Source of the DNA: Vitrella brassicaformis CCMP3155
Taxonomy: Eukaryota; Protista; Chromerida
Assembly: GCA_001179505.1 (NCBI GenBank)
Contig: CDMY01000630.1
Span: 1-46,475, forward strand
Direction: 5' to 3'
Length of the DNA: 46,475 bases
Below are positions 1 through 46,475 of the stretch, piece by piece. The position numbers were made by a program, and so were the translations under genes. The notes below the pieces were generated by a model, which searched no databases, had not been told where the DNA came from, and worked only from the letters and a program-made list of their open reading frames with translations. Within the stretch, counting starts at the first letter, position 1, and every line of letters begins with the position of its first letter.

Positions 1-491
1 CCATCCCACCCACCCACCCCGCCCACCCATTCATGCGTCCATTCACCCAGCCCACCACACAAGCACATCCATTCATGCCAGGCCATTGGTGCCATGCCAC
101 CGACACCCACATCCGCAGACACACACGTGTGTGATGCATGTGGTACGGAGCTAGAGTGCGTGCATTGGGAGTGAGTAGTGAGTAGTGTAGATAGCAATGA
201 TGCCCGCACAGACACAGTGTGTGGCATCCACTATCTTTGTTGATAACATACATCGAAGTGTCCATCGTTTTAAGTGAAACAGAGCTTCACATCTGTCTAG
301 AGGCCTGTCTGCTGACTGCTGTGTGGGACGCTCTTCGAGCGAGAGGGGGTGTCAGACAGCCATCAGCCAGGCCCCATTCATGATGCGTGATCGTGTGGGC
401 GAGCTTGGACGCGGGACTTGGTTGTGATGCGCATACATATCCTTTCGGGTCAAGGATATGCCGACATACGTGTGCCACGCTCACGCTGACA

Positions 492-2071
492 TGCCCAAGC
501 AGCAGAACGATCACGATGACGATGAAGTCGACGACTGGGGCAGCCCAGACAAGACACCCACTCCTTCTGCCGACGCCCTGCGTCCGATCCCCTGTGTGGC
601 GTCTCCCAAGAGCATCACCACTGACGGCGATGCCGAGGACAGCCCGGCTGAGTCGAGCCAGGCGGCCGTGGTTGAGAGGGAGGGCGATGCAGAGGCGGAC
701 GATGGCGATGAGACGGCACTGTATCACGATGCTGACGACGCCGAGGGGGAGCAGGGTGAGGGTGCAGCGGAGGCTGCTGCTGTCGAGAATGCGCTGCGTG
801 ACGATCTGTCGGAGGATTTCGAAGACAATGAGGGCACTGGAGGGCACTGGAGCCGACTGTGAGGAGGGGGATCCTCATGATCATGACGTGGTGGATGGAG
901 GGGAAGACGAAGAGGAGGAGGAGAATGAGGCCGAGGAGGGCATTGCTGACCCTAAGGTTGCTGGAGACGTTGTCGATTCAGGTACGCATGACAAGGAAAA
1001 TGGCACACGCCAAGGACGACGGAGCAGGGAATTCATTGGTCTGGCAGATTCGGATAACGAGGACGANNNNNNNNNNNNNNNNNNNNNNNNNNNNNNNNNN
1101 NNNNNNNNNNNNNNNNNNNNNNNNNNNNNNNNNNNNNNNNNNNNNNNNNNNNNNNNNNNNNNNNNNNNNNNNNNNNNNNNNNNNNNNNNNNNNNNNNNNN
1201 NNNNNNNNNNNNNNNNNNNNNNNNNNNNNNNNNNNNNNNNNNNNNNNNNNNNNNNNNNNNNNNNNNNNNNNNNNNNNNNNNNNNNNNNNNNNNNNNNNNN
1301 NNNNNNNNNNNNNNNNNNNNNNNNNNNNNNNNNNNNNNNNNNNNNNNNNNNNNNNNNNNNNNNNNNCCCCCCGCTGTCGATCTCACGGTGACCGGTCGAC
1401 GATGCCATGATGATGTCATATTGAAGATCTAAGCATCGGCTGCCAACAAATGCAGCCCCTACAACGAGAATGAGATCATCGTGGCCCCCGTGTCGGTGCC
1501 CAAGCAGCAGAACGATCACGATGACGATGAAGTCGACGACTGGGGCAGCCCAGACAAGACACCCACTCCTTCTGCCGACGCCCTGCGTCCGATCCCCTGT
1601 GTGGCGTCTCCCAAGAGCATCACCACTGACGGCGATGCCGAGGACAGCCCGGCTGAGTCGAGCCAGGCGGCCGTGGTTGAGAGGGAGGGCGATGCAGAGG
1701 CGGACGATGGCGATGAGACGGCACTGTATCACGATGCTGACGACGCCGAGGGGGAGCAGGGTGAGGGTGCAGCGGAGGCTGCTGCTGTCGAGAATGCGCT
1801 GCGTGACGATCTGTCGGAGGATTTCGAAGACAATGAGGGCACTGGAGGGCACTGGAGCCGACTGTGAGGAGGGGGATCCTCATGATCATGACGTGGTGGA
1901 TGGAGGGGAAGACGAAGAGGAGGAGGAGAATGAGGCCGAGGAGGGCATTGCTGACCCTAAGGTTGCTGGAGACGTTGTCGATTCAGGTACGCATGACAAG
2001 GAAAATGGCACACGCCAAGGACGACGGAGCAGGGAATTCATTGGTCTGGCAGATTCGGATAACGAGGACGA
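492..2071 (+). repeat. 575-bp direct duplication (492-1066 = 1497-2071) across a 300-N gap
   Basis: Sequence from TGCCCAAGCAGCAG to GAGGACGA recurs at offset 1005 and looks identical by eye. The left copy ends exactly at the N-run 1067-1366, but the upstream flanks differ. Probably overlapping contigs or haplotypes. Confidence 0.85.
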
Positions 2072-2117
2072 CCTGCCTTACCAAGAGCTGCCGGCTTTTG
2101 GTCCGCATGCGCGTTGA
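1433..2117 (+). pseudogene. Acidic low-complexity protein remnant, frameshifted
   Basis: ORFs 1481-1867 and 1470-2117 join into one D/E-rich frame if one copy of the tandem 10-mer GAGGGCACTG (~1836-1855) is removed. There is an in-frame TAA at 1430-1432. Confidence 0.5.
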
Positions 2118-3049
2118 TATAAGAACGCACGCATACACATTCCTTGTGTGCCTGTCCGGCTCCTTCAGCTGGTTTCGTCTCTCAAGAAGGCCTGAGGGTC
2201 CTCGCTCATCACACGCAAAACACCTCACGGTGGGCGAGAGATCCACCGATCGCTCGAGACACACACCATCCATTGCCTCTTCCGCTGTATGTGCGTGCAG
2301 GCTGAGTGAGATTGCAGAGCTTGCTGCGGCTGTCGCGGACTCTCCCTGCCCGGCCAGCGATGCCATCGTGCACCGCGGCAACCCCACTCCGTTCCAACAC
2401 ACCCACTCCACAGAGGTGCCCTCATCCACATCGGGCAATAGCGAGGACACGCCCTCAAGCACCAGCACCAGAAGCGAGAGGGAGCAAGCGTAGAAGGAGA
2501 GCTGAGACACATGCACTGCTGGGTGATCGCGTTGATACATCGGGCCGCATTATCATGTCTGTATTATTGGGTGCCTGGGTGTAGTCAGTAGCTCCCTTCT
2601 TTGGTTTGCTGGCAGACAATGGCCGGATTGATATTTGTGTGAAAGACAGTGCCGGAGACTGCGCGCGTGTGTGTGTGTGGTTGTTGCTGGGGGCGACGCA
2701 TCTATGTTGATAGGTGTGTGCGTGTGCCGTGGGTTGCATGCATACAAGGAGACGGCGGTGGCAGTGCTTATTCATTGACGCATTTCGTTCACTCACCCGA
2801 GTGACTGACTCAAGGCGCCAATCGTCTGGTATGCATCGATGTGAACTTTCTTATTTTAGTAGATACATGAACGGGCGACGAAGTTCGTCTAAGCATCAGT
2901 CGTATCAAGCAAGGAAAAGGGAACAATACATGTAGAAAACAATGGATTTAAGCGCTCGTTGGCTGCGAAAACATGTCGCACACTGCAAACAAGCGCGAGA
3001 CATCCAACATGACACACACTTTCACGAAATCCAGGTCCAGCCAGCCACC

Positions 3050-6000
3050 TCACAGCCCCGGAGCGGGGCTGGTGTGGGGCCTGTAAGGCCCGCGGCTGAC
3101 GAAGTCCTCCGGAAACGCGTTGGCTCTCCGTGGCCCTCTGGCGGCCGCCGCGCGCTGTGCACGACTCGCCACTTGAAACGCGTTGTGCTTCATCAACTCG
3201 ACGGACAGAAGCTGGCTCCAATGGTTGACGATGCTCTCTCGAAAAGCTCTGTCCTCCTCCGTGGGAATGGATGTGGGGCGAGGCTTTCGCTTGGCGAGCA
3301 TCTTGAGAAGTCCATGGTCTTCTCTCCCCATCTGCAGAATGTCTCCGCAGGGAGAGGCATGAAGCGGAAGCCGGCTGCTTGGGTGGTTGGTCTATACTTG
3401 TCGATCTTGTCTTTCTCCGCAAGCTGAGCCGCCTTGCCACCAGGAAGCTGTGCGCCACGCCGGTTGACTGTCCGGTGGAAGGGAATGGGGGAGTTGTCAG
3501 GGCGGCAGGGGTGGGCGACGGTGACGTCGAGCAAATAGTCGCTGCCGTCGATCACACAATAGATGTCCATGCGCTGGTTGTTGGGGTTGTCGTCAGGCGG
3601 GGTGATGCCGAGGCTGTGCAGAGACACCTCCACATTGGAGGGAACATCTGCCTCAGCCAGGATGCGAACAAACAAATTGCGCATGTTGTTGTGTCTCGTG
3701 ACCCGCTCACGGCCGGTGTGACACACGTAGAAGTGATCGCCAAACTTGTCGACCTCCCCGCCGCAGATGCATCGCTGCGAGACGGTTGCATGCGGGAGGG
3801 CAATGCCGAGACACCCGGCGACGGCATGGCGATAGTGGAAGTTGTTTAGTGTCTTGCTATCGCTGGAAGGGATTGCTGACAGCCAACCAGACGAAAGAGG
3901 CCCTTGGCAGCTCAAAAGACGGGCGCGGGCTGTGCTGTTGGGGGGGAGGGAGTTGAAGAGCTCGTTGAAGTGGAACTTGTGCAGTTGATCGGTCAGGCGC
4001 TGCTGTAGCCGAACCTGCGGTCTCGAGATAAGGTCCTGCAGGGAGGGGAGGGAGAAGGAGGGGCCGACCACCTCAGAGATGGCAGCGAGGGCGGGGACTA
4101 CAGCTTGAAGCCAGGATAGATCCAGGAGAGCAGCGGGCCTACCTTGAGGCATCCATGGTGCTCCTCGGAACCGGCTAGAGACATCAGATGCCGTCACACC
4201 GATCGAGCACAGAAAAGCCGCACGGGCAATCGTGGATGCAGAGACAAGGCCAAAACCTTCCAGCCGAATGGGTAGCTGCACTTGTGTAGAGACCGAGGCG
4301 GGGAAGTCGCCGGGAAAGCGGAACATGCGCCTGAATGCCGTGATAATGGCGGCGTCATGTCGCTCGGCGGCTGCCAGGGAGACATCGGATTCTGAGGGAA
4401 GGAGGCGCAGCCAATAGTTCAGCCGGGGGGATGCACAATAGCGGAGAAGAAGGCCTGAGCCTTGTAGTCCCTTCTGGGCAAAAGTCACGATTGCGTCGAG
4501 CAGCGGCTGGTGGCTGCTGGTGATCTTCTCGAGGCTGTGCTGGATGAAATAGTCGCCGCCAAGCGGGCAGCCGAGGACAGTGATGCCTTCAGTGGAGCAC
4601 TTGACGCCGGAAGCAGCGATGTCCGCCGGGATGTCGGAGTCTTGTTGCCAGCGGGGGCTCCATGCAGCACTCTTGTCTCTCCGCAGCCTCAACTTCTTCT
4701 CGGCCAGAAGCTGTTCGGCTCTGTCCACATACCCCGTAACACGTGTCTCGTCCAGTTCACCATCGATGTCGTCCATGAACGCACTAACGAAGTCGTCGGG
4801 GAACTCCTCTTGCAGTTTGACGAGGGCGGGGTGGAGGCCCAGGCAGAAGAGGAAAGGGCCCGCCGCGTCGCCTTGCTGGGTGCCCTCCTGACTGAGAATT
4901 GTCTCTGTGCGTCCGTCCTTCATGCGATACCATAGTTCAGCCGGGGTGCCGTAGAACTGCCAGAAGAAATCGACAAAGGACGGCCACTTTATGCCGAGCT
5001 CGTCGAGGATCGACTGACGGTCGATGCTGTTGAAGGCGTTCTTGCAATCCAAAGTCACCAAAACCCGTCTACCGGAATCATCGCGGCGTGTCTCCATGTA
5101 GGTCTGACAGGCCCTGAAAGTCTTCTCTCCGCCTGCCAACGTACCGACCGCAAACTGTAGAGGCGAGAAGTCCTCCTCAAAGGCAAGCTTGTTCTCCATA
5201 CAAACTGCCTTCGTCACCCATCTCCAAAGCACATCACCCATAGCAATCGGCCGGACACCACCGTTGTCTTTCATCAGAGCGAAAAGGCGGGCGGCCGAAA
5301 GAGTTGTAGTGCAGCTGTCCGGCATGTTACCAGCGAGCATCCGGCTGACAAGGGAGGGCAGGGGGACGGTCTCGTCTTCTGCCGAGGCGTCACCCTCTCC
5401 CATGCAGGCACGAAGATGCTCATACCGCCATCCCGTGGGGCCGGCTGCGGAACCTCGCGGCGTCGTCTTGAGGGCAGCCAGTAGAACTCTGGGCGGGACC
5501 GTGAGAGGGNNNNNNNNNNNNNNNNNNNNNNNNNNNNNNNNNNNNNNNNNNNNNNNNNNNNNNNNNNNNNNNNNNNNNNNNNNNNNNNNNNNNNNNNNNN
5601 NNNNNNNNNNNNNNNNNNNNNNNNNNNNNNNNNNNNNNNNNNNNNNNNNNNNNNNNNNNNNNNNNNNNNNNNNNNNNNNNNNNNNNNNNNNNNNNNNNNN
5701 NNNNNNNNNNNNNNNNNNNNNNNNNNNNNNNNNNNNNNNNNNNNNNNNNNNNNNNNNNNNNNNNNNNNNNNNNNNNNNNNNNNNNNNNNNNNNNNNNNNN
5801 NNNNNNNNNACCGTGAGAGGGAGGGGCGGTCCATCTGGGCCGTTCTGGGGCTGCGGCTTTGTGGGGAGCGGAGCTGCAGGGTGTAGGTCCTTGAGCTGCT
5901 GGAGTGTCGCCGCCGTCGCTGGAGCGACCTTGGCGGCCGTCAGCCGTCTTGCCGCATGCGACAGCTCTCCCTGTCTCACCAATCTCTCTGCTGCTCGCAA

Positions 6001-6900
6001 CTTGATCTCCTCCAGAGATGGCTCAGACACACCGTCCACTGGTCCATCGCCACGTGGAGCGAAGACGTGGCGACCCTGTTCAGCAAAATTCCTGGACTCG
6101 TCGAGTAATCTTTGCCACTCTCCAGCCCAGAACCGCTTGAAGCGAGAACCCCACTTGCGGCGGCCGCCCGTCCCGCCGCGATTCATCGGGAAGAGCAGCA
6201 TAGTCGGCACGAAAATAGCTATCAGGCAGCCGACATCCAAGTCCTCCTCATCCTTCACATACTTCTCGGTGGTATCCACCACCATCCTCAGCGACTCCCG
6301 GACACACTCAGGTATGCGGGATATGGTGCGAGACGCCCAGCTTGAAGTGGTCATCCCGTTGCTCGGCGGTGAGGCTGCGGAGGTAATCAAGCCCACGCTG
6401 CGGGAAAATTCCTCTCGAGCGAAACCAGTGGGAATCGTGGGGCGGGTCTGGTGGTGGACCAGGGGGAGGTGGAGGTCCTCCTCCGTGTGGGGGCAGCCCA
6501 TTGCCGCCCGAGTCACCATCTCCTGCCCCGCCATCTCCCGGGTCACCGGGTGGCGGGCCGGACGGCGGCGGGGGTACGAATCCGCCTCCACCTCGAGCAC
6601 CTCGGGCGCCTCGTGAGGCTCCACGTGCTCCTCTACCGCGACCCGTCCCCCGAGCTCGGCGCGCCGGCGGAGTGAATGTGTTGTGCTTTTGCGAGTAGAA
6701 GTAAGCGTCGTTGCCCCGCATGCGCCGGAATGACGAAGCAGACCGATACGCATGCTGTGCAACAGCAAAAGCCTTCTCTGCAAGAATGCCAGCTCTGCGA
6801 TTGCGCAGGCGGATATAGAAGGACAGCTGGCGACTGGGGGGGGTAGAGTTTTGCATATCCTCAGAGGGTTCTGGCCTACCCTTGTAGGGTTTTTTACGCC
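3050..6900 (-). pseudogene. Reverse transcriptase + CCHC-type zinc finger + restriction-like endonuclease polyprotein, with two apparent frameshifts
   Basis: Motifs SAAGPTGWRYEHL, GGVRPIAMGD, LDCKNAFNSIDR, GTQQGDAAGP (~4870), AFMDDI (~4770), CICGGEVDKFGDHFYVC...RHN (~3700-3775), RMDI...DVTV and ETFCRWGE. A 1-nt loss near 3310 moves the C-terminus (LKMLAKRK...PGL*) into ORF 3050-3331. A probable shift near 6330 joins the Gly/Pro-rich frame of ORF 6308-7039. The start is not resolved. Confidence 0.92.
5510..5809. other. 300-N scaffold gap, probably spurious (flanks overlap by 12 nt)
   Basis: ACCGTGAGAGGG lies at both 5498-5509 and 5810-5821. Merging them gives the continuous peptide GPPLPLTVPPRVLL. 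Confidence 0.8.
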
Positions 6901-7549
6901 TGCAAGCTTGAGTCTGAAGTGGTTTTGATAGCCTCCTTCCCGTATGAACTGTCTGACTTCCCTTTGTTGAGCGTGACGCTTCTATGTGCGCATTCTTGTG
7001 CGCATTGTTGTATGCATGCCTGTACCAGTGTTTGCGCATTTTGGGGGCATTGTCATTGTTGTGCGCATGCCTGTGCCTGTGTATGCATTCTTGTGTGCAT
7101 TGTCATTGTTGTGTGCATGCCTGTGTCTGTGTGCGTATTCATGGTTTAGTGTTTTTTCTGTTGCTGATGCTCTGCGGTTCCGCCTGGACACGTCAAGACG
7201 TTGTCGTCCAGCAGATCTTCTCGCCGACAAGGCTCCAGAGAAACCTCATCGAGAATGGCTCTTCCGATCTCAAGCACGCTCCCATCCGTCATTCACAAAG
7301 TAGTCAGCGTCAGCGCGTCAGTGAGTGAAGCCAATGGGCGCGGTGAGCGCTTCTACGGAAGGGAATCTCTCCCATCCAACCTGACTGACTGACTGGCCTA
7401 GCTCCTGTCTGTCAAGTTACATAGCGCTTGGAAGCTCAGGCAGGGAGCAACGGATATGTGACGTACTCCGATCGGACGCTTCTTGCCCAACGGGCAAGCC
7501 AAAACAAGAGCAAAAACGTCAGGCCCGGTTGCATTGTTGACGAAATCAT

Positions 7550-8265
7550 CGTAGGACGACCAGAGGCCGGTCTAGAGTCTCACCCATGAAGGACATACAT
7601 GCGTGACTGCTTCACCAAAATCATGACTGCAATATGAAAATGAATATGGCACTCTTTGTTCCCTGCAGGAAAATGACATTCATGCATCAAGATGGCACTC
7701 AAAAAGGACGAAAGGGGCGCACATGAGGTCTGAAAGGGCCTCGACTTATCATACCCTCATTGCACACTCCACGAAACCGGGCCCTTGAGTATCAGCAGCT
7801 GTATGTGCTCGACTTGACACTTGATATGTATTAAACCTCATCAATCCAATAGACAAGACTTGTGCCCAATGATTTGTTCTTGTGAATCTCTCACGAAAAG
7901 AAGCCTCTTCATCACATGAAACTCCTGTAGGTAGCCTTTTTCTCTTTGCCAAATCCTTCAATAGAGCCACTGTCTTCTTTCCCCATCTTCCAAATGTCTC
8001 TACTGCAAGAGGGACAAACTTATGGTCAGCACGAATGACATTAGCCGCATATTTCGCTTCCTTCACTTCCTCCGCATGTCTCGCTGCATCACCACCAGGT
8101 TCTGTCGCTCCGCGCCGATCGACTTGTCGCCAATGAGGGTTAGAGGCGTCAGGGCGGGTAGGATAAGTAACAGTGACATCAGCGGAGTATCCCTGTCCAT
8201 CCACGACGAAAAAGAGGTCCATGCGTTGATGATTCGGGTCGCTGTCTAGTGGAGTGACTCCGATG
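7550..8265 (-). mobile_element. 5'-truncated 3' end of a diverged, more AT-rich CRE subfamily (RLE domain + 3' UTR)
   Basis: ORF 7749-8222 (RMDLFFVVDG..ADVTVTYP..FVPLAVETFGRWGKKT..LAKRK..NHW) aligns by eye with the RLE C-terminus of the main element. The left boundary is approximate. Confidence 0.85.
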
Positions 8266-8687
8266 CAACGAGCTCTTCAACTCCCTCCCGCCCGACGGCA
8301 GAGCCCGCGCCCGTCTCTTGAGCTGCCAAGGGCCTCTCTCGTCTGGTTGGCTGTCAGCGATCCCTTCCAGCGATAGCAAGGCACTGAACAACTTCCAGTA
8401 TCGTCATGCCGTCGCCGGGTGTCTCGGCATTGGCCTCCCGCACGCAACCGTCTCGCAGCGATGCATCTACGGCAAGGAGGTTGACAAGTTTGGCGATCAC
8501 TTCTACGTGTGTCACACCGGCCGTGAGCGGGTCACGAGACACAACAATATGCGCAACTTGTTTGTTCGCATCCTGGGCTGAGGCAGATGTTCTTCCAATT
8601 TGGAGGTGCCTCTGCACAGCCTCGGTATCACCCCACCCGACGACAACCCCAACAGCCAGCGTATGGACATCTACTGCGTGATCGATG
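8266..8687 (+). mobile_element. Internal fragment of the main CRE family, inverted orientation
   Basis: Closely matches the reverse complement of ~3550-3968 (ELFNSLPP..SCQGPLSSGWL..DKFGDHFYVCHTG..RMDIYCVID). It carries small indels near 8577-8600. Confidence 0.9.
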
Positions 8688-10058
8688 CTTCGCTGCTCCC
8701 TACCTGCAGGATAAGACCGATTGCCTGTGGAGCCGAGAGGGCGTGACTTAGGGCGACTCCCTGTAGATGCTCGTCTATACGAGCGACAGCCTTTCTCTCA
8801 TTCATGCCTTGCGAGATGCGTGCGCGGAGGAGGGATATGAGATAATCTCTGAATGGGCAGTGGGCGGGGTGCAGCCAGACAAGGATACGAAAGAAAACAG
8901 GCCATCAGAAGCCCACGGGAGGCCAATAGAAGCCAGTGATGAGCCATCAGAAGCGGGGAGGGATGATACATGTGTGTGTTCTGGTGTTGCTGGCTTTTAG
9001 AAGCGTATGTATGTCTGTACGTATGCATGTGTGGACGTGTTGTATCTCAGTATGCCTCCTCCAGCAACGATGCAGCAGATGATAATCAGTCAGACACATC
9101 CATCCAAGCACTAACTATATGTAGCCATTCAGAGGAATTCTAGTAAGCAACTCAAAATGTCGTTCCTTCCCCTTCGTCGCTTTCAGGCTGGTCGACGGAT
9201 GCCTCAAGGAATGATACCACCGGTAAGGAGGGGAGGAACAAAGGAAAGAAGCAAGGGGAAGAGGGAGGAAGGGAGGGAGAGACAGCACATCTCTTCGCGT
9301 TTCCGTCCATACACCCATCTGTCCAGCTCTCCTCCTCCTGTTCATCCATCGTGCGTGCCTTTCAGGGTATACGTCATCCCGCTGCCCCTCCTGGCCAAGC
9401 AGGTACAGCTTCTGCTGCTTCGATGATACCAACACCAGCAGGGGTACCAGCACAACAGCCGCCACCACAGGCGTGAGAGGAATGAAGATGATTGATTGGT
9501 TTGTATGCGGATGGATGTGTGTTATTACGGGAGCACTGGTAGAGAGAAAAAGATAGTGTCCCTTATTCGTGAACGCTGCGTGAATGGATTACGAATGTGT
9601 GTCTGTATGTGTGTGTATCTGGACTGACTTCGAAAATACGCGATGTAACTCTTGACTCACCCACACATGAAGAAGTCCAATATGCGAATAGTGACATAAC
9701 ACGCATGTCAAAAACACCACTGTCGACCGAAAAAAGTTCGCATTCATGTTGCCCTTGAGGCTCTTCGCCAACGCCAACAAACACACAAACTGCACAAAAA
9801 AGAGCGAGCAAAGCTTTTGCGAACATAAACAGTCCATGGCAGGCCACTATGGCTATAGACTCTGCAACGTACTTCATCATGGTGCACGTGAAGGAAAAAG
9901 ACAGCATAGATGTGACCTGATTTACGGACAAAACAGAAAACACCAACCAGATGAGGCTTCCGAAACACTCAACGTACACTACAAAAACGCGCGAAAGAGA
10001 CACACTGATGCAGCTCAGTGACTACAAAATCATACAACACCTTTCCATGTCAAGAGAA

Positions 10059-10694
10059 CTACACCTCTTCGCTTCCAACTATGTACGGAGAGGCCCTACC
10101 ACTGTGTCCAGGCGAGCCCTTGTCGCCTTTCTCACCCTTGTCACCTTTATCGCCCTTCTCACCCTTGTCGCCTTTCTCCCCTCGATCACCCTTCTCGCCT
10201 TTGTCGCCTTTATCGCCTCTGTCGCCTTGTGGTCCTTTCTCTCCAGCAGGGCGAATGAGGTCTAATAATGAACTCGCTATGAGCCCCATGGATGCACCAG
10301 CCACGCCACCCAGCCAAAGCATTGCAACCTTGTCTTGTCGCGTGACGTCGCGATCGATGATGGAAATCAACACATCCGAAGCGCCTTGCAGTGTGATCCG
10401 CAAGAGCGATATCACGTCTTGTGCATCCTCGAAGATGCCCAGGGCCTGCTCCCTTTCGAATACCGCACTGGCGTCTGGGACTGTGAAGTCGACTTTCTCG
10501 CTGGTTGCCAGTGCATAATGGACTTCTTTAAATCGTCCAGGGGGCAATGCTTCATCGAACGAGAAGTTCGATTGGACGATCGTCATATAGCCGAGGCGTG
10601 TCTCTGATAGCGGTCCATCTTGGTCTTTCGCAACATGGAAGTTGAGCCAGCCGCCAAAAGCTGGAAAAGATTCTTCATTGGGCGTGAGCACCAT
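10059..10694 (-). CDS. Intronless collagen-like repeat protein with a hydrophobic segment (virus/phage-like)
   Basis: 16 G-X-Y triplets, mostly GDK/GEK/GDR, at 10101-10244, preceded by hydrophobic VAMLWLGGVAGASMGLIASSLL. The frame extends upstream past a TAG near 10790, so it may be a longer, degraded gene. Confidence 0.7.
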   Translation of the reverse strand: MVLTPNEESFPAFGGWLNFHVAKDQDGPLSETRLGYMTIVQSNFSFDEALPPGRFKEVHYALATSEKVDFTVPDASAVFEREQALGIFEDAQDVISLLRITLQGASDVLISIIDRDVTRQDKVAMLWLGGVAGASMGLIASSLLDLIRPAGEKGPQGDRGDKGDKGEKGDRGEKGDKGEKGDKGDKGEKGDKGSPGHSGRASPYIVGSEEV

Positions 10695-11191
10695 TTCTCC
10701 CTTCTCCTCGTTCCATGAAGGTGGCGACGCTTCTTCGTAGGTGTAATTCGTACCAGCTAGATCGTAGTCACCGCTGGGAAGATACGCTACCTACGTGGAC
10801 ACCCTCCAGTGTGTCAGGTCGGCGTTGCTCGCTTGGCCTGGCGAGAGAAGTGCAGATCTCTCTCACGCACGAGACGTGTATACAGCTCGTACGAAAACTT
10901 CAAACGAGCTTTGAAATCATCGGAAACCCAGTATTCCGCTGGAGAACCAGTCATTCTTCGCCAAATTGACGCCAATTGCATGTGGTTGTTTGTTAGCACT
11001 GGTGCTCTCCATGCTGCTAACAACTCATTAGCGCTCCTGACTTGGACGTGACCGGTAGCAATTCGTGTGAATCAGATGGGGAGTAAGGAATGGCAGACAG
11101 GCAGCTATTCTCGCGACTGAATAGGAAGAGATTTTTGAGACGTGTGCGGTTCATTTACTCATGCATGTGCACACAAGTTCGGGTATGGTAT

Positions 11192-12670
11192 TCACCACCC
11201 CTCAATGAGGTCCTCATACCGCCCCATCTCCTCATCAAACCTGAACACAGACACACACACATGCACATGCATATGCCATCGATCAAATATGCCGCGTGTA
11301 TGTCCGTGTGACTGTGTGTGGTTCTCACCCGTTGGTGTCTCCCTCCATGTTCTCATCATCTCGCTGTTCGTCTTCCCCCTCTCCTTCGCTCTCGTCCTCC
11401 TCCCTCTCTCGTCACCCATGTCACGCGCAGCGCGCGAAGCCCTCTTGGCTTTGGCCTTTGCCTTGCCCCTCGCATGCCCACCCCCGCCCCCCTCTGTCTT
11501 GCGCTTCTTTTTCTTGCTCTTGCTCCTGCCGGCGCTCAGCCGGTCGAGTCGTCTCTGCAGCAGTGAGGTGAGGATGGCTTCGGCCTGGGGCCGGGTGAGG
11601 TCGGGGTGGTCGGCCGGTGCATGATCCTGCTGTGCGTCGATGCGGATTGTGGCTTGCGAATCGAGATTGTCGGGGGCGGGGTGAGGGTGATCGGTAGCAG
11701 CACCATTGGAGGCAGAAGTCCATGCAGTGTGCGCCGATGCCTCTAAAGAGAGCAAGGAGGAATGTTTTTGTGTTTATGTACAAGTGGGGATGAAGTGGTG
11801 CAAGTGTGTAACATATCCAGCCGCTGTAGTGCGAGTGATAGCTGCGACAGTACCTCATTGCGGTACTTGACATTCTGACCTTATGGAGAAGAAGCCAGCA
11901 CGTTAAAGCATGTCTCAGGCAATCGATGTGTCTCCGCCGTGTCTCACTTCTGAATGCGATGTCGCACAGATTGCTCGACATGATGGGCAGGAAGATAGTC
12001 TTGGCAGCCTCCGCCTGGATACATAAAGACGAGATAGGGTTGGTGGTTCTGGCAGGCAGACGCGTGCAGATCGGTGTATGTGTTCCTACTCAGGGATTCT
12101 GGCAGACAAGCAGACACACACAGGGGAAGAAATGCTGAGACCGGGTGAATGTGTATTGTACAGCTCTTTGGTGGTGACCACGCGCAGTCGCCTCCATTCG
12201 TCTGTCTTTTTTGCGATGGTCAACGTCACGCACTCAACACTCTGTAGGGGGCCGCTGCACACATGATATACACAGAGATATATGTCTGCGCTCTATTGTC
12301 CTCTTGTGTTGTGTGTCTCTCCCTACGCCTGCCCCTCCTCATTGTCATGGTCTTGCACGGTATTATTGATGGTGTTGTCCGTACTGTTGAGCGTAAGGCC
12401 GTACTGCTCGCCCTCCCGGGTGAGGAAGTCCCGCACCAAAGACGTCAGGCCACACGACAACGCCTCACCCGCAAGCAGAGGCATGCCGTCGGCACACAAG
12501 AAAAAGAGAGCACTTAATGCAGACGGTCTGAATGCTCTATCCTCACCTGAATGGTCCCATCATATATCTGTTCACCACTTCGCGTCGCAGCTCGTCACCT
12601 TGGAGGTCGTTCGCCTCCTCCTGGGTGGCGAGGGTCTGGAATGGTTCTGCGAGGGAGGCAGTCCCTCAAC
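11192..12670 (-). CDS. Possible multi-exon hypothetical gene with a basic K/R-rich C-terminal exon
   Basis: Exon-like open segments at ~12545-12670, ~12330-12510 and ~11250-11700 (SKSKKKKRK..GKAKAKAKR) lie between GT-rich intron-like tracts. No recognisable domain. Confidence 0.3.
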
Positions 12671-13195
12671 TGATACATACTAGACAGATGAGGGAGGCAG
12701 GGGGGAGGGAGGGAGGTGTGGTGCTGCTCTCTGGTCTGTCTGCATTAGGTCGCTCGTGTGCATGTGTGTCTGGATGTCTGCATGCCTGATTGGTGGTTCT
12801 GCTGTTTGGCCTTCCCGCATCCCTTGTGTGTCCGTTGATGTCTGCGCTGCTCTTACTTACTGTGTCGCATGTGTGCATGTATGCATTTCTGTCTGCCAAT
12901 TTGGTTGCTGGCTGTCATGACGGTTTTTCTCTGGTGTGTTGCTGTCTGTATGTAGAGGCGCATTGAACTGAAAACGCGACCGTCATGACCATCCTGTCAC
13001 CAAAAAAATCCCCTCACCATCACTCGATCTGTATGCAGACTGCCAAACGAAGAAGATGCTAGAGACAAAAGAACAGTTCAAGACGAAAAAGACTTCATAA
13101 CGCACGAGAGATGAATCCCTCAGCAGCACTCTACCCAGCCACTCGCAAACCTACTTGCCTTCGGCACACACAACATCCTCATCCCCTCTCCCTCA

Positions 13196-15235
13196 TCAAT
13201 CACTGCTGTTCCCTTTTTTCGCCGTCACGTCACCTCCAGCGATCTGCCGAAACTCAAACGGACACGTGACCTCCAGAGACCTGCCGAAAAGCAGCTTGTA
13301 GACAGCCCGGGATGGAATGACCCACTTGATAGGCATCCCATTGACTTGCACCACCCTGGCCTTGGCCTGTGGCCCCACCCCGCCCCGCATCCACACTGAC
13401 ACCATCTTCACTGACGACAGCTCGGGACACTTTGCCAAAAGGGCCGGCTCGACAGGCAGAGGATGGCTGATGTCGCCAGAGAGATCAGCAGCTATGCTCT
13501 CAGTGTCCTCTGGCAGTTCGTCTCCACGTTTGCACTGGTAGCCCCACACTTGTGTGAGCTTGCCATCCTCCGTCACGAAGATGAAGAGGTCGTACGTCTC
13601 AAACTGGTTGTTGCTGGGCTTGACAAAAAAGGCAGCACAGCCCTCGGCGAGTTCCGGATGGTCCCTCAGTGCCTGTGACAGGTATCCGCCTTGTTTCACG
13701 AATGCCTCGACAACATCAGAGAGCGTCGTCCAGTCGGAGTTCCTGATGCGGGTTCCGAAACTGCATTGACTGCGGATGACGGCAGGGGGAAGGGTGTTGT
13801 GAAGGTCCTTTGGAAGAGCAGCGATCTGGTCTTGCGCGTCGGGGTCGTCCTTGCGCAGGTCGCTCTGTATGAGGCGCAGACAGAGAGCAGCGGCACACGG
13901 CCCTTCCCACTGGTCTCCCGACTCGTCATCGGCCGTGTTGAGCTTCCACAAGTTAGCGGCGGCGGCATTGAGCCCGGAAACGACCAGAGAGCCTAAATCC
14001 TCTGGACGTTGGGCCAGCTTGTCGAGAACATAATAGAGATAGCAGGGGGGCCAGACGAACACCTCTTCTCCCAAACCGTCCTCTTTGAAGACATCCAGAA
14101 GCTCCTCCCACTCTCGGAGGCCATACCGAGGCTCAGTCCCACTGACGGCTGTGTCGATGACGGACCATAGGATGCGGACGGCATCTGTCGGACCTCGCAG
14201 AGCAAGCTGCGGGAGGCATTTAATCAGAAACTTCGGCAGCAGGTCCGTTCTGGACCATTCCCACAGGAGCGCTGGGCTGCGTCCTGCCCAGCATATCTGT
14301 GCCGTGTTGGCGCCATAGAGATAGAGGCGCCCGCTCACGAGTTCCAGGTCTTCCTTCTCGATGCGGGGCAGTGAGGGGGAGAGGACCGTGCGACGGCTGG
14401 GAGACTGGAGGAATTTGCTGAGGTCAGCGAAGGGTCGGTTGACGTGGCTGCTGAAGGCAAAGTATCTGTTCCCCTTGAGAAGGAAGACGTCCTTGAGCCA
14501 CTTGCCCACTTCATTTTCTGCATTGCTTCGCCGTTCATCACGGGTGACGAAGTTGTTCAACTCATCGATGAGCAAGACAGCCCCCTCCGTCCCCAGCCAG
14601 TCGAGGATTGTCTGCTCGTTTATAGACGCATGCATGATCCACTTGTCGAACTTCAGCTTGTCCATAGCCACCCCTGCCGCATCTGCCACTTCCTCTATTG
14701 CTGTCGGTGTCCTGGCCGCCCACGCCACGCGCATGAAGAGAGAGTCGTTCAGAGATGGTAAGAGTCTGACCTCCTCGACTGTGTACGCGGTTTCATCGTT
14801 GAAAGAGATCTGAATGACGGGGATGCCCTCCTCGCGCAGCTTCGTGCCCATCTCTCTCAGTGTCCTGGTCTTGCCTCCACGAGAGAATCTTGTGAAGAGC
14901 ATCGGCATGATGCGATCGTTTCGGGTGTCCCAGTATTGGTGATATTCGGGCAGCAACAGGTCGTATGCTGTGTCGACGAAGCGACGGCCGATGAAGTCGG
15001 GGCTGTCGTCGCTCTCCAACGGTCGGAGCGGCACTTCTGCGGGGCGGTAGAGGTGATCTCGTGTGAGCTCGACAACACGCTCTGCGGACACACAACACGC
15101 ACACACACGCGTAACTATCTGGCTTGCTATCTGCCTGCATGCCTGCCCCTTTGCCTGGCTCTGTGCGTGTTTGCGTACTTGTCTCGGCCAGTCCTCTCGT
15201 TGACGAATCAGCCAACTCTGCAGGCTCGGGCAGCT
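13196..15235 (-). CDS. Crinkler/RHS-type protein: P-loop NTPase + C-terminal PD-(D/E)xK-like REase domain
   Basis: Large exon 15081-13196 has a Walker A variant RFSRGGKT (14866-14889), Walker B AVLLIDE, and REase-like TYDLFIFV...WGYQCK (~13529-13594). A phase-compatible small exon lies at 15179-15235. Further 5' exons are unresolved. Confidence 0.7.
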   Translation of the reverse strand, partial: SCPSLQSWLIRQREDWPRQVRKHAQSQAKGQACRQIASQIVTRVCACCVSAERVVELTRDHLYRPAEVPLRPLESDDSPDFIGRRFVDTAYDLLLPEYHQYWDTRNDRIMPMLFTRFSRGGKTRTLREMGTKLREEGIPVIQISFNDETAYTVEEVRLLPSLNDSLFMRVAWAARTPTAIEEVADAAGVAMDKLKFDKWIMHASINEQTILDWLGTEGAVLLIDELNNFVTRDERRSNAENEVGKWLKDVFLLKGNRYFAFSSHVNRPFADLSKFLQSPSRRTVLSPSLPRIEKEDLELVSGRLYLYGANTAQICWAGRSPALLWEWSRTDLLPKFLIKCLPQLALRGPTDAVRILWSVIDTAVSGTEPRYGLREWEELLDVFKEDGLGEEVFVWPPCYLYYVLDKLAQRPEDLGSLVVSGLNAAAANLWKLNTADDESGDQWEGPCAAALCLRLIQSDLRKDDPDAQDQIAALPKDLHNTLPPAVIRSQCSFGTRIRNSDWTTLSDVVEAFVKQGGYLSQALRDHPELAEGCAAFFVKPSNNQFETYDLFIFVTEDGKLTQVWGYQCKRGDELPEDTESIAADLSGDISHPLPVEPALLAKCPELSSVKMVSVWMRGGVGPQAKARVVQVNGMPIKWVIPSRAVYKLLFGRSLEVTCPFEFRQIAGGDVTAKKGNSSD

Positions 15236-16335
15236 CTGACAGAAACACAAGTGCATACGCAGAGAAGATGATCACATACATCCGTGGGGTGTGTGGGTCC
15301 GTCCGTTCGTACACACCCGGAAGTGGCTTCCCGACTGCCACCCATCCCGAAACACCTAGCTGCTTCACCGCGGCATAGAAGGAGACTTGACCCTACGCAT
15401 GCAAATCATGGGTGAGCCACACGATCACTCTTAGCGCTGTCGAGGTGTATTCAAGTAAGAGCGCCCTCACCTCCTCCTGCAGTCGAATGAGCAATGCCTC
15501 ATACTCTTCCCGATCTTCCTTGCCGTCATCGCTGCGTGAGGAGCTATTCGGCACTGTGCGGCTCTCACCGTGCGGCCATCTGAATGATGTGAATGGCATT
15601 AATGCACACACAGGGTGGCATGTCCCGCCATCCTCAGGCTGCCTTTGCGTGTATATATGTACCTGGCTGCATCAGCGGTCGCTGTCTGCCGCCTTGCGAT
15701 GAACCGATGGAGCGACACAAGGGGCGATGTAGAGGATTCGAGCACCTGATCCAGCCGCACACAGAAAGGGAAACCACACCATGAGCTAGCTAGATAGATA
15801 TATATCATCTTCCTGTCCACCCAACTAACCTGAAGACGTTTGGCATTGTGGCGATGCCCACCGATGACACTCACGGACGCCTGCTCTGGCCCTCCAGCGA
15901 TGAAGGCAGATCCGCTCAAGGCCCTCCCTTCGTGTGCGCGGCGCATCATCGCCATCTTCTTGTGTGACGTGCCGAGGGTCATGATGTGCATGACGCTCGT
16001 CAGGAGCACCCAAAGGACACATGTGAGGCGCGACGAGGCGGCTGGTCGCATGTCAACAAGACAGAAGCCGGTAACAGTGGCGCTGCGCATCTTGAGAGCC
16101 AAGGACGGACGAATGCGGCGAGTCGAGGCAAAGTCGGTGGTCACAGGGCCACGCGCCTGCCTGCACGTTACGAACACACACAACGAAATGGAGTCCATGC
16201 AGCCATGCATCTGAACCCATACTCACCGCTCTATCTTTCAGCAGCAGAGATGCGTCAGTCAGGATAGCCGAGATCTCGCAGAGAAGAGAAGTCATGGCGC
16301 GCTGCACCAAAAAACCGATGATCAGTTTCACGAAC

Positions 16336-17175
16336 AATACAACCGGGCCTGACGTTTTTGGCTGCGTGCTCGTGATGTTGCGTCTCGTAGATCGCGTCCC
16401 TGCCTTCTCAGCTTTGCTTTTTCGCCCTATGACTGCTGTACAACACTGCCAAGGGCCTGGCTGTCGGTTCCCTCACACCTGAATCGCCTATTTGCCTTCC
16501 TGGTATGCATGCGTGTGGAACACGGAAAGGGAACGAGGGCACGGAAATGGACATATGTGTGTGTTCGTGTGTGGGTCTATGCGTCGTCGATGTGCTGTTG
16601 TCGTGGTGTGGTGTGGCAGGTTGTTTTTCGCACTCTTCTGTCGCGCCGCTGTTCCGTTTGGGTGCGCTGTACAACACTATGTGGTTCGCAAGCGTACACA
16701 CTGACTGGATGGCTAGCTTGTCAGTGACCATTGTGTTGGTGGTGTTCTGTTGATGTGGTGACTATGGCAGGTTGTTTTCCGCACCCTCTGTCGTGTCGCT
16801 TTTCGTTCGGGTGCACTTTTGCTATCACTCCCTGGTGCGCACCAAGACAGACAGAAAGACAGACACACCGACCACATACACCACACTGTCTGTGTGGCTG
16901 CCTGGCTGTGCATGCAATGTCCTCAGACGTGTTGTTTGCTTTTGCCGGTCGTCTGCGAGTTTGGCAGCGGCAGTTCCCTGCCTTGTCAACGCTCACAGCG
17001 CCCATTGGTTGAGCTCGCTGCATGACCGGCACTGCATAGAAGACCTTCACGTCTGACATCTATTCATTCAATCACTCTCGAGTCCCCGCGCTTGAGTCGA
17101 CCTGTGTTGATCTAGACCATCCCCACCGAATGGTCTAAGCAGAGCACAAGACAACCAACTACAGCCTCATCAGAA
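16336..17175 (+). repeat. Dispersed ~830-bp repeat A, copy 1
   Basis: Colinear with 21539-22369 (roughly 85% by eye). Starts AATACAACCGGGCCTGACG and ends ACAGCCTCATCAGAA. Contains an internal ~150-bp dimer (TGGCAGGTTGTTTT.. at ~16614 and ~16765) and a TAGACCAT/ATGGTCTA hairpin at 17112-17137. Confidence 0.9.
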
Positions 17176-18213
17176 GTCCACATCCTGGACGTCCGGAGCA
17201 ATTCGTCACTTACCGAGTGTGACGTTCGCTCTCTGGCCAACGTGACGGGAGCCTCCATCGTTCTCTGCGTCCTTGCCGAGGAACAGTTCCAGGACCTCAC
17301 CATTCCGCTCTTGCTTCGCGAGCATGAGACAGTTCACCTGGAAGGCGGACGTGTGCAGCGGCCCAGGACAGCCCTGGAGCCCTTCCCTCCCCCGCCACCG
17401 GTTCTCTTCATTTTCTACGCTGGCAACCACTTCATGTCCCTGCTGCCGTTGGATGCGAGTGATCCTGCAGCGGGTGCGGAGGCCGCAGGCGACTGGTATC
17501 GATGTGGTGAGTGGCCGTGCGCCTGTGTGGAAACTGCGAGAGATGGTGGCCATGCTGCGGGCCCGTCGGTTGCCCTCGGGAATCCATCGGAGGCACGTCC
17601 CCCCGCTGCCATCGATGGACCGACCCGCCTTGTGCCGCCCCCCTCTCACCCGGAGGGCGTCACCAACCGAGGTACCTCACCCCGCTCGGACCTCCGACGC
17701 CAGCGTCGTACCGGACGACAACGGCAACGCCGCACTCGCAGGCGTTTGCAAGAGGGAGCAGTCACTTCGATACGTAAGGACTTGGAGGATGAAGTGGAGT
17801 CCAGCGGCCCGGAACATCGACACGACCAGGACACCTACATGGAATTGGTCAGTAGCGATGCAGCCCCGCCCATAGGAAACGACCAAGAAGTCGACGGGAC
17901 AAACGAACTGGGAGACACGGTGGATGGACGTGGTTGGATGGATATTGCGGAGGATCGCGATTTGACAGTGGGCGTGGGAGGGGCAAGTGCCAGCCGGCAA
18001 CTCACCCCGGATGAGCTGATATCTCGCGAGGGCCGCGGACCCTCGGGTGCGGATCCACTTTCGGCGGCGGGGCCCAATAGCAACGATCGCCCCACACTTC
18101 CCCCTGATCGGCTCGGCGCTTTGGGTGACATGACGTCGCGCGAGGGCTATGACCCGGACAACCGTGGCCCGCCCAAGGGCCTTCGAGACTTGGACGACAT
18201 CCTTGATGCTTGA
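17173..18213 (+). pseudogene. 5'-truncated ORF with the C-terminal half of an OTU-like cysteine protease and a low-complexity tail
   Basis: ECDVRSLANVTGASIVLCV and PVLFIFYAGNHFMSLLP resemble the OTU helix and His motifs. There is no start codon or catalytic Cys segment. The stop TGA overlaps the first satellite monomer. Confidence 0.45.
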
Positions 18214-21200
18214 CATTCATCATATACACGCACTCCAAGTCCACACATGCCTGCGCACCCCTGCGCACAGAGACATTCATGATATACACGCACTCCAAGT
18301 CCACACGTGCATGCGCAGGGGTGCGCACGCAGACATTCATCATATACACGCACTCCAAGTCAACGCATCGTCGTGCACAGAGACATTCATGACATACACG
18401 CACTCCAAGTCCACACGTGCATACGCAGGGGCGCGCACAGAGGCATTCATGACATACACGCACTCCAAGTCCAGACGTGCATGCGCCGGAGTGCGCACAG
18501 AGACATTCATGATATACACGCACTCCAAGTTTACACGTGCCTGCGCAGGGGTGCGCACAGAGGCATTCATCATATACACGCAGGTGTGCGCACAGAGACT
18601 TTCATGACATACACACACTCCAAGTCCACACGTGCATGCACAGGTGTGCGCACAGTGACATTCCCCATATACACGGACTCCAAGTCCACAGACGTGCATG
18701 CACAGGTGCGCACAGGCACAGAGACATTCATGATATACACGCACTCCAAGTCCACGCGTGCATGCGCAGGGGTGCGCACAGAGACATTCATGATATACAC
18801 GCAGGTGTGCGCACACAGACATTCATGATATACACGCACTCCAAGGCCACGCGTGCATGCGCAGGGGTGCGCACAGAGACATTCATGATATACACGCAGG
18901 TGTGCGCACAGAGACATTCATGATATACACGCACTCCAAGTCCACGCGTGCATGCGCAGGGGTGCGCACAGAGACATTCATGATATACACGCAGGTGTGC
19001 GCACACAGACATTCATGATATACACGCACTCCAAGTCCACACGTGCCTGCGCAGGGGTGCGCACAGAGACATTCATGATATACACGCAGGTGTGCGCACA
19101 GAGAGGCATTCATGACATACACGCAGTCCAAGTCCACACGTGCATGCGCAGGTGTGCGCACACAGACATTCATCACATACACACACTCCAAGTCCACACG
19201 TGCATGCGCGGGAGTGCGCACAGAGACATTTATCATATACACGCACTCCAAGTCCACACGCAAGTCCACACGTGCATGCGCAGGTGTGCGCACAGAGACA
19301 TTCATCATATACACGCACTCCAAGTCCACACGTAAATGCGCATGTTCATGCGCAGGTGTGCGCACACAGACGTACATCATATACACACACTCCAAGTCCA
19401 CACGTGCATGCGGACGTGCATGCGCAGGTGTGCGCACACAGACATTCATGACATACACGCACTCCAAGTCCACACGTGCCATGCACTTCAAGTCCACACG
19501 TGCATGCGCAGGAGTGCGCAGACAGACATTCATCATGTACACACACACTCCAAGCCCAAACGTGCATGCGCAGGTGTGCGCACACAGACGTTCATGCGCA
19601 CACAGACGTTCATCATATACACACACTCCAAGTCCACACGTGCATGCGCAGGTGTGCGCACAGAGACATTTATCATATACACGCACTCCAAGTCCACAAG
19701 TGCATGCGCAGGTTTGCGCAGCTGTGCGCACACAGACATTCATGACATACACGCACTCCCAGTCCACACGTGCCATGCACTTCAAGTCCACACGTGCATG
19801 CGGACATGCATGCACAGGTGTGCGCACACAGACATTCATCATATACACACACTCCAAGTCGACACGTGCATGCGCAGGTGTGCCCACACAGACATTCATC
19901 ATATACACACCAAGTCGACACGTGCATGCGCAGGTGTGCGCACACAGACATTCAGTACGTGCACACACTCCAAGTCGACACGTGCACGCGCAGGTGTGCG
20001 CACACAGACATTCATTATATACACACACTCCAAGTCGACACGTGCACGCGCAGGTGTGCGCACAGAGACATTCATCATATACACACACTCCAAGTCGACA
20101 TGTAGGTACGCAAGGCTGCGCGCACTCCAAGTCGACACGTGCATGCGCAGAGGTGCGCACAGAGACACTCATAAGATACACACACTCCAAGTCGACACGT
20201 GCATGCGCACACCTACACACTCCCAGTCGACGCGTGCATGCGCAGGTGTGCGCACAGAGACATTCATCATATACACACACTCCAAGTCCACGCGTGCATG
20301 GACATTCATGATATACACGCACTCCAAGTCGACGCGTGCATGCTGCATGCGCAGGTGTGCGCACAGAGACATTCATCATATACACACACTCCAAGTCGAC
20401 GAGGTGTGCGCATACAGACATTCGTCATATACACGCACTCCAAGTCGACACGTGAATGCGCAGGGGTGCGCACAGAGACATTCATGATATACACACACTC
20501 TAAGTCGACACGTGCATGCGCAAGGGTGCCCGTACACACGTTCATTATATCCACAGAATACAACCGGGCCTGACGTTTTGGCTGCGTGCTCGTGATCTTG
20601 CGTCTCGTGGATCGCGTCTTGCCTTCTCAGTTAGCTTTTTCGGCCCATTGCTGCTGTACAACACTGCCAAGGGCCTGGCTGTCGTCTCCCTCACACCTGA
20701 ATCGCCCACCTGCCTTCCTGGTATGCATGCGTGTGGAATACTGAAAGGGAACGAGGGCACGGAAATGGACGCATATGTGTGTGTTCGTGTGTGGGTCTGN
20801 NNNNNNNNNNNNNNNNNNNNNNNNNNNNNNNNNNNNNNNNNNNNNNNNNNNNNNNNNNNNNNNNNNNNNNNNNNNNNNNNNNNNNNNNNNNNNNNNNNNN
20901 NNNNNNNNNNNNNNNNNNNNNNNNNNNNNNNNNNNNNNNNNNNNNNNNNNNNNNNNNNNNNNNNNNNNNNNNNNNNNNNNNNNNNNNNNNNNNNNNNNNN
21001 NNNNNNNNNNNNNNNNNNNNNNNNNNNNNNNNNNNNNNNNNNNNNNNNNNNNNNNNNNNNNNNNNNNNNNNNNNNNNNNNNNNNNNNNNNNNNNNNNNNA
21101 TCATATACACGCACTCCAAGTCCACACGTGCATGCGCAGGTGTGCGCACAGAGACATTCATCATATACACACGCTCCAAGTCCACACCTGCATGCGCACA

Positions 21201-21538
21201 CCTACACACTCCCAGTCGACGCGTGCATGCGCAGGTGTGCGCACAGAGACATTCATCATATACACACACTCCAAGTCCACGCGTGCATGGACATTCATGA
21301 TATACACGCACTCCAAGTCGACGCGTGCATGCGCAGGTGTGCGCACAGAGACATTCATCATATACACACACTCCAAGTCGACGAGGTGTGCGCATACAGA
21401 CATTCGTCATATACACGCACTCCAAGTCGACACGTGAATGCGCAGGGGTGCGCACAGAGACATTCATGATATACACACACTCTAAGTCGACACGTGCATG
21501 CGCAAGGGTGCCCGTACACACGTTCATTATATCCACAG
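18212..21538 (+). repeat. 60-bp tandem satellite array 1 (includes gap-associated duplication 20559-21099)
   Basis: Consensus ACATTCATCATATACACGCACTCCAAGTCCACACGTGCATGCGCAGGTGTGCGCACAGAG. The period of 60 is visible as column alignment from 18241. Many monomers are truncated. Confidence 0.97.
20800..21099. other. 300-N gap with duplicated flanks (~20120-20799 vs ~21100-21781)
   Basis: The satellite end plus the first 240 bp of repeat A recur at an offset of ~982 with minor differences. Probable contig overlap. Confidence 0.8.
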
Positions 21539-22369
21539 AATACAACCGGGCCTGACGTTTTGGCTGCGTGCTCGTGATCTTGCGTCTCGTGGATCGCGTC
21601 TTGCCTTCTCAGTTAGCTTTTTCGGCCCATTGCTGCTGTACAACACTGCCAAGGGCCTGGCTGTCGTCTCCCTCACACCTGAATCGCCCACCTGCCTTCC
21701 TGGTATGCATGCGTGTGGAATACTGAAAGGGAACGAGGGCACGGAAATGGACGCATATGTGTGTGTTCGTGTGTGGGTCTGTGCGTCGTCGGTGTGCTGT
21801 TGTCGTGGTGTCGTGTGGCAGGTTGTTTTTCGCACTCTGCTGTCGCTCCGCTGTTCCGTTTGAGTGCACTGCACAACACTATCTGGTTCGCAAGAGTATA
21901 CACTGACTGGATGGCTGACATGTCAGCGACCATTGTGTTGGTGGTGTTCTGTTGGTGTCGTGACTATGGCAGGTTGTTTTTTCGCACCCTCTGTCGTGTC
22001 GCTTTTCGTTCGGGTGCACTTTTGCCACCACTCTCTGGTGCGTATCAAGACAGACAGAAAAGGCAGACAGACGCACCAACCACACAGTGGCTGCCTGGCT
22101 GTGCATGCAATGTCCTCAGGCGTGTTGTTTTGCTTTTGCCGGTTGTCTGTAAGTTTGGCAGCGGCAGTTCCCTGCCTTGTCAACGCTCACAGCGCCCATT
22201 GGTTGAGCTCGCTGCATGACCGGCACTGCATAGAGGACTTTCACGACTGACGTTCATTCGTTCAATCACTCTCGGGTCCCCGCGCTTGAGTCGACCTGTG
22301 TTGATCTAGACCATCACCACCGAATGGTTTAAGCAGAGCACAAGACAACCAACTACAGCCTCATCAGAA
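21539..22369 (+). repeat. Dispersed ~830-bp repeat A, copy 2
   Basis: Same termini and order as 16336-17175. An ~80-nt core (TTGGCAGCGG...CACTGCATAGA) is identical in both copies. Confidence 0.9.
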
Positions 22370-22776
22370 ACAGCTCGAAACGAACCATGAAGGCCGCGCG
22401 GACAGTTGGTGACGATGGAGATCTATCATTCGTCATTTGCAAGAATTCACAAGCACCGAACGTCGGGAACCCCGCAACTTGAGATGCGGTGAGTGAGTGA
22501 GGCGAGCAAAGCATTGGGCGGGGAGAAGCAAGGCAGCGCTGAATCGTTCATGGTCTGCTTGCTCTGTGTGTTTGTCGTGCAGGCCATTAGCTCTGCGCAC
22601 AGGTGAGAAACAATGGCATCTGTGACAGCCTCAGACGACTGATCCATGTACGGTGTGTGTGTGTGCAGTGCATTGATTACCTCCAAACACGTGCAGAGGA
22701 TGACAACACCGACTTCGTGACGTGCCCCTACAGATACGAGTAAGACACACAAGACGACTCATGAAAGGGCGGCCGC

Positions 22777-23823
22777 ATGTCTCTCACTCCATGCGTCAGC
22801 GTGACAACGCCAGCCGATGTGTATGCGCCCAAGAACTATCCTCAGGCGGCCACACTTGAGCGCCATGAGCAGCAAAGTATACACAGACACAGACACACAC
22901 ACACACCCCAACACACGAGCAGCCTTCGGCCTTTGGGATCGTTTCTTCGTGCAGAGCGTCACCGGATGGCTGCTTTGCTTAAGTGCGTCACCGATGCCAA
23001 CTCGCTGGCTCTGATGGAGGTCGCGATGGTCATCGAGATGTGTCAGTTGGAGGCTGAGGTGGACATGGATGCCGGCCTGTCATCGATACGCTGACAGCTG
23101 CACACACTCATGACGGTGAGCACAGGCGATGGGAGAGGCCATGTGATGACATCAATCCGTTTGCTGTGCAGTCACCGATTGAGGGCAGTATAGTGAACAG
23201 AGGCCAGGGAGTGTTTCTCACCAGGTGGATGGGAGGCAACAAGAAGTCGCTGCGGTCCCTTTACCGGTGAGAATGCACAATGCCAATTGGGGCAGCATGA
23301 TAAACTCATCACTCTTACTCTTCTGTATCTGTGGTGGTCATTCAGGGCCTCGCATGATGGGCCGTCGCATGCCAAGTTGCTTCGGTGTGTCGGCGACGCG
23401 AATGGCCTCGTCTTTGTGGTCAAGAAGGGCGAGCGTCTGTTCGGCGCCTTCATCAGTGCCGGAATCCAGCTGCCCGACGACCCGACAGGCGAGAACGAGT
23501 ACCGGTGCGATGTGTGGCATTTCTCACTGGCGGGCCACTTCGCGCAACCGACCAAATTTGGGGGTGTCCGGCAGCCAGTGGGGGTGGCCGGGCGGGAGGG
23601 GCTGACAGCGGAAGGGCTGGAGAAGCTGTGGAACTGCCCATGGCTGTATTTGGGATGTGAGGGTGGCGCTGCTGCTGATGATATGCGCAGCTGCTATCAG
23701 TTCATATACAGCGGTTGTGTGCCTGAGGGCTATGTGGGGCCGTGGAGTGAGTATGGCAATGCTGCGTTTGGGGGCAGGGCGACATTCATGGCTGACGACG
23801 TGGAAGTGCTAACTGTGGTGTGA
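22777..23823 (+). pseudogene. TLDc-domain protein, multi-exon, with a premature stop
   Basis: Splicing 23172-23266 to 23346-23823 gives SLYR-ASHDG..CVGDANGLVFVVKKGERLFGAFIS..WHFSL..MADDVEV, a TLDc pattern. The upstream exon has an in-frame TGA at 23092-23094 before a phase-0 GTGAGC donor. Confidence 0.8.
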
Positions 23824-25861
23824 GAGTGAGGGAGAGGTGAGATGTGTGTTGCTTTTGTCCAGTGTGCTGTGTGAGGCCTACCTTCATTCTGGGCCTCCGT
23901 ATTCGTTTTGTGCGTGGGGTGATTGGTGCCATGTGGTGTCCGCATACACAGCAGATAGATGAGGTGGTGGTCACTGCTGCCAGCCAGGCGGCCACTCTTT
24001 CTGACGAGACGGACGGACGCATGAAGGACCATGTCGTTTTTGACGGTGAGTGCTTTGGTGTCAATGGAGCGTCGTGCGTGTGTGTGACGATTGAACGATA
24101 CACTCTTTCTGCATGTCCCCTAGTCCCTCGATGCATCAATCAATCAACACTCAATCAACCTCACCGATCCATCCATCCATCCATCAACCGCATGGAATGG
24201 TTTTGCCCTTCCTGCCTTTCTCTACATGAGACAGCCATGTGATGAAGTGGGAGAAAGGGAAAGAAATCCACACATTGCAGGCAGCCAAAAGGGAACCCAC
24301 TGGCACATCCATTACAGGCGCGAGCACTCGCTGCACACGTCCGCTACATATGCATCGATCAATCTGAATGGCCTGTAGGCATGTGTCTGTGCTCGTATGT
24401 ATATGCGTCTGCGATTATCGATCGTACTGTCATGTATCATCAAAGCAGTCGTCTCGCTTCGTCCACCACAGGAGGAAGCATCACCATTCTTCATGTCTGC
24501 GCGTCACCACATATCACCACACACACAACGAACACGTCACATGACAAAGAAGTGATTGGTTCTGTCTGCCGGGCAGCTGTGTGATCATCCTGTCGCATCG
24601 CTGTGTGTCGCTACTGAGATGAAAAATGCTGCCAACAGCGAGGAAGGACTACAAAACACTAGTGACAGCCAGCAAGTACTAATAGAAACACCATGGCACC
24701 ACATTCAGCCATTGCTATCGAAAAACAGCACAAGTAGCAAACCGGACACGAGAGCCTCACTGTGACGCTCAGCAGCACGTGTGCATGCAGAGAAAAAAGC
24801 CACGGCATTTGAGCCACCTGCATGCAGGGAAGACAGAATCGGACGACAAACGCTCGGCAGCAGCATCCATGTATGTATGTATGTTTGTTTGTCACAGATA
24901 CACGCAAACACGTGCACACCGAACGAAAGAAAAAGGCTCGCTCTAGCACTTGTGTGCACGTATGTGTATGAAGTACACACGTGTGGCATCGTGCCCGTCT
25001 GATTGAACTCGACTCATGCAGAGAAAGAAGCAGGCCACACGCCGACAGAGAAAGAGAGAGAGAGGGGGAAACGCAATAAGACTTGAACACGATCTCTCAC
25101 GCACACACAAGAGAGACACATGCATGCATGGCAGATGAGGGGGAATCACGCTAAAAGTGCGGTGGATTAGCACTGTGAATGAGTGATTTCACATACACAC
25201 GCGTGTGAGCGTCGGTGCGCGGTATGCAGCACAGTGTCTGCCTGTTTTCTTGCCTCTATTTATGTCCTTTGTTCATGTGAATGCGTATTATCAACTGCCC
25301 CTTGGGCGTGGGTGTGTGTTTGTGATGCTTTATGCTTCATGAGTGCAGCATTCACACACACACACACACAGGTGTATGGGCAATCCGCACGTCAACCAGG
25401 TCTTCATGCAGATTGTGACGGTTACGCACACATGCAGCATTGAGTCAGCAAGCACTGCACACATGCATACGTGAATCGGATGACAACAACACAACACCGT
25501 GACAAACAACACAATTGTCGAAGTGGCCGTGTGGTCGTGACACACACACACATCCCCCCCACGCCACTCTCAACCAGTCATATAGGCAGTCATAGATGAG
25601 CCCCTGCATACGACTGCATAAGGTCGTTGCACATTGCAGCGATTCAGCGATTCTCAGCGATACATACTCTCACTGAGATGCACACGTTTCTGCAACCACA
25701 GCCTCATCAGAAGCTGCACTCAGCTAATGCCGCTTCGGTGTCGGGGTCGAAGTCAACGTGGCGAAGACGAGGCAAGATAAGAAGGAGAAGAAGACAAGGA
25801 GAGGAGAAAGGAGACGATGCATTAGAGAGAGATCAGCGATAGTGGTCTACGTGGTGAGATA

Positions 25862-26735
25862 GTGCCTTACGGTGGTGATCAGCGTAAATTTGGCTACGGG
25901 GACCAGCAGCCGGCGCAGGCCTTCGACCATCGGTATCACAGCCGCTCTTTCCCACCTCGCTTCCATCCCCGCTGGACTGGGGACGGTGAGTACGGGCGTC
26001 CGGCGTTCCAGCCCAACCGAAGCTACGACAGAGGACCTGGCATGAACGTCTGGATTCCACAGCGGCCTGGTGATCCTTATCTCTGCCCGAACGAGATTCG
26101 TGCGATCGTGGCCAAGCACGTGGAGGAGATGAAGGAGGCGGAGAAATGAGAGGCGTTCCAGCCATTCGAGGCCAAGCTGGACGTTCCAGCCATTCGAGGC
26201 CAAGCTGGACGGCCTCGCGCAGCTGATGGCCAAGGCCGTGCAGCCGCAGCCCTTCTCGGCTACTTCCGCAAGTGCGACAGCCGCAACGCCGACTGGTGCG
26301 GTTGGCAGGGAGGAGTTCGAGGCCCTGGTGGCGCAGCAGAGGGAGCTGATGGCGCAGCTGCACAGGGAGAGAGAGACCAACGCGCGAATCCTCAAGGGCA
26401 GGGCAAACGCTGACCCTCCCCCTTTTCCCAACGCACGCCCCACCGCCCCTCCCCGCATTCCTCTCCATTTGTTTGAAGACCCCCTGCCAGACTAGGACGG
26501 CGACCAGCCGATGGTGTCTCCTCGCGGCCGGCAGACCGCACGCAGGCATCCGCGGGGATCGCCGCACAGGTTCGCCGAGATGGATGCTGAGGACGATGGG
26601 GACGATCAGCTGATGCTGACCAAGATCAGGACAGTGGAGGAGGCTGTCAGGTGCCATGCACGCAGGCACGGACGCACTTACACATGTCTCCCACACACGC
26701 ACACACCCACGCCACACAGGACTCACCGACGGTAA
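25862..26735 (+). pseudogene. Intronless degraded ORF (Gly/Pro-rich N-terminus, coiled coil), unknown function
   Basis: ORFs 25862-26149, 26226-26495 and 26511-26735 link through single stops if one copy of the 28-nt tandem duplication (26154-26181/26182-26209) is removed. Confidence 0.55.
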
Positions 26736-27320
26736 GGCTGGAGACACAGGAAGGCCTAAATCCTATTCTGTTGACGGCGCATTAGATGAGGCAGGTCGAC
26801 CGATAGACAGAATGACACTCACCCATCTATCTAAGACTGCGACTTATGATCATCATCCTGTGCGTGCGTGCATGCGTGCGTGCATATTCTGCTTTGACTC
26901 CCAGCTCCCTGCTTCCCTACTTCCCTGCTGGCTGTCCGTCCGCACCGATCGGTCCCGCGTGCTGCGCTGTGCTGTCCGTTATGTGGTTGTGCACGCCCCC
27001 ATAGATCCACGACATACACACACACCACACACAATGCCCGAGATCCACTCATGCTATCGACCGACAGACCGCCCGTGACCCATTCATATATATATGCCAG
27101 ACACACAGACCCACAAACACACACACACAGACGAAAAGCCACACACAACTGAAAAATAGCGTTAGTTGCATGCATCATGAATGCATCACGGACCACACAC
27201 GACATGACACACGAGAAAAAAGGAGAGTCGCTGGCTGCGAGCGATCCTTCGGCTGATGCGTGAAGTTACTCGCCTGACGGACGCAAATACTGTTTGTCAG
27301 GCAATGTACCTGCCTGTCAG

Positions 27321-28661
27321 TCAGTCTCTGCTGTTGCGTTTGATCAGTTCATGCGTTTTTTCCACCTCCTGATCGACCAAAGAAGAGAGACATGCACGTA
27401 TATGTATCTGTATCTGTATCTGTGTATATATGTGTGTGTGTGTGTGTGTGTCCTTTGGTGTATGTGAGCACATTGCAAACGTTTTGGAAGAGGTGCGTAC
27501 GTACCTTCTCTAATGCTACCGTGCGCACACAACACATCCACACATCCACGCACACGCGGAGAGATGGACGTGTGTGCGTATGTATGTGTATATCTCTGTG
27601 TCTGTGTGTGGTCTGTTCGCAGGTGTGTATGCTCACCGTGCGCCCTTTCTCTAAGCATCCGATCGGTGGACTCCCTTATGAGGCTCTCTGCCTTGCTGGA
27701 GCGCCGCTGGCGAACCGCCAATGGCGACGGCGCCTTACCAAACACAGAGTACACACGCACTTTGTCACCCCTTGGTTTATTGTCAGCAGTCGTGCTGAGC
27801 ACTCCACCAACGCCCTCATCGGGCAGCGATCCTTCTGCCGACTCGTCGTCATTATCGATCGCGACATCGCTATGATGCTGCTCCTGATCCTGATGCTGGT
27901 AGTTGTTGTCAGGCGCGGTTGGGTGCACAATGACGCGTTTACTGTGGTAGTCTAGGCTGTCTTTTCGCTTTGGTGGTGTGGAGGGCTGATGCACCTCATC
28001 TGAGCTGGTGACGATCGTTATGGGATTGGCGAACTGCGCTTGTTGGTTTGGCGCGATCTTGGTGCTGGCCCGATACTTCTTGACGAACTGGGGATGCGTC
28101 GCTGGGTCGTTAAGCTTAGCTGCGACCGCGACGGGGAGCGCGCTTTTGTAGTCCACGTGCAGAGACGTGTAGCGCCTGAAGACACACACACACACACATA
28201 TACAGATAGATGGGCCCGCCTGCCTGCTTGCCTGCACCACAAACACGTGTCTACACATAAATGGATACACGCATACATACCAGGCGTAGTAAGAGAAGAG
28301 TGCCTGCACGCATCTCTCGGTCCGATATTTAAAGCATACATACTCTTTGAAGTCGCTGTAACTGACTGTGTCACCCTCGAAATCCATCTCTGAATCACAC
28401 ACACAATCGTCCGTCATGTATGCCACACACAGATACTTTGAAAACGACGTCTTATGTGTGATTGTGTGTGTATGTATGATGCCTGCCTTCCAGTTCAGCA
28501 ATGATGTCTCTCCTCGGTGGCCACCGATACGTCGCGCTGGCAATCGATTGAATTATCAGGTCGTAGCTGCACACACGCTCACACACATGCATATGCAATC
28601 TGTGCATGTACCGGAGGCCACGAATGAGATGTGTGGCAACGTACCTCTGCCCGTACACACA

Positions 28662-28692
<31 letters not shown>

Positions 28693-31530
28693 TGAGAGAG
28701 AGAGGGAGAGAGATGGAGGCATGTGAACATATTTGTGTGAGAGGGGGGAGGGCCCTACATCGACAATTATGTTGTTGACTTCGCATGCCATCTCTTCGAG
28801 TTGGTACTTGGCGGTCTCGTATTTCTGATGACCACGAAGAACGATAGTGGCTTAGTTATTTCGTACCAAAACATTCGTCACCTCGATAATAATGGCCACG
28901 AAGAAATTTAGGAGGATGAACACCACCACTAGTGCGAAGATGAGGAAATAGATGATGAGCGCCGAGTTGTTTGATGTGTGGGCGATCTCCTCTGGCCTGA
29001 CAACATAACAGTCGGTTGGCGACATATACACATATTCACGTAGCCACACACACACACACACACACACAGTGCTGACCTACCAGGAACCGACGAGCATCTG
29101 CATACATACATACATACAACATACATACGAGGCCGCGAAGCGAGATGCGAAGAATACAGGGAAACCACTTGTTGGCTCTGTCTCTCTGTCGTTGGACCAT
29201 GCAACCGACCTTGAATTGCGTCATCAGACTCTCCGAAATGGTGGAGAACATAAAGAAGGATGTCCCAAACTGGAAGTAGCCGATAAATGCTGCACGTGTC
29301 CATCCATGCAAGGAGACAACACACAATCAAAACTCGTTACCAGGCAGTATATCATATATGAACAGTGTTCGTTCGTTGGCTGCTTAGTTTATATGTTGGT
29401 GTTAGCTTGCCTAGAATCACGTAGAGCATCATGAACGTGAGGAGAAAGTGGAATAAATCATTCCCAGCCAGGATGCATGTTCGAACGAGGACGGCTACTC
29501 GTGGGTGAGCTGACCTGCATCAACGAGCGAACGAGTCAGAAGAAATACACACACACACAAAAGCAACGCAAAGGCGGAACGGCGCTAGCTTGATGCATGG
29601 TGTTGTGTGCTTGACCGTCTGTCTGTCTGTAAGGCACATACATACATACATACATACATACATGTAGAAGACAATCCTTGCGAAGTAGAGGTAGAAGACG
29701 AAAGCGACAATAGAATTGGAGATGTATAAGATTCGGATATGACGCGATATGTTTTGGAGAGCCCTGCATAAGCAGTGACACATACATACATACACGGAAG
29801 GATGGACGTATGATGCATGCGATGCGATGTGATGCGATGCGATATCGCATCGTGCATGCCGTCTGTCTCGATTCTTACTCGAAGAACATTGCGAATTTCT
29901 CCGAGGGCGGGATGGTTTCAGAGATCCAGTCGATCTGACAGAGACGCAAAGACACAAAGACACCGTGCAGTCCTTCAACATCCATGAGTGGACACACATA
30001 CAGTACGAATCACACACGCACTCACGCACCTCGAGAATACGCGTGAAATAGCGATTGAAATAGTCCTCTCCGGTGAAGGTGAATCGTCTCATGAACATGA
30101 AAGCAACAGCCGCTATGATAACGATGCCCAGGAAAAGGTCGACCAGACACCAAAATTTAGTCATGCCAATCCTGTTGGAGAACGTTTTGCTTCCCTTCCT
30201 TGTCCGAATAAACAACCTGCATTCGTTCATGCGCTCATGCATGCGCACACACGAATGGGTACATGCATGTACTCTTGTACAAACCTACCTATAGAAGGAA
30301 GCCGCCAATCTCGCAAGGACGAGGAAGCCGACGAGATAGATCAGGACTTGGAACAGAATGTCCTCAACATCCGCCATCTACGCATCTCATGTACATGCAC
30401 ATAAATATGTTGCCAGCCAGAGACACGTGGGTGCGGTGCGTCTTTACCGAATGAACGCTCTCGAGGGTGAAAGACGACTCAATCTGCTCCTGCTCCACTA
30501 CAAACACGATCGTCATGAGCGTCCCAATCCGCAATGTGGGCGTGTAGAAGGCCAAAATGATCTTCACTTCCCTGTCACATACACACATCCATGCAGACGG
30601 GCAATCAACCGATCAAACCACGTGTCATTCGTTGTTGCCAGCATTGATGACCGTGTTTGTATGTCGATCCAGTCACGAGTATAGCGAATGTCCCCCGCAC
30701 CCCTCTTGATGATCATCGAGTCGAAAACATGGAGGAAATCTGCAAACACGCTTTCCCCCTGGAACAAGGCCGGTCAGGGAAAGACGCATATGCAAGCGAA
30801 CGGAGACTCTTCCTTCATTCAGCCGTTTATATATATATATGCGCTGCACCCACCAGGAATTTCTGTGGCTTTACGCCGAAATGCTCGTCAGTCTCCGTTG
30901 CGCCGTAGTCCGTGCAAGCGTAGTTGGTGCTCTTGCCCTTGGCAATCGACGGGAAGTGGCAGTCGTATACTGTCGTGCAGCGCTTAGAGAATTGTCTTGA
31001 GAGGTAGTCCTCAAGCCGTCTCGAGAATGACAGCCCAGGGTCGCTGGAAAAGGGATACACGTAATTAACACATACAATATCATGATGTCAGTCAGGTACA
31101 TGCGTACATGCGTGCTCTCTCAATATTCATCCATACCACTTAGATGTCTTCACACGTGCTTGAGTGATTACGGCGGGCATGATGGACACCTGCATGTGTT
31201 CATGCATGAAATCGCACACACAATATGTTAATCCCGATATGTTCAGACCCGCCGTAGTATACGGTGTGTGTGCTGCGCTTTGGTTTTTCGTTCGTTCTTA
31301 CAGTGTGCTTTGGGTATTTGGATATTTCGGCTTTGACTTGTGCTTTGGGCGGCTGGCTGCCGGGCAAGGATGGCACGCTGTGTTCGAAGCCGGTATAATA
31401 ATCAAGCTGAGCTTCCTGGAGACTACATAATGAATGACCCAGGTACATACGGACAACCATTTATTATAAACATGCGCAGAGGTGACAGGCAGCCACAGAA
31501 GAATGAAGCCTGTTGCGTCTCGCATTTGCT
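27321..31530 (-). CDS. Polycystin (PKD2/TRPP-like) cation channel, multi-exon: TOP domain, S2-S6, cytoplasmic tail
   Basis: Exons give FQVLIYLVGFLVLARL (~30300-30360), KFWCLVDLFLGIVII (~30110-30170), SNSIVAFVFYLYFARIVF (~29665-29740), HPRVAVLVRTCILAGNDLFHFLLTFMMLYVILG (~29407-29510), pore FSTISESLMTQF (~29209-29289) and S6 IYFLIFALVVVFILLNFFVAIII (28882-28996). A plausible stop lies at 27321. Confidence 0.85.
28655..28712. repeat. Compound (AC)n(AG)n intronic microsatellite
   Basis: Direct reading. Similar (TG)n, (CA)n and (ACAT)n tracts occur at ~27430, ~29046 and ~29636. Confidence 0.9.
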
Positions 31531-34500
31531 TTGTGTAATGACATGCTGCGCTACGCCCACCTCAGGTCGCGGTCATAGAATTTGAAGTCGAATAACTCGC
31601 CCGCACTTCTCTGACCACAGAAAGACAGATTGGGTACATATACCTATCTTTGAGGCTTTCTTCTGTCTTACAAAAACTCCTTCTCGGCCTGCCACTAGAC
31701 CTCCAACTTCAATGGTTGCCTCCCTTATGAATGCTGCTGCGAGCTGCGATGGATCCCCTTGAAGAGATCGACGCCCGTCCCATAGGCTCTCTTTCATATT
31801 CTCGCGCAGATGGAAGAGTTTCGTCTCACCTTCCGCCTGACTGGAAAAAGTAACAGGGAGCAACCACGAACAAGAATTCATATCGTTTGTGAGCAATGTA
31901 CTTGTCTGCTTACGTCATTGGTGTGAGTGTTCGAAGACTTCGATTAGGGTTAAGCCAATCGCCAATGGCATACATAACCTCTTCAGTGGTGATCTTATGA
32001 AGGCACATGTCGAACGGTATGTAAAACTGCAATGGCACAAGAGATGTCAGAACGTGTGCATTGATCCAATGGCTTTTCCGCATATTTTCCAATGCGAACC
32101 CGGTAAGGGGTTGTAGAGCGGCCGTTGACATAGAAGGTGAGATATTGAAAATCAGTAATCGTCACACCAAAGTCTACAAACAACCAGACAGAAGGAGCAG
32201 ACATAACGTCCGGCTAATTGCCTGCTGAGTGCGTGACTGCGGATCTCTGACGGTGCCAGTCTGCGAAAACTGCGGTGGTACGCAGAGCCTCTGCGTCGGT
32301 AGTGAGAGAAAACACGTCCACCGGTACCTTTGAATGCAGACGCAGAGACATAGAACTCCACTCGCCTGCCAGACCGGCCGTCCAGTAAGCAAGTACGATT
32401 TTACCGGTACTTTGACCGTAAACCCACGCAAGTATCCGAGGCCAAGCATTTCCCTTGTTCGATGTATAGATGGATACACAGATAGGACATGTTGATGAGG
32501 GAGATACAGGAAGGAAGTTCATTTACGAGAGTGCATGCCATACCAATCGATCTCGGAGAATGCGTATTCACCGTACTCGACTCCCCATGGAACTTCGTTT
32601 TCGCTATCGGGCTCGAGAGGGCCAATACTCCAGCATGTCTTGTTGTCCTGGACGCACAAGATGAATGAACAGATCATATTCCGCACATTCATTCATTGGT
32701 CGCAGGACGCATGTGTGCATACGCGTATGAAGCGAATGACGTGATGGTCGGAAAAACCCCGGATCCAGGCTGATACGGCTTGAGAAACCGGCTGCCGTGT
32801 CAGGACGCGTACAACCCAATCAACAGTGATCTGAAGGGGAACAGACAGGCAGGCAGCATTGAGCAGAGCCGCTCGGTCGTGGTCTCCTTACGTTGAGTGT
32901 CGGGCCTTCCACCGGGGTTAGAACCGGGTCGTCGATCCTTCGTGTCTTCGTCGTATAGTCGCTTGCATTGCGGCCCAGCAGGGCGGCGCCCGGCTTCCTA
33001 AGAAGTTCCTGGTAATACGTGAACCAACGATCGGCCAGCTCTTGGCCGTTCTGCATCGTTTCGAGAGGGACTGTGTCTCCTGACACGCCTAGCATTTGCC
33101 GGATTGCAGCGAAGTCGAGCTCAGACAGCTCAGACGAGTCCACCTGCAGTGTTTCGTGACACACAGAAGGACAAAAGGACTACAAGCCTAGCGTATACAT
33201 TTGTGCAGGCGGCAAGTAGATGCCGCCTGACTGATTCACTCACCCACCGGTGCGAGAAAAGCTTTCATTTCCTCGTAATCCCAGTGACTATCATTATTGA
33301 AGTCGTACACTTCCCACGCAATGCTCATGAATTGCAGTGAGCACTGTGAACACGTGATGGGGCACTCGTCAACTGTCACGTTGTCGACGTAGAGACTGCA
33401 GCTTGCGTCATTGCTTCTATACCTGCATGCATAAGTGATTGATCGAGTGGTCAAATCGGTCCACAATGCTGTGTGCGTTGCTTGGCTGATTAGCTCCTGA
33501 CCACTGGCAGTCATCGAGCATGAAGTCGTGGTAGCTGGGGTTATCGTAGCAAGAATCCATGAGCGCAAGAAACCTGGCAGTGTCATTCTCGGTGAGGACC
33601 GTATCCTGCAGAGACCGAGGGCCAACAGGCGTCATCCTCCTGGCCGATGGTGCCGTGCTGTTCGCGTCCGCGTGTGTGGCGGCGAGCTCCCCAACGAGGT
33701 CGTTTCGCAGTGTCTTGATGCTTCTGAGAAAGGTTTGCTGCTTCTCCTTCAGTGACTGTGTGACGGTTTCCTCCAGCTCATCTAGCCTCTGCTCCTGCTC
33801 CGCGATGGTCTCAGCGGTCTCCGCAGTCGATGCGCCTCCTGCATTAACGAGGTCGTCCAACGGAGCCCCAACTGCACGCAGCAAAAGAAGGAGACACAAA
33901 ACACTTTCACTTCCGTGTTCGCTATGTCTCTCTGTGTGCCCCTACAGCTGATGATGTCTTTGATTTCGTTTTTCGTCAGCTCTCGCGGGAAATACCTCAC
34001 ATCAGCCAGCTGACCTGAAAACTGATCGTCGCCTGCACCGCACCGTACACATGCCATGAGCCCCCGCTCGATCGTTTATCCCTCTTGTTTGCGACAGTCA
34101 CCAACGTAGAAGCTTCCCTCGACACAATCAGTGAGCGTTTGATGGTAGACAGGCACGGTGAGCCGACCAGGACAGATTGTCTTTTGATGTGTTGGGTTAG
34201 GCAGGGACTCAATCAGCTCGCCGTCTACACAGTCAAGAGACATATCAGCAATGTCGATACGTGTGTGTCGTTTCTCGTCTTGGCACCGTAGTAGAACGAC
34301 GATGTGCTGTTGCGCACTATCTGAATCGATCGATTACATGCATGTCGACACAGACAGACAGACAGACAGAGCAGAGTGTGTGTATGTGTGTATGGATGCA
34401 CTGACGTATCTCATCTGTGGGGACATGTGCGTCGGTGGTGCATGGAAAGCCTGCCTACCACTGCGTATAAGTGCCACTCCCCATCGATGATAGTTGCGTT

Positions 34501-37500
34501 GTGTTTGTCAACAATATCTTCTTGCAGATACCGCGTTTCCGTCGCTCCAGGTCGCGCGGCGGCCGGTGTACGCAGCTCGGCCTCAGTCTCAGCCTCCGCC
34601 TGCATCTGCTTTCTCCTTTCGTCGAAATTGGGATCTCTTCCGCGTGGGCATGCGCCTTCGTCGATCCCACGCGAGAAGGCCGTGGTCCTCGCCGGCGCCC
34701 ATTCATCTTGCGGAATGTTTCGAGCTGCTTCCGTCACCTGTGTCGATCAGAAATACAGAGCGCACTTGCCTCAGATGTGTCGCGGTGTATACATCAATTG
34801 TATGTTTGCTGACGAATGTGCCGACGAGTCTGCCCTCATGTGAACCTGTGGCCAAGCCACATCGACCGACCGATGTTACACGGCAGTGAATCTACGCATG
34901 TGTGCGCACCGTATGTGACGCCGTCAACGCCAATTCGCCAGCACGTACTGCCCAGACCAGCTATGTTTCGATCCATTCGCTTCTCGATGATGTTGAAGCT
35001 GGGCGATGTCGTCTGGACGGACAAACCGATCGCAAACACAGGCACACACACACTCGCGATACATGTTTCCGTGTATATATAGAAGCTGACCTTGACCCAT
35101 GCAGTCACGGTGAAGGTCTCAAACAGCTGTATGTGCGTGCGTCCATGCAACCCAACAAACCATAAATAACAGGGGCACGAATCTCTTGGTGTGTGTCGTT
35201 TCGTCGTTTTGTGTGGCTGGCTCTCCTGTGTGGACTGACTTGCAGAGGGTAGTTTTGGAGATTACGAGCCGGCGGGAAGGAAGCGGATAAGGGCAGGGCG
35301 TTGAGCTGAGTGGTTGCGTCGTGGATGAAGAATTGCTTTGACGAGGGGATGTAGGTCTGCTCCGTCTTGGACAGATTGGCTATGAACCCCCATATCGAAT
35401 CCACCGTGCGCACGTCAGCTACATCCTGAAAAGGCGGACAGACAGACAGACAGACACGCAGGGGCACAGAAGCTGAGCCGCTCATCCAAGTGTCGTTGCA
35501 GCCTCTTTCACGCTTTCACGTTCGTACGTCGAGATGGAAAGAGTTTCTGAGCGATTTATGCACTCTGTAGACGTGATCCGTGCCGCTCTGTAGACACATG
35601 CTCGATCATCATAGAGACAGTCAGTCAAGCAGTGGGATGTTTTTTTATCTCTGCGCTCACCGAGATGTATACGGCGAACATGAACAGAAATACTACGAGT
35701 GAGAGAAACAAACATGCGCACTCTTGCTGGGCCATGTTCTCTTCCATCGTAAGCCTAGACAGAGACATTCACCCCACCATGCAACAGTATGTAAGCGTGG
35801 GTGTGTGTATGGACTCACTCACGCACCTTTGTATGAAGGCCTCTCTGCGCAGTGGGACACTGAGAAAGCCCTCTGCCGCCTTGTCGCCCAGGGCAATGGC
35901 CAAACTCTGCTTGATGCTGGATATGCCTTTCCGGCTCCCAGACTCATCCCCAGACCTCTTCGAACGCTGGCCCGCAGACCTTAATCGTTTGAAACACACA
36001 CATAAGCAACAAAGACGGTCACCATGCAAGCGAATCAATGCTGCCTGCATGTCCTGCGTGCGTGCGTGTGCTCTAGCGACATGCGTGCACGAGGCGTGCA
36101 TGGCTCCCTTACTTTTTGTCGAGTTCTTGTGTTCCCTGCCGGTCTGGCGAAAGAAATACCGCGTCCCTCCAACGATCGTGAGGCGGGATCTCTTGGAGTG
36201 GAGGAGAGGCGCTGTCGGATGTGGTGGACGCCATACTCTTCAAATGCCAACGAACTCTGCTCGCGCGGGAGAGAAGAACTGGGGGCCGGCCAGTCCCGAT
36301 GGCCCCAATGATGTTCGAAGGGAAGGCGGAATAGATTCACGGCCGGCGTGCTTAACGTTACGCTTGTTGAAATCCAGTCATCAATCAACGTAGTACGTGT
36401 GTCATCGCAGGCAGGCAGGCAGGCAGACAGGGGTCATACATACACACACACATACTGTCATCTCTACACCATGGCCGGCCACGTGTGTATCTCTCTACTC
36501 ATGTATATATGCATGTATCTGTACAGTGGCGATCCAGTGCAAGCCCTCGGAGCCCATCCCATTGGTGGCCGACATAGATGAGGTGCCAATCAGCGCCACC
36601 GACTTGGCGACGGTCCTGACTAGTAATACTGAAGGGAGCGGTTTCAGGGAATACCCTAGGCGGCCTGACGGCCAGGTCCCATGTTTGTCCAGCCCAACAT
36701 GCAACACGCACCCCAACATGCAACACGCACACGCAACACGCAGCACGCAAAGGGCAGAAGCAGCAAAAGGTGGATATGCAATGCGCTGCGAACGACGGCA
36801 ACATACGAGTAGGCACCCAACGTCGCACGCACGCCAACCCAGCGGGCGGCCGGAATTGGGCGGCGAGACGGCGGCGTGTGTGTTGCACCATGACTCCATA
36901 CGCACATACCGCCCATCCCCAGCCGGCCAGCCAGTGCAGATCGATCAGTCACACACAGATATGCCCTTGACACGGACAGATACGGGAAGATGAGGGTCTC
37001 CGAGAGTGGAGCGCACCGCCGCTCCAGTCTCCACGGCGGAGACTGGGGGGGCGGCAGGCGGCCGGCTCGCAGACACCCACATAGCATGCCCGTACACACA
37101 CCACCGCAGGGAAAACCGCAAGGACAAGACACACACAAGCCAGACGCAACCGGACGCCGTGCCGGCACACCCGCCCCACGCTACACGCCCTTATACGAAC
37201 ACCAATAGCCCAGCCCCAGACGCACACACCCACACGCACGCACACCCACACGCACACACATAATATACTGAGGATTATCATCTCGATATCGGCCCTCTGA
37301 CCACTGACCCTGAGAACTTCACCGTGCCGTGCAACAGCAGTGAGCTTTTGACTGAATGGACGTGTGAGCGGTTGTGAAGCATGTGAAAACCACAGATAAC
37401 AGATCTGATAGGAGGAATTTAAGGGTAAACACATAGCACCAAATGAGCTCGGGAGAAGGGACGTACCGTTGATACGACACAAATGCTCCCTTCGTCGGCA

Positions 37501-37684
37501 CGCTTGCAGCAAGGCTCTCAAGGTTGAATGGCTGAAGACGCCTGACTTTCTGCTGGGGGAGTATCAAACATGGATTCGACTTTCTGAGAGGCAGGAGGTT
37601 CAGGTAGAGTGGTTGCCTTACAAGAAATGATACGATGACTTCTTTCGATAAGACAGTGCCAAGTGATAGGCGCTTGCTCTGCAC
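31530..37684 (-). CDS. Upstream multi-exon region, probably the N-terminus of the channel gene: LamG-like segments, coiled coil, Cys module, EF-hand-like loop
   Basis: FETFTVTAWVK (~35090-35122), IIDGEWHLYAV (~34461-34495), FSGQLADVRYFPRELT (~33975-34025), coiled coil EQEQRLDELEETV, CPITCSQC, and DFNNDSHWDYEE (33269-33304). The start codon and linkage to the channel are not proven. Confidence 0.55.
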
Positions 37685-38648
37685 CTTGATTCACTGAGAT
37701 ACTTTCTGACCTGCTCTTTCTGAGGGGTTCTTTACATGAATCGATCAAGCGTCCGTCAAGGGAAGTGTTACCTTGCACGTTTCAGAAGCACAAGCCACAA
37801 GCCACTGTCACACTAAGTGCTTATGGAAAATTGGGAATTGCACGTACGTAAGCCTGTTCATTGATCTGTTCTCCTCAGTGCCAGCAAGCCACAAAAGCTA
37901 GAGTTGAAAAAGAAGAGAATCCTAACATTATCAGAGAGATGCCATGAGACGTGCCACCGAGTACAGTTATCATCGTCATCTCCCTCACCAAAGTCAGCTT
38001 CTGCCTTTAGTCAAAAAGCGACCTGCAATCCAATGAGCATCTACTTCGCCCGTCCCCTTATTCTACCCCCGCTTATCTGCACAGCCGTACTAGAAAACAA
38101 GGCACTAACCAAATCACTCGAAAATAACCATGTATGTGTTGGCCATTCGAAGCTGACCGACTAACTGGTTTTGCCTGATTCTTGCATCCACGTACAGATG
38201 CAATATAATGCAAACATCTGCCGTACAGTCTTTGAGATGTCTCTCCTATCAATACAACCGTCCGTGACAGCATACAACATAGGCCTGACGTCTGGCTGGC
38301 GGTCCTTCTCCCTCACTGACCTGCAGCCTAGTAGTTCGCTCTCCCTCTCCCTCACTACTTAGTCCATGTGCGCAGCTCTCTCTGTGCATCTCTGTAAAGC
38401 ACCTCTTACTGCCACGTACCGATCCATGAAACCCTTACGCCTTACGAACACCAGGGACCAGTACAAACGACAAAAATATACCTGCAGCGGCCATCATTCA
38501 CGATGCAGTGAAAAAACACTCATTGAAAAGGTGTTCATAAGCATGAAAAAGCGCCTTCGAAATCCCATAAACACATGAGCAGGCGAGTTGCTGCTTATGG
38601 CAGCGCTTTCGTGGCGCACGAAGGTGAGTGGGAAGACGTCAGGCGACC

Positions 38649-41186
38649 TCACTTTATCGTCCACGTCAACACACTCGTGTGGGGCAACCGTAAGCGAGCC
38701 ACAGATGGATCAGAGGATCCAGCTTCCAAGTCAGGTGTGTTGACATGAATGATCTTGTACTTGCGCTTCGAGAAGGCCTTGTTGACCAGAATGTGGTCAA
38801 GGGCTTGCGAATTGCCTTCCGCGCTGAAGATGGTCGTGAAGCGCTCAGGAGGCTCAAGCTGGTCGGTGGTAAGATTGATGAGACCGGCATCCGTCAGCAT
38901 CCTGAGCGAGGAGGTAGAGAAGGTCTCGTCATAATCATTGAAGTCGCCCAAGACAACTATCTTGGCGTGAGGGTCCGCAGCGAGAATTCTCTTGACGAAG
39001 TCGGCATTGACGGCAGCTTGGGCATCACGCTTCTCTTGGCCACTGATGCAAGGGGGCTGTATCGAACCGAAGAGAGCACAGCTGCCGAGGCGAGAAGTAA
39101 AGTGATTGACGATGACGAAGACGGTCTCTCCCTTGAATCGGAATTCACCCGCCAANNNNNNNNNNNNNNNNNNNNNNNNNNNNNNNNNNNNNNNNNNNNN
39201 NNNNNNNNNNNNNNNNNNNNNNNNNNNNNNNNNNNNNNNNNNNNNNNNNNNNNNNNNNNNNNNNNNNNNNNNNNNNNNNNNNNNNNNNNNNNNNNNNNNN
39301 NNNNNNNNNNNNNNNNNNNNNNNNNNNNNNNNNNNGGCTGACACCGTGCCATCGTCGATAGACCCACTGTTGTCCTGCACCTCTTGCAAGCCGATGATGT
39401 CTGGTGCTTGTAGGCTATATGCAATGACACGGCCAAGCTTCGTTAACTGGGACCTATCAGAGGGGTCGAGGTTCAACACGTGGACGGTTGCCACCTGAAT
39501 GAGTGGTAAGCACATCAGAAAGTCGATCTCCGTATGCATCGACATTCAGTACATGTCTCCATTTAACTCACCGTCAGAGCATCAGCCATCCCTCTGAGGG
39601 TCGTCGTTATTTTTGGCTGGAAAGTGGACGGGGTGACAACGGAAGGAGTCTCGGCAGGCAAGACCTCATAGTTGCCGTAGTCATACGACAGTACACCAAT
39701 CATGTCGCCAAGCTTGTCACCTAAGAGAGAGGCAAACACACCATGAAAGGGAGACACGATCAACGTGTGTCGCCCTCTCTTCATTCGAGCCCCCCCTCAA
39801 GCAAGAGTATCGGGTCTGCTTACCCATTTTCGCGTCCGGAAAATACGACCCACCGAGTCTGGAGATGTCATCGTCAATCTGTATACGCTCGGGGTTGAAG
39901 TCGCCATCGCTGATAGTGATGCCACCGATCGAGTTGATGAAGGTAGCCTCTCGGCCACCGTCAACAACTCCCCAAATCTCTCCGTAGCGGGTTTTGGGAC
40001 CCACGACCTGAAAGTCCTTGAGCTCGACACGCATACCTGAATGACAGAGGGAAGGGAAGAGGAAAGGAAGAAAGAGCCATTGTTGTCTATGAACTCTGGA
40101 CAAACATGTAGTATGAGTACATGCACGTACACATTCATTTGTGAGTATATGGATGTACACATACATGCATACATACGCGTTTACGTCCGACACTATCCCA
40201 GCGCTCCCGCCCACCATTCCTGCATACCTTCGAGCTTCTCGTAGAAGTCGATGCGTCTGGGTTAATCTTGTCGGTCGGAGGTCTGCCCATGACCACAGGC
40301 TTCGGGAGATCATTCCCCATGCTGATCACCTCAGGCTGGCCGGCAGGGAGCAGCTGCATCCGAGACAAATCCCCCGAGCTCCTCACGTACTCTTGGGCCC
40401 TCGCACGCAGACGGACTTCGTCGCCCACCTCCAGCCCCTTGGGGAACCCATCGAGGAAGACAAAGATGCCGTCTGATGTCTCACTCCTGCCGTCTCCCTC
40501 CGAGTCTTGCATGTAGAACCCATCGCGAGCCAGCGACGTGACGATTCCCGTCGTCTCGACAGGCATCCCTTCCAGCGTAGACTTCCGGCCAGACCCCTGG
40601 ATATCATAGATCTTCTTCTCCAAAGATGACGACCTCTCCGAAAGATTGGCCCACATTGGACTCTTCCGGGGCTCTCATCAGCTGGCACTGCCCACATGAA
40701 GTCACTGGCCTCTCGTCCGATGCCGATCAGCTGGAGAGACTGACCGACAGACGTCGTACCAGACTCTGAAACTCTGATGGCGGTGCTTGTCATGCCTTCA
40801 GCAGGTCCGTCCAGTGCCTCGAAGCTGCGTCCTTCATAACTCACAAACTGCTCCACATCTCCGTGAGAATTGACGAGCGCCAGACCGTCCGGTCCATTTT
40901 GAAGGCCAACCCCCTTGAACGCACGCACGCCAAAGCCGTTCAATTGGTCGGGAAGGACTTCGCTGAGCTCAATAGAACCGTAGACCTGCCCATCGCGTCC
41001 GTTGTACAGCTTCACTGTCCAGCCAGCGAGATTGGTGCCAGCAAGGCCAGCGATCTCGACAAATTCACCCACGTCGACGCCTTTATTGTCGTAGTGCACC
41101 TCATTGATGAAGACGGACTGTCCGGCACAGGGCGGGACGCTAGACACGAGCACAACAGCGACGGCGAGGGCGAGATTGAGCATCAT
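38649..41186 (-). pseudogene. Secreted-type LTD + OB-fold + EEP nuclease (ExeM/NucH-like architecture), intron-containing and degenerate
   Basis: Signal peptide, LTD (VFINEVHYDN..EFVEIAG), IYDIQG, EGMRV..DFNPERIQ, PDIIGLQEVQD, VNHF, VLGDFND and ALDHILV. Introns at 40037-40227, 39721-39823 and 39495-39571. Frameshifts near 40655 and 40254. The terminal SDHDP motif reads SDP. An in-frame 180-N gap lies at 39156-39335. Confidence 0.88.
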
Positions 41187-41681
41187 AGCTGTGGTGATGG
41201 CAGATGACGGGCTGCGCCAATACACAGCAAGATGTAAGCAGGTGAGCGCCTCCGTCTGGCTGGAGCTGGCTCACCAAAAGCACGTTTCAAACTTCCTCAC
41301 CTGGATCTGTTCGACACTTGTGCCGTCTGAATGGGTTGGTTGCACCTACAGTTAGAGAATCCGCAGTGGCTCAGGGAACGAGTAGGAATGTGACGAAGCC
41401 CGAAGAAGCATTCAGTGGCGATAGAGGTCTACATGGACACGCAAGCTTGGGTCATTCATAAGCATCACTGCATCCATGGCTCGTAGATCTCGCCGAGTAA
41501 CACGCCTATGCTTTAACTCCTACGAGCAACAGATGACAGCCGATGATGGCGAGTTCTAGACTAGCGCGCGCCTCACGTGAAACCGCTGCTGCAGCGCGCT
41601 CTAGACATCCGGAGGGCCGTTGCCAAGGGTGCATGTATGTGTGCTTTTGCACCTATCAGCATCAAGACCCTTTCACATGGC

Positions 41682-42127
41682 CCCCCCCACCTCCATTCCC
41701 ACGGAGGAGGACGCAGCTTTCCGGGAGAGCGTCATCAACGATTGGAGCCAGCTCCTGTCCGTCGAGCTGATGAAGCACAACGCGTTCCAAGTGGCGAGTC
41801 GTGCACAACGCGCTGCGGCCGCCAGAGGGCCACGGAGGGCCAGCGCGTTTCCCGAGGACTTCGTCAGCCGCGGGCCGTATAGGCCACACACCAGCCCCGC
41901 TTCGGGGCTGTGAGGTGGCTGGCTGGATCTGGATGTTGTGTGTGTGTGTTTTGTGTGTCTATCGTGATGCATGTCTCACGCTTGTTTGGAGTGTGCGACA
42001 TGCATTTGTTTGCAGTCAATGAGCGTTGTTCATTGGCTTTGCATGGTTGTGCTCCCTTTTGCTTGCTTGGTACGGACTGATGCTTAGACGAACTTCGTCG
42101 CCCGTTCTATGTGTTCACTGTAAACGG
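41682..42127 (+). mobile_element. 5'-truncated CRE insertion (446 bp) with an 11-bp target-site duplication
   Basis: Homologous to the reverse complement of ~2846-3280. Flanked by TTTCACATGGC at 41671-41681 and 42128-42138. Confidence 0.92.
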
Positions 42128-43313
42128 TTTCACATGGCTACTCTGGATATTCACTGCCATCACATCATCGACACCAGTGGGTTCCCGACGTCCAATAGTC
42201 ATCGGCCGTCGACGAGGCACCAGCACATCGCCTCTCGGCTTAAGCCAGCATAGTTTGCAGAGACACTGGTCGCCCTGCAGCAGGCAACAACCGCCAATGC
42301 TGTGGATGGATCTGTCACATCTTTCAGTGGACGCCCTCTTATTCAGCTTGGATCGGTGCTCAGCGCACTTGGCTTGGTTGTCAACGACAACGCCTCGATA
42401 CGACAGGAGGTTTGGGGAACAAGGGTGTGTGCTCTCCAGCTTGTCGTCCTGGAGAGATATGCACAGTACAAGATGAAACGGGTTTTCTTGTCGCGACCTC
42501 AGTTTGCGTGTCGGTGTATTGAGAGGGGATGCAAGACTGACGGGGACGGGAGTTGTGTGCCGCGGTCTACGTCAATGGCTGACTTGCCAATGCTTAACGA
42601 GACGCTAGCACAATCAAGAAAGGGCTCTCCAAGACCGAAAGTAGGAGAAAGCGAGGCCAGTTCACTGGTGCCTGGATGATGAGCAATCCAATACAGAGTT
42701 ATCTTGTGTATTTTTGACTGAAATCACAGGGAGACGTCACAACGATCGTCAAATGTCTCACACTGTATTAGTTATCTAGGCAGACACGGATACTACCATC
42801 AGCTGTAGCCCGGCCCCCAGTCTCCGAAGAGATGTTTTCCTCTCCACAGCGTCACCGCCCTTGTCTGAGGGCGCCATCGGGTCCGTCTCGTCGTGACGGA
42901 CCTGGCGACACCTTTTTCGCCGTTTCTTGTACCCAAGTCTGCCCCGGCACCGCGCCGTCCCCCTCGTTCGAGCTGCCGCCTGCCCAGTGCAAAGCACTTC
43001 GGTGGCAGCCCGGCTCGACGTTCCGTGCCTCGTCCGCGCCTTACCGACCCCGCGAAAGGCCTGGTGGCCCGTGTGGCGTTTGGGAGCCGCCTGGAGGCCT
43101 CGAGACTAGCCGTGCGCCAGTGTAACCGTACATTGCGTGCCTGAGGACGTCCCTGCCATGCCGTGAGCCTGCTTGGGTCTAAGAGACACCGCAGCCGGCC
43201 GTGTGCCGGTGTCGAGCGTGGTTGTGGGGGGAGAGAGTGCTGCGACGGGCCGTGAGCCTGTGCAGCTTGGCCGTGTGCCTGAGGACTTGCCCATACCGGC
43301 CGTGCGCCGGTGT

Positions 43314-46300
43314 CTATTGATCCTGCACACAGGTTCCAAGGCGACACGGGGCATGCGCTGGTGTGCACACAGGGTCATTCATTATATGCACACACTCCAA
43401 GTCGACACGGGCATGCGCAGGTGTGTGCATACAGACATTGATCCTGTACACACACTCCAAGGCGACACGGGGCATGCGCAGGTGTGCGCATAGGATCATT
43501 CATTATATACACACACTCCAAGTCGACACGGGCATGCGCACATGTGCGCACACAGACATTCGTCATATACACAGGTTCCAAGTCGATACGGGCATGCGCA
43601 GGTGTGGCACAGAGACATTGATCCTGCACACAGGTTCCAAGGCGACACGGGGCATGCGCAGGTGTTCACACAGGGTCCTTCATTATATACACACACTCCA
43701 AGTCGACACGGGGCATGCGCAGGTGTGCGCACAGAGACATTCATTATATACACACACTCCAAGTCGACACGGGTATGCGCAGGTGTGCGCATATAGACAC
43801 TCGTCATATACACACGTTCCAAGGCGACAGGGGTATGCGCAGATGTGCGCATACAGACATTCGTTTACACGTTCGAAGTCGACGCGGGCATGCGCACAGT
43901 GCGCATAAAGACATGGATCCTTTACGCACACTCCAAGTCACACTCCAAGTCGACACGGGGCATGCGCAGGTGTGCGCATATAGACATTCGTCATATACAC
44001 ACGTTCCAAGTCGACAGGGGTATGCGCAGGTGTGCGGACAGAGACATGGATCCTGTACACACACTCCAAGTCGACACGGGCATGCGCAGCTGTGCGCATA
44101 TAGACATTCGTCATATACACACACTCCAAGTCGACAGGGGTATGCGCAGGTGTGCGCACAGAGGCATTGATCCTGTACACACATTCAAAATCGACACGGG
44201 CATGCGCAGGTGTGCGCACAGAGACATGGATCCTGTACACACACTCCAAGTCGACACGGGGCATGCGCAGGTGTGCGCACAAAGTCATTCATTATATACA
44301 CACACTCCAAGTCGACGCGGGCATGCGCAGGTGTGCGCATACAGACATTCAGTATATAGAAACACTCCAAGTCCACGCGTGCATGTGCAGGTGTGCGCAC
44401 AGGGACATTCATGACATACACACACACCAAGTCGACACGTCCATGTGCAGGTGTGCGCACAGGGACGAAATACTCCAAGTCCACGCGTGGATGCGCAGGT
44501 GTGCGCACAAAGACATTCATGACATACACACACTCCAGGTCCATGCGTACATGCGCAGGTGTGCACACAGGGACATTCAGTATATAGGAACACTCCAAGT
44601 CCACGCGTGCATGCGCAGGTGTGTGCGCACAGGGACATTCAGTATATAGAAACACTCCAAGTCCACGCGTGCATGCGCAGGTGTGCGCACAGAGATACAC
44701 ACACTCCAAGTCCACGCGTGCATGCGCAGGTGTGCGCACAGAGACATTCAGTATATACACACACTGCAAGTCCAAACGTGCATGCGCAGGTGGGCGCACA
44801 GGGACGAAACACTCCAAGTCCATGAATGCCTGTGTGCGCACACCTGCGCATGCACGTTTGGACTTGGCGGACTTGGCGTATGTGTATATGATGAGTGTCT
44901 GTGTGCGCACACCGGCGCATGCACGTTTGGACTTGGCGTGGGTGTATCTGATAAATGTCTATGTGCGCATACCTGCGCATGCACGTTTGAACTTGGCGTG
45001 GGTGTATCTGGTGAATGTCTGTGTGCGCATACCTGAACTTGGCGTGGGTGTATCTGGTGAATGTCTGTGTGCGCATACCTGTGCATGCACGTTTGGACGT
45101 GGAGGGTGTGCACATGAAGAATACCCCTGTACGCACACCGGCGCATGCTCGCGTTGAATTGATGATGAATGTCTGTGTGCGCACACCTGCGCATGCCCGT
45201 TTGGACTTAGCGGACTTCGCGTATGTGTATATAATGAACGTCTGTGTGCGCACCCATCCCTGCGCATGCACGTGTCGACTTGGAGTGTGTGTGAACGTCT
45301 GTGTGCGCACCCATCCCTGCGCAGGCACGTTTGGACTTGGTGTGTTTGTAGATGATGAACGTCTGTGTGCGCACCCATTCCTGCGCATGCACGTGTCGAC
45401 TTGGAGTGTGTGTATATAATGAACGTCTGTGTGCGCACCCATCCCTGCACATGCACGTGTCGACTTGGAGTGTGTGTATATGTCTGTGTGCGCACACCTG
45501 CGCATGCACGTGTCGACTTGGAGTGGGTGTATCTGATGAATATCTATCTGTATGCGCACACCTGCGCATGCAGGTTTGGACTTGGAGTGTCTGTAGCTGA
45601 TGAGTGTCGCTGTGCGCACACCTGCGCATGCACGTATGGACTTAGGGTGTGTGTATCTGATGAACATCTGTGTGCGCACACCTGCGCATGCACGTGTCGA
45701 CTTAGAGTGGGTGTACCTGATTAATGTCTCTGGCAGGTTTGGACTTGGGGTGTGTGTGGCTGATGAATGTCTGTGTGAGCACACCTGCGCATGCACGTAT
45801 ATGATGAATGTCGCGTGCACGTTTGGACTTAGGGTGTGTATATGATGAATGTCTGTATGCGCACACCTGCGCATGCACGTGTCGACTTAGAGTGGGTGTA
45901 TCTGATGAATGTCTGTGTGCGCACACCTGCGCATGCACGTTTGGACCTGGGATGTATGTGGCTGCTGAACATCTGTGTGCGCACACCTGCGCATGCACGT
46001 GTCGCCGTAGAGTGGGTGTACCTGAGGAATGTCTCTGGCAGGTTTGGACTTGGGGTGTGTGTGGCTGATGAATGTCGCTGTGCGCATACCTGCGCATGCA
46101 CGTTTGGACTTGTAGTGTGTATATAATGAATGTCTATGTGCGCACACTTGCGCATGCAGGTTTGGACTTGGAGTGGGTGTACCTAATGCATGTCTCTGTG
46201 CGCACCTGCGCATGCACGTATATGATGAATGTCGCATGCACGTTCAGACTTGGGGTGTGTGTATCTGATGCATGTCTCTGTGCGCACACCTGGGGACTTG

Positions 46301-46475
46301 GGGTGTATGTATCTGATGGATATCTGTGTGCGCACACCTGCGCATGCACGTGTCGACTTAGAGTGGGTGTATATGATGAATGTCTGTGTGCGCACACCTG
46401 CGCATGCACGTATATGATGAATGTCGCATGCACGTTTGGACTTGGGGTGTGTGCATCTGATGAATGTCTGTGTGC
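43314..46475. repeat. 60-bp tandem satellite array 2, same family as array 1, with an orientation switch at ~44822
   Basis: Monomers read CATTC..CTCCAAGTC..TGCGCAGGTGTGCGCAC up to 44822. After that they read as the reverse complement (TGAATGTC..GTGCGCACACCTGCGCA..GACTTGG) to the window end. Confidence 0.97.

Follow-up and report, generated by a model that had tools for sequence, protein, structure and literature searches.

Of the photosynthetic relatives of apicomplexan parasites, Vitrella brassicaformis is the closest with a compact genome. In a 46,475-bp stretch of the CCMP3155 genome (hereafter the window), two short motifs, M1 and M2, recur in a fixed order and on a common strand, once ahead of a reverse transcriptase (RT) open reading frame and again in copies of a longer repeat, repeat A. 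An earlier note took the pair for a reusable promoter/leader module, that is, a cassette exchanged between an autonomous retroelement and a satellite-carrying family. Is this what the motifs are, and if not, to what do they belong? M1 is the conserved beginning, and M2 a conserved middle part, of two short mobile repeats that are related to each other and that we refer to as G and A. Judged by their sequences, the ∼365-bp G and the ∼840-bp A (formerly repeat A) form a pair of sister families that appear to be lineage-specific to V. brassicaformis. The published description of the CCMP3155 assembly reports only ∼1.5 Mb of transposable elements, without family-level description (PMC4501334).

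Both motifs were found where they had been reported. M1 (AACAATRCAACCGGGCCTGACGTTTT) occurs without mismatch at 7513-7538 (minus strand) and 16333-16358 (plus strand), and with two mismatches at 20554-20579 and 21536-21561 (both plus strand). Exact copies of M2 (CGCTCACMGCGCCCATTGG) are present at 7331-7349 (minus strand) and at 16990-17008 and 22184-22202 (both plus strand). Shuffled sequence yielded no match to M1 in 100 shuffles and a mean of 0.05 matches to M2. Order and strand are indeed the same throughout the window, and the spacers, previously given as ∼180 versus ∼650 bp, are 182 nt in one case and 650 and 641 nt in the others; local alignment of G against A spacers scored no better than shuffles, in line with the claim that they are unrelated.

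The complete CCMP3155 assembly (72,700,666 bases in 1064 contigs) was then used to determine whether the motifs co-occur genome-wide, as the earlier note had proposed to check. M1 has 49 matches with at most three mismatches and M2 has 50 with at most one, and the reversed patterns, used as controls over the whole genome, gave none. A same-strand M2 is located downstream of M1 in 34 of the 49 M1 sites, at a spacing that falls into two classes, ∼165 nt in the G family and ∼620-960 nt in the A family. Pairs with the wrong order or strand number only three, and most of the M1 sites without a partner adjoin an N gap or the end of a contig, or have a mutated M2. Because all matches fall within G or A repeats, M1 and M2 are not common host-promoter motifs, an outcome that would have spoken against a shared module.

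The boundaries of the repeats are sharp. In the 26 copies compared, the sequence 5' of AAT(G/A)CAACC differs from copy to copy and pairwise homology begins there; in all families the onset lies 0-3 nt 5' of AATRCAACC, homology stops at ..CAGAA(AA), and the flanks are unrelated. M1 is the exact 5' terminus, M2 an internal block, and a further block, M3, the 3' terminus. G starts with (TG)AATGCAACCGGGCC, carries M2 at +165 and ends in ..ATCAGCTACAGAAAA at ∼365 bp, its copies being 91-99% identical to each other. A starts with (AC)AATACAACCGGGCC, carries M2 at ∼+650, holds an internal duplication of ∼95 bp and ends in ..CTACAGCCTCATCAGAA at ∼840 bp. When G and A are aligned, three blocks only are recovered, namely the 5' 37 nt, ∼70 nt around M2 and the 3' 38 nt. 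The scores of the first two were each matched by 0 of 500 shuffles, and that of the weaker 3' block (M3) by 6 of 500. Between these blocks the two families are unrelated, the intervening sequence having been enlarged via internal duplications.

A fourth common block, M4 (the ∼40 nt after M3; GCTGCACTCSGCCAATACCGC...), is kept behind both G and A at nine loci, including window positions 25713-25749, where the junction of M3 with M4 is the same as that behind complete A and G copies at the eight other loci. Internal sequence beyond M4 is variable. Truncation is one-sided, with ∼5 copies truncated at the 5' end for each one truncated at the 3' end, and remnants of the M3 end alone, 20-37 nt long, exist; the 20-nt A terminus has 24 genomic matches with at most one mismatch, ∼10 of them without an A body. 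The sites of the latter kind are C240:118240, C337:95175, C476:16460, C517:116, C603:27120, C620:59210, C651:22316, C850:153890, C244:133952 and C419:74433. Among the genome-wide M1 matches, ∼14 G copies have CAACTGGG in place of CAACCGGG, and ACG and ATG alternate just 5' of the repeat. The excess of CpG-to-TpG changes in G copies suggests methylation-linked decay.

What had been described as the 5' leader of a CRE element is one of these G copies (Table 1). Over its whole length it is 74-84% identical to more than 35 other G copies. As reference for block conservation only, a majority-rule line of the non-coding 365-bp repeat was derived from 17 G copies; to this line the window copy is 81% identical overall, whereas its M1 and M2 reach 92-100%. 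When window positions 7560-6700 (minus strand) were used as a genome query, G copies matched over 7535-7154 only, the following 319 bp (7153-6835) had no match, and a different repeat matched over 6834-6700. The latter 165-bp repeat (6670-6834) was found in eight places (C613 twice, C272, C541, C364, C359, C466 and C795), seven loci without RT, and homology there extends on both sides. Its junction with the RT element reads ..CATTCACT followed by CCGCC.

Table 1. Features of the window that bear on the origin of M1 and M2.
Feature	Position	Strand	Basis or remark
Diverged stand-alone G copy	7154-7537	-	Whole-length homology to more than 35 G copies; flanks unrelated to theirs
M1, 5'-terminal block of the G copy	7511-7538	-	Exact match; 92-96% conserved
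M2, internal block of the G copy	7316-7388 (core 7331-7349; inverted CCAAT)	-	92-100% identical to G majority
M3, 3'-terminal block of the G copy, end ..CAACAGAAAA	7154-7195	-	G homology stops here; weakly alignable to A 3' end
Unique sequence separating the G copy from the following repeat	6835-7153		No other genomic match
Third repeat family (unrelated), 165-bp fragment	6670-6834	-	93-96% identical elsewhere
5'-truncated RLE-type (R2/CRE-like) non-LTR retrotransposon	2854-6669	-	RVT_1; boundaries from many copies
A repeat, complete	16333-17176	+	M1 16333-16360, M2 16990-17008, M3 17156-17175
Fragment of LINE upstream ORF region ('OTU-like ORF' 17242-18213)	17178-18212	+	Homology to full LINE copies
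Partial A copy at N gap	20557-20799	+	Probable assembly duplicate of 21539-21781
A repeat, complete	21539-22369	+	M2 22184-22202, M3 22350-22369
M3 (A type, one mismatch) followed by M4, without upstream A body	25693-25749	+	Junction of M3 with M4

The RT element itself is a LINE with an RVT_1 domain and a C-terminal CCHC plus nuclease-like motif, and its best PDB matches are R2 proteins. This LINE family is represented at eight loci by nine other stretches, whose alignment to the window starts precisely at 6670 and runs to ∼2854. On the 5' side of the point equivalent to 6670, these copies are homologous to one another, and not to the window, over at least 2.35-2.6 kb. Because they continue 5' in this way, the window RT copy is 5'-truncated at 6670. 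Neither M1 nor M2 is present in the 5' extension, both are absent from the 5' ends of the longest LINE copies (L030, L031 and L032), and none of the nine stretches has a G module upstream. Matches to G and to the LINE 5' region share one contig only, on which G is located downstream and in opposite orientation. M1 was also considered as a target site of the LINE and rejected, as the LINE adjoins M1 nowhere. The N run at 5510-5809 is an assembly gap from which no sequence is missing, and other LINE copies bridge it with an overlap of ∼11 bp.

The interpretation of M1 and M2 as a promoter/leader cassette that serves the autonomous RT element as its 5' UTR and has been exchanged with repeat A draws on the position of the G copy upstream of the RT ORF and on the same strand in the window. 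However, LINE homology ends at 6670, a foreign 165-bp repeat and 319 unique bp intervene, neither G nor A stands upstream of the other LINE stretches, and G is a separate family of at least 40 copies. We consider this interpretation very improbable. The supposed leader is a solo copy of G, of old age, and is separated by 484 bp from a LINE that lacks its 5' part, in a neighbourhood that is a stack of nested repeat fragments, and no exchange between the autonomous element and a satellite-carrying family was seen. What survives of the original proposal is a discrete mobile unit with ordered blocks, shared by two families; its role as a retroelement leader does not.

The differing cargo said to follow the module has to be revised as well, since it consists in part of mere neighbours of solo copies. 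The 'OTU-like ORF' gave no OTU Pfam match. It is part of a LINE fragment that begins at 17178, directly after the A-repeat terminus, and is 80-88% identical at the nucleotide level to the 5' parts of full LINEs (87.8% to L030 1391-2425), the ORF itself having 67-80% amino-acid identity to four full LINE copies. Two inverted repeats of the window, I1 and I2, are also fragments of this LINE family, both in inverted orientation and from the RT C-terminal region (7719-8692 and 41685-41956).

As to repeat A in the window, the copy at 16333-17176 is collinear with 10 other copies (79-91% identity) over its entire length, and the flanks are unrelated. Around the N run at 20800-21099, a 100%-identical duplicate is present at a spacing of 982 nt (20344-20643 equals 21326-21625). 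The partial A copy at 20557-20799 has thus probably arisen in assembly, and the window likely has two A copies, not three. An arrangement of A, ORF, satellite and A as a single LTR element was rejected, given that the ORF derives from the LINE, that one A is probably a duplicate made in assembly, and that the two A copies, 91% alike, are no closer to each other than to others. The satellite, with a 60-bp period (units such as CACTCCAAGTCCACACGTGCATGCGCAGG..), occupies 18175-20555, 21118-21535 and 43227-46475 of the window in both orientations, and adjoins G or A copies at several loci; it was also observed at L002, L005, L016 and L017. A separate 9-bp periodic repeat at 10099-10242 would encode, on the minus strand, a collagen-like run of G-x-K/E triplets.

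Apart from solo copies, G also forms the direct terminal repeats of small G-I-G composites at five loci or more (C590, C764, C564, C651 and C778), and the spacing of M3 suggests one more at C26. The internal region I, of ∼515 bp, is taken as non-coding and contains short mechanical ORFs. At one locus (L006), a 1.3-kb G-I-G sits within an ORF that belongs to a different LINE family, and the reading frame resumes exactly (..RKHS K YGTE..). Because the frame resumes at the same residue, G-I-G moved as one unit, and no more than 2 bp of the target were duplicated. When 21 G/A blocks were searched locally for empty sites, this was the only one. In four of the five composites, the two G copies are sisters, with identities of 98.9, 99.0, 98.3 and 96.1%; between different composites, G diverges by 3-8%.

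A check for target site duplications, suggested earlier for repeat A, was carried out on 27 units. Flanking 4-, 5- and 6-mers matched in 7, 1 and 0 cases, against 5.6, 1.8 and 0.1 in mismatched controls, and so no fixed duplication of 4-6 bp was found in these units, nor at the empty site of L006 (at most 2 bp). At C778, a G composite adjoins the final 37 nt of an A repeat in inverted orientation (L036 5439-5475), and its flanks can be read as a 4-bp duplication (TCTG), the sole such case among the units examined. Some arrangements are explained better by a tandem or circular unit than by LTR-I-LTR: G-I-G-I' (L039), I-G that lacks an upstream G (L028) and A between internal sequences (L020).

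These observations also bear on a non-mobile origin, in which the repeats would be duplicated host regulatory regions, such as the promoter of a gene family, with CCAAT and ACGT boxes. M2 does contain an inverted CCAAT, and TGACGT-type sites are found in M1 and in the body of G. Sharp boundaries between unrelated flanks, the presence of copies in both orientations inside other repeats and the insertion into a LINE ORF revealed by the empty-site comparison at L006 nevertheless argue against such an origin, as does the lack of a conserved gene downstream, and we give it hardly any credence.

We favor, with a probability of about 0.6, the reading that M1 and M2 are conserved blocks of sister mobile families G and A, which serve as LTR-like terminal repeats and are moved by enzymes supplied in trans. 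G and A would act as terminal repeats of the LTR type, with most copies being solo, and both ends would be regenerated from one template at each move. M1 and M3 may have been retained as termini that the mobilising machinery needs in cis. M2, an inverted CCAAT flanked by ACGT-core sites, is by its sequence the element's putative promoter/enhancer and may have been retained as such. The enzymes might be provided by a tyrosine-recombinase (YR) retroelement or, alternatively, by a LINE through target-primed reverse transcription. An integrase of the retroviral type is not inferred as the inserter because there is no fixed target duplication. The concerted sister G pairs correspond to LTR behaviour, with gene conversion as an alternative source.

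Alternatively, G and A could be SINE-like retroposons that have an internal promoter, start at M1 and end at M3, and are copied by LINE enzymes through target-primed reverse transcription, G-I-G then representing read-through transcripts from tandem master loci. Both the excess of 5' truncations and the M3-only remnants are expected from target-primed reverse transcription and not from solo LTRs. A 5' end that is sharp yet frayed by 0-3 nt, a fixed and A-rich 3' end, target duplications that are variable or absent (none at L006, possibly 4 bp at L036) and the abundance of RLE-type LINEs in the same genome are all consistent with this view. On the other hand, the 3' ends of G and A (..CTACAGAAAA and ..CATCAGAA) are unrelated to the LINE ends ..CGCCCGTTCATGTA of the families at the fetched loci; repeat A accordingly lacks the CRE 3' tail that the earlier note had asked about. 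No tRNA, 5S or 7SL head was detected in G or A (no Rfam match at E ≤1, no tRNA), and the T5 run directly after M1 would terminate RNA polymerase III. Furthermore, G1 and G2 of a composite are sisters and are not grouped by position. Taken together, we regard a SINE-like origin as unlikely, although by no means negligible. A reverse reading, in which M1 in reverse complement would be a tail like that of a LINE, was suggested by a faint by-eye likeness to ..CGCCCGTTCATGTA and was rejected; the forward sense of the repeats was kept because truncations remove the M1 side.

With regard to the enzymes on which the preferred LTR-like families would depend, a Phage_integrase search of the genome gave four matches, two of which are ORFs preceded by RNase H-like ORFs. 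At C1057, an exact 20-nt A terminus (M3) is located 20 nt past the stop codon of the YR ORF in an element with RNase H plus YR. After it comes a block of 61 nt, of which a second copy is found 7.3 kb upstream (L048 1501-1561 and L046 2678-2738). The two stretches, L046 (C1057:40991-45391) and L048 (C1057:34857-37917), delimit a retroelement of ∼7.4 kb with RNase H-like and tyrosine-recombinase ORFs. Related terminal blocks were observed in permuted or tandem order at C802, and three further YR loci are found at C499, C33 and C863. The A terminus is absent from the three other YR elements, and the C1057 element shares nothing beyond the 20 nt. A tentative proposal, which we consider doubtful, is that a tyrosine-recombinase retroelement moves G and A as miniature non-autonomous elements, with the M1 and M3 termini as its enzyme sites. 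Should it hold, the 20-nt M3, which occurs both behind the YR ORF and at module junctions, could be a site for the recombinase or its reverse transcriptase.

Two unclassified Vitrella repeat families now have exact ends, and a false link to a LINE has been corrected. For annotation, this means that copies of G and A need not be misread as LINE leaders or host promoters. G and A represent ordinary repeat biology with an unusual way of moving, and are of moderate value to transposon biology. The G element combines a miniature-LTR architecture and concerted terminal repeats with the lack of integrase, primer-binding site or polypurine tract hallmarks and of a target duplication. If the YR link were true, G and A would offer a tractable case of YR retroelements mobilising non-coding passengers, and an LTR-like, duplication-free, YR-dependent 'TRIM' in a chromerid alga would be undescribed in the DIRS order. 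If the link fails, they constitute another lineage-specific family of short retroposons.

How, then, do G and A compare with known classes of elements? With RLE-type LINEs (R2, CRE/SLACS/CZAR, NeSL) the likeness concerns the adjacent RT element, which has an RT and a C-terminal CCHC/nuclease region and finds its best relatives of solved structure among R2 proteins, whereas M1 and M2 are part of no portion of that element. SINEs and R2 SIDEs resemble G and A in being short, non-coding and interspersed, with 5' truncations, a defined 3' end and LINEs in the same genome. In contrast to these, G and A have neither a polymerase III head nor a 3' tail in common with the LINE families examined, and form the terminal repeats of composites.

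Several other candidates were considered and rejected. A retrozyme was prompted by CTGATGAG, which is present at the A terminus when the reverse strand is read, but a GAAA core is missing, and the G and A copies of the window gave no Rfam match to a ribozyme. A Helitron would have a 5' TC, a CTRR 3' end and an insertion site between A and T, none of which is present. A spliced-leader, snRNA or small-RNA gene as target or source was discarded as well, in view of the lack of Rfam or tRNA matches and of the unrelated flanks 5' of M1.

Members of the DIRS order (Ngaro/PAT/DIRS1) insert without target duplication and regenerate their repeats in each cycle, as G and A would, and RNase H plus YR elements exist in the genome, one of them with an exact A-type 3' terminus after its YR ORF. 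Repeats in this order are either split (A1...B1-A2-B2) or inverted with an internal complementary region (PMC4157794). Unlike these, the composites have plain direct repeats, and only 20 nt are common with the YR element; split or inverted repeats of the DIRS type were not found in the composites, in which the end of I is not repeated after G2.

The differences from TRIM/SMART elements and solo LTRs lie in the signals of replication and integration. G and A lack the 4-6-bp duplication, a tRNA-type primer-binding site, a polypurine tract and a terminal ..CA, and some occur in tandem (G-I-G-I'). Of 19 G copies, 15 have TG directly before AATGCAACC, whereas the repeat closes with ..CAGAAAA, not ..CA. 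No tRNA primer-binding site was found after M3 by its TGG start, the internal region beginning with GCTGCACTC, and pyrimidines predominate ahead of the 3' repeat, where a polypurine tract would be expected. The likeness, on the other hand, extends to the overall design: a short non-coding internal region between direct repeats of a few hundred bp, as in G-I-G at five loci, many solo repeats and promoter-like motifs in the repeat. The repeats of one element are also mutually closest, in four of five composites (96-99%), which gene conversion may also explain. The mode of insertion of G and A is duplication-free, and their architecture is TRIM-like.
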